DNA from: Leidyana gryllorum EB-2025a | Taxonomy: Eukaryota > Protista > Apicomplexa | Direction: 5' to 3' | DNA: 64,000 nucleotides | Assembly: GCA_048772705.1 (NCBI GenBank) | Contig: JBLWGC010000230.1 | Location: forward strand, 1,364,001-1,428,000 | Part shown: piece by piece, positions 1 through 64,000 of the stretch | How positions within the stretch are numbered: position 1 is the stretch's first letter | How the letters are laid out: every line of letters begins with the position of its first letter | Position numbers and translations under genes: made by a program | The notes under the pieces: generated by a model | Told to the model about the DNA's origin: nothing | The model's input: the letters and a program-made list of their open reading frames with translations, nothing else | Database searches by the model: none

Positions 1-144
1 TCAAACGTCCAGATCGTTTGACTCAAATGTATACACGATGTACACTCATCTGGATCGGTTGGGACCAAAAATACCTATTTCTTGGCAGAAAGTCAAGCAG
101 ACACGAAGGATCGTCACCGCCGGATTAGTTTGAGAACCTTTCGA

Positions 145-790
145 TTAGGGCTCGGTGAGGCCATCATCGACATAGACAGATGGGCTCTTCTCCTCGAAGT
201 CTTTGAAGCTCTTCCGTTCCCAGCCGTGGCCGCCAGCAGCCACGACTCTCTCCATACTTTTGATAGCCGTCAAATACCACCAGCTGAGACCGAGGTACAC
301 ACACGCCCATACAGTGGACCAAAGGCACTGAAGCCAGATGATTCTCTCCAGACTCCTTCCGGCGAGATACCAGTTCGTGATGTCATAATGGCCGTATCGA
401 ACATGAATGCGGAAACGTGTCCATTTGGTGATTACGGATGCAGTCTCTATGAAAATTGCCGCAAAAGCGCCTGAAGCATTGATTCATCAGTCAGGGGGAA
501 AGCTGTGAGACATTTGCCTTCTCACCGTGTCGGAGGGCTCTGAGTCCGCCTCCCCATCTCGTGAGTGTTGAGATGAATCCCAGGACACCGATGCAGAACA
601 CAATCAGATCAAAGGCCATTTGGTCGTAGAACACTCCCCAGAGGTGTTCATCCCACTCCAACCTGATATACTCCTCCACTTTGTTGCCAATGGGGACCAG
701 AGAGACTATGAGTACGAACAGAGCCAAGGGACAGAAGCGCCAAATGGCTGCTTTGTGATCCGTCGGTGGAGGTACTGTGCACTCAAACAT
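145..790 (-). CDS. Family A four-TM membrane protein, copy A1 (196 aa; exons 526-790 and 145-470)
   Basis: ATG at 790 (MFECTVPPPTDHKAAIWRFCPLALFVL). Removing the phase-1 GTGAG...CTTCAG intron 471-525 joins it to an open exon 2 ending AIKSMERVVAAGGHGWERKSF...TEP-TAA. Four hydrophobic segments; paralogous to A2-A5. Confidence 0.85.
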
Positions 791-1083
791 TTTGGGGCAC
801 CAAGCAGCCGATCTCGGAGGTCGCACGCTCAGCCAGCTGTGCACCCGAATTCGCCTCCCAATCAATCGAACAGACCTTTGACCCCAATCTGGAAGTCAGG
901 TGTCCAAAATATTTCTTAGTCGGCTAACCTTCTCAAACTCCACGTCCAGACGCAGAACAGACGTGTTGGCAACGAAACTACAATGCAAACTCATCGGCAC
1001 AGTGTCAGTTGAGACCAAAAATGCCCATCTCGTCAAGCAAGTCATTGAGATACTTATGAATATCACCCGCGGTATATTTCCAG

Positions 1084-1738
1084 TCAGGGCTCGTTGAGCC
1101 CCTCATCGACATTGACAGATCGGCTCTTCTCCTCGAGCTGCTTGAAACTCTTCCGTTCCCAGCCGTGGCCGCCAGCAGCCACGACTCTCTCCATACTTTT
1201 GATAGCCGTCAAATACCACCAGCTGAGGCCGAGGTACACACACGCCCATACAGTGGACCAAATGCACTGGAGAAGAACTCTCTTCTCCAAATCTATGTCC
1301 TCCTGCTGCACCCAATTCCCGTTCTGGTCGTACCCCCAGCTAAAGTCGAGATACCCTTCTCGGATCGCATCCCCGTATAGGCCCCACTTGAACCATACGA
1401 CACCGATCTCGACCAATATGACAGCAATCGCCGCTGCATTGTAATTCACTGTGGAAAAAGAGTGTCTCCTCACCTTTTGGGAGAGCGCTGAGTCCAGCTT
1501 GCCACCGCCCAATCACTGAGACCAGTCCCATAACACCGACCAGAAAGACCATCACATCGAAAGTCTGAGTGGTCCAGAAGAAGGAAAACAGGTCGTCATC
1601 GTTGTAGAAATATGCGAACTCCTCCACTTTGTTGATAATGAGGAATAGAGAAACTGTCACGATGGCAAGCCCCAAAGGGCACTTTCCCCAGATAGCCGCT
1701 TTGTCGTTTCGAGTCGGGGGTATTGTGCATCGACACAT
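1084..1738 (-). CDS. Family A four-TM membrane protein, copy A2 (204 aa; intron 1434-1473)
   Basis: ORFs 1340-1738 and 1084-1512 are joined by a 40-nt GTGAG...TGCAG phase-1 intron at the same position as in A1. Exon 1 is 265 nt, as in A1 and A3. Confidence 0.85.
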
Positions 1739-2089
1739 TGGGAGTGGCAGACAAAAGTGAGTGAGTGAGTGAGTCGGTTTGTCTCACGCTTTTCACCCGA
1801 ATTCGCGTTCCAACCAATCAATCAATCAATCAATCCCAGAGACCACCGTGAATTTCTGACGGCATCAAACGTCGGATCCTATAAGCTTCCTCTTTTTCCA
1901 GAGTTGGAGGTGGACCTCCCAAAGCTCCGTATCAGACGTCAAAACAGCTTTGTTGGTAACGAAAACACAATCAATGTACACTTGTCGGTGCAGTGCCGGT
2001 CGGTTGAGACCAAAAATGCCGATCTATCCAAAGATGCTCAATGAAAATTGGCAGAATTTCGCCTTCTGAGTGACTCGGGAACTTTCACC

Positions 2090-2702
2090 CTACGCCTTGT
2101 TGAGCCCATCATCGACATAGACAGCTCGGTTCTTCTCCTCGAAGCTCTTCCGTTCCCAGCCGTGGCCGCCAGCAGCCACGACTCTCTCCATACTTTTGAT
2201 AGCCGTCAAATACCACCAGCTGAGGGCGAGATACACACACGCCCATACAGTGGACCAAATGCACTGGAAGCGAGAGGTGGACCGTTCAAGCGCCAAGTAG
2301 TCTTCAGCCCGGATAACCCAGCGATAAAGTGTGCTCCATTTGGTCATTACGAGGCCAGGTTCCATGAACATCGTAGCGAGTGCCCCTGAAACATCAGCTA
2401 CTATTCAAAAGAAAGCTTTGTGGACGTCCTTCCTCACCTCCTCTGAGTGCTCTCAATCCCCCTTCCCATCGCACAATGACCACCACCACTCCAAGAACAC
2501 CCATTGTGAGGATAATCAGATCAAAAGGTGCCACCTTCCAGTACATTGCAAGAAGTTCTTGCTCCCGGGAGTAAACTATGTGCTCTTCCGCTTTGTTAAT
2601 GATGATGCCGAGAGACACTGCCAACACAAAGAGTGCCAGTGGGCAGCATTGCCAAATGGCTGCTGCGTCGCTTCGGGTCGGCGGTATTAAGCGTCGTGGC
2701 AT
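2090..2702 (-). CDS. Family A four-TM membrane protein, copy A3 (186 aa; intron 2386-2437)
   Basis: ORFs 2394-2702 and 2090-2371 are joined by a 52-nt GT-AG phase-1 intron. Has the CCPLALFVL and AIKSMERVVAAGGHGWE motifs. Confidence 0.85.
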
Positions 2703-3166
2703 CTGTGAGCGTTTGATAAAAAGCCATGATTTGTGGCAGATCTCTCAAACTGTGCGTCAATTTCGCAGTCCCAACCTTCTGCTACGTGAATCGTTTTGCT
2801 ACTAAAGCTGCGTCTTCCAGGGAAGACGATCACTAATTCCTGCAAATGTTCAGTAACGTCTTGCGCTTGCCAGCATTGACCAGACAAAGATTGTGGGGTG
2901 AGAGGTGGTGACGCTTGTGATGGCAGATTAGTTCTGCCCTTCCGACGGCAACACAGGTTTGCTGTTTACTGAACGGTATCGTTTGAGCACTCGATTTTCG
3001 GGCTGTGGTATGGGGGTGGGGTGGTATCTGTGAGTTTCGGAGCTTTTGCGGCCGACTCTATTTGATTTTGTTACGCTTAGGATTCAACTATTGGAGTGAG
3101 AGATCAATTTCGAGGTACTCCATCCATCAGGGCCTCTATAGATTATCACAGCTTGTCAGAGATATG

Positions 3167-3799
3167 CTAAGGATCAGCAGGAGTTGTCAATGAGCCGAGT
3201 TGATTTTGCTGCTCCAGTCGGCGCTCGCGAGCCCGAGCGGCTATGAATTTGTAATCCTTGAACTCCCATCCTGAGCCTCCGATCGATATAATTTGGTGTA
3301 AGCTTTTGATGGCCCCAGAGAACCACCAATAGACAATGATATACAAGAGGAACCACACCGCGCACCAGATGAAAGCAAAGTTTGCATCTGCTGCGGTGCG
3401 CCAGCCCTCGCGCGAGCTGATTCCCAACCTGGCCATCAATGTACCGGTCTCAAGGACGACAGTCGCTTTGGCCACTGCAAGAGAGAATCAGTACAGTAGA
3501 GTGGATATGCAACCAGTCTCACCATGTCGAAGATATTTGAGACCTGTGGCCAGGCGAAATAGCACCGAGACAATGCCCAGAAGCCCAAACAAGGCGAAAA
3601 AGAGGTCAAAGAGAATGAGGAATTGCCAGGGACCATAGTTTGGCTGCTTGGTGTAGAATCCCCATACCATAATCCACCACACCAGAACGATCTTGTTAGC
3701 GAGAACGAGACTCGAAATCAGCAACACAAAGAGGGCCAAGGGACAACAGTAGCAGCCTCTGTCCAAGTCATCTCTTGTTTTCGGCAAGACACGGCACAT
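3167..3799 (-). CDS. Family A four-TM membrane protein, divergent copy A4 (194 aa; intron 3475-3522)
   Basis: CCPLALFVL motif, same phase-1 intron (GTGAG...TTGCAG), C-terminal AIKSLHQIISIGGSGWEFKDY. Confidence 0.85.
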
Positions 3800-3924
3800 T
3801 ATCCGCTACATAATACTCAACTTGACGCTTCTTAGCCGATGTGATGTATACTACCTCGAAAATTTTATATTCTAGCTTTACAATGTGATTGCATTGTCTG
3901 GGAGGGCTTAAGGTGAGGAGACCC

Positions 3925-4624
3925 TCACTCAGCTGAGCTATTCGCTGTTCCTGAGTCGCAAACGTTTGGTGCAATGGGGGTCTCCGGGGAGACCGCGCGC
4001 CCGTAGGCTGGGATCCGAGAGGTGGTGGTGGTAGAGGTGGTGGTGGTAGAGGTGGGCGAAGGTGGGGGCATTATGTTTCGCTCGGGCGCCGGAGCGGTTG
4101 AACGTCGCGGGGCGGCAGCCTCGATGTGAGTTTCGCGAGCTGCGCGTCTCTTCTTCAGGTGACGTTCTTCATCTCTCTTCCAGTAATAACTATGCAGGAG
4201 CACAGTGTTCAACATATGGAGCATCGCGTGCAGAACAGGAGCTGCGTCATCGAAATGCAGCCGCCCAACATGCTTGGTATCCATAGAGTGAAAGATACAC
4301 ATCACCACCCCGGCAAACGCGAACTTATCAAGCACTGAGAGAAAATCACAGACTGATTAAGCCGAGATTAATCTTACCCTCAAAGCTCGGGCAGGCGCAA
4401 CAGTGCTGCCGAAAGGCATTCTCGGCCCAGAAAACCCCAACCATCCAGAGTGACGCGGCAAAAGCGCAGAATGTGTAGCTGTGATTCGGTCAATCGACAT
4501 CTCAGTCTCAGTACCCCACTCACCTGTTGCCCGTAAACAGTTCCCACATTGCCACACTGGTGAAGCTCACGATAGGCACCAAAAGTACCAGCATGTGCCA
4601 CTCGAGTTCGAGGATTCCAACCAT
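3925..4624 (-). CDS. Family B four-TM membrane protein with Pro/Ser/Thr-rich SRIP tail, copy B1 (203 aa; introns 4479-4523 and 4335-4377)
   Basis: ATG at 4624 (MVGILELEWHMLVLL). Removing two GT-AG introns restores a frame homologous to B2-B6 (AASLWMVGVFWAENAF...CCAC). Tail contains TTSRIPAYGR. Confidence 0.8.
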
Positions 4625-4957
4625 TGTCGCTTTGGGGGCAACGAGTAGCAATGCCGCTTTGGGTCTGATTCAGCAGGTGATCTAGAACGAATCGGTCGGT
4701 TTTCGGCTAGGATTAAAATCTTTGGCCTCGCCCCGTTGCAGTGAGACACACTAACATTGAACTGTTCAGGGGCACGCACTCACAAGCTGACAGTAATGTT
4801 CACACCTGGTGAGGTCACCAGCCCCGTGCGAGCTGATTCCCCACCGGCTCATCAGTGTTCCTTTCTCACAATTCTAGTCTCCCTCATCGGCGACCTCAAC
4901 GTGATGCTGAGGTGACGTATGCTGCTTAGAGAATTTCCGTCTTGCTTCACTTCTGAG

Positions 4958-5686
4958 TTACATTGTCCGGTGGGCCTTCATGTAGAGACGGGACTCAGCT
5001 GAATCCGCTGTTGTTGAGTCGGATTCTTCTGCGGCACTGGGTGTTCCCGGCGGGGGGCGCCCGTAAGCAGGAATTCGAGAGGTGGTGCTGGGGAAATGTG
5101 GGATCACTATGTTTCGCTTGGGCGCTGGGGAGGCTGGGGGCGCGGCTGATGCTCGGTTGGCCGTGACACGTTTCTCCCGTCGTGTTCTGTAATAAGGATT
5201 CAGTGATATACTGCACCAAAACGAGAGAAAACCCGCGATTAAGTCCAGTGTGCGTCCGTTCCGCACATGTTGGTATACCCAATCTTCTAGTGCAGCTCCG
5301 CGGAGTGTCCTCAGCACCGAAGTAATCCAGATGAGGCCCCTCGCCCCCGAGAACGGTTCGATCAGTGTAAAAACTTCACAGCGCCTATCAGCTGAATTGG
5401 ACTGTACTGGCGGCACGCTCCAGCAGGTGCAGGGACGCAGCTGAAAGACGATCTCCATCACAATAATCTGGGCGAGCCAGACTGACGCGGCAACTATGGG
5501 AAAGAGGGATCTATGATTGGATCACTTTACATCTCAGTATCACTACCCCACTCACAAGCTGTGCATCATCTTCCCGAGCGCCGCAACGCCAGACAAGAGA
5601 ATGATAGGAGACAATAGATCCAGCATGAGCCGCTCAAACTTGAGGGATGAGAGCGGGAGCTTTTCTGCTTCCGCTTGGCAACTCAT
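4958..5686 (-). CDS. Family B four-TM protein, copy B2 (227 aa; intron 5511-5555)
   Basis: 131-nt exon 1 (MSCQAEAEKLPLSSLKF...), 45-nt GTGAG...CATAG phase-2 intron, then ORF 4958-5461. Confidence 0.85.
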
Positions 5687-6253
5687 TGCCGCTTCCGGGA
5701 ATCTGTTATTCGGGAATCTATGCTAGCAAACACGCAGCATGAGGGTGCAAACACACTCCGGGATCTTACCTCCGACGGCAAGAAGTCGCGATGCCATTAT
5801 GAGTTTGACTCAGCCCGAGATCTGCAACGGACCGGTACAGAGCTCAAAAAGATCTCAGACTCAGCAAAAGCACTACTTGCCAACTGCGTCTCCTTGCAAT
5901 CAGACACACTAAGAAGGAAGACTAAGAAGGAAGACACACACACCCACAGACACACACATACTCACGATGCCCCTTGAATGGACAGAAAGGTTGCATCGGG
6001 AGAGGTGTTCCAGCCCTTGCGCGAGCTGATGCCCAATCAATATACCGGATTCACAGTGTCGAGATGTTCAAGACCATTGGCCAGCCGCAACAGTACCGAG
6101 ACCCCAATGGTTAGAGAGAAGCAGACTTAAATCGAATAGTAGCACTCCTCATCCCAAGTTATCCGGTACTTGAACGTGATAGTGACTTGACGTATGCTAC
6201 TTCGAGAATTTCCGTGTAACGTTACGATTCAAGTTCGTCGTAAAACTTCTGCG

Positions 6254-7129
6254 TTACACTGTCCGGCGGGCGTTCATGTAGAGACGCTCAGCTGAATCCG
6301 CTGTTGTTGAGTCAGATTCTTCTGGGGCGATTGGTGTATCCGCGGGGGGGCGCCCGTAAGCTGGAATTCGAGAGGTGGTGCTGGGGAAATGTGGGATCAC
6401 TATGTTTCGCTTGGGCGCTGGGGGGCGCGCATAGGCTGGAATTCGAGAGGTGGTGCTGGGGAAATGTGGGGTCGCTATGTTTCGCTTGGGCGCTGGGGGG
6501 CGCCCATAAGCTGGAATTCGAGAGGTGGTGCTGAGGAAATGTGGGGTCGCTATGTTTCGCTTGGGCGCTGGGGGTGCTGGAGGCGCAGCTGATGCGCGGT
6601 TGGCCTTCACACGTACTTTTCGTCTATGTAGGTAACTACGGGCTACTGACAAACTGCAGAGAAGCGAGAAGAGGCTCGAGAGAGCATCCGCTGTGTAAGC
6701 GTGTAGCCCCTCCTCCGGCGAAATCCTCTCTTCTTTCGCCAGAACAATACCAATGATAATCAAAACAAGCAACAAGATGACCCGCGCCACTGTCAACGCA
6801 TCCAGAACCTCCAAAACTTCACAGCTGGGATCATCTGAGTCTGCGTCTACCGGCGGGACGGTCCAGCAGGTGCAGGGACGCAGCTGAAAGACCATCTCTG
6901 TCACAATAATCTCAACGAGCCAAAGTGCCGCGTCAATGATGGGATAGTAGGACCTGTGATCGGATCACTCGACATCTGAGTATCACTACCTCACTCACGG
7001 AATGTGCACCATCATCACGTACGCCGCCACGCCGGACAAGACAATGGTAGGCCACAATAAATTCAGCATCGGCCACTTAAACTTGAGGGATGAGAGCGGG
7101 AGCGTTTGTGGTTCATCTTGGCAACTCAT
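6254..7129 (-). CDS. Family B four-TM protein, copy B3 (276 aa; intron 6954-6998; three tail repeats)
   Basis: 131-nt exon 1 (MSCQDEPQTLPLSSLKFKWPML...), 45-nt intron, exon 2 containing ORF 6254-6904. Confidence 0.88.
6346..6570 (-). repeat. Three 75-nt coding tandem repeats (PAPKRNIxxPHFxSTTSRIPAYxRP) in the B3 tail
   Basis: ctggaattcgagagg recurs at 6361, 6436 and 6511. Confidence 0.95.
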
Positions 7130-7684
7130 TGCTGCTCCGGGGGATCCGCTATTCCCAAATCTGTGCTAGCAAATACGCAACATGAGGGTGCAAACACACT
7201 CCGGAGAACTTACCTCCGACGGCAAGAAGTCGCGATGCCGCTATGAGTTTGACTCAGCCCGAGATCTGCAACGGACCGGTACAGAGCTCAAAAAGATCTC
7301 AGACTCAGCAAAAGCACTATTTGCCAAGTGCGTCTCCTTGCAGTCAGACACACTAAGACGGAACACACACACACCCACAGACACACACATACTCACGATG
7401 CCCCATGACTGGACAGAAAGGTTGCATCGGGAGAGGTGTTCCAGCCCTTGCGCGAGCTGATGCCCAATCAATATACCGGATTCACAGTGTCGAGATGTTC
7501 AAGACCATTGGCCAGCCGCAACAGTACCGAGACACCAATGCTTACGGCGAACCAGACTTGAATCGAACAGTAGTACTCTTCGTCCCAAGTTATCCGGTAC
7601 TTGAACGTGAGAGTGACTTGACGTATGCTGCTTCGAGAATTTCCGTGTAACGTTACGATTCAAGTTCGTCGTAAAACTTCTGCG

Positions 7685-8423
7685 TTAAACTGTCCGGCGG
7701 GCGTTCATGTAGAGACGCTCAGCTGAATCCGCTGTTGTTGAGTCGGATTCTTCTGGGGCGATTGGTGTATCCGCGGGGGGGCGCCCGTAAGCTGGAATTC
7801 GAGAGGTGGTGCTGGGGAAATGTGGGATCACTATGTTTCGCTTGGGCGCTGGGGAGGCTGGGGGTGCGGCTGATGCTCGAATGGCGTTCACACGTTCATC
7901 CCGTCTGCGTGTGTAAAAAGTAGCTATTTGTAGACAGCACAACAACGAGAGAAACCCCGCGATTAAGTCCAGTATGACTCCGCTCATAAAACGACCGAAT
8001 GTCCAATGTTCTGCTCCAGCTCGAAGAAGTGCGCCGAACACCGAAAATACCAATAACATAGCCCTCAGCACCTCGAACCCTTCGATCAGTACAAATACTA
8101 GACACCTTGGAGCTTTATCATCATCAAAAAGATGAGCGGAGTGTACCGGCGGCACGGTCCAGCAGATGCAGGGACGCAGCTGAAAGACCATCTCTGTCAC
8201 AATAATCTCAACGAGCCAGAGTGGCGGGCAAACAATGTAATAGAAGGATCTGTGTTGGATCACTCAACGTCTCAGATCAGTACCCCACTCACAAGCTGTG
8301 CACCATCGTCCCGAACGCCGCAAAGCCAGACAAGATAATGGTAGGCCACAATAGATTCAGCATCTGCCACTCAAGCTTGAGCGATGAGCACGGGAGCGTT
8401 TCTGCTGCTGCTCGGGCAGTCAT
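7685..8423 (-). CDS. Family B four-TM protein, copy B4 (231 aa; intron 8250-8292)
   Basis: 131-nt exon 1, 43-nt GTGAG...CACAG intron, then the frame of ORF 7685-8263. Confidence 0.87.
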
Positions 8424-8903
8424 TGCTGCTGTTAGGATCCGCTATCGCAAATCTGTGCTAGCAAACACTCAATATAAGGGTGCAAACACACTTCGGGATC
8501 TTACCTCCGACGCCAAGAAGTCGCGATGTCGCTATGAGTCTGATTCAGCCCGAGATCTGCAACGGACCGGTCCAGGGCTCAAATAGATCTCAGACTCAGC
8601 AAAAGCACTATTTGCCAACTGCGTCTCCTTGCAGTCAGACACACTAAGACGGAAGACACACAGACACACACATTGTCATATACACACAGACACACACAGA
8701 TTTACTGTGTCGAGATGTTCGAGACCATTGGCCAACTGCAACTGTACCGAGACACCAATGGTTAGAGAGAAGCAGACTTGAATCGAAAAGTTGCACTCTT
8801 CATCCCAAGTTATCTGGTAATTGAACGTGATAGTGACTTGACGTATGCTGCTTCGAGAAGTTTGTGTAACGGTACAATTCAATTTCGTCTCAAAACTTCT
8901 GAG

Positions 8904-9704
8904 TTACACTGTCCGGCCCGCGTTCATGTAGATACGCTCAGCTGAATCCGCTGTTGTTGAGTCGGATTCTTCTGGGGCGATTGGTGTATCCGCGGGGGGG
9001 CGCCCGTAAGCTGGAATTCGAGAGGTGGTGCTGGGGAAATGTGGGATCACTATGTTTCGCTTGGGCGCTGGGGGGGGCCCATAAGCTGGAATTCGAGAGG
9101 TGGTGCTGAGGAAATGTGGGGTCGCTATGTTTCGCTTGGGCGCTGGGGGTGCTGGAGGCGCAGCTGATGCTCGGTTGGCCTTCACACGTACTTCTCGTCT
9201 GTGCAGGTAACTACCGGTTACTGACGCATAGCAGGCAAGCGAGAAAAGGTGCGAGACACAATCCACTGCGTAAATGTGTCGCCCCTCCTCCGGCGACCTC
9301 CTCCCATCTCTAGTCAGAACAATATTATTGGCACCCAAACCAATGAACAAGATGACCCTCGGGAACATCAACGCATGCAGAACCATCAAAACTTCACAGC
9401 TGGGATCATGTGAGTTTGCGTATACCGGCGGGCCGGTCCAGCAGGTGCAGGGACGCAGCTGAAAGACCATCTCTGTCACAATAATCTCAACCAGCCAGAG
9501 TACCGCGTCAACGATGGGATAGTAGGACCTGTGATCGGATCACTCGACATCTGAGTATCACTACCTCACTCACGGCATGTGCACCATCATCACGTATGCC
9601 GCCACGCCGGACAAGACAATGGTAGGCCACAATAGATTCAGCATCGGCCACTTAAACTTGAGGGATGAGAGCGGGAGCGTTTGTGGTTCCGCTTGGCATC
9701 TCAT
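8904..9704 (-). CDS. Family B four-TM protein, copy B5 (251 aa; intron 9529-9573; two tail repeats at 8996-9145)
   Basis: 131-nt exon 1, 45-nt intron nearly identical to that of B3, then ORF 8904-9479. Confidence 0.87.
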
Positions 9705-9937
9705 TGCTGCATCGGGGGATCCGCTATTCCCAAATCTGTGCTAGCAAACACTCAACATGAGGGTGCAAACACACTTCGGGATCTCACCTCCGACGGCAAG
9801 AAGTCGCGATGTCGCTTTGAGCCTGGCTGAGCTCGAGATGTGCAACGAACCTGGCCAGGGCTCAAATAGATCTCAGACTCAGCAAAAGCACTATTTGCCA
9901 ACTGCGTCATTTTGCACTCAGCACGCCAAGACGGTAG

Positions 9938-10035
9938 ACACGCACACACGCACACACACGCACACGCACACACACACACACACACACGCACACACACGCC
10001 GTCCACACACACACACACACACACACATTCACACG
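9938..10035. repeat. Imperfect (CA)n/(CACG)n microsatellite
   Basis: Directly visible. Shorter CA runs sit at the homologous intergenic position of the other units (about 5934, 7363 and 8656). Confidence 0.95.
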
Positions 10036-10318
10036 TTTCGGATGCCCCTTGGATGCAAGCGAAGGCTGCATCGGGTGTGGTGTCGCCCACATTGCCATCG
10101 ATATATCGGATTTACAGTGTCGAGATGTTCGAGACCATTTGCCAACCGCAACAGTACCGAGACACCAATTTTTAGCGGGGAACAGACTAGAATGGAAGAG
10201 TAGCACGCCAGTCATTCGCTACTTCAACGTGATAATGACGTGATGTATGCTTCGAGAATGTATAAGTTCACAATTGAGTTCATTGTGCTGCTGTGTGTCA
10301 CACTGTCCGCGCGGACCT

Positions 10319-11067
10319 TTATGTAATGCCAGGCTGACCTGAAGCACTTGCTGTTGTAATGGGTGTCTCCGGGAGGGGGCGCCCGTAGGCTGGAATTCGA
10401 GTGGTGGTACCGGGGAGGGGCGGGATCGCTGCGTTTTGGGCGGGGGCTGGAACATAGAGCGGAGGCAGTGGGTTAGCATCGGTCTGGATTTGGGGGGGCG
10501 TGAGGGCGGGAGCTGCTTGGGAGTTGGCCTTTTCTTGTTCTCCCTTTCTACACGTGTAAAAATGACTAACGAGCCCATTGCAGCTCAATGAGACAAAGCC
10601 CCAGACAAAGGTCAGCACGAGACTGGCGTCTCTGGCGCGGCCTGTGATTTTCCCTTCAGACTTCTGTATACCCAGATCGACCAACAAAATGATCAGAGCG
10701 ACCGCCCTCGCCGCCCCGAACAGAAGGATCACTGAAAGAAAATCACAGACTGATTCAGCTGAGATGGGCCATACCAGTACTGTTCCATTCGTCGACCCAT
10801 TCGTCGACCTCCCGCAGCTGAAACAACAGTTCCAGCACAATAACCTCAACAAGCCATAGGGCCGCGGCGACAAGGGAAAAGTAGGACCTGTGATTGGATC
10901 GGATCACTCGACATCTCACTATCGCTCCCCACTCACGGGAGGTGCCGCACTCTCTCGTACACGGCCCCAACAGAAAAGAGAAAGGTAGGGAACAAGAGTA
11001 TCAGCGTGGACCACTCGAATTTGAGGGATGAGCAGGAACGCGTTCGTGGTTCCACTCGGGAACTCAT
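10319..11067 (-). CDS. Family B four-TM protein, copy B6 (218 aa; introns 10888-10936 and 10732-10774)
   Basis: 131-nt exon 1 (MSSRVEPRTRSCSSLKFEW), exon 2 SYFSLVAAALWLVEV...; the second 43-nt intron is required to reach the VILLFGAARAV frame. Tail contains PPLY and TTRIPAYGRP. Confidence 0.8.
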
Positions 11068-11525
11068 TGCCGCTTCTGAAAACCGCAATCCACAAACCTG
11101 TGTTGGCAAGCACTCAGCTTGAGGGTGCAAGCACACTCTGGGATCTGGCTTTCGAGTCCACCAAGTCGCGATGCCGCTTTGGGGCTGACTCAGCCCGAAA
11201 TTGTGACTGGTCGGTCCACGACTGAAATAGAGAGCTCTAGCCTCATGACAGACGATCGATCCCAGACACAGCAAAAGCACTTGTTGCCGACTGCGTCTCC
11301 TTGCATTCAAACACAGCCACACACGCAGCTGGATAGATAAACACATACACAATCCTCGTTGCAGGAGGGTCACCAGCGAGAATCTCCTGGTGGGCGCCGG
11401 TCTGTGACTCGTTGAGATTTAGCTGTCAGCACCTGGACTTCGAAGAGCATTGTAGCCAACAAAAGTACTCCATATAATCAGCAATCACTGACTAGAGGCT
11501 GGCTACCCACTGTGGGGCCGCTTCC

Positions 11526-12195
11526 TTACACCACAGAAATCGCTGACGGAGACGAGGCATGAGTGATTGTGGATTCTGTCATTGTCAATGTCTCCTCGCT
11601 GGCCGTCTCACAAACTTCCTCATGCACTAAGAGTTCCCTAAAGCTCTTCTTCTCCCAACCGTGGCCGCCTGCACGGAATACCAATTGAAGACTCTGAATC
11701 GCGCTGGACATCCACCACCAGAGGCCCAGAAGGAGCAGACCAGACACGGTAGCCCATGCTAAGTCACCGATCGCCCCTATAGCGTCTGGATCGTGTGCAT
11801 CGGCGAGCGCGAGGGCGATGAAGGCCGCCCATATCAGCACGATACCGAGCACCTCCATGCACATCACCACCGTCAACCCTGCAGCCCACATGTCACATTT
11901 TGCTGATGTTGTCAACCTCACAGAATTTCAAGAAGGACAACCCGCCAGGGGCTTTAATAAATACTGCCGCGATTGCCAAGCAACCGAACAGCCACACGGT
12001 GATTGGGAATAATACAGTCAACCACCACACCCACATCATTGCATCATACTCGCGTATGAGTATGATTCGCCTTGCTATGGTGATCGTACTTGTTGCCACA
12101 AAAAGCGTCGACGTCAACAGTACGAACATTGATAGGGATACACAGAATACCTGGCTCATGTCGCTTTTCGTCGCTGGGATGCAGCAACATTTCAT
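11526..12195 (-). CDS. Family A four-TM membrane protein, divergent copy A5 (208 aa; intron 11879-11921)
   Basis: Starts MKCCCIPATKSD, phase-1 GTGAG...TGCAG intron at the family-A position, C-terminal SAIQSLQLVFRAGGHGWEKKSF. Confidence 0.85.
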
Positions 12196-12586
12196 CTGAC
12201 TGTTATGGCTTCAATGTCGAATGTTGGCTTATTTATGGTAGTTGGTGACTCATTACAGACTGAGTGCGCTTTGGATTTCATGGTATCTTCACCAACTAAT
12301 TTAGCATCGGACTATCTGTTTGGAACACACTGGGTGACCCATCTGAGGCTGTCTGACCTGCTCAGCCGCACTGTTGACGATGTACCAAATCTGAAACCAG
12401 GCTGGAGACGCCAGTGTCTTAAAAAAAGTCTCTGTTATGAGGAGGTGTTAATCCACAAAATGGTAGACACAGTCATCGCTCAGACGGGATGCAGTGATGC
12501 ATGAGGCCTCATCTTCTCAGGATGATAATGTTTTCCTTTTCAGTCAGTCAGTCAGTCAGCCAGCACACAAATTGAACCTGACGGGC

Positions 12587-13054
12587 ATGCAAAACATGGC
12601 AGGTGGTATCCCATACCGGGGTGCACAAATCTTCTCCGAACAGTCGTTCAAGGACTGGGAGGCGAAGCAAGGGCTCAATAGGGTTGGGCCACCCTTTCCC
12701 GAGGAACCGATTCCCCGTTATCTCCACAATGCACCGCAGGAACACCTTGATCGGTGGCGAGCGCATACACAACCGAGGATCCCGGGGATTCCGGAGCGCA
12801 CAAGAGTCGAAAAGGAGGGTTTGCAGCGATGGTGTGTCGAGGCGGGTTGGCCATTGAGTGGTGGGATGCCCGGGATGAGTGTGGACATGGCACGAGCAGC
12901 TGCGCGTGAGAAGTACAACTTGAAACCAGGAGAGGTACCCCAACTTCAGTCAGTTTACATGGAGCGTCGAGGGCAATACGGCCCAGCCGGAGAGTACATG
13001 GTGTGTAACCTTCCTCAAGTGAATGCTCGGCAGATGCCGAGACACTTCAAATAG
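12587..13054 (+). CDS. Hypothetical protein (about 155 aa)
   Basis: Open frame with protein-like composition that fills the gap between A5 and the GH32 gene. No recognisable domain; start may be 12587 or 12596. Confidence 0.6.
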   Translation: MQNMAGGIPYRGAQIFSEQSFKDWEAKQGLNRVGPPFPEEPIPRYLHNAPQEHLDRWRAHTQPRIPGIPERTRVEKEGLQRWCVEAGWPLSGGMPGMSVDMARAAAREKYNLKPGEVPQLQSVYMERRGQYGPAGEYMVCNLPQVNARQMPRHFK

Positions 13055-15212
13055 CTTGCGATAAGAACAACAGCAGAAAAAGAGTAGTGAGAGTTCCTAT
13101 AGTTGGGTAGCCTTGCGCTAGCGCCGCGTGGTCGGTGTTATTGTGTCCCCCCCTGTACTTTAAGTAGTGAAAGTCAACGTAGCCTTGACCATGCGATGTG
13201 TAGAAACGAATGGCATCAAGTCGTTTGCGCGGGAACACCAGAGCAGTCATAGCGACTTGACCGTCATCGAAGAGCACCTCAATGCTGGACTGATCCATAG
13301 CCAAGTGCATAGTGAAAGTCGTGTTGTCCGTTAGTCGAGGGGCAGTGAGGACGAGCATAGACTCGAACGCAGAACTGAAAAGGTGGACGTTAGGGGAACG
13401 TTCAATGCGAAGTGTTCCCACGCCCCTGTGGTACCACAGGCCGACCTCGACGAATTCCGCTAAGCCATGGGCAGCGGACAAACCATCATCTACTCTAACT
13501 CGATACTCTCCATTCAGAATATTAATGGAGTTGAAGGTGACAACGCTCTCCCAAGTGGTCGTTAGATCGGAAGGGATTCTAAAATAACACCCGATATCAC
13601 GGGTGATGAGACAAATGTCGCTCTGATATCGATAGTCCGACAGATCGATGAAGGACTGGTACAATCTCAAATCGGGTCGTATCGGAGTTGAGTCTCCGTG
13701 AAGCTCCAGCCTCAGCTTCCTCGGCAATGTCAAAGCTCCTTTCCATGGGAATGTCGGCACCAGATTCGCATACAGCTGATTGCTCATCCAGGCTTGATAT
13801 ACCAATTCTCGATCCAGCCCGCCTGAATAAGTCACCGCACTGGCACTGTCAGGCCCGTAATCCAACCACTTTGGGTACGCTTCTGGATTTTCCACAGGTT
13901 TGAAGTGATAATTGCTGAACGTTCCCACGAAATACATTGTGCCGGACCCTCGGTTGGGCCCGTCAATGTACTCCCCTCCGAGATTATAGCTTTTCGGCGG
14001 ACGTGATTGGACAGTCACCAACAACACGTAATAGGGGGAAGATGAAGAAGACGCGTGGTCCAGCCTAATCGGGAAAAAATCAGGATGGGTCCAATAGTTC
14101 CCAAGAACTCCCCAAACTTTGGGGTCAGTGAATCGGTCCGGGTGATTACAGAGAGGGTCGTGCTCTCGGAATCCACGCGTTCTGGGATCGTCCGCATCAA
14201 AAGGTCCAAAGTAACTTCGCGGTGTCCAATCTCGTAAATTATCTGACGAATAGAACAATATTCGCTCGCAGTTGGCGATCACTGCTATGAATTCCCCATT
14301 TTCAAGTTGAACTATCTTTGGGTCGCGTTTGTGCAGCTCCCAGTCAACAGCCTCCTGATAGCAGACGGTGTCCCCTTCGTCCCTCCCGCTGGCAGACGGA
14401 GGAGCGCAGTAGTGCCAGTAGCCCATGTTGGACTCGGCAGAATTATAAATACCGGCCTCCTGCATGGAGACCAGCGTCATTGTCGAAGGATATTGTTGCC
14501 CATCAGACGACAGCCTTCTTGTGGTGGTGGTGGTGGTGGTGGTAGAGGTGGTGTTGGTGGAGACAGCATTGGAATTGGTGTGGCGAGATTCGAAGGAGCG
14601 ACCTTCTTTTTCTCCGCTGCAGCTGTCGTCTGAGACAGCCGCGACGGCAGTATTGGTAGTAGAGATTGGAGAGGAAGCATTATCGGCAGAGGCCTTCGGG
14701 ATGGGGGGCGGCCCTTCATTGTTTGACTGTAAAAACATATATCCCATCATCTGTTCCTCGGTCACTGGGATTGCGAAGTCAGGATAGGCGTGGGTCCATT
14801 CGGAGCGATCGGTCCACATGAATACCAGTGCATTGTTACCGAATCCGGCAACGTTGTCGACGTCCTGGATGACGTTACCACTTCCAGGCATACCAACATG
14901 ATTAGCCAAAGGCCATCGAGGCCTCAGCACTATCCCTTGATCTCTCCAACCCAGGAGATTCCGAGACGATGCCCAGCGCCAGTGCATCGGTCCCGACGTA
15001 GTATTGTAAGGATTGTGTTGGTAGAAGGCAATGTATGCATCACCATTATGAAAAAGTCCGTTGGGTTCAGCTCCCCAACCTGCTGGGGGACTGAGATGAA
15101 ACACAGGACGCCACTGTTCATGGAATGTTGGCTGATAAACTTCCTCAACGGGCTGCTCGACAGCAAACACACAATGAATTAACAAGAGCCACCAGATTGG
15201 TGTCAGCATCAT
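13047..15212 (-). CDS. Glycoside hydrolase family 32 (levanase/invertase-like) protein with signal peptide and GPI-type C-terminus; degenerate active site
   Basis: WRPVFHLSPPAGWGAEPNG (cf. WMNDPNG), FYQHNPY, GPMHW, RDP, WLDYGPD, WMSNQLYANLVPTFPWKGALTLPRKL, DQSSIEVLFDDG. Hydrophobic N- and C-termini; intronless. Confidence 0.92.
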   Translation of the reverse strand: MMLTPIWWLLLIHCVFAVEQPVEEVYQPTFHEQWRPVFHLSPPAGWGAEPNGLFHNGDAYIAFYQHNPYNTTSGPMHWRWASSRNLLGWRDQGIVLRPRWPLANHVGMPGSGNVIQDVDNVAGFGNNALVFMWTDRSEWTHAYPDFAIPVTEEQMMGYMFLQSNNEGPPPIPKASADNASSPISTTNTAVAAVSDDSCSGEKEGRSFESRHTNSNAVSTNTTSTTTTTTTTRRLSSDGQQYPSTMTLVSMQEAGIYNSAESNMGYWHYCAPPSASGRDEGDTVCYQEAVDWELHKRDPKIVQLENGEFIAVIANCERILFYSSDNLRDWTPRSYFGPFDADDPRTRGFREHDPLCNHPDRFTDPKVWGVLGNYWTHPDFFPIRLDHASSSSSPYYVLLVTVQSRPPKSYNLGGEYIDGPNRGSGTMYFVGTFSNYHFKPVENPEAYPKWLDYGPDSASAVTYSGGLDRELVYQAWMSNQLYANLVPTFPWKGALTLPRKLRLELHGDSTPIRPDLRLYQSFIDLSDYRYQSDICLITRDIGCYFRIPSDLTTTWESVVTFNSINILNGEYRVRVDDGLSAAHGLAEFVEVGLWYHRGVGTLRIERSPNVHLFSSAFESMLVLTAPRLTDNTTFTMHLAMDQSSIEVLFDDGQVAMTALVFPRKRLDAIRFYTSHGQGYVDFHYLKYRGGHNNTDHAALAQGYPTIGTLTTLFLLLFLSQAI

Positions 15213-15479
15213 CTTGCCTGAACATCATTTACAAACAGATAATAAAGCTTTTGACACCCCAATCTAAACGGAAGTACTGCTGCCCGAGCTTCAGATTGAC
15301 ACCTTTGATCCGCTGGCTACCTGAGTGGGTGGTGTAGAGTGGATGGATGAATTGTGTGTTTAAGTAAAGTAGTCCACCTTCGTCAATGTGCGGAGAATCT
15401 CCGTCGTCGTTTTCGGACTACTGCCTGCTGTGTTCGTTCCCAAGAAGCCCTTCAAGACCTTCGTTCCATACCTTCCACC

Positions 15480-17414
15480 TCATAAAAAGTCAGTCAGTAG
15501 CCATGTGGCTACAATCAAGAGCAATGAGGAGGGCAAAATCGCAGACGAGGCGGACGATATCTGTGTCGGAACGACACTCCGCAAGCCGAAAACCTCAATG
15601 AAGTCATGTTGGGCGACGTTCGCATGTAGAGCTGTCATTTGACTGTTCAAATCCAGCGCAAGCGTCAGTGACTGGAGCCCCCCGTCAATAATAATTTCGA
15701 TAGATTTTCGATCCACCACCATGTGAGCCAGTAGGTATGAGGCTTTGCTCACGCGAGGCGCTGTAATCACATTCATCATTTCATGCATTGTCGAACTCGA
15801 ACCTTCAGGCCTCTTAATCATTATCCTCTCCTGGCCGACGTTCCCCATCACCCACAAAGCCACCAAACTTGGATTCTGAGCTGTCCCGACTCGGAGCAAT
15901 GGGACAGAGGAGTCGATCATTTCGCGTTCAATCGTGATGTTAGCGAACACCTCAAAGGCACCAGGATTGTGTGATGGGGTTCTGATGATACATAGGCCAT
16001 TGGTGCTTTGACAGCGATCTCGCCAGTCGTCGCGGATATGCTTCAGACTGACGAAGTTTTGAATCAGTCTGTAGCCTGACGGAGTTTCTCGATCAGCAAT
16101 CAGCGCCAACTCTCGTGGCAGAGTCATCTGATTCCGCCATGGCCATCCTGTTAGGGAATCTTCATACAACTTATTCACCATCCAGCCCATCATGACTGCC
16201 GTTCCCTTTGGTGCGTTCTCAACTAGACTGGGACTCTGAAAGTCGGGGCCCTCATCTACCCACTGAGGATTGTCGTTGCTACTGCCTTTAATCCTCAAGA
16301 CGGGGAGATCTTCCTTGGCAACTGTGGACCCCAAACTTGCTTTAATCTCCTCTGGAGTTTCCAAGATGAAATACAAAGTACCACTGCCGCGTTGGGGACC
16401 ATCCGCAATCTCAGAGTCATTAAAGGCCTGTTCATCCCGGCCTTTCAGAGTGATCAAAAGAACATCTCGAACCTCTTGACTGCCCTGTACACCCAGCCGT
16501 ACCAACCTCGGCTGCTGCCAACCTGCTCCCAACCTCCCCCAAACCCGGTCTTTCGTGAGAGAGGCTCCCGGATGACACCGGAAGTCGTGCACCCGGAAAC
16601 CTGGGTGGGTGGCGTTTGGATGAGTTCTTTCGTCCGGCCCTTCCAAAGTTCCAACGTGTCCCGCTGATGTCCAGTTCAACCCATTGCGACTCTCGTACAG
16701 CAACACCCTGTCGCAATTGGCGAGTAGCATACGGAGACATTGCGAGGAAGGGTCCCTGGCGCATTGGGCGCGGTAGACATATGGATCGGTGAACTCGGTT
16801 TCCACGGACGCAGTCACAGGAAGGTACCGATTAGTGTCAGGATCCACCTCCCAGTAGGGCACGTTGGTAGCTTTACTGGTTTCGAGTACGACCTGGGCTC
16901 CAATGATTGGCAGCAACGCTTTCTTGTAGCCCGCGCTTGAAGGGATTCGCACCATTTTGATGGTGTCTATATACGGCAGCGTGGCTAGGTACCGGTAAGT
17001 GCGCTCGGCATAGTAGATATAGGGAGTTCTCAGTAGTCCGGAGGCGGCTCCGTCGGAGTTGACGAGGACCGAGCCGCCGGTAGGCACGAGATGCTTGGAG
17101 TATTGGGTGTAGGGCTCCAAAACAATTCCTTCGTCTTCCCAAGTCAGGAGATCTGGTGAAGTAGCCCACCTCCAGTACGACGAATTGACCAGAAGGTACT
17201 TTGGGTTATGGTGATACAGGAGGTTATATTGGTTATTGTGGTAGTATATACTTTGGGGACGCCATACAAACCCCGCTGGCGCGGTGAAGTGGACTTGAGG
17301 CCGCGTAGGCTCTCGGAACGTCGGAGTGAAGATATCTTCGATCCATTCGTGGGCATAGCGGGACTCCTGGAGGTTGAGCCCATATGCAGGAAGAAGCAAA
17401 ATACTCCACCTCAT
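15480..17414 (-). CDS. Second GH32-fold protein (644 aa) with signal peptide and GPI-type C-terminus; strongly degenerate active site
   Basis: Starts MRWSILLLPAYG; RPQVHFTAPAG, YHHNP, WATSPDLLTW, TDP, WVDEGPDF, WRNQMTLPREL, DRKSIEI. Shares specific insertions with the neighbouring paralog. Confidence 0.88.
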   Translation of the reverse strand: MRWSILLLPAYGLNLQESRYAHEWIEDIFTPTFREPTRPQVHFTAPAGFVWRPQSIYYHNNQYNLLYHHNPKYLLVNSSYWRWATSPDLLTWEDEGIVLEPYTQYSKHLVPTGGSVLVNSDGAASGLLRTPYIYYAERTYRYLATLPYIDTIKMVRIPSSAGYKKALLPIIGAQVVLETSKATNVPYWEVDPDTNRYLPVTASVETEFTDPYVYRAQCARDPSSQCLRMLLANCDRVLLYESRNGLNWTSAGHVGTLEGPDERTHPNATHPGFRVHDFRCHPGASLTKDRVWGRLGAGWQQPRLVRLGVQGSQEVRDVLLITLKGRDEQAFNDSEIADGPQRGSGTLYFILETPEEIKASLGSTVAKEDLPVLRIKGSSNDNPQWVDEGPDFQSPSLVENAPKGTAVMMGWMVNKLYEDSLTGWPWRNQMTLPRELALIADRETPSGYRLIQNFVSLKHIRDDWRDRCQSTNGLCIIRTPSHNPGAFEVFANITIEREMIDSSVPLLRVGTAQNPSLVALWVMGNVGQERIMIKRPEGSSSTMHEMMNVITAPRVSKASYLLAHMVVDRKSIEIIIDGGLQSLTLALDLNSQMTALHANVAQHDFIEVFGLRSVVPTQISSASSAILPSSLLLIVATWLLTDFL

Positions 17415-17429
17415 TTTTTTCACCCAAAA

Positions 17430-17732
17430 ATGACTGACGATGTGCCGAAGCATGTGATAGCTGAGTATCTGAAGGAGCTCAAGGCCAAGGAGACCGAAAT
17501 CTTGGCTCGGGAAGAAGCCGCGCTGGCGCCCAAATTCTCCAAGACGAGAAAGGGATTTCGACGGGTGGCACATAAACTGGGACAGACCGTTATCTGGTCC
17601 ACTATTATCGCGTTCTCAATGATGCAGACGGCCTCACTCCTCAATATGATTTATCCAATCAATGAACTCAACTGCAAGTATGACGGCTGGCCATCGTGGG
17701 ATGCTAATGAAGTCATCAATGTATGGGATTAG
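17430..17732 (+). CDS. Small hypothetical single-TM protein (100 aa)
   Basis: AAAAATG context, charged helical N-terminal half, hydrophobic TVIWSTIIAFSMMQTASLLNMIY; fills the gap between the GH32 gene and calpain. Confidence 0.6.
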   Translation: MTDDVPKHVIAEYLKELKAKETEILAREEAALAPKFSKTRKGFRRVAHKLGQTVIWSTIIAFSMMQTASLLNMIYPINELNCKYDGWPSWDANEVINVWD

Positions 17733-17825
17733 AAGCGAGAGACTTTGATGGGAGAATCGTAGATATGATAGACATAGCCAGAAGTATGTGTATATATATA
17801 TTTTATATCCGCCCTCTCCCACAAC

Positions 17826-20800
17826 TCAACTCGGCATATAACTCAGGGTCACAGGCTCATCACCAATAACAGATATCTCGTAGCTACCAGTCACTCGGGC
17901 TGACTCCATGTCAACTACGTGTACCAATACCATATAATACCCGTGAATCAAACAGTTCTCGAATACTTCTATGTGCGCCATCGTCACCAATCCCTGTTAC
18001 CGATTGGACAAACGACCGCTAATTAAGCCCCTCACCTCCAATCTGTAAAGTTGTGCTGCCGCACTGCTTGGAGTACGGCCGTCCTCCGACAAACCGCCCT
18101 CCAAGTCGGATCGCTTAATAAGTGCCACCGGCACTCCAGCAGCGACCGGAATGCGTAAAGTCGCGGCCTCCTCCGGCGCCAGCGGTACCAAACCGCTCAC
18201 CATTAGAGCGGCATCGACGTCGTGCTTCCGCAAGGAAGGATGCGACGGACGCATTACATACAGCAGAGAGATGCTTACTCGAGCGCTCGTTGGACGCACT
18301 GTTGTCACCTTCAGTCGTATAGAGATCTGAGCATTGTGAAAACACCTCGCAACCCCCCCTTTCCGAACTTACGTTTGTCTTGGGAGCCGTCAGCCCGAGT
18401 TTATATACCCCATATAGATTATCGGATACGCTTGAGAGCGTTGCGTGGTGGAAGTGTGAAGCAGGTGGGAGAGAGTATGGCGTCGGCAGAGGGGTGAGGG
18501 AAAGGGAAGGAAACGGCTCCAGCCGAAGCCGTTGTGCCAGCGCTTTGGTTGTGCCAAAGAGGGTGGTGGGTAGGGACCGTCTGGGGTCTGGGAAGCGCCC
18601 ATAAGAGGGAGATACAAACCCGGGAGGTCTCATCACCCAGTTCTCAGACACGTGAGCAGCAAAGTCATTCGGGTCAATGCTGCAGTGCATACGAATTACA
18701 AAGGAGCCGCACTCTCCAGCAACAAAAGATGAAGGAATCAGGGTGTAGTATCCAGGATCCAAGTCTGCTTGCAGTAAGCAGCAGGCCCCACGATAGGGAC
18801 CGGACGTCAGAACACGACCGGTCCGCAAAAGCCGGGCTGTGGATTGCAAACCCGGCAACAGGCGCAGGTTCACCGACATTTCAGAGGGGCACTCCAGAAA
18901 CAGCAGAACTTTGCAAGGCCGGGGGACAACCAGTCTGTAATGGGGATTACGGAGGAACGTCCAAAGGTCATTTGAGCATCCGCCCGCTGTGGACGGAGTC
19001 CATTCCCCTCGAACTTGGATCGTGGACCATTGGTTCTCAGGAAACAGGGGATCCAACTCCCGCACTCCAATCGGTGCTCCACAGAATACTTGCAGAGTGA
19101 AATTGAATGGGGACTTTTGGGAATATTGAGAGATTACGAGGACCAATTCGTTCTCATCCAGGACACTTGTCCCCGGCTCCTCCAGGTGGCTGCAGACAGA
19201 AAGAGAGAGTGAGTGAGAGTGAGTGGGGGCAGTGAATCAGTGGGTGGTGGTGGAGGTGGCGGGTGACAGTGTGCGGGACAGGACAGAGGGGCGAGATCGC
19301 TGACAGAGGGGCGAGATCGCTGACAGAGGGGCGAGTTCGCTTACACTGGGTGGTTCCAGAGGCCATCATAGTCCTGCTCGGGTAAGCTATTCCAATAGTG
19401 CAGCATGAGAGGATCAATTTCGGCTTGATGCATTCTCGCTCGTCTCACCAAAACTCGAATTAGGGCGCATTCACCATTGCTGTAGACTCCATGCTGTAGG
19501 GTTTGATGAGGACAGGTGATTCTTTGTCCTCCACTATAGATATGAATCGCGATGTACTTTTGGAAGAGATCTCTTTTACGATCTCGAACATGTCTTGACA
19601 GCAGCACCCATAATTCAACAATCTCCTCTTGTGGGTGGTGACGAGGGTTTTCGATTATGATGGGAGCTACCTGAAGATGGAATTGGGGGTTGTACGAAAC
19701 ATTATGGCTGTCGTCAACCAGCGGACTGTCAACAAGGTACGGCGTTCGGCCCCACTTGGAGTGCAAACTGGTGTTGTAGCGGAAGAAGAGGGGATTCCAG
19801 CAGAGGTACAAGTGACTGAACCAGCGTACCACTTCTCTCCACTCGATCCAGAAACTGCCAGTATCAACTCGAGCAGCATTCTGGCTGTCATAGCCCAAGG
19901 CTTGTTGCAACTCTGGTGTCCAAGCGGAGTCTCCAGGGCAGTAGCGGCCTTTCCACCGAATCACCGCCCACGGGTTGCGGACATATAAGAGTTTGAGGTC
20001 TTTGACCTGCTTTATATTGAGCACAGAATAGGCATGCCGAGCAACAATGCCGCTCGAGACGGACACACCTTCTACAAAGTCGAGCCCACTAGGCGCCGCA
20101 TCCGCCACCTCGCTCGTCCCCAGACACGCTACGCATGCTCCGCGCTGCCAACCGGAGTACAGCTGCTCCCACACGTGATCCCAACGGACATCTTTCGCCA
20201 GCTGGATGCTTTCTTCCCCGCCTGTTACCACAGGCATGTAAAAGTCAGGGCTTCCGGTGTGCACATCCCGCCGGAACGGAATAGTCTCCGGGATCCATCC
20301 GGTCAGATGGTACAAATCGCTGCCCGGATTACTCCCGTGCAAAAAGTATGAGCCGCCCATCAACTTGACAAACGCCTTCTCCAAGATCGTTACCCACATC
20401 TCCCGCTTGTTTGCCGAGTGGGCTGCCAGTAATTTACCATCCTTGCGTATCGGCACCAAATCGTCCACCATCACCTTTCGGGGTATCCCATTGAAGTGTA
20501 ACTTGCAGGCGTAAAGGCCGTGGCGATTTATCACAGGTCGAAACTTCATGTACGATGTCGAGCCTTCTTCTACTTTGACTTGCGGATAGATCAAACTCGA
20601 TATCACCGGCACGTGGAGCCGACTCTCGTACTCGGCCAGACTGGCTAAAGAACTTAAGAAGGAACAGTCCCCAACGAACCCTTGGCGGATGGCCCGTGCG
20701 CGGGGTCGCTCTTCAATCATAATAGGATGAAGAGGGTCGCCAGGCCGTAAAACAGTGCCATTAGGGCCGATGACCGTTGACTGATTCGGTGTCTCTTTCC

Positions 20801-22482
20801 GGCCCTGGGTGTCCTTCGCCGTGGGGATGGGTACCGTCAACTCTGTGATTCGCTTCCACTCGTGAATCTTTGCCTTCTGCTTGTTGGACAAAACTATGCG
20901 GCCCTCGGCATCGGTCCATTTACCATCACCAAGTTGATCCCAACCCCCCAACTCTAGCGAGGTACACTTGATGCCTTCTTCCGCCCCCACGTAGTCTCGC
21001 CGAGCTGTCGCCAACCCCCGTGGCGATGCTAAACCCCCGCTGCGGCTTGAATCGTGAGCAGGCAGCAATGTATGATCCATCCGTGGGGGATGAACGCCAA
21101 ACAATCGATACTCAGGTAGCGGTCTGTCTGCGTTAGCGATCAACGCTGTCACCTCCGAGAAGCTTCGTTCCAGGAGACTTACTTTGGTCAACACGAGTTC
21201 CCGCCGTCATTACATTACCCAATTGACCTCCATTGTCGCTGACGCTGATTTGGGTCGCTGAGTCACTGCTGCGGTGTGAATTGAAGAGTTCTTGGCGTTC
21301 AAACTCACGTCGATGACCTTTTGTCCGCCGAAGGATGGGCTCTTTGGTGCAAAGAAACTGAGGTAATCTGTGGTGCCAGAGGAGGGCCTTCAATCCAGAA
21401 GTTGCTGGCAATATCCGGATCCTTCGGGCGTAGAAAGACTCCAAAGGGGGGATAAACTCACCTTCTCGTTCCAAGGAGGCATTACATAGCGGCCCATTAT
21501 GGAGCTTTGCGATATTATGTCGAGTTGGTCCTCGACGCCCCCGACTGCGAGGGATGGAACAGTCGGTGTGTCGGTGGAGATTGACCGGATGTCACAAATT
21601 GACGCGAAGTAGGCTGAGCGCTTGCTGTTGGGTGACAAGGCTTGACTTCCCTGCCTAGGCACCTTGGACGCAGTTTCACTCGTTGCCGATGTGTCTGCAG
21701 CCCGCTTCTTCTTCTTCTTGGTGTGGTGCTTGCGCTCGGCCAGCATGCGAGCTAATTCGGCCAACATGAGAGTCGGCGAACCCGAGGAGGACTTGGTGGA
21801 CCCGCCGAAGATGGCCATCAAACGCCTCCGAGCACTGCTGGCCGACTTGTCTTTATTGTTGTCGCTACATTCAGCAATTTCTGCCGCCTACCGCCGCTGT
21901 GGCCCACCTAAGCCTCTGCCTACCTGAGATAGGATCGCTGCCGCCTCATCGGAGTCATAGTTGCTCCATCTTAAAGCCGCTTTGGCCTGTTGAGTGGACA
22001 CTCGAAACTGTTCAGCCAGACTAGATGCCAAGTCTTCCACACTGACGTCTATTCGACTCTCTTTCTGCAGTTCAGAAGAAGCAAGTGGTCCAGTGTAAAT
22101 AGTGTGTGCTCATTGGGTCCGCACGAGAGAGACAGACAGAGAGAGAGAGAGAGAGAGAGAGAAGAAAGCCGCGGGGAGGGAGGGTACTATTTTACGTTCC
22201 GTAGTCTGCTCGTACCTGAACGATGGCAACAGTGGAGGGTTCTTCCCGCACCTCCAGAGTCGTGATGCGTGGAGACGCTCTCTCTTCGGTAGTGTCATCG
22301 TCCACCCCCTCTTCTGGGGACGATGGAGGCTCGTCTGCTGGGTGAAGGGCACCACTGACGAGGACTGGAGGCTCCTCCTCTTCAGGATAACTTGGAGAAG
22401 GAACAGAATCTTCAATCAGCAGAGGTGTGCATATGTGACCCTCGTTAACCTTGTCATTTAGCTTTGTGCAGGTGCATCCCAT
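17826..22482 (-). CDS. CAPN7: Calpain-7/PalB-type cysteine protease (multi-exon) with N-terminal MGCTC acylation motif
   Basis: Catalytic motifs QGFVGDCSFLS, HAYSVL and RNPW; LEKAFVKLMGGSY; C-terminal calpain-III domains (GEWTPSTAGGCSN, NPHYRL). Exons joined through GT-AG introns; outer exon boundaries are hand-predicted. Confidence 0.88.
19282..19341. repeat. Three 20-nt intronic tandem repeats (gacagaggggcgagatcgct)
   Basis: Directly visible inside an enlarged calpain intron. Confidence 0.9.
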
Positions 22483-22514
22483 TTGCACAAAAACCTGGTG
22501 CTTATTCTGTGGTG

Positions 22515-24518
22515 ATGAGTCTCTCTGACTTTGCTCTTGCTGAAAGCAGGCGTCCTTCCCTGCGACGACCATCCTCCTGGTTGGGTTGGCTACAAAACCA
22601 GCACGGACACACTCCCTCCCCGACTGCTGCTGCTGCTACTGTAGACCCTACCCTCTCCAATGAGGCCTTTGACAGAGACACTGACCCCCGTCTTCGTGAA
22701 CGACGCTGGAATGGTTGGGGCTATCACCACACCTCCTTCTTCTATGACCCGTACAAAGATAGCTTCTTCCTGGTACACAATGGCACCAAGACTCCTCTCC
22801 CGAAACTCCGGGTGTTCCTCAAGGAGTTCAAAATAGACCCGTTGTTGGACCGTACGCCCGCCCAGCCATCCATTCCCATCCCGGACCCACGCAGCGATGA
22901 GGCCGACGTCATTGGTCAGATTCGCAAGAGCTGTCCCAATACGACGGTCACACAGGAAGCTGCGTGTCGGCTGTGGCACTCACACGGCCACACCGCTCAG
23001 GAGATCTATGCGCTGCGGAATGGGATGATCCTTCGTGTGGTGGACGCTGTGGTGTATGTGAATACGTACGACGATGCCGCTCGCGTGGTGAAGATAGCTA
23101 ATGCGGCAGGGGCTGTGATCATTCCGTTTGGAGGGGGTACTTGTGTTACAATGGCTCTGCTGCCTCGAGCCGACGAGGAGCGGTTCATAATATCTATAGA
23201 TTTGTTAAACTTGAACAGGATCGAATGGATCAGAGACGAGGATCATTTAGCTTGTATCCAGGCTGGCATGACTGGTTCACAAATTGAGGAGGCTCTCAAG
23301 CCGCTTGGATACACACTTGGACACGAGCCCGACAGCTACGAGTTCTCTACTCTGGGTGGTTGGATCGCCACCAAAGCTTCCGGAATGAAGAAAAATCAGT
23401 ATGGTAACATTGAGGACATTGTGATTGACTTTACGTATGTCATGGCCGATGGCACTATTCGAGACTACAATCGTTTGATAAATCGGGTCAGCAGTGGCCC
23501 TGACGTCAAAAATCTGCTCATTGGTTCTGAAGGCACCCTGGCGTTGATTCTCCGAGCCGTCGTCAAGATTCAAAAGCTCCCTCCAGTGCGCCAATTCCAA
23601 TCCTGGATCTTCCCTACTTGGGAAGATGGCGTCTCCTTCATGAAAGACTGTGCGCGAGATCAAATTGAGCCCGCATCTTTCCGTTTAATGGACCACGAAC
23701 AACTCCGATTCGGAAGTGCCATGCAAATCCACAAGAGCTACATAGCCTCCAAGGTGGCAGATCTCAAGTTGTGGGTGGTCAAGAATATTAAAAAGTTCGA
23801 TATGACACAAGCGTCTCTGGCAACCAGTGTCATTGAGGGTACACAAGCAGCTGTGAAAAGTCAACAGCTCGCATTGAATGCTAAAGCTAAAGAACACGGA
23901 GGAATCATGGCCGGGACCTCCGGAGGCGAAGCTGGGTATAAACTGACTTTCATGATCGCCTATATTCGAGACTTCATCATGGATGTCAACTGGCTGGGAG
24001 AGAGTTTCGAGACGTCTGTCCCGTGGTCTCAGGCCAACGATGTCTATCTGGTCGTTCACGAGTCAATCTTTGAGGAAGCCCGCAAACACAAGGTGAGTCC
24101 CGTATTATGTGTGAGAGAAACGGCTCTGTCCGTCCAATAGACTGCGCAAGACCCTTTCGTCACTGGTCGGCTTTCCCAAGTGTATCCGGAGGGGTGCTGT
24201 CTCTACTTTTACTTTGGCTTCTCCTGTGAAGGGCTCGAGAAACCGCTGGAGGTCTACACAGCAATAGAAGCTGCAGCACGCCGCGCCATCATGGCAAAGG
24301 GAGGAAGCATCAGTCATCACCACGGAGTGGGTAAGTTGAGGAGCTCCTTCTATTACGACCAAATCCCGCGCACCGACACCGAAATAATTCGAGCCGCAAA
24401 GAGGGAAATGGACCCACGAAATACATTTGGTGCGGCGAATCTGTTTCCGACTAAATCTGACGAGAAAGAGTCTCGCGAGAGTGTGTTCACCACAACCTCC
24501 ACCACAGCTCAGGCATGA
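22515..24518 (+). CDS. AGPS: Alkyl-dihydroxyacetone-phosphate synthase (FAD-linked; intron 24093-24140)
   Basis: WNGWG, HGHTAQEIYALR, IPFGGGT, GHEPDSYEFSTLGGWIATKASGMKKNQYGNIED, GESFETSVPW, SHHHGVGK. Confidence 0.95.
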
Positions 24519-24595
24519 GGAGGAACATAATATGTAGTTAGAGTAGTTAGATCTGTCTGTCTCTCTGCCCGTCACCTTCTCTCTCTCTATGATGA

Positions 24596-27500
24596 TCAAC
24601 GGGCTTCAATGTACATCCTATGAGCAACCAATGCTTCCAGATTGCTCTCAACCACAGCGATCTGCTGGTCATTGAAGGCTGTCAATCTATCTCCCCACCC
24701 GTCGAACCTAATATATTTCGTCTAATACTGTCTCACTAGCGTCACACTTACCAACTGGGGATATCCTCATCCATATTGCCACTCGTCGCTGCAACTTTCC
24801 AGCCCTCCAAAATCTCCTTTTTCTGCTGATACTGCCCCAGCATAGATCCCAACACATCACTCAACGTCTCCAAACACGCCAACTCCAGTGATTTGTCCAG
24901 GACGCGACCGCTAACCACACCCATCACATCGCCACTCGCCACCACAGCTTCGATATTCTCGTGCAGGCACAAACGCAAACAAGTCAAAGCCATTTTGAGC
25001 CCTCCATCTGTGCAAAGGCGAGGACAAATTTGGCCATTCTCGTCGCGGAGACCCTTCCGAGACACTCGGTGGAGCAGATGCTCCGTTGGAATCTGCAGCG
25101 TCTCGAGCAAGAAAGCTTTCATTGTCTGTCGCTCAGTGGACTCGTCGGCAGGAGGCTCGAAGCCCAAGAGGACCACATCAAATTGATAGGGGTCCTCCTC
25201 ACATACGGGTTTTGGCTGCGGGCAGAACCCATAGAACCGCAGCAGACTCCAATTTTCATGCGGCCCATAACTGATGTGGACTTGAGAATTCTTGGGCACC
25301 GGTCCCTCGTTCACCAGACGGATGCATCTGGAGCTAAAACCCTTCTTTTCCATCAAAGTCCTCAGATCAGCATCGGGAATGTCATCAAACAACGGTTCTG
25401 ACTCGGCTTCCGAAGCAATCTTCAATGGAGCTCTGACCATCTGACCGAGCTGGAAAGAGGGATGGGGACACTGAGCAGCGGGTTGGTGATTGATGAAATC
25501 AACAACTGGAATCAACAAAGCCAGTTTCCGCGGTAAACAAAACTCCATCAGCTCCACATACGGCTTCCCCGTGGAATCCCAGCCCAGAAGGATCGGCAAC
25601 TCAACTTTGCGCTTTCGTTGAGACACGCTAACTTGATCGGCTGCCAAGTAGTTTAAGCCCGGCACGATGGGTAAAGGAGGGGTGGTACGATTAGGGCTCC
25701 GCAGAACTGTTCCCACACGTTCACTGTCGCTCTCGTCACCACCTGTGGCGGTCTCAACAGCAGAGGGATCAGCTGGCATTCCAACATCCCAATTATCCGC
25801 CTCTGTGAATGTGTGACGAACTCGTTTCCTCAACTCCACCAGATCACCGTTGCGTTCACTATCGACTTCTAACCAATGATTGATGAACGACATGTTCGGG
25901 AGGCAGACGGTTTCGAAGGCTCGACTCTCTGAGACCCAACATCCCCATATCAGTTTGGCCAATGAGAATGCCCCTCCCAGGGCAAAGTCGGCCGCCGAGA
26001 AGAGATGAGGGAACTGAAAGATCAGATTGAGAAATCGCAACACTAAAATCCCACTCACCACTTCACAAAGGATGTTTTGGAGCCATTGGTGGAATCGAGG
26101 CAGAACGTCGTTGACTTCCTCAAGATTTTGTTGTGCAGCGGCCATATCCATAAACTCAGCAACTTCAGGCGGGGCCAACAAGAGGTTCTGATGGGAGTCG
26201 GGAACTTCTCCCCACTCATTTCTTGAGCCCGGGAGACAGTCAATCCAAGGTGCGAAGACGGACTTGGGACCCTTGCGAGCTTCCCAAAGTAAGAAGAACA
26301 ACATGAACAGCTGATCTTCTACCAGGGGCTCAGGGTAGCGGTGAGCCTCCAATAGCGCCGAGAGTCTCGGGTGAGCAGCCACAAAGTCCTCGGTGAATGG
26401 AGGCAGATCAGGAGCCCGACTGAATCGGCCACCCAGCAGGAAGGCAGCCACAAACGAGAAAGAGTAGCTTAGATCAGACGGGCGAGACGGATTTGGCTGA
26501 ATTATGGGCTCCTCTTCATAACTCGCCAACAAAGCTGTGTAGGGCGATAAAACGCGATCTTCTCGTACAGTTACAATGGGAGTGTCTGGAGCGATATCAT
26601 CAGCCGCAATGAAACCTCTCCCAAAGCTCTCTGTGTGCACGGGAATGACGTTGCACAACGAGGCGCCCATATTGTCACAGATCTGCTGTAATTCCACATC
26701 GCTCTGGAAAGATCCCTCTGGCAAAGGTGCATTGGCAGAATATCTGCGGAATTATGATTGACTATGAGCCAAGATCTCTTGGTACTCCACCTACCTTTCG
26801 TACATCTCGGCAATCAACTGCGTCGCGAATCCCAGGGCTGCGTTCAATATGTCCCGTATCTGGCGCAAAAGGTTCGAATTGGGAGAACGGCCACCCCGGA
26901 TCGAGTTGCCAGGGTAGCATATCCGATCTTCGAGTACCATGTAGGAAGGCAAGCATTTGTCCCTGGCCCACATTGACTCCACAGTATCAAGAAGTCTGAT
27001 CTTTTCCAGCAACTCCAGACGGAGAATACTGAGCGCTTTGCGCTCGTTTTGGGTGGTGGTGGCACCCCCTTCCCGCAACCAATCCAAGTCTAGATTTAGA
27101 CTGTTCATTTTTTCCAACTTGCTCCAACAATGTGCTCTGTAAGCTTCACATTCAGAGCCACCGCCTTTTCTGCTGGACAATGGCGTCCCAGACTGCAGCG
27201 TATCGCGCTTCTGGCTGTCACAACTCCGCAGTTTGTGGAGCGCAAAGTAGATGTCATTGTCCGATAACAGCCAAACCCGGAACCACACGTGTGCTAGATC
27301 CACCACTTGTCTCATGGGCATCGACAAAGCGGTGACTTGGTTGTCACTGACCTCTCCCAGAGTGAAGCAGTCAGTACCGGGGAGTCCTGACAGCTCCAAA
27401 AGCTCTCTTTTCATCTCAATCCGACGAAGACCTTCAGGCGCCGCTTCAGCGGGCAGTTCAGGGCGCGAGAGAGTGAGGAAGTCGCTCAGACGACTTAGCC

Positions 27501-27627
27501 TTGAGGTCCATCTGGCCCGTCCCTCATAGCTCTGTTGAGCCGTCTGCTCTTCAGCGGGCGAAGGGGTTGTAGGGAGGATGACAGTTTTACCAGACTGGAG
27601 TTCCTCCAGCTGGGCTAGTTGGAGCAT
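24596..27627 (-). CDS. SET-domain (Rubisco-LSMT/SETD3-like) protein methyltransferase, multi-exon
   Basis: GRGFIAADDI, LIPVVDFINH, QVHISYG...LLRFYGF. Joining ORF 26791-27627 as exon 1 and the short final exon are inferred. Confidence 0.75.
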
Positions 27628-27647
27628 TGCCGAAAAAAACGCGGAAA

Positions 27648-28849
27648 ATGGCTGACTTTGAGGAAGGCTGTGAACCAACTCAGCCTGTGTTCGGAAGTAG
27701 TGAACAGTCGCTGTTCGAAGATACCGGAGCTGCGGGGCAATCTCGTTCGACAATTCCCAAAGTCAGAGCAATCAAAACCGAGTCTATATTTGATGATGAT
27801 GATGATGAGGAAAGTGCCGAGAATACCCCGCCCTCGCCAAAGCGCGCTCGTCTCCATAATGAGGAGTCCAAACGTCTGACTTTATCCGACCGAATGGTCG
27901 CTCGGCGGCGCCTGAACGCCTCCACGGACCCGCCAGTGAACTCCACAGCACATACGGCTAAGAGTTCAGAGTCTACCACAGTCACTCCCCCCGCCCGAGT
28001 CGTCGGACTCACCATCTCCGAGCACGACTCGGACACTGTAATATTCTCTGTGTCTAATACATTCATGGTAAACGAGATTGTGGCAGTGCCTCGGGCAACT
28101 CCCGCATTACACTATGGCAAAGTCATGTCTATCGATCAAAAACGTTCGATCTGTACCTTACTCCTCAGTAACACCGAGGGAATCACCAAAGTGCTCCCCA
28201 CATTACTCGTTGGTAAACTAGGCGTCACACCCGCAGCCACGCGGGACATCCGGGTGGGTTCTGGTCGTCTCCTGGTTCCCGACAATCTCTCTCGTAGTTG
28301 GTGCGGCTGCGGACTTCAGTCGATGACTTGTTACGGTTCTCGCAAGAACATCGGTTCTCCACTTGTTGTAATTGTAAGAGAGATTCCCCAGAGATCCCGC
28401 AGAATCCTGGCGAACTGAGACTGACTCAGGCGTTGATGAAAAGTATCAACTTTTTGATGGCACATCACGCGACTTTGTTTCATAAGATTGCGTTGGAACG
28501 CGAACCCTCTCAACAGTCCGAGATGACACCAATGCCTCGTTCAGCCAATTCTACCGCCCACTCCCAGAGTCTCGAGCCCTTGTCACCGGTCAGCAAAGCA
28601 GATCTACAGAGAGATCTCGAGTAAGTCTCCTCACCTCCAGCTTGACAGCTTGAACTTGACACATATATCGTTCTCCAGCCAAATACGGGAATTGCGCCTC
28701 AAAAGCATGGAAATACTGCAACTGGCCGTTCGGTAAGGTCACACATTAGAGAAGACTACCACGTTCCCTGTCCCACAGGTCTGAGGAGAGTGCTGCCAAT
28801 CTGTTACTGGGTGTTCAACGGGGCCCATGGTGACGTCCCTGGCTCATAG
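27648..28849 (+). CDS. Hypothetical multi-exon protein with acidic N-terminus and SPPKRAR-like NLS
   Basis: Long ORF from MADFEEGCEP plus downstream ORF fragments separated by GT-AG-like gaps. The 3' end is uncertain. Confidence 0.55.
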
Positions 28850-28897
28850 TCACTGCTACCACGGATTTAATCAAACAAGATCTTCTGCTCAGCTGGC

Positions 28898-31400
28898 TCA
28901 CGGATTGTGAACTCCTATGTCTCGTCCACCTTCGCCAAACGCGAGCATTTGACCCGGATCTCCCGCTCCCGCCCCTGCCCCGTACCCTCCAGGGAAATCA
29001 TCCCACTGCACGTACTGAATCATCTGTTCCACGCCTACCTCTTCCGACATGTCCTCCGTGGACAACCTCTCATACTCAATGTGACAGAATTTGTCCCACT
29101 CGCTACAGATCCGCCAACAGTGAAGCGCTGACCCCATGAATGACTTACGTATACCACGGAAAGTCCAGCGACTCTGTCTTCAGCAGGAAAGGGTCGCGGT
29201 GTTCCCAGCTCAGAAACTTGGTCAGACTGAGCAGCGTGTTGAAGAACAACGGAGCATGCCGCCGCTGTCTCTTCAGATCTCGTAGCCGAAATTCAGAGAA
29301 TACTTCCGGTTTGATCATGTCGTTCCTGAATAAGCATTGTAGACTCGACGCCATTCCGGAAGCCAATCACAGCACAGCACACCACACATATACACACACA
29401 CGGAGACAGCGTATTTGCACTTCACACGTGGTCGGCGATCAACGCCATCCACACCACCCTGATGGACACACACACGCCCCAGACTCACATTTGGGTCATC
29501 ACGACGTCGAAAGACGGAGCATCCATTATCCGAGACTCTAAACGAGCGAATTGTTCACCATAGAATTGTAGAAGCTCGAAAGGACGTAGAACACCGTCGC
29601 CATCGAGATCGCAGATCCGGAACCAAAACTCTATCGAGCGATCCGATGTCTTGTCCTCGTCATGCATCAAGATTTCAACCATTGATTCTGCAGAATATGT
29701 AGGCAAGCCTCACAAGTTTCAGCTCAATCTTACGGAAGAAACCTTCGAATGTTACCGCAGTCGAGTCGTTGGTCAGCAAGCCCGACTCGCTGACCAACCG
29801 GCTAAGTGTCAAAGGCGAGAAAGCGTGATTATCATATCGCGAGAGAACAGAGGTCAGCTTTTTCCTATTCGGGCAAGATTGGGTGCGTGAAAGAAGAGGG
29901 ACTTACTTGACAGCCTCCGTCTTATCCAGCCTGAAGTCATGCTCGTTATCGAGCCCCCAGAAGCGGCAATAGGCAACGTAGAAGTGCTCGTAGGAAAAGT
30001 ACTCCCGTATGGAATTGAAGTCGGTTTCTTTGTCAATGCTGCGCCAACACTCTGCGAGCGCCGTTCGTACCAATTGTTGATAAGATATACGTCCGTCGCT
30101 CATCGCGTTCAAATCATACGTGATTCGTGTGATTACCGTGTCGACTGTTATCATTCATTTTGGGACGCCAGATGTGGTTCATAGGGGAGCGGCGACTCAC
30201 TATATCGTTTCTGGAATTCTGGTGTGGGTTTAAGGAACTCCACAGCAGCATGTCGTTCCAATATTTCGTGTAGAGGGCCGGTGAAATTGTGGCTCCAAAT
30301 GAAATCCATCTCTTCTTCTTTGAGGGCAGTGTAGAAGTTCCACACTTCATTTTCCTGGGAGAAGTTCTTGGTTTGCCATAATCTGCGTTTGTGGTTGGAG
30401 GGTGGTTATTAGATTGAGATGGCAGTGCTGACCTCTTCAGTTCGGTGAAACTAACAGAGATGTCCACTGACGGGTTGGGTACCCTCGGCGCATCTCGATC
30501 GTCAGACGACACGCCTGGTGGTGGCAGCTCATCTTGGTTGCGTTTGATGGCGCTCCATCTTTGTCTGCATTGTACTTGATACTCTGGATCGGTTCGATAT
30601 CTAACGATCTCTTCGTTGATAACCGGCATGGCACCTTCTGGACTCCAGCCTCGGATCGCACAGAGGAGGCAGGCTGTCATATAGCGGGACAATTTGAGCA
30701 TATTGACGACGATTTCCTCAAAGGTGTCGAAATCAATACGTGGCCAGGCTTTTCCTGGTGGGATACTGGTAGGCAGGATTTCAGTAACATTGAATCGCTG
30801 AAAGTAAGATAATATTTCATTCTCAACAGCGTCATTCCATGCGGTGCCCCGTCTGGGTTGACATCGATACTTGCTTGGATAATAGAATGGAGGGATTTGG
30901 CCCTGCTCAAATGCTTTCTCAATGGCCGCAGCGTCGGGGATCTCATCATGCACGGGGGAGGGCTGCTCAGGTACCACGCCGATGGTTGTTGGTCTCTCGT
31001 CACTCGGAATAATACTGATCGGCTTCGACGGTTCCACGACGGTCGTGGGAGGGATGAAGGTGATTTCGGGGGGTGTAACGATGAGTTGTTTACTGCTCTC
31101 TAGAGACTGTGCAGATCCGGGCTGTGTTCGTTCGTCAGGCAGCAGGGGACCAGAGCTGCTGGTGAGATCCACGATCTCTATGCCTTGTGCCAGCGACGGA
31201 GACACCTTCAGCTTAGGTGAGGGGCATGGTTCCTGTCTTTGTGAATGTCCGCTTCCAGGCTTCCCGCCAGCTAGAATTTGTTCCAAGATCACATCGAGTT
31301 GAACAGAGGTCTCTGGAACCAGTAGCCAGTCGTAGAAAGCAGCTTGCAATCCGGAGGCCACCCACAAGTCCCTCCGGTTCCGCTGCTCCACAGTCACCAT
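28898..31400 (-). CDS. PP2A regulatory subunit B'' (PR72/PPP2R3-type EF-hand protein), multi-exon
   Basis: IPPFYYP, YFSYEHFYVAYCRFWGLD, EDKTSDRSIEFWFRICDLDGDG, FFNTLLSLTKFLSWEHRDPF, SEWDKFCHIEYERL. Confidence 0.92.
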
Positions 31401-31410
31401 TGCAAAATTA

Positions 31411-32890
31411 ATGCGCGACCAAGTAGTGGAGCGGCGTAAGGCTCAGTACAAGGCGAATGGGTTTTGGCTAGAAGCTCGTCAAAACACTCGTATTGAACAA
31501 CAACGACTACGCAGAGCGCAGACTACACACTTAGTTACCACACTTCTAAATGACGCCTGGGCTTCGCTCGACACACGACTGCACACAACAACGGTTACGT
31601 CGCCAAATGACGAGGGCAAACCATCAGGACTGCCGCCGCCATGCCCTACTGTACAAGATGGAACACACTTACCAGCTGCTCAGGAGGAAGGAGGGTGTCA
31701 TGGAGATGCTGGCCAAATATCTGGCAGCAACGACTCCTCCGCTGGACACCTTCTCCAACGACCTCGGCCTTTTAAGAATCATCGTGCCCGGCAACGGAGA
31801 GCTCGCCCTCATCGTCCATCGCTTCACACCACAGTCGCCCGCCTCTTCTCCTGCTTTGACTGCCTCATCGCCCCCCCTTCTAACCTCTTTCAACCTAACA
31901 CATGGTTCCTCAAGCCACGACCAGACGGCAAACGATCCATTCTCACTGTCCGTAACAACCAGGTCTCCATCATCGATCGAGCTGCCCACAGTCTGTACTC
32001 CTGCCAACCCACATCAGACTCCGTGCTCAAAGCACTGCCCAACGACACCGCACTCGATGGAATCTATAACGCCCATCAGCGAACGTTCTACATATTAGAC
32101 GCTCTCATATATAATGGACGCCCACTATCGGATTGCGACTTCGCAGCCAGAGATTTCATTCTTGCCTCCAGGTAGGCTCGCCGACACAAACACACACATC
32201 ACTGCTCTCACGCCAACCTCCAGGGTCAAGGAAGACTTGCTCCCAATGCAACGGCCGAGTGTGTGGTGCTCCACTGAAGGGGTGACAGAATGTTTGTTGG
32301 CCTTCGTAGCCACGCTTAAATGTACAGCAGAAAATCTCGAGGGTCTGCACGCAATGATCAACCGAAGTAACGCTCTCATGTCGGACAACCCCATCTCGGC
32401 TGAACTCATCGACAACCCGTTTGTTCTATCCTTGGATCCCTCCTGGACGTCTTCTCCCCCTCCTTCCATCTCTTTCGACGGAATCCTATTTTTTCATTCC
32501 GCCGGACTCTATACTGCGGGTGTCAACTCTCTCGCTCTCCATTGGCGTACTCCCGAAATATCGCCATACAACTCTAAACAAACTGCTGGCCGCGCAACTC
32601 TGGTGTGGATCCCAGGTGAACCACGCCCTCAAACTTCCGGTAATCTTGATCTAACCATCAACAATAAACAATCGTCTCAACAGATGACGTATACGTCGAC
32701 CTGGAGCCCCAGGATCCTCGAGTCCTCCGAGAAGTCAGCAAACAAGGGTTCAAAGAAGAGATATTGCTGCGGTAAGATCTTCATCACACAGCCAGACAGT
32801 ATCATATATCCAGTATCGAATACTCCGGCGTTCGAACCCCCACCATGGAGGATCAAGACCGCCTTACTGTCACAGGGGTTTCTAAAATGA
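31411..32890 (+). CDS. SNUPN: Snurportin-1 (m3G-cap snRNP import adaptor), multi-exon
   Basis: Basic IBB-like N-terminus; WFLKPRPDGKR, TALDGIY...TFYILD...LSDCDFAARDF, DGILFFH...YTAGVNSLALHW. The 3' end is approximate. Confidence 0.82.
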
Positions 32891-33023
32891 TGTTTCGCCG
32901 GATCTCACACCTTCAGAATGGGGGATGGCGCTGGTTTGCCCCCGACTCAGTCAATCGTCTTTTGCTTTACATGCCATTAAATGACTCTTTAGTAGAACCA
33001 CCCTCCCTCTCCACACTTCTTGA

Positions 33024-33590
33024 ATGGGCAAACTGATTCTTCTGATGATCGAGTGTGCACAAGGATTAAGCGGACTCAGCAAGTCTTACTACAACCACCT
33101 GGCGTACCCTGGCGGCTCAGACGCGCGGTATCTGTCTTCGACTAAAAATCGACCTAGTTTCCATTTGACTGAGGACTACGGACTGGTTCAGGCGTTTGTT
33201 CCGTCGGCCAATAGCCAGGGTCATGTATACGACCTCGTCACCCCATCCAACACTGGTACGGACACCATGTGGCTAGGGCAGACAAGTATCTTCACCGAGA
33301 TTGAAAACCAGTTGATCGCTGCTCAAAAGCAGCTCGAGCTCCAGGTGCAACAGTCACTTGAGCAGCTGGGACTCTCATCACTGATGCCCGTGTCAATATC
33401 AAGCAGCCCTCAAGACTTGGCCTCCTCGCTCTCTTATCAACTTGAAAATCTAGAGCTGCCTGACGCGCAGGAACTGGCTGATATGGCCGGTAGTCTGTCT
33501 TCGGCCTTCTCAGCGGTGCAAAAAGGGATGCATACCGTGAAAGACGGCGTCAATATTGCCAAACAGATAATGAACCTTATTCCTCACTGA
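33024..33590 (+). CDS. Hypothetical protein, possibly secreted (188 aa)
   Basis: Intact ATG-TGA ORF filling the gap; short hydrophobic N-terminus and amphipathic helical C-terminal half. Confidence 0.6.
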   Translation: MGKLILLMIECAQGLSGLSKSYYNHLAYPGGSDARYLSSTKNRPSFHLTEDYGLVQAFVPSANSQGHVYDLVTPSNTGTDTMWLGQTSIFTEIENQLIAAQKQLELQVQQSLEQLGLSSLMPVSISSSPQDLASSLSYQLENLELPDAQELADMAGSLSSAFSAVQKGMHTVKDGVNIAKQIMNLIPH

Positions 33591-33605
33591 TACCTACATA
33601 TTCTC

Positions 33606-34772
33606 TCACTCGAGAACTACATCCGATTCGGCTGGCGAAGTTGCTAAGCTCTCTCGAGTCTCACGTATAAGCAGCGTGCATTGATCTTCCGTCTCTGTGA
33701 TGTGTACAAAGCGACAATAATTGCAATTCCCAACCCCTTTTCACTCACCCAAATCGGGCAGAAATATCATTTCGGTGCGCAAATCCAACAACCGTGGGAG
33801 AAGCTGGAACAGTCGCATCTCTGCATCCTCGGTTTCCAATTCCAGTTTGCTCAAACTGTCTCCCAAAGCTTGCTGCTTCCGCAACATCTCAGCAGCATGC
33901 CCTAAAGTCTCCTTCGTTCTCTCTGCCAACGCGGACGACTGGCGTGTAGCATCCTGTAGCTGTGACTGAGCTGTGCACCTTCTCAACTACCATTCGACCT
34001 ACCGAAATAGCCATCTTCTCTAACTTGCGTGTCTCGCGCAGCGCCTCGTCTGTGATCAATGTTGGGGTGTCTGGGGTGTCTGACACAGCCCTTGTCTCCG
34101 CTTCGTCATCATTTGTGACTGAAAGAAGTTGTGTTAATGGCGGAGGCTCAGACGAGGCTGCTGTACTAGCTAAAGATGGACGCCTGTCACTACTAATGTC
34201 ATCTGTTCTGATCCTTGGAAGCACCAGAGTGGGTCGTGTCAGCTGTGGGACGACGATTTTTTGGCCCCCCGGTGGCCACAATCTGGGTAGCCTACAATCG
34301 CTATAAACATCGAAAGAGTGGCTCCTTACAGCACTGAGGAGATGGATGGTGTGGTGGTCTCCCCCGCCCATCGTCGGTCGACACCCGTCTCCGATCCGAA
34401 AGTGCTTCTGGTCGGGCTGGTATGCGCAATGACAGCTTCCCTGCTTTCCGTGGTCTTTGGGTGCGCGTCGGGGGATGAGGTGAGTCGGCGATGACTGGCG
34501 CCCCCCAGTTCACTTCGGGGGGGAGGGCGCTTGTTTGCACCTTTCTTGACCCCTGCAAAGGGTGAGTGTTCCTTGTGCTTATCACTCATCGCCACAATGT
34601 TGTCTGTTGTTGATTTCGCACGACTGCTGTTGGTTGGGCACTGACCGGCTTGCGTCTGACATTCTCTTGTGACACTTTCAGCGCTTTGCACTGGACACGT
34701 GGACGAGAAAACGCTGTCCTGCACTTGTTTGAGACCGTCCAAACAATGGTCTTGCGCGGTCGTGGCAATCAT
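33606..34772 (-). CDS. Hypothetical protein with disordered N-terminal half and coiled-coil C-terminal half, multi-exon
   Basis: ORFs 34326-34772, 33889-34371 and 33741-33986 can be linked through GT-AG introns; final exon ends DVVLE-TGA. Confidence 0.55.
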
Positions 34773-34821
34773 GATCCCGGGTCTACCGACCGCACACGTG
34801 TGTGTTTTGTTGAACGACCAC

Positions 34822-37800
34822 TTAAGATGTCATTACGGATTTGGCGTTGCTCATACCCCGTCCAGGTACTTGTGTACTGTACGGCTGAGCGGGCAAGCGA
34901 CTCTGTGACAGTGTAAGAGATCTACCGACTGAAGTGTCATCTGAGTCCACAGTTAGTGGGACAGATGGTGCTTCAGTCGTCTGATAGGCTTTCGGAAGGA
35001 TGTTTGTGTCTTGGAAAGACATCCTCGGTCTCGGAAGTCTGGGCAAGGGAGGTGGAATGGGTGTTTCAGAAATTGTCAGATCGCGAGGAACTCGCTTGGG
35101 CGGTTTGATTTGAGTGATATTGACGAAGTCGTTCTTGGCAAGCCCAGGATACAAGATATCAGGTTGCTGGTGGATGAAGGCATCGGGGGGTGACCAAGAG
35201 TTGGGTTCGAGGCTCTGGGTGTAGAAGGAGTAATGGGGGCTAGACGGATGTGAGTCAAGGTGGGAAAACCGTGCGCCATTTTGATGTAAGCGGAATGGTT
35301 GGGTGACTGCTCTTGAAGGACTTCGGGAAGAGTGAGTCGGCGACTGTTGTTGGACATATGGTTGAGGAAGTCTGGACAGGGGACTCATGTGCGGCACAAC
35401 GGAGGACTTTGGGGACAGCATTCTGGGATTATTGTGAGGGGAGATGTCGGCGAGGAGAACCTCCTCGGTGGGAGGACGTCTGCTGGGTCGAACAGCCATG
35501 CGCTCCCGGGAGGCGTTGAAGTCAGTTCCTGTTCGTGTACGTTTTACATTGGTTCGGAATCCGCCGTTCTCGGTTGGCAAAGACGGGGATGCTCTGAGAC
35601 TCCTTGTTTGGGGAGGTCGGGTTGACGAGACCTCCTGGATATCGAGATTTGCGTCAACCCAGTTGCCGACATTCCTGAAGCCTCTCTCAACACGCGTCAT
35701 CATCATTTCCCCCATTTTCTTGAGGCCCTCTATGCCCGTCTTCCCCAGCTGACCCGCAAGAGAGCCAGTTTGCCGCTGGTCGAACAGGGGTTCTGTATTG
35801 GTGGCTTGACCCATGAGTGAAGCACCCGGTGGTGTAAGCATCAGACTTGCCCTCGCTGTAGATTGAGGATTTTTGGGGGTGGCTGCTGGCCACAATACCG
35901 ACAGTGCCAAAGGTAAGGGTGGTCCTCTGTGTACCAAGTCCCAAGTATCGCGTTGAGTGTCACTGGGACGGAACTGGTCCTGCTCTTCCCTCGGCGTTTC
36001 CAGAACAACATGACGATTACTCACACCACTATCCACCTGCTTCTCGTGCTCGTCGGCCTTGGAGGATCGACTGGGATCCACCAATATAGCTGTGTGGGCG
36101 ATCCCCAAAGCCACTTGGTCGGCTCTGTAAGGCAGACGGAGTGCGTGGGTGCTCAGAAGCGGCTCGTTGGCGACGTCGGCTTGCCTCGGTGATCTCGAAA
36201 CATTTCTCACCATCGAGAGGGCGCTCGCCTTTTGGTCTCCATGAATGAGTTTGTGGAGCTGAAGCCAATTTCGTTGGGTGCTCAACTCAAACACCCGTGG
36301 TAGACATGGAGTCCGCATATGATCTCGCCAGTTGGGAGGCGCCAGCTGTGGACGTCCCACCTCCAATAGCGTCCCTTCACGCGTGCGGGCAATCATCAAC
36401 GGACCGCCGGGACAGAAGGACACATCCTGAACCGTGGTATCGCCTTTCCCCACTTTCAGTGGGATACCACTTGAGGCATCAGCAACACCAAGACAGCAGC
36501 AGTCGTTGCATCCCCAGACGAACAGCTGATTGTCTGCAGTGATCGCCGCCGCGCTAGCGCCTCCGGTGCTCAAGTGTTTTAGTGCTACGCCCGACGGAAT
36601 GCGAACGGGTTCCGGGAACATGCAAGCCCCAATATGGTCGTGACCGGTGTTAGTCAACAGGCTTTGCAGCTCAGTGGCGCTCAACTCGAAACTGGGGATT
36701 CGAATCGACTGTCGATCCAAAGAGGTGCCCAACCCTAATTGCCCGAGTTCGTTCTGCCCCCACGCCAGGGTGATCATCCGTTGAGCTGGTCCTTCTACTC
36801 TTCCGGTGACCCCATTCTTGACCAGTATACCTTGGGCGATTGTGTGCGCTTCACCGCAAGCAACTGTGTAGAATTCCACCCGATACATTGTTGGGAACTT
36901 CAGATGGGCCATCGCTGCACTCAGGAGCGCAGATGGTGCCGCAGGCATCACAATGATCAACTGATTTGATAAAGGCGAGTATGTGACACAGCCTTGATCA
37001 AACAGTTCTTTCAGCGGGGTACGATAATAAGAGTCATGTGTGCCACCAAGTAGTGAGCTCGAAGATCTTAAGCTCCCACTGGACAGACTTTTACGAACAG
37101 CCCGGCGTTGTGAGTGTGTCATGTGTTTCAACCAGGCGTCTGTGCGCGAACACACACCTTTCAACTCGGTTGCCAATTCGGTAATGGTGCGAATAATGTC
37201 TTCAGCTAATGCTGTCGGACTCACTGGTGAGGTGGTACGCGCTGAGACATCCACAACATAGATGCTGAGCTCAACGGGGTTTGCCTCGAAGTACTTGTGA
37301 GTGCTAAGACTTGAGCAGCTACTATTTCGCCGCATACTGCCAGCCCGATTGGCCGCTGCACTGGAGGTCGCTTGGGGACTTGGCAATCCCAGCTGGCCTG
37401 CATCTCCTTGTCCCCAGACATATAAGCGTCCATCAGGCTCGTATATGGCGGCGGCGTGAAGAGCACCACAGCTCACTTGTAGACACCTGCCACTGGGGAT
37501 TGTGACTATTCCAGGAAGACCGAGGTCCACGTTGCCTCGTCCCAGACAGCCGCTATTGGCAGACCCGAAGGATAGTAGGCGGCCGTCTTCCAATATAGCC
37601 ATTGTGAAGTCACTGCCACACTGGACATCTGAGACTTTTAGGCGCTCTCCTGTGTCCGAGTCGTAGAAGGCGAGGCGAACGGGCCGGCATACACTCCAAG
37701 GGAGATGGAAGTTCTCATCACTGAAGTCTGGTGAGCGATGAGTGGTTCTTCCAAGTTGATAATGGTAAAAGTGTCTGCTACCCATAGTGGCCAGCATAGT

Positions 37801-40800
37801 TTGGTGCCTTTGATCTCGTTGGTAAAGTCTCTCCATGCAGTTGGGTCCCGGGCTGCCCGAGTGTACCGATTGACTCCAGGATCCCCGCCGGTCCCCGGTG
37901 TTATCCAGTTGTTGCATCAGAAAGCCCAGCTGTCCGTCACGGGTACTCCCAATGGCAAGCATACTGCCATCGCGAAGGACGACTAAAGTATGTTGCTCGC
38001 CACAAGCCACCTTTCGGCAAGCCATTCCGTCAGAACCACTTCCGAGAACGCTGAGTGGGAAGACATCATCGCCCGCAGGATCCAACAAAACGGGGACGGG
38101 TTGGTGAGCAGCCCAAAAGTCGGAGCCGCGTTTGAGCAAAGCGCTGTTTTCCAGTCGCAGACTCATGTCTACGGACGCAAGGGCGGAGTCGTGACGTAGT
38201 GCTCGAGGTCGACCCAACCCGAGTACTGCGCTGACTCCATTCTGCCCTGCAGCCCAGAGACTGGTACATTTTCTCAAGACATTGTACCTCAACCTCAGAC
38301 GCTGACGAGCCTCTGTTCTGGTCAACGAGAGTTCGACGCGTGTGGGCAGAGCCGACGTCCCGAGTATTTCGACCGAGTCCGACAGTTCTCTGAATTGACG
38401 GAGAGCAGCGTGATCCAGAGTCTCGCAGTCTCCGGGATCGTCATAATTGGTGCAGGAAGCGCATCCTCCCCCAATCAAGTTATACAAGAGCAAGCTACAC
38501 ATATCAAAGTGTAGGTTCGCCTGATCCTCGCTATTTATCAGAGACGGCGGGATGTCTTTGGCGTCAAATAGTTCCATTGCAGACAATATGCCGCCCGCGG
38601 CTGTCTCGTCACATTCTTGCGAGACGAGGTGAGCGTCATCTACGCACAATCGCGCTCTGCTCTTGTAGTTCTTGGGTGGTAAAACGGGTGGGCCCAGGGC
38701 CCAGTTCGGCACCTCCTGGTCCAGATGAGAGCGTATGAAGCGCCCGAGTGTCGAGAAAAGGACTGTCAAGTCTTCATCTTCCAAATAGAAAGCAGCATGA
38801 GTCAACCCACACACTGCCCAGTAGCCAATGATCAGAAGAGCCTTCTCCAAAGCTTTTGGCTGCTTTCGCTCTGCCCGGAGGCGGACTACGCTTTGGGCGC
38901 CCTCTTCTGTAGTTTTGGTCATCTGTACCCATCTACCGAAGGATAAGTGAAGAGTGTACTCGACCACCAGTTCCAGAGCCCCAATGAGAGATCTCGCGTT
39001 GCCAGTAACAATGTCGATAACAGCCGTGGTAAAGTGTTTCATGAGATGCGCAACAGTAATGTCCGCCCCGCTCGCACGAGCCAAATCTTCAAACCATAAC
39101 AGCTTCGGAATGGCGTCTTCAAGATACCGACAAATCTTGTTGGCAACTTGTCGTTGATCTTTCTTGACGGTGGCTAAGTGATTTGCCATGCAGAGAGTCA
39201 TGAGAGTGCCTTCCACCAGTCCGTGAGACACCAGAGGAGCAACGACTCGATCGTATGCCATCGCCCTGGAATGTTAAATTTGAGCACCACTGTCACACAC
39301 GGCAATCACTTACATTGAGATTTCCAACGCCGCGGCCATCTCCATCTTCTGATATGGTTCAACACGCTTTTGAGGTGCGGAGTCTCCGGCTTGTGGGACG
39401 GAAGTCGCCGGATCAATCTTCTCAACACTGGGGTTGGCGGAACTCACACGTGAGGCTGCGTTTTGCTCAGTGGGAGTGGCCCCAGATGGTTTGGTTGGCG
39501 TAGGTACAGCAGGATTGGGAGAGACGACCAATTTACTCAAGTTGTTTCCGTGGAGAGAGACGTCGCCGAACCCAGATAGGGCTCGACAGAGACTGCAGTT
39601 GAGCTTGAACACCTTCCCCAGACGCTCGACCGATACCTTCACCTGCTCCCCAACAGCGATCAGATTCTTGCCGCCCAACTCTAATGTCAGGAAATGGGTG
39701 CGATCACGAGACAACGGTGGCAGCGGAAAGAGAGGCTTTGTGGTGAGGAGTTGTGTAGTGTTCTCTTCCTGGCGAGCAATTCCCAGAAACCAGAATGTGA
39801 GGGCGGCAATCCGACTTGTGCTGGCACACACCACGTCAGTCATCATGGCGAGTATTGAGCGGCAATCCAATCGTTGGAGAGCTCGCGCATTGGGGGCGAG
39901 CTTCAAATGCATAGCTACACGATAGTTGGACGTGTCGGAAGTGGAGATCTCCGTCCAGAGCAATTGTATTGCTTGGTACAATAGGATTTGGACAAAGTGG
40001 GCCTGGAGAGGTTCTTCTTTTGCTAAGCGCAAACCAAAGTGGACTGTCTCCAAGGGTAAGTACCGCTGGAACAATTTGGCCATCAGCAGCACAACAGTCT
40101 CCCGGAAGGCGCGTTCGTGCTCGTTGATATCCCACTCGGCGGGATTGTACACACCATTCATTGGCGGCAATACACAAGTGACGATGGATGGAGCACCGCC
40201 GCTGTTCTCGCCGCCTCCGAGTATGGCAGTGGATTCCATAGAGGCAGAAGCACCCCCTCCCTCGCTGTTGAGCCCAGTCATAGCATTGCTCGACTGAGTC
40301 GGGGGAGCACTTCGGCGCATTTTCTTGCGCACTTCGCATTGAAGGTGTCGGTCGCGGTCTTCCTGTTTCAAGCGTTTGAGACTGTCGCCAATTATCATAG
40401 CGGATGCGGTGAGTAAAAGCACATCGTCAGTCTCCGATGCGCTTTCATTCCACTTTCTGTTTTTGCCCAACTCCTTGGCCACCAAGAACGGCCATCCAGT
40501 CAACATGAATAGAGACTTGTATGGATCAGTGGCCGGCAGATCTTCTCGGTCTCCCAAGTCATAAAGCAGGAAACCGCACTTGAGGTGCTGGTCTCCGCTT
40601 CGTGCGAAGAGACCAAAGGCTTCAGTCACAAAGGGGCGGTAGTCATGGCGCACCAGCGTCTGCAGTGCTCGGAAGAGCGCGCCGCACCGCTCATTTAGCG
40701 GGATTTTGGTGGCATTCTGGCCGTCAGGGGTCTGTTGGAGAGCATTCTCCGTCAGTTGACGATCTGTCTCGGATCCGAGCACCGCGTCAGCCATATCCAT

Positions 40801-43623
40801 TGCGATGGGCAACATCACCATCGGGCGATCCATCATAGACACCAGAAAGATCGGTTTGCGTCCGAGATAGAACCGACGAACACGGCCTCGCAGATCAGTG
40901 TTGAGTGCAGCAGCGAGATCTGAGGTCTCTTGCGCGATCTCATCTGGCGTAGAATTGTGTACAGTGAACACTTTTGGCAGTGTTATGAGCTTCCAGACCG
41001 GTTCCTTCTTTGGTTCCATGGCGAAGCCGCATAGAGCGGCATATTGTCGGTTAGGGAAACGAGAGGAAGAGTCATAACGGCTCAGCCAAACAGCCGTGCC
41101 AATGTCATTCGAACGCCATTCAATTATACGAGGGAATGCCACAAGTAACTCCGACTCAATCTTATCCGGTAACGACGAATGTGGACCGTCGTAGGTCAGT
41201 TGCACCGGAATGTCCTCCGGCTGACGCGCCCCAGCTTGAACAGGTGCTCGAGAGTCTGGACCTCCATACAACTTTTCCAACATTCGCAGCTCCTTGACGT
41301 AAGCTCCTACCGATGGGGCCGAATCGCACTGCACCCACGGACCCTTCCAGCCATTCACCGGGTCTCTTCGACCCCAACTGTCCACGTGACTTCGTTCCCA
41401 GCCCGGAAACGTCCCGGCCCACACATAGACCGGCGTAACGGCAGCAAACTCGGTCATGTGATAGAAACCGGAGGTGCTGCGGAACTTCTCGTGGAGACGC
41501 TTGGTAGTTGGGCAGGCGACCGAGTTGAGGATATGGCGAACCGGCACAGAGTCTGGGGGCAGAACGCCAAGACAGGTTGTCAGCAACAAGTTGCCCACCT
41601 TCAGACCCCGATGTAACTCAGTTAAAAGTACCGCAACGTCGTTCTTCCCCAACGCTGTGCGCAGTCGCTCTGATGGATTGGGAACCTGCTCGAGGATCAA
41701 TTGACGCCCCTTTTCGGTCAGGAAGCAATGCACTATGAGCATTGCAGCCGAGACAAACTCAGCAACAGCAACCCATAATGCCGATTGGAGATAACTGCGG
41801 ATATGGAGACTTGTGATTCTCGGGATGGCACTTTGCAGAGCCTCGTCGCTCCCAGGGTGAGGGGGAGGCGAAACTGTGACGGTAAAGTCAGAGATCAGAA
41901 ACAGCTGCAGGTCAAGCGCGTCCGGATGGAGACTTGACAACACACTCGACTTGGACGTGGAGCGAGCTCGAGGCAATCGTATTGGACGAGGCTCGTAAAT
42001 CCAAACTTTAGCCGGACAGTTAGTCGGAACATGCGTTATGGCCCACACCAAGAAGTCGGGGAAATCCGACAGCGGTCGCCCCTCTACTTTTAAGGGTTTC
42101 GGTAATGCTATGGGATCAGGCGGCCAACCCGGACTGATCCCTCCAGTCACTGTGTACCGCAGATTCTCGGCGCACAAAGGGGGCTCCTCTGAAATGATGA
42201 ACTCATCCCTCGTCGAATTGGGTATGCGATATCGGGCGGCATATAGAGGCGGTTTGCGACTTATCTGTGATGCCAAGGGATGCGCCCATTCCACATTCAG
42301 TTTCGGCATCTCTGATGTCGCAAATGGGTCTTGATAATTAGACACTTGAATCTCCGAAAAGTCGTGTAGGGTTACTTCCCACACAACATAGGTCATGTCT
42401 GGAAGACAACGTATGCATAACGCTACTTCATGTTGTGTCATTGTCTGAATAAAACGAGCCAAAATGAGCGCCTGTTCTTCTGAATCTTTGCGCCATTCAC
42501 TAGCCGATAGCGTTGTAGCCCAAGGCCCTCCGGGATGGAAGGCTTTGGAGCAGCTCGCAGCAGCTCGCTTGTTTAATTGAAACGAATCGGTGGGCCGCGA
42601 CAACGAGATCGTGGTTTTAACTTTCTCGTACGTCAGCGTGCGTGCACTGGAATCTCTTCCCACGGCGCCTGCCATAGTGGTGGCAGTCCAGGAAATGACC
42701 GATATATCCACCACAGACAGTGGACAGGGCTTAGTCCGCATTGGGCCGCGCTTCAATATCTAAGAGCAGCAACAGATAGTGTGTGCTCGGAGACACGGTT
42801 GCCACTTACCAGCTTAGCGCAGCAGTCATCCAATATATACAAGAGTTCTTTCTCATTAGGGGCCCAGGTAAGTCGCCAAACTGCATACAACGGAAATTGG
42901 CGCATCGAGCAAAGCCGGCTGCTTACAGCTGTTAGCATTAGCACCACCGGGAGTGGAACCATCCTGACAAGGCGGTCTCCCGAATAGCTGCTGTCGAGTG
43001 TAGTGAAGGAGGTCGTAGTCGCGGAGTGGGGGGAAAACGTAGGGCGCGGCACGAACGAGTACATTGCGGCATAACTGTGGCTCTCTTTCGAGCTCCGACA
43101 GATTGTTTGCCAGACGGAATACTCCCCACTTGAGTGGGGTCATCCAGACGGGCGGCGTATGCTGGGAGGCAAGATCGTTGATAGCCCATAGCAAGCCGGC
43201 GATCTGCATCCCGTGAGAGAGCCAAGTAGCTCTGTCGCCAGCATAGAAAGGACACAAGCACGAAGGAGTCTGCGGATGCGAACGTTCGGTCTGTCCTCTA
43301 GAAGGTGAAAGGCTGTTCCGATTGGGGGAGTGACCTCGTTTGCCGAGACCAGCTGGGTAAGACTGTCGGAGATGAATCTGGAAAGGGCAGACGAATACGC
43401 GGTCCCCAGCTTTATACATGAGGCCAGCATCGGTCCTAATGGAACCATGGTCGACTTCGAGTGGCAGGTCGTGATTGGGTACAGCTGTGGACTCGCGTTC
43501 TTCCGTTGACACAACCTCAATTGTGGGGCAGGACGGCAGTAACTGTCGAGTTTGTGGCTGGATGGGAGACTGGACCTGGGTACACTGAAAGGAACGGACC
43601 AAGCTTCGGATCCGCCTCCGCAT
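34822..43623 (-). CDS. Very large RCC1-repeat protein (probably about 2900 aa; exons include ORFs 42856-43623, 39310-42756 and 34822-39261)
   Basis: RCC1 blades VACGEQHTL, VQCGSDFTM, VSCGALHAA, VWGQGDAGQLGL, AWGQNELGQLGLG. A GTAAG...CCAG intron links the two large ORFs; inclusion of the first ORF is inferred. Confidence 0.78.
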
Positions 43624-43644
43624 GTTTCACAAGCAACAAGCTTT

Positions 43645-44584
43645 TTAGTTTCTTGGTGCGGCTAATAGGGCTCCTATCATCCACTTAAAGGCCTCCTCTA
43701 TGCCTTCCCCATCTGTGGCCGAGCAGTAAAAGACACGCCTGCGATATAAGTCTGTCTTTTGCACTTTTGAAAGTCCCCCCTACTGACCATTCTTTCTGCA
43801 TTAGGCTTGGATGTGACATTATGGCGGAGACCTCTTTCAAGATTGAGGTGTGTTGCGGAGCTTTGTTTCGACCGACGGGCGAAACCAAAGGACTGCTGAC
43901 GCTCATGAGTTCGGGGTCGTCGCAGGCCGACCGTGGGGAGGGTACGACTCGGCTGGGGCTGGCAGCAGCCCGTGAGTCGGCGAGTTTGCGGGGGGAGACG
44001 TCAGGGGTGCTGAAAGCGATCTCAGGAGCTGAGCGATTACTGTTGGACTGAACCATCAAGTCGCATTTGGTCACTAGGATCAGCAGAACGGAGGCCTTGA
44101 AGAAGACGTCCATGAAAGGCTGCATGAGTTTAGCAGCTGGAGGTGTCTGTGCTTTCAGTCAGCGATTGGGGGAGATATTTACCTAAAGCAAGGCGGCCTC
44201 TATCGTGACCGTCGATGACAAAGACAATAGCATCTGGATGGCGCATCGGATGGGCGTGTGGAGGGAGATTTAGCCATCGAGCAGTGCTCTGGGGGTACGT
44301 ACAATGAGACAGTCTGCTCTGGGAGCGCGACCTACGATATCGTCTTCCTCAATGTCCGCGGAATCGTAGATGATCAGATTTGCATTACCAACGCGTGCAG
44401 AACTAATCTCAAGGCCATCTGTATGCGTGATGGGCTCATCACACTTGGTGATGTAGCGAATGATGCTTGTCTTGCCAGAATAGCTAGGCCCGCCGAATCG
44501 GATATGAAAAGTACGTGTGCCTGTCAGGCACTCGCGGCACCAGGCTGGAACGACTGGCGCTACACATTGCAGCAGAGCGTCCAT
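43645..44584 (-). CDS. Atypical Arf-like (ARL) small GTPase with Ser/Pro-rich insertion, multi-exon
   Basis: G1 GPSYSGKTS, HTDG (cf. PTxG), IYDSAD (degenerate DxxGQ), AIVFVIDG, LVTKCDL (cf. NKxD), and after splicing WRVFYCSATDGEGIEEAFKWM. Confidence 0.72.
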
Positions 44585-44733
44585 AGTTTTTGGCTGCAGC
44601 GCAATGCATTAGCTTGAACAGGGCCTGTACACCCTTGAATGGTCCACCCTGTGTGCGATGAGACACCGATTCGGGCAACTCAAATTATTTTACATCCTCA
44701 CCACTCCTCGCCCCTTTCCAAGCAGTTATCACC

Positions 44734-45454
<721 letters not shown>

Positions 45455-45731
45455 GAAGAGAAGTATCCTTTGATCCAACTGTTCTATCCTCTCTCTCTCT
45501 GCTTGCCGCTCCTGTGTGATAGTGCTGGGAGGTCCTACATGACGGAACAACAACAGCAACTACCACTACTTCCAACGACGATTCATCCAATACCCACCCC
45601 CCAAATGATTAACCTTTCAAACAACAAAGTAGTCACAGCGCATTACTTCTACAGCAACGGCCGACGACGACAGGAGGAATTGAAGTGGATTGATTATACG
45701 TGTAGAAATCGAGAGAGGTGTGTTCTTTTTA

Positions 45732-46536
45732 TTACTGGATATATTTCTTCAAGAAACGTTGGTGAAACGGACTTCGAACAGCGTCATTGATGAATTTCGG
45801 CTTCTTGTTCCGCTCCTCTTTCAGCGGAACTCGAAACACCGCCTCCTCTTCCCAACTCCGCTGCACTTTCGTCTCCTGCAACGACTCGGCAATCCTTTGT
45901 AACTGTGATTTCTCCTCTGCCTCCGCCTTAGCTTCCTTTATAGCCTCTCTCTCTCGCCTCAAAGCCTCTAACTCTCTTTGTAACTCGGCTTCATCGTCTT
46001 CACTGTCGTCGTCACTGCTGCTGGCCGCCTCGCCGTCGCTCTCGTCACCACCTGTCGGTCGTGGCCTGAGCAATAGAGAATCATTCAACCGAAACCCTCT
46101 CCAAAAGCGACTTACGGTGATCCATCTGCCGGGTCTTCGGAACCTTGGCTCGGCGCCGCTCGTTTACGGGCACCACCACTGTCAGCGTCGTCTTCAGAGT
46201 CACTGTGATGCTTTATAAAGTCGGCATCGCGGTCGACCTCCACCAATTTGGCCAAATTCCTACGAGAAAGGCAGTCAACGAGTGTGTTTGCAAAACGTGC
46301 GCTTACTCATCCAAAGTTGCCAGAGACGCGTAAGACTGCGCTTGATCGATATATGACGCAGCCGAAGAAGGGGGCAATGAATGGGTTTCGCGTTTGATGA
46401 CTCTCCTTCTTTTCAAAGTACGTTGACTTGGCGTATCACGGCTAGAGACTTTGGTTGTTGGAATTGAGCTAAGGTTTCCGCCCTGATTGGATCCTCCCAA
46501 GGCGGGAATATAGGTGGGTCGTTGCGCGCCACTCAT
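45732..46536 (-). CDS. CWC15: Spliceosome-associated protein Cwc15/Cwf15, multi-exon
   Basis: MSGAQRPTYIPALGG, SSRDTPSQRTLK, ELQRELEALRRER, FINDAVRSPFHQRFLKKYI. Confidence 0.92.
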
Positions 46537-46552
46537 AAAAGGGTGCAAAAAA

Positions 46553-47244
46553 CTACTGTTTCTTCTTGGTCACAGCAAGGGAGGTATTAGCGGAATCTCG
46601 ACGCGCTCGTGCAATAGCGCCCGAGGCAACCCAGGTGACGGCCAGGGCAGACAGTGCCGAGCCTATTGACATGCCAACTATGAGGAGAGCTGCGCCGGCT
46701 GCTTTCTTGTTATCCTTGATCTGCTCCAAATCCGAGGCCAGGGCCTCCAAACCCACTATAATTTGACCCCAAAAGGTCAGCGGGACCGGAACATCCATAT
46801 GCTCCGCCTCCTTGTAGCCCTCCCGGACAAATTTAGCCAAACTCGGAACATCACGAGTCCCTCTGTATTTGTACATCTTGTTGTCCTATACACACATAGC
46901 AGCAGTCTGTGGTGGTAGAAAGGAGAACTCACTCTGAAGTATACGAGAGTGGGGTAGGCAGGGACATCAAATCGAGTGCAGATCTTCTTGTTGTTGACAC
47001 AGTCCACTTCAGCTACATTGATCTGATCATCGTGCACTTCATCCACCAGCTTCTCCCATATCGGTGCCAGTCTCTTGCAGTGCCCACACCAAGGCGCATA
47101 GAACTTAATGAACCAGGGCCCTGTCGTCATCCCTTCACCAATCTGAGTGTCATGGGTGAAGTTCCTGTCGGCTAACTGAATGACATTCGTGGCAACAGCG
47201 GCCAAAGCCGACAAGTACAGTGTCGCCAATCCAACAAACTTCAT
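46553..47244 (-). CDS. Thioredoxin/PDI-domain type I membrane protein (TMX-like) with di-lysine ER-retrieval tail
   Basis: Signal peptide, WFIKFYAPWCGHCKRLAP, YKYRGTR, C-terminal TM, ends VTKKKQ; one intron. Confidence 0.9.
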
Positions 47245-47641
47245 ATTTTTCGCCCACGACACACTAACGTAATCTTTATAACCTTCAGTTTACTTCTACT
47301 CTCCCCTTGAGTTTCTTATTGTTGTCGTGTCAGTGCGGTGCTACAAAAATCTCGCTCCACCCGAGATCCACAACTTCACCGTCCATTGTCCTAAAATGCC
47401 AACAGTTGCAGCCATACTTGTACCAGAGCTGTGACTATTGCTGGTGGCGCAGCGAGTGTGAGACAACAGGCATCACAATCTATCTTTGTGGCTTGGAAAA
47501 TAAGAACCAGCTATCCAACCAGGAAACATAGCTGATTCGGCCATACCAATACTTCTTCTCCTCCGCTTGGTCAGCTGCGGGCCTTACGTGCGTGTGCAGC
47601 CAGCCGATTTCTCCCCCCATCTTCTGTGTCTCAGTGTCTTT

Positions 47642-48164
47642 TCACCAGAACCAACGATGATTAGACTGCTTGCGCAAGCTCTTTTCCCCATCCGCAGGGG
47701 CCGGAAGGTCCTGGGCTTCCAGAGACTGCCAGCCCTCATTGATGAAAGCTTGAAGGTTCTCCAGCTTGCGTGAACCTTTATACTTGACTACCTGATTGTC
47801 CTGCACACACAAAGATGACTCTTAAAATCACGCCATCTCAAGATCTTACCCTGAAGAGAAGGAGGCTAGGGAACCCGCGGATGCCAAAACGCTTAGCCAA
47901 TCCGCGTTCGACGGTACTGTCGACGCTGCCAATGTGCACCTGGTCTCCAACAACGTCAACCAACTCTTCCCATGTCGGAGCCAGACGTTTGCAGTGTCCG
48001 CACCAGGGAGCGTAAAACTTGATAAACCATGTGGAATGATCGCCTATGTCACTGGAATTGGCGCCAATGTGCGTAATGGACTCGAAGTTATCTCCAGTGA
48101 GCTCCACAGGAGTGCCAGCAGAAGCCAGCAGTCCGAAGAAGAGTCCAGGAATGAATAGTTGCAT
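47642..48164 (-). CDS. Paralogous single-thioredoxin-domain (WCGHC) protein with signal peptide and no TM
   Basis: WFIKFYAPWCGHCKRLAPTW, RFGIRGFPSL, intron, VKYKGSRKLENL...RWFW-TGA. Confidence 0.85.
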
Positions 48165-48265
48165 CAGTGGAAAAACACAAGATATTAATCACTAAATTCA
48201 GAATTCTTGGCAGTCACTTTCAGATGGGCCATGCGCACACACCATTTTTATGCCCAACCAGATCC

Positions 48266-51200
48266 CTAACTACTAACACCCCCCTCCATTTCGTGGGCTT
48301 CTTTGGCTAATTCGGGGTGGTATTCGATGACATATGCAATCAATTTCTGAAACGTCCCAATCTTCCCATCCTAAATGCAATCCACTTACCTGACGCATCG
48401 TCTTCCCCCAGTTCTTCACCTGTTTCTGACACCGGTTCCATCGATAACCCCCATTCGGTTCGGCTCGTTCGGCTGCAGCCACAATGTCCTTTACCAGCTT
48501 CTTCTTGTCGTTATGCTGCAACTCGAACGCTAACCATTCCCCATAGGCGTCACCAAGTCGCTCGTCCAGTTCTGTAGCCTTCTTGAACCACTCACGAGCC
48601 TTTCTCTCTTTGCGGTCCTGCCAAAACAGCCTGCACAACCAACAATTTTGATCAAATCTCGCACCATCGCACTCACTTTGCCGCCGCCAGAACACAGTAC
48701 GGGTCGTTTTCGGTTGTCGCTATGGCTTCAGCGGCTCGAGCAGCTCTACCAGCAGCCTCCTGCAACCAAATACTTTCACTCCACAGCAGACCAGACTTGG
48801 GGCACTCCTGTAGAGCTTTATTCATCACATGACGAGCGCTGCTAATGTCGGAGAGTGGATCAGCCAGCTCGATCTCGGTAGCCTTCAACCACACCAACTC
48901 GTCTTTTGGTACGCATATATTGGCCTGTCGAAGACATTTGTTATCTGAATATACATGCGAGTGACAGCTCACCTTTTCACGCATGGCTCGTGCTTGTGGG
49001 TAGCGAGTTTGCTTTAGTTTGCAGTCGATTGCACACACCCACAAGGGAACCGATTTGGGCAGAGTCTTGAGGCCCTGCTCATATATAGCGGAAGCGGCCA
49101 CATAGTCCGGCCCTCCCTCCTTCTCGAGCTCGAGAGCAGCATTGATCAGCCATAAACGGGCGTGCTTTGGATGTTGCTCCAGTGCTTGGGTGACCATCTC
49201 TTTGGCGACGGCATAAGTGCCATGCTGCCTCTCGAGTTGAACACTCTGCATCCATATAGCGGCGTCTCCAAGCTGCTCGCGAGCCTCTTTCAGGAGACGA
49301 CGGGCTTCACCAACGTTCCCGGTCTCCCTCTCGATCTTTACCGCAGCCAGAGCAATAGCCTCCTTGTCTTCTGCCTTCTGCATAGCCTCTGCCAGAGTTG
49401 CGCGTGCACCTTCGACGTCTCCGTCGAGCCACTGTCCCTTTGCAAGCATCAGCCAAAACAGCTCTTTCTGAGGCATTGCAGCACACGCCTGGCGTTGCAA
49501 CTCGCGAACCCGTCCCTGTGAACTGGGGAAGCGGCTCTCGAGATCGATGAGAGACAACCACACAGACTTCTTGGTGGGCAGCAGCTCTGTACACGTCTCC
49601 AAGATTGCTCGAGCCGTCTCTGGCTTGTGCTTGGCGAGTGACGCCTCGGCCTCCTCGAGACGAGCGGTTTTCAGTGCTTTCGGGTTGGGGGCATCTTGGT
49701 CATACACACTAATGGCTTTGATGATGGCTCTGCAGGTGGCAGTATTCCCTCGAGCCTCAACCTCTTCTGCATGATTGACCCAAACGGTGCGATCAAAGAC
49801 CACCTCGTCGGCTTTCAGCTTCTGAAGACCGTTCCTGAGCATATTGCGTAAATTGTCTTCTTGAGCCCCTCTGCGTGACTCTTCCAGCTCAGCGGCCGCC
49901 ACCCAGATTTCGGTGGATGCGGGACAGTTCTTACGGGCTTCATTCAGAGCCTTTCGAGCATCTTGATGATTCGAGACGCTTGCGAGTTTCAACCACAGCT
50001 CAACTGATTGGGGCACACACTCAACGGCTCGGAGAAGGAGGAGACGAGCGTTCTCTTCGTTCTCCAACGCCACGGCCTCCTGCCACAAGCGAACTGAATT
50101 AGAGATTCTCTCGAGTCCTTGACGTAAGACTCGGCGTTTCGCTTCCACATCCGACTCGCGCGACGCCAATTCGACCCACAGTCGAACAGAAGTCGGAAGA
50201 AATTTACCCACAGCAACGGTCAGATACGTCTTAGCGTCTTCAGCGTTATGTAACTTTGCAGCTTCCATCCAAATCTCTTCTTCTAAAGGACATTTCGAGC
50301 ACGCTTCCGTGATGATATCCCGAGCGCGGCCTATGCGCCCGGCACTCTGCTCCAACCGAGCGTAAGCGATCCATCCTTTGGGGTTCTTGGGATTAGTTGC
50401 CACGATCGACTTCAGAAGCGAGCGGTGCTTGGAGGTATTAGTTACATCGGCTTGACTGATGGAATCGAGCGCAGTCAAATAACCGGCGGGATCCACCACC
50501 GATGTCTTGCCAGTGACCGTACCGGCCATTACATTGTCCAATTTGCTACCTAAGGCAGACTGAAGGCCTTCTGCGAGCCGCGATGTCGAATTGAGGGGAG
50601 TTGCAGCAGGTGTAGACAGGCCTGCAGGTGTGGCCAGTCCCAACGGAGTGGCCAAACCCAGCGGAGTTGCCAATCCGAGCGGCGTGGAGAGTCCTAAGGG
50701 AGTCTGCATCCCCAAAGGAGTCGACAAACCCGGTGTGGGGGTAGCGTAACCCATAAGTGGTGTGTCCATACCACCTCCAGCAGTAGCCACTACAGCTTCC
50801 GGCATGGGTGTTATAGATCCTCCAAGATTACCACTCGCTCGTGCAGCCGCTTCGACTAGAAGGTTGTCAGGGGCCCTTTGTAAACGTTGTGGTCTCTTCT
50901 GTTTACTTCTCAAGCCGGGATCGCCAATGTCAGGGAGAGACTCCCATTCTTCTCGAGTAACACTCGCCAGATCGCCCTTCAGATCCGCGAATTGTTGATG
51001 AATCGTAGGTCTGCAAAACACGGGATTCTAAATGTGCATTCTCCTCTTCGAACTCACTTTTCTGCTCGGAGTTTTGCCAATTCTTCTTTAAGTCGTCGTT
51101 CTCGGCGCTGTCTTCCTCGCATATCCATCATCACATCAATGGAGTCGTAGGTGATGTCAGCTTGACGATCTTCCTCGTCGTATTCTGCTGACTGGAAGAG

Positions 51201-51546
51201 TGCTTCATTGTAACCATTAAACTCGTCGTAGTTCCGGTCACTGTAGTCGCCCCGGTCGTGGTCTGCTGCCGTATCATCACGAGAGACACCACCTGCAAAT
51301 CCAGTAGCTCCGCGCCCACGACCTGGAATATATCCTGGGGGCGGAGTGCCCCATTGACTGAGGTATATATAAACAGAATAGTCTCATCATGTAGCTCACT
51401 CTCGAACAGGAGGCCTTGCAGGAGCTGCAGTGACACTAGCGCGACTCAGGACGGATCTGTAGGGTGGTAGGTGTGCTTGTCAATACTCGGGTGACTTACT
51501 GGCTGATGTCCACCGTCGGTCTAGCTGGGCCGATTTGAGGCTGCAT
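48266..51546 (-). CDS. PRP6: Pre-mRNA splicing factor PRP6 (U5-102K; HAT/TPR repeats), multi-exon
   Basis: PPPGYIPGRGRGATGF, QQFADLKGDLASVTREEWESLPDIGD, VDPAGYLTAL, TNPKNPKGWIAYARLE, HAT repeats. Two short 5' introns give the start MQPQIGPAR at 51546. Confidence 0.95.
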
Positions 51547-51576
51547 ACCCAGCTCGAGGAAAAATTATGGTCATCG

Positions 51577-54500
51577 ATGGCCGTGCGGGATGTATCTGGC
51601 ATACTGGATGAGACGTTGATACGTGAAGAGCGAGCCGACGATGAGCTACGGAATCAGCTCTATCAAACCCTCAAGTTGGGGAAAGAGTCAGCGGCAACTA
51701 CCAAAACTAAGAGTATTGTTCGGGCTCAAAAGCTAATCAATAAGCTCAAACGGTTCAATGAGGCAGACAAGGATTCTGTCATCGCTGGCTTGGAGGAACT
51801 CGATGTGTCTATGTTTCTGGCAGAGATAGCCAGCGCTCTATGCGACGTCTCGAGTATCAAAAGCCGCGATATTCCCGCAATGGTACGGGTCTGTGGAGTA
51901 CTACAGGTGCACTACAACTTCGACTTCACTGATGAACTGCGGGCGGGACTCCGCAGAGCGCAAGAGAGTTCAACGCCAGGCCTGAAGCAACGATTGCTGG
52001 CTCGGTTGGCTTTCGAACTCACTTTATGTGGAGTTTTGGAGGATGACAAAGAACCTTTAGTCATCAAGTGGATCCTGGATTGGATGGAATATGTTCTCAA
52101 TATCAGTCGCTACGTGAACAACTGCAGAGGAGCAAGCCACGCCACAATGTCGCCCCAAGAGGCACACGCTCTATTGCCCTCTGAGTTGCCTTCATGGAAT
52201 GAGTACGGCCATCTGCAGACCATTGAATCGGTCGTCAAGCGGTACGCCAAGGCGGCGTTCGGGCTGCAACCCGTATTGCAAAAACAGTCCGCCCCCTGGA
52301 CTGATCCCACGTGGGAACCGTGCAGATGTCTCCCGCCGCCCCAACAAGCCAAACTAAAAGCAGCCCTCGAGAAATATGTTCGTCAAAAGTCGATAGTCCT
52401 CTTACTAATGGTTCACGAGGCTCTATTCCAACAAGAGGCTCACAATACACAACAGCGCTTACAGAAGGTCACCCTCGACCCTGAGAACGAGAGCAAACTC
52501 CAAGTCCTGCAACAGATGAAAGAGCGAGTTACCACACAGCTTCAAGTACTGTACGAAGCGTTGGGGATGCCGAAACCACTCCATCTGCAAACAGTATTGG
52601 CACAGCTGTCCAGAATGATCCTCAAGAGTCAAAATCCACAAATTGCCGAAACTTTGAACGACGCATCTGATGAGTATCCGGCGGATTTCTTCCCCCGCTT
52701 CTTGTTGGAGAACTTCAAAAGCATTTGCGCTGCCCTTTACGACAACTATGTGTCTCCCACAGCCAATCAAGCGGGCGGAATCACTCGTATGAATGCCCCT
52801 GCGGATGATGAGGGAGGTAATGGATCTTCAGATCCATATGACCCCAAAGCTATTGAAATTGAGGTCAAGTGGGCCGACGCGAGTGAAAGGTGAGCACAAA
52901 TCCGTAACTACGTTCACAGATCATCTTTTGTCTATACAGAGCGTTCTATGAAGTTATCCCCAATCTTCGAGACTTCATCCCAGCTCCACTGCTTAGTACA
53001 TCCAAGCGACAGGATATGCCGACCTCTGCCGGCGGTGAAGTCGACGACGATGGATCTACGGCGGGGATGAATAGCCCTGAGGTCGGTCGTAGGGACGACA
53101 GCGAGCCTGAGGACCTCCTCAAGGATTGCCCGAGTGCTGTGAGTCCTACAACCGCTACCGAGGAGAGGGCGACCACTGTCAGTCGAGCGCTGTCACCTAT
53201 TGATAAATTTATCGATAGTTTCCTGCACTTTGCTACCACTTGTGGGTTTGTGGACGCGGATGTGGTCGCTCAGGTGGATGCATATGTGCGCGACTTTTGC
53301 CTCAAGCAACTCAATGGCAAGCAGAATCGCAAGAGGTTGGCCAAAGCTTTCCTGAATACCCGGAAAGCCGATCTGCATGTCCTGCCGCTTGTGTGCAGAT
53401 TCACTCGAGTTCTGGGCGGTGTTTATTCTGATGTGCAACAAACGGTGGTCAGTAGCGTAATGGCAGAGTTCACCGCGCTCAAGGATGAGAAGAGTCCGTA
53501 TAAGATTGAACAGAAGATCAAGACTGTGAGGTTTCTGGGAGAGCTATGCAAATTCGAAATGGTGGCGGTTGGTCCCATCCTGACCATAATGCATCAACTC
53601 ACCGAAGAGTTCTCACCCCACAGTATTGAGATGCTGTGTGCGCTCTTGGAGACGTGTGGTCGTTTTATTGCCGGGAGTCGAGGGGCGGATGTCAGGTTGC
53701 ACAATTTGCTGGGCCGGATCAGTCGCTTCAAGAACACCAAGACTGTGCCCAGTCGCTTAGAAGTATTTCTCGAGGATCAATTGGTGATCTTGGAGGCTGC
53801 CTGTAGGCGGATGCGAGGCGAAATGCCTCCGTTGTGGGCTCGGGCGATCCGTGGATTCTGTCCAGATCCAGCTCCGCCGATGAAGCTGTTCATTGAGCAC
53901 TTGGTGTGGGATGTTCTGAACAACGAGTGGGATCCGACAACTACTGCTGCGCACGAACCGAATCGGGAAATCGTGAAATTGTTCAGGAAACTGGACTGGA
54001 AGAATCGGCAGGTGGTCTCCTGGCTGTTGGAGACCTTCCTTGATGTAAACTACCAAGTCAATGTGGACGGTTTGTCCAAATTCAGTATGTGTTTGGGTGG
54101 GCTGGCAGGGTACCAAGCGCAGTTTGCAATCACTTGCATCGATGAATTGGTGGAACGCATTGTTGTCGGTTTGGAAGAGAACGATCCGAGTCAAAGGCAA
54201 ATGCGTCTGTTCGAAAGCAAGCTGCTCACGGAGTTATTCACTGACCGGCTGATTGACAGCTATGTGATTATGGACATTCTCTATTTCATAGTCGGAATCC
54301 ACACCACCCCAACTCCCTTCGGCGCCTCTCACTTCATGACCCTCTTCGAGTTGGTCAAGAAGATCGGGACAAGTCCAGAGGTACTGGCGTCTGGTTTGAC
54401 CACTGAGGTGAAGTCCGATCTGCCTCCACTGGATTACGCTATGGCTCTGTTGGACCTCCCCCCCGTACGGGCTGGTCCGGTGAACTCTGCAGGGACAGCC

Positions 54501-56200
54501 GCTGTGCCATCGGTGTCTGATGACAATGCGGCAACTTCGACAACGACCACGCAGAGTGGAATGGGAGGGACTACCGAAAGTTTCCCCAATCGTTTGGCTG
54601 AGATGTTGTATGAGTTCAATCTGAAGAGTCCGATGTGTGTTGGAGATATCAACAATCAAGACTTCTTCCGCGTACGACTGGCTTGTCACATCATAAAAGG
54701 TAGCTGGAAACTTGTGACGAAGAGGAGTTGGAGATGGCGTTTGGAACTCTATTATCACTGCCTGACATACTACGTATCTTGGAGGGTTTACGAGGCTGAA
54801 GACACCCTGCCGGTGGATATCGACTTCACTCTCAAAGAGACGTTGGGAGAGTTCAATCCGGGTCTGTACAGCAAGATGAATTATCGAGACCGCTTCGCCA
54901 TGTCAGTGACACTGGCCAACTCCATCAAGAGCGTGGCCAACGTCCTGGAAGACGTGCTGCTCACCCCGGAGGTGGCTCCCACCAGTGTGGACTCTCTGCT
55001 GAATGGATTCTACAGCAAGATAGTTGTGCAAGACTCTCCGTTGCCCACCGCCCCATACATATCCACTCACAACGATTCAACATTGTTGGTCCAAGACAGG
55101 GCTGCCACCGAGTCGCGAGACGGCAGTAAAGAGGACGCCGAAGATGGAGGTGAAGAGGACGAGGAGGACGACCTGGGACGGGACGAAGAAGACGATGGAG
55201 AGGACAGTGGGGAAGATGACGACGAAGTAGACGAGAAATGGATCGATGACGAAGAGGACGACGAGTATGATGATGAGGGATCCAACAATGGACATGGGAG
55301 AAATGCTCAGTCCACAATCCAGTTCGATCGGGATCTCGATGGAGTGATATCTGAGTCCGTGGAAGCCGCCCGTAGCACAGCTCAGTACCTCACAATGTAT
55401 TCCAAAGCTGCAGGCGAGCTGCGTTTACCACACCATCTGCTGAAGAATCGTTCCCGCAATCTCAACGATACCCCCATCGTCGGTACGGGTGGATCACAAG
55501 TACCCACTGGAACAAATGCTACGTCCGGCACGTCCAATTCGTTCCCGATAAGCCAAATCTCAGCAGATGGCGGAACGGCTTCAGCCAACGAGACTGAAGA
55601 CAACAGTCCCACCTCCTATGTCAAATTCACTCTAGTAACCAAACGAGGAGCTACTGGCAAGTTCGCCATCAAACAGATGCTCACAGCGGCCGATTCTCGA
55701 CTTGCCAGGGTTCTCACCAAAGCCCTCCCTGAAGTCCCAGACGATTCTGTAAGTCACTACTCTCTCTCATCATCCCCTTTTCCTCCCAGCTGGACCGACA
55801 ACTCAATAAGCGATTTGTTATGGATCATGTTGATCGGATTGGCGCAGAAGAGCAACGTAGCACAGTAGGTGTTTGTTTAGAGCGAGTATCACACTCGCTG
55901 ACTTTACAGCAGGATCACCGTGCGTACAAGTTCTTCACTCCTGACGACCGTCCTGTCATGCCCTCTGCCTCACCACAACAACGCATGATGGCATCGGCAT
56001 ACCAGGTGCCTAGTGGTTTACGGTCTGGTGTGAGTGCAAGCGGAAGTACCACTCGTGGGGGGACCAAGCGTCCTGCTGGGCGAGGGAGCAAAATGAAGCC
56101 CAATCGTGAAGCAGTAGGCGCAGACTTTTTTGACGACAATCACGATTTGCTGTTCTTTCAGAGGAGAAGATGTGCTTGGCTCGAGGAGGAGGACCATTGA
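51577..56200 (+). CDS. UPF2: Nonsense-mediated decay factor UPF2 (MIF4G domains plus acidic region), multi-exon
   Basis: LDVSMFLAEIASAL, KIKTVRFLGELCKF, IEMLCALLETCGRF, DFFRVRLAC, LPVDIDF, acidic stretch, VKFTLVTKRG. The 3' end is approximate. Confidence 0.9.
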
Positions 56201-59200
56201 TATTCCTCTTCTCTGTCAAAACTCTGGGCTTCCCAAATACGGATAGTGTTTTCTAATCCGCTAGATGCCAGAACAGGCCGCGATGGGTGCACCTGGACAC
56301 AGTTGACGCTCTCACAGTCAGCGTTAAAACGACCAACAATGCTCCCTGCATTGGTTGTGCCAACCACACACCACGTCAATAGACCTACCATCGCTCCGAC
56401 GCCACACCCAAAAGGCTCCGCTGCTCCATGCGTCGTCAGTCAGCCGATCACTCGCACCAATGATGGCGTCATCGTCCCAAAACGTCGCTTCTTTGATGTC
56501 TGTGTGGATGTGACGATGGCCTGTGTACCTGAAAGAGAGAGAGAGACAGAGAGAGATGATCAGCAAAGGATACCAAGACGACAACAGAGGAGGAGACAGC
56601 AACTCACTGTCTGCTGGTGGTCAGGGGCCTCCATAATGCTCGCACACAACCGTCCAAGATCTTACGAACGTACTGTGCCCTCAGACGAGGGTACTCGTCC
56701 AACTGCGGGTCGCGCTCACTCAAGTTGGATCTCGATTTACGTCTTCCCGTCGAAGTGCTGCTGTTGGGGACACGATCGTCGCCAAGCAGATCACGATTCA
56801 AGGCGATCTCCCACATCGACCAACATTGAGCGGGGACTGCCATCTGAGTGAACCCAAAGGATGCAGCGGCTTGGGCATGGAGCAACGGATCAAAGGTGAA
56901 CGGAACTCCGTCGAGTCGGCATTGCTCTCCCCTCTAAGACGTATGATGTGTACGCCCGGCGGGCATTGCACAAACACCTCTCACCATGGCAATGCAGGGA
57001 TAGTCAGACTCAGCGACGTCGTACAACTCCTGCAATACATCGTCCAAGGGAGGATGATTTTCTTCATCAGGAGTCGACGACGTCCCCTGCTGCTCTGCAC
57101 AATGTTGCGGCGGGCCGTCGCTGCCCTCCTCTGAAGAAGGCAAGGCGGCCCCAACATGTGGAATCATCGTAATGTGGCCGACGATCACGGGGATGCGACC
57201 AGTGCTTCTGATTACAGCAGTTCTCGCCTCCGCAGCTCCACGCATCTGATCGCCGAGAGCAAATTCTACTGCCACGAGAATGGTCGCGATACTCACCAAT
57301 GTGACAAACCGGTCGATGATGTTTCCCTGTGGGTTGGATCTCCCAACCCGCCCCCGGATACGCTGGAATCTCATGAGAGGTTCGTTGAAATTATACATTC
57401 CTGTCGTAGCCTGGGCAATCCGTGATCGTGCCCACGCATCGTCGCTTTCTGTGCAAATTCACCAACCATCCATCTGTTAAATCATTAACCAACTCACCAT
57501 CGCTCAGATCACTGAGCATATCCTGATGTAGCGCCTGTACTGTCCGTCGCACCAGCAGCGCCTCCTCAGCTGAGGCATGAATTGAGGCAAAAGTCTGCAG
57601 AGACGGCGGGTCGTATAACGTAGAATCTTGACCCACCGACGATAAGTGCCGGAGATTCCCTGTGTCTCCCCCCTCTGGGTTCATTCTTGTCGGCCGAGTC
57701 CTCGTCCGGCTTCGTGCCCGGCTTCGGATGAGCGGCGGGGGAGCGAAGCGGAAGAGACCCTCCAGTTCTGACGGAACGTCCGCATAGACCATATCCGCCT
57801 CTACGCGGCTTGAAACCCGCCTCTGAACTGGCAGACGGAGTGACGCGTCGTCTCCTGATTCTGTCTCTGAGTTCACCATGTCGGACTCTGCTGCGTTACG
57901 GTAGACATGGCTGCGTGAGAGCGAACGACGTGTAAATCGCGCTGGAGGCGCCTCTCTCGACGCTGACTCAACACCTGCCGCATCCGCGCTAACGTCTTCG
58001 TCGATATCCTCCCGCGTTGATCCAGTGAACCGCCCCACCTCAGGCTCGTGTGGTGAAAAAGGGCTCGAAGCCGATTCCGATTGAGGAGCCATCTGTACAC
58101 TGCCTGAATGTGATGATGGTCCTCCCGATCGGGCATCCAGAGAAACCGGGAGCTGGTGAACTTCTTCGGCCATTACAGGAATAAAAACCGCCTCAGAATC
58201 TGTCTCTTCCACTCTCTCTTCAACTGCTTCCCGCTCCTCGCCAGCCTCAAACAAGCGCCCCGTCGAATCCAAGAGCGCAAAAACTCGATTCAAGCTGATG
58301 TCATCTTCCATTTCACGTCCCTGACTCTCGTTCGACACTGGAGCGTTCGGTCTTTGATCGCTAGCGAAAGCTCCAACCGGAGATGAGGATGAACTGGCAT
58401 CATGATCGGTGTAGCCGAATCCAGCGAGTTCTAAATGGGTAGAGAATGTCCGCTCAATGGCGTCAGGACCTGTCCATTGTGCAATAGTGCGCCGAACCGT
58501 CTCTAAATACTCGGCCGTCGGAGCGGACATGGGAGAATCCAGCATCGAGTCGCTCCAGCCGGCCGTCTCCATTCGACCCCCGAATACCTGAGCAAATCGA
58601 GGCAGCCGCCCTACCACTGAAGCTATCCGATGCGCAGACGCTCGATCTTGCTGCAGCGCAATGGTTTTCAAGAGCAATTCATAAGCTCTGGGATTCCGGG
58701 GGTTCCAACAGATAGCCTCAATGCAATCTTGAAGCGCGTTTTTCAGATCGTGGCACCGGCTCGTCAAAGCCAACTGCCGTACAGCGTGAGCCCGTCCTAG
58801 TAGCAGCGGCACTCGAAGCGTTCTCAAGATTGTCAACGGGGGCAGACTGGGTGTCAGATTGGCCAATAAAACGTCTGTATCATCAGTCGCTTCCAGAATA
58901 TTCGCAAGTTCCTTCTCGGTTGGTACTTTACCATCACCGCCTGCTGCAATCGACCACAGAGGAGAGATCACTGAAGCAAACTGTGTTGTCTGCTCAGAGA
59001 TTTCGTCGTGTTCATCTAATACTGCCAGTCGTTTGAGCTCGGCCATTAAGTCGGGCAGACTTGGGGTCGCCAAACGGAGCCCCCTTGTAAATTGTACCAT
59101 CGCAACATGCATTGAGCCCTTTTGCAAACTTCTGTAACCTTCATCCAGGTGATGCCTCGCTAAATCCAAATTGATGGGACACTCGTCCCGTTCCGAGCTC

Positions 59201-61162
59201 CCATTGCTCTCTGGCCCAACGTACTCTCGTACGACGGGCAGATGAAATGCTTGAGGCGTCATTTCAGGACATATTCGGGTATGATCGAATGGAAAAGTGT
59301 AGATAGCGTCATGTGAGTACGTTGCCAAAAACTCAGTCCCGTCCTTCTTCCATCTGTAATGGGAATCGTCCTGTCCACTCCACTGCGAGCATCACACACA
59401 CACACACACATATTGAGGCACACACCGAGCCGGGTGACAGGAAGTGTCGCTGCCCGCTCCTAGGCTCCACGTAGACTATCAATTGGGGCACCGGTGGGTG
59501 TTGTAACTCACTGCACATGTGTTGGGTAAACCATAGCTCGTGCAAGATTTCCAGGCTCCGCTTTCATGCTATGCCTCCAAACTTGATCGGTTGTTCCAAT
59601 GTGTGGCGCTGCTACCAAATGTGGGGGCGCTGCACACAACACAGGTAGAGAATTCAGCAAGTTGGGTGGAGTCCCAGGGGTCAGCATTCGTCGATCGTAT
59701 ACTCTTAGACATGGATCGTGAGCCCCTACTAACATATATTCCGACCGGATGGGATGGATTTGTGCCGACAGAAACCGACTCTGAGTCAGGGAAGTCAATG
59801 TTCATTCTGTGAGATGACTCACCTCTGGGAGCATTGAACCTTGTCGAAAAGGCTTCAAGATTTCATTGATGAGCGCTTGACTGCGTACGCCGTCTTGGTC
59901 GGCTGCGTCAAGACCGTTGAAGGCCTGGTCGAAGTGAGTGAAGGTACCCACACCCTTGAAAGAACGCACCCGATTGAGTAGGTGACACCGAGAGGCTAGT
60001 GCATTGGAGTACAGGCTGCTCGTTTGGCCATAGACGTGTGCCAGGCGAGACAGAGCCCATGCCTCATGCTGTACAACCTTGCGATCCTTTTTAATTAAGG
60101 GTAGTGTCATGGGTGGGCTAGGAGTGGCCCTAAGTAGGCACTAATTGGCGTTCACGTCAGATGGTTTGCAACTCACATTGTTGCATCCTCCAGTCCGAGA
60201 ACACTGATGAGGTTGGCGGCGATCGAATTGGCGGATCGTACCGTCTTCTGAGACTGACCACCACAAGTTATTACTATCGGGGGCAGTTGCGATGGTCATA
60301 ACTGCTTCGGAATGACATTTATGTGCACTCCTGTTTAGGAAAGATCTATCTGTGGGGCTCGTCATTGGGAGTCTTACAATTGCTGTCCCGTTCCTACATG
60401 GTAGCGATGTACTTGAGTATCGAGCCCGCCAGTTACAATCTCATCATCAGGATCAAAAGCACCACGCAGGGGATTTGAGTATAGAAAGGCGACTCCGAAG
60501 ATGTTTGAATAATGATCTGACGACAAAGCAGGAATCTGTCACCGTATTGGTGGCTGTCTGGTGCGTACTGGTCACTATTCGATAGCGATCTGGCATGTCC
60601 CGCCACCCCGTGCGCATTTCGAACGCTTCACGCTGGCGGCTAAGGGGGTGTGCGCGTGCCGGATGATAAGAGTTGGGGAAAGGATAGGGCGAGGCTTCGG
60701 CGGCTCTAGCAGCCGCTTCCGTGAAGGACTCTTCCCCCTGGTTCGCCTCATTCTTTGGAGGATATCTCCAGAGAATGGCACAAAGGTCATCGGACACTAC
60801 AACCAATTTCTGGCGGTTATATAAGAACCACATTATCACCTGACGCTAGAACGTCCTCACTACGATGCCAAGTGAGCCTGTTTACACACCCTAAATGGCC
60901 TGATGCACCATCGTCCACTCATCACCAGCCGAGATACTGTGTGATCCTTACCATAGAGACGACGACAGCGTCTGAACAACGTGAAGCTCTCTGCTACAGG
61001 CATCCAGGGCGCCATACGCCGTAACAACCTGGGGTTTGGGGAAGGTAATCCCCGTTGCGGCGTCTTGCGTGGCCGTCCACGCGCTTTGCGATATCGGAAA
61101 TCTTGATATGGGGTTCTCCTTCCATGCCAGAGCTGGGGAGTAGGACCGGACTCTGAGGGCAT
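56158..61162 (-). CDS. WD40 plus TPR DCAF protein (WDTC1/DCAF6/DCAF8-like), multi-exon
   Basis: WSVSEDGTIRQFDRR, DPCLRVYDRRML, ATYSHDAIYTF, TPR-like ALQDCIEAICWNP, YTGHRHIHTDIKEATFW, VNCVQVHP...LASSGLENTIRIW. The start is inferred. Confidence 0.85.
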
Positions 61163-61202
61163 TGCAATATTTTTTGAGTGACGTATTGGCGTAAGGGCAC
61201 TG

Positions 61203-63559
61203 ATGCTGAGCCGTCTGTACAATGTGTTCACGTCATATGTAGGGGGGGCGAAGGAAAACGAATCTTTTACAGCAGAACCCAAACCACGAGAGGTCCACCG
61301 TATCGTCTGCCAACCTCGTCCGCCATCCGTGGTTCCTCCCTATCAGCCTGTACGCCAATATGAGACCTCACCAATACAAGTGGTGCGGCGGCAACCACCA
61401 CCCACAATGGGGCCCAATGCGGACGGAGTGATGCGCGGTATGCGCCGGATAGATCCTGCCCCCCCAGAACGGGATGTGCTCACCCCGACCATAAACCTCA
61501 AGACTAACGAAGGCCCACCTCCTCCCCCAACAATTCCAGTGGCCCCCGTGGAGCCCGCAGAAGAACCCACCGCTCCCGAGGTTGAGAAACCTCCGTCACC
61601 TCCTCGCACGTATGTGGGAATGATTCCCGACCTCTTGCAGTTTGAGATGACGTTCGTCTTGTCTGCCGCTCCACAGCCTGGAGATGGGGAACCCAGTCCG
61701 AACATTATCAAACCGCCACATAAAGATGTCAGTGTCAATATGATCCGACGACAAACTAAGAGTTCCGGATTCCGCGAATTGCACAAGTTTCTCGATGACG
61801 CAGTGCTGCAAATGTCACCCATGCATCGGAGAACCAAACTCCCAACGGGTCGTGTGCTCGTCACTCGCAATGAAAACATCCCCGCCGACGACGCTGGGGA
61901 AGATCTCAGCAAAACTATAAGGTGAGTCTGCTGCAACGGTGCCGACTCCTACGAGTGCCTCCCGTAGAATGTGTCTGAAAGAGGTGCGACGAGTAGAATG
62001 GCAGCGACACTTACGACGAGGCGTTCTCGAGGCCGAAGAGAAGGCGAAACAGGAAGCAGAGGACGCCAAGAGGATCAAAGAAGAAGCGGAACTCAAGGCT
62101 CGCGAGGAGGCCAAGAAGAAGGCGGAAGAGGAGGAGGCCAAGAAGAAGGCGGAAGAGGAAGAGGCCAAACGCAAGGAAGCGGAGGAAGCTGAGGCTAAGA
62201 AAAAGGCAGAGGCCGCTCCAGTGCCTCCTGAAACCTCTCCTTCCATTCCCGTGACAGCAGCGAAGCCTTCAACCGAAGACAACGCTCCGGCTCCTGCTCC
62301 GGCTGCTGCTCCGGCTCCTGCTCCCGCTCCCGCTCCCGTCGCATCACCAGTGGCCGCAGCACCCAAAACTCCTACCGCAGTCGAGTTGGCAGCCCGATCG
62401 AGGCCACAATACTTGGTGGAGGGACTCATTCTAAGACGGTTCGTCTTAGACTTCGCGGACTCGCAATGGTATAAGGATGTCACGAGCCCAACTGCGCCGC
62501 CTGAGGTCATTGAGCTCAGACGCAAAATGAATATGTGTTGCAAATCCACAGTGAACCGAATCGGCAAAACCATACAAGGGCTGAAGAACGCGGCCCAAAA
62601 GTTCACTGCTGATGTCATGCAACTCTCTGTTATACACCCTCCCAGCTTGGTTGAACAGGAAGCCAAGATACAGCAACTCATCGAGTTGGGCGGAAATCCT
62701 TTGGTTACATTGAAGCGATGGACGCCCCTATCGATCTACGTGGCATACAACACCGTGGATTTGTTGTTGGACAACTTGAGCACCATAACACGGGGCCGTC
62801 GCGAAGCAATCTGGCCATTGGCCTTCTTCATCCGAGCGTGAGTTCAAAGTGTGCCGTTAAAGTAGGGCTCATCCATCTCACCATCACAGGATCAATAAAG
62901 CTATACCGGAGGGCTTTGACGTCATCTTTAGAGCCACGATGTATCGACGGACTCTATGGGCAATCCCATGGCCAGCTTCGGACAGTGAATTGTCAAGTGC
63001 GGTGTTCTGCTGTGAGAATGACGCTGAGATACGCTGCATCGCTCTGGCCTCTTTCTGCCGTCTATACGCAGCTATCTTGGCTGTCGAGTCCGGTAAGCAC
63101 CACTGATGTGTGCTCATATTGACACGTTCTGTAGGAGGGGAAGCGGCATGGCAGTTCATAGCCCGACTATTCAATGCTTTTGCCCGGCAACTTGGGAACC
63201 CGGCCACAGGATTTGTGCTCGCTGCTGTCCTAGAAACTACAGGATGGCATTTATCGTCGTGGAACCCTGACGCGTTATGCAAGGTGAGTTGGACAGCTGT
63301 ACACGCCTGTTTGATGTTCCTCAGCTATGCCGAACCCTCAAAGACGAATACTTCTCCCCTTTAAAGGAGCATGCCACCCGGTAAGTTGGAATGCAGATAC
63401 TTTTATATTGTTTCCAGTTCGGGTGCTTGGTCTGGTCGGCAGACCGGTTTGGATCTAACAAAATCATTTGTCGAAAGCCTGTTAGCAGCGAACGGCATGG
63501 TTAAAGACCCGCCCGCTGGATATCAGTTGAAACAAGCACAGGAGTCACTAATTGAATAA
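61203..63559 (+). CDS. GLE1: GLE1-like mRNA export factor (Pro-rich N-terminus, EAK coiled coil, helical C-terminal domain), multi-exon
   Basis: Coiled coil followed by AIWPLAF, EAAWQFIARLFN and AAVLETTGWHL, resembling GLE1 C-domain motifs. Confidence 0.65.
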
Positions 63560-63595
63560 GGAAAACCCAGGAGTGCACGTGTGGCACCATCAGGT

Positions 63596-64000
63596 ATGAC
63601 GAGGTTCGGATGCCGTGGATGTCGCCGCGCGCCTCCTGAATCGCCCAAAGAGGTGAAGGAGGAGCCCCAGGTCCTCATAACACAGGTGGATGTGACCACC
63701 ACCCAGCCAGAAATAGCCAACAAAATAACTCGAGCGGAGGAATTCGTTCGTTTGCGCAACAGTCTGTCCGAAACTCAACAATACTATTCACCACTATCAT
63801 CTATCCCAAAGACCCAACAGTCATCAGACGGTCGGACCGTCCCAAGCCATGAAATCAACGAGGTGCTGGAACAGATTTCCGGTGACCTTGTTCAGCCGTC
63901 ACCCAACTCTGTGCCTCCGGTGGCCGCTAGCCGAGTTGTCGAGCAAGCACGCGCACTAGAAAAAGCTGAGCATGGTGAATCTCCAGCACCCACGACCCCA
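63596..64000 (+). CDS. 5' part of a hypothetical protein running off the window
   Basis: ATG at 63596 (MTRFGCRGCRRAPPESPKEVKEEP...), frame open to base 64000. Confidence 0.55.
   Translation, partial: MTRFGCRGCRRAPPESPKEVKEEPQVLITQVDVTTTQPEIANKITRAEEFVRLRNSLSETQQYYSPLSSIPKTQQSSDGRTVPSHEINEVLEQISGDLVQPSPNSVPPVAASRVVEQARALEKAEHGESPAPTTP

Follow-up and report, generated by a model that had tools for sequence, protein, structure and literature searches.

An array of six tandem paralogs in the 64,000-nt window (the whole stretch of DNA that was analysed) carries one homologous 43-nt stretch in two states: judged from sequence, it is an obligatory intron in copies B1 and B6 and coding sequence in copies B2-B5. 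Gene models, the scoring of splice signals, the conservation of the intron and simulations of ORF maintenance underlie this reading, and since 43 cannot be divided by three, both states are dictated by the sequence itself. On balance, we consider it probable that the B1/B6 intron is genuine and was exonised in the common ancestor of B2-B5 together with a 2-nt gain, a course of events in which we infer the splicing, the branch site and the direction of change.

It is rare for an intron to turn into coding sequence or the reverse, and many of the cases reported were based on annotations later refuted by transcripts. Here the two states are adjacent in one array, where one can see both a 2-nt indel that compensates the frame and a probable branch site reused as a Cys codon, and the array offers a compact test case for intron loss and gain in short-intron genomes. 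The kind of event is already known from fungi and nematodes; the array is a new example of it, not a new class of mechanism, and it supplies data on the gregarines, which have hardly been sampled.

Gene models and the shared first intron

The six paralogs lie on the minus strand, in a locus flanked by the family A genes and a GH32 pair, and encode small four-helix membrane proteins. They would be translated as orphan proteins with a proline-rich tail, and intron 2 of B1 and B6 would fall within the loop joining helices 2 and 3. Joined (spliced) models were translated, aligned and simulated, and individual exon products were used for database searches. The gene models are as follows.

3925-4624, minus strand: B1 gene, exons 4624-4524, 4478-4378 and 4334-3925 (including stop), 203 aa, ORF intact only with both introns removed
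4958-5686, minus strand: B2 gene, exons 5686-5556 and 5510-4958, 227 aa, ORF intact with intron 1 alone removed
6254-7129, minus strand: B3 gene, exons 7129-6999 and 6953-6254, 276 aa
7685-8423, minus strand: B4 gene, exons 8423-8293 and 8249-7685, 231 aa
8904-9704, minus strand: B5 gene, exons 9704-9574 and 9528-8904, 251 aa
10319-11067, minus strand: B6 gene, exons 11067-10937, 10887-10775 and 10731-10319, 218 aa, ORF intact only with both introns removed

All six genes are open only under a scheme in which intron 1 is removed from every copy and intron 2 from B1 and B6. That the family is an orphan, without a Pfam match or a homolog in the searches made, might suggest that these models are wrong or the family unexpressed, for example through non-canonical splicing in B2-B5 or because the ORFs are not genes. 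We regard this as highly improbable: in all six copies, diverged though they are, an ORF of 203-276 codons persists and the tail motif is invariant, and no candidate in-frame alternative intron across the segment was found in B2-B5.

Intron 1 is in phase 2 in all six copies, reads GTGAGTG...CAG (TAG in B2) and measures 43, 45 or 49 nt.

4479-4523, minus strand: intron 1 of B1, phase 2, 45 nt
5511-5555, minus strand: intron 1 of B2, counterpart of B1 intron 1, ending in TAG
6954-6998, minus strand: intron 1 of B3, counterpart of B1 intron 1
8250-8292, minus strand: intron 1 of B4, counterpart of B1 intron 1
9529-9573, minus strand: intron 1 of B5, counterpart of B1 intron 1
10888-10936, minus strand: intron 1 of B6, counterpart of B1 intron 1

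Intron 1 is 80-100% identical over aligned bases, versus 42-72% for exon 1 when B1, B6 and the B2-B5 group are compared.

The segment as a predicted intron in B1 and B6

The three 43-mers quoted in the preliminary description were located at 4335-4377, 5365-5407 and 10732-10774, all on the minus strand, and its claim that B1 and B6 need a 43-nt phase-1 GT-AG intron held, the frames being open only when it is removed.

4335-4377, minus strand: intron 2 of B1, 43 nt, phase 1, GTAAGA...CAG, donor score 9.0, acceptor score 7.0
10732-10774, minus strand: intron 2 of B6, 43 nt, phase 1, GTATGG...CAG, donor score 4.5, acceptor score 7.8

Without these 43 nt, B1 and B6 run open from ATG to stop; read through unspliced, they meet a stop after 10 and 6 codons, respectively. 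The two 43-mers are identical at 35/43 ungapped positions. Splice signals were scored with a matrix built from 44 ORF-joining introns of the same genome, selected by a GT[AG][AT]G donor, a YAG end and a length of 35-75 nt, a filtered set that replaced a noisy scan without donor filtering. Introns of the host genome, which is eugregarine-like, are sharply short; the 44 training introns span 42-66 nt (mode 45-50) and read GT[AG]AG...YAG, donor, YAG and length being partly preset by the selection. Their leave-one-out scores (donor/acceptor) have a minimum of 2.4/1.2 and a median of 9.3/5.4. Intron 2 of both B1 and B6 lies inside this score range, and its 43 nt inside the length range. By frame, length and signals, the segment in B1 and B6 is probably a true spliceosomal GT-AG intron.

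Values of dN/dS near 1 (0.75-1.4 in all B pairs, by itself neutral-looking) would suit a different account, in which frameshifts have killed B1 and B6, with the 43 nt left unspliced and B2-B5 the only working genes, as would the shortened N-terminus of B1, its lack of the upstream spacer common to the other copies, and its hydrophobic peaks 3 and 4, which are lower than those of B3-B6. Such decay is quite improbable in light of the splice signals, genome-typical in both copies, and of the 101+43-nt layout that B1 and B6 have in common despite a dS of ~0.8 (synonymous difference 0.49, ~51% identical); exon 2 of B6, at 113 nt, equals 101 nt plus a 12-nt tandem duplication. The 43 nt are also conserved above synonymous sites, with 8/43 sites differing between B1 and B6 versus the synonymous difference of 0.49 (Fisher P 6e-4), and so are the inner 34 nt (P 9e-4). 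Exon 3 is open over 135 and 136 codons in B1 and B6 and retains the tail motif in both, although in neutral simulations exon 3 alone stayed open in 2-3% of runs for each copy, and the spliced ORFs were stop-free in only 0.2-0.3%. Because open frames are so rare under neutrality, they appear to be held by selection, and B1 and B6 are therefore unlikely to be dead genes.

Mobile introner-like elements are a route of intron gain and leave short introns present or absent among close gene copies. The B array likewise has an intron present in some close copies and absent from others, but its intron-less copies hold homologous bases, which leaves no insertion to explain. When the 3' 23 nt of intron 2 were searched against the 15.5-Mb genome with up to 3 mismatches, they matched at the two B sites only, and a mobile intron of this type was rejected because the genome has no dispersed near-identical copies. 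A search of the conserved introns and spacers for known RNA families found none.

The same segment as coding sequence in B2-B5

5365-5407, minus strand: coding segment of B2, homologous to intron 2, 14 codons plus shared bases, donor score -7.0, ending in CAC
6808-6850, minus strand: coding segment of B3, holding a latent 42-nt GT...GAG (6850-6809), donor score -4.5, acceptor score at the 42-nt site 1.6
8089-8146, minus strand: coding segment of B4, 58 nt (+15 nt, a multiple of three), donor score -5.4, no AG
9383-9425, minus strand: coding segment of B5, 38/43 identical to B3, donor score -0.9, no AG

The gap-free homology of the B2 segment to the B6 intron described earlier, 27/43 with a CAC end, was reproduced (binomial P ~1e-6; 0/200,000 shuffles reached 27/43), and the ungapped identity of B1 to B2 is 22/43. 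A MAFFT alignment of the six genes likewise placed B2 and B6 without gaps, lining up GTA and the TGT core column for column. Up to the segment, exon 2 measures 101 nt in B1, 113 nt in B6 and 103 nt in B2-B5, which bears out the 2-nt difference between B1 and B2 noted before; with these 2 extra upstream bases, the 43 nt make up 15 codons. B3, B4 and B5 also read the segment in frame, as had been proposed, including the expanded in-frame copy in B4. Donors in B2-B5 score from -7.0 to -0.9, and the acceptor AG is missing. The latent GT...GAG of B3 does exist, with a weak donor.

A shared CTGTGA core supplying a conserved Cys had been claimed; it is present, with the Cys codon inside it, in B2, B3 and B5, and B4 retains TGT only. 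The B6 intron is indeed stop-free in the B2 frame, and the B1 intron contains TAA in that frame. Indels in the coding segment and exon (+15, +12) are multiples of three, and those of intron 1 (43, 45 and 49 nt) are not. All 5 differences between the B3 and B5 segments alter an amino acid.

Direction of the change

The preliminary description held exonisation to be most parsimonious because the two divergent end copies share the intron. As worded, this argument fails: in the unrooted tree, one branch separates B1 and B6 from the other copies, and a change in either direction counts as one step. Exonisation of an ancestral intron in the B2-B5 ancestor is nevertheless favoured, though not established. 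Midpoint rooting puts the root on the B1 branch, and in a non-reversible root test the expected likelihood weight was ~0.65 for intron-ancestral roots, 0.07 for the ambiguous stem and 0.28 for roots inside B2-B5; the only roots rejected were three inside B2-B5 (B3 branch, B5 branch and B3+B5 stem). Gene conversion among B2-B5 distorts the branch lengths of this tree. The GTA with which the segment in B2-B5 still begins also speaks for an ancestral intron, as no other Val codon is rarer (12%).

Intronisation, in which a coding ancestor gave rise to a B1/B6 ancestor by acquisition of a donor, a pyrimidine tract and an AG together with a 2-nt loss upstream, is unlikely in our view but keeps an appreciable probability. 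It needs one change on the same branch, most of the roots that imply or allow it (inside B2-B5 and the stem) are not rejected, and earlier surveys cited in PMC3629103 count more intronisations than de-intronisations. It requires, however, several constructive changes plus an indel, and its roots fit clock-like rooting worse than the midpoint on the B1 branch. B6 moreover groups with B2-B5, not with B1, in exon 1 and in the upstream spacer, which B6 shares with B2-B5 (~68%) and B1 does not (~42%).

A profile search of 1.84 billion representative proteins returned 0 matches to the family; a word search that used the exon 2 product of B3 and a search of metagenome contigs likewise found no relative. 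Searches of the own genome with three different exon products found only the six B copies. Family A was considered as an outgroup and rejected, with an hhalign probability of 0.1-0.3% against family B.

Proposed course of the exonisation

In the common ancestor of B2-B5, intron 2 most likely ceased to be spliced, through loss of the donor +5 G and of the acceptor AG. A 2-nt gain just upstream would have brought the retained 43 nt into frame, lengthening the loop by 15 residues. In intron 2 and in most copies of intron 1, a TGTGA motif has its A 12 nt from the 3' end; TGTGA is probably the former branch site, and would now give the Cys codon.

Both introns are ~80% identical versus ~50% at synonymous sites. 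A long shot is that these tiny introns of a hypervariable family are functional rather than spacers: they may control which copy is expressed or its splicing, and B2-B5 may have escaped this control by making intron 2 a loop that contains a new Cys, while some alternative splicing of the 42 nt may persist in B3.

Comparison with known systems

Cases of de-intronization and intronization in Cryptococcus (PMC2740785) and Schizosaccharomyces (PMC3629103) resemble the B array in the positional homology of intron and coding stretch, whose flanks align well, and in involving splice-signal mutations and short introns in gene-dense genomes. Those cases concern orthologs, whereas the B copies are tandem paralogs in one genome; in the B array, moreover, an intron length that three does not divide makes the 2-nt compensating indel part of the event, and the case is known from DNA alone with no outgroup. 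For fission yeast, transcripts disproved most of the putative cases of this kind that had been derived from annotation (PMC3629103). Imprecise intron loss or de-exonization in plants (PMC4443532) likewise leaves extra or missing coding bases rather than a precise deletion, but the plant cases are mostly genomic deletions, whereas B2-B5 keep and would translate the whole intron.

As a separate observation, the common ground of families A and B is limited to their four-helix layout and to a phase-1 intron (40-55 nt) placed in the loop that joins helices 2 and 3.

Gene models of the family B array

Read from the sequence, the switch between intron and coding sequence among the six tandem minus-strand paralogs of family B (B1 to B6) is real and well defined. 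One model was built per gene; as modelled, all six ORFs are open (203 to 276 codons).

Predicted layout of the family B genes (window positions, minus strand)
All six genes: exon 1, from the ATG to a GTGAGTG donor
All six genes: intron 1, 43-49 nt, phase 2
B1 4479-4523, B2 5511-5555, B3 6954-6998, B4 8250-8292, B5 9529-9573, B6 10888-10936: intron 1
B2 to B5: 3' of intron 1, a single long exon to the stop
B1 and B6: 3' of intron 1, two exons with a 43-nt phase-1 intron (intron 2) between them
B1 4335-4377, B6 10732-10774: intron 2
B2 5365-5407: coding counterpart of intron 2

The predicted products have four hydrophobic stretches and a proline-rich tail with an invariant motif terminating in RIPAYGR. 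B3 carries three copies of the tail module ending SRIPAYG and B5 carries two, expanded via 75-nt tandem repeats (6322-6571 and 8972-9146); B2, B4, and B6 have a single copy, and B1 a diverged one. Hydrophobic stretches 2 and 3 flank the disputed segment, which directly follows a CxC motif that B6 has lost and the other five genes keep.

Homology of intron 2 and the coding segment

The 43-mers of B1, B2, and B6 lie where the preliminary description placed them, and its ungapped B2-B6 identity of 27/43 was reproduced (P ~1e-6; reached by 0 of 200,000 shuffles), alongside 35/43 for B1-B6 and 22/43 for B1-B2. When the six genes were aligned with MAFFT, the GTA start of every copy fell in a single column. 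The shared CTGTGA core held in part: its TGT is column-aligned in all copies, but CTGTGA itself is absent from B4, the gene whose segment does carry the 15 additional bases reported. Exon 2 upstream of the segment is indeed 2 nt longer in B2 than in B1 (103 nt in B2 to B5 versus 101 nt), so that the 43 + 2 bases make 15 codons; the 113 nt of B6 equal 101 plus a 12-nt tandem duplication (10785-10808, encoding VDEW twice). Read-through in the exon 2 frame meets a stop after 10 codons in B1 and after 6 in B6. Read in B2's frame, the intron of B6 has no stop, in agreement with the earlier claim, and that of B1 contains one TAA.

Splice signals and non-coding conservation

Donor and acceptor matrices came from 44 reference introns (42-66 nt, mostly 45-50) that join long ORFs, taken from 200 kb of this contig as well as from the remainder of the window. 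Selection required lengths of 35-75 nt, a donor of the form GT[AG][AT]G, and a terminal YAG, which partly predetermines the matrices at those positions. Intron 2 scored inside the training range in both B1 (donor 9.0, acceptor 7.0) and B6 (donor 4.5, acceptor 7.8). The B2 to B5 segments had donor scores of -7.0 to -0.9, low because all four lack G at +5, and none of the four ends in AG. A per-gene scan for any donor-acceptor pair 35-90 nt apart recovered introns 1 and 2 and found no in-frame intron candidate over the segment in B2 to B5.

Between B1 and B6, intron 2 differs at 8/43 sites, versus 0.49 at synonymous sites (Fisher P 6e-4), and at 6/34 once the splice ends are removed (P 9e-4). 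Such low divergence relative to synonymous sites also holds for intron 1 in all pairs. A GTGAT motif whose A is 12 nt from the 3' end, found in intron 2 and most intron 1 copies (the corresponding bases of B1 intron 1 are TTGAC), probably represents the branch site.

Across the array, conservation is higher in non-coding than in coding parts. By aligned bases, the six intron 1 copies are 80-100% identical, versus 42-72% for exon 1 among B1, B6, and the B2 to B5 group and a synonymous difference of ~0.5 (Fisher P 3e-3 to 1e-5). The ~250 nt 5' of the B2 to B6 start codons are 66-90% alike. Spacers 5' of several genes contain (CA)n-rich microsatellites (9930-10030 and 5940-5960), the longest preceding B5.

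Integrity of B1 and B6

Were B1 and B6 dead genes, their 43 nt would need no splicing, and dN/dS of 0.75-1.4 in every B pair is, taken alone, compatible with such decay. We consider this very unlikely, however. When neutral substitution was simulated along the terminal branches of the maximum likelihood tree, the spliced ORF stayed stop-free in only 0.3% (B1) and 0.2% (B6) of runs, and exon 3 alone in 2-3%. Moreover, B1 and B6 share the 101 + 43 layout at a dS of ~0.8, which would make any frameshift an old one; exon 3 would then be expected to show decay. Indels in coding parts are multiples of three, unlike those in intron 1. With all ORFs open (3925-11067), the dN/dS range is consistent with residues under either diversifying or very relaxed selection while the frame itself is selected to stay open.

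Direction of the change

The switch probably occurred by exonization, an ancestral intron becoming coding in the B2 to B5 ancestor. The maximum likelihood tree has long B1 (0.63) and B6 (0.47) branches and a stem of 0.10 (support 85/86) leading to (B2,B4) and (B3,B5); the single change falls on that stem. Counting changes thus cannot separate gain from loss, and the preliminary argument that exonization is most parsimonious fails for want of a root. Midpoint rooting placed the root on the B1 branch. A non-reversible root test gave its highest weight to the B6 branch (0.58), with B2 (0.16) next and then B1 (0.07) and the stem (0.07), and rejected only the B3 branch, the B5 branch, and the B3+B5 stem; summed weights were 0.65 for an ancestral intron versus 0.28 for an ancestral coding segment. 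Across the upstream spacer and exon 1, B6 is ~68-72% and B1 ~42-47% identical to B2 to B5. All four coding copies begin with GTA, the rarest Val codon here (12%). Taken together, rooting, spacer and exon 1 likeness, and GTA rarity lean toward exonization. Clock-type rooting is unsafe because of gene conversion among the copies, evident in tails that are 97-98% alike versus 54-76% for the helix 3-4 region.

That region has two types alternating along the array (B2 and B4 versus B3 and B5; 4958-9704), where some repeat families are spaced at 2575 nt. This arrangement suggests a duplicated two-gene unit whose tails were then homogenized to 97-98%.

De-intronization and intronization have been described in Cryptococcus (PMC2740785) and fission yeast (PMC3629103), and the B1-B6 switch belongs to this already known kind of event. 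In fission yeast, transcripts supported 2 of 156 annotation-based candidates and disproved most others (PMC3629103), and it is chiefly for this base rate that we remain cautious. What makes the B1-B6 switch sturdier is that the reading frame forces both states.

Relatives and flanking genes

Family B is confined to six copies in the 15.5-Mb assembly, all in this array. Searches, run on individual exons of the spliced models, gave no match in Pfam and no hit by word search, and neither 1.84 billion representative proteins, searched by profile, nor metagenome contigs yielded a relative. The array is flanked by another group of four-helix genes, family A.

Family A features (window positions)
145-3799 and 11526-12195: five genes, each with a single intron (phase 1, 40-55 nt) in the loop between helices 2 and 3
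11879-11921: intron of the fifth gene (A5), 43 nt, phase 1

Profile comparison showed no relation between families A and B (probability 0.1-0.3%); the phase-1 loop introns of family A are treated as an analogy to B intron 2 only. The contig carries more family A copies immediately upstream of the window. At 13047-17573 are two GH32 (fructosidase-like) genes in tandem; the best matches of the first (~30% identity over about half of the query) are 500-aa metagenome proteins annotated as fructan beta-fructosidase. The host is classed as eugregarine-like, in line with a neighboring PRP6-type gene whose best named matches were Gregarina sp. (51%) and Blabericola (50%), then Toxoplasma (44%).
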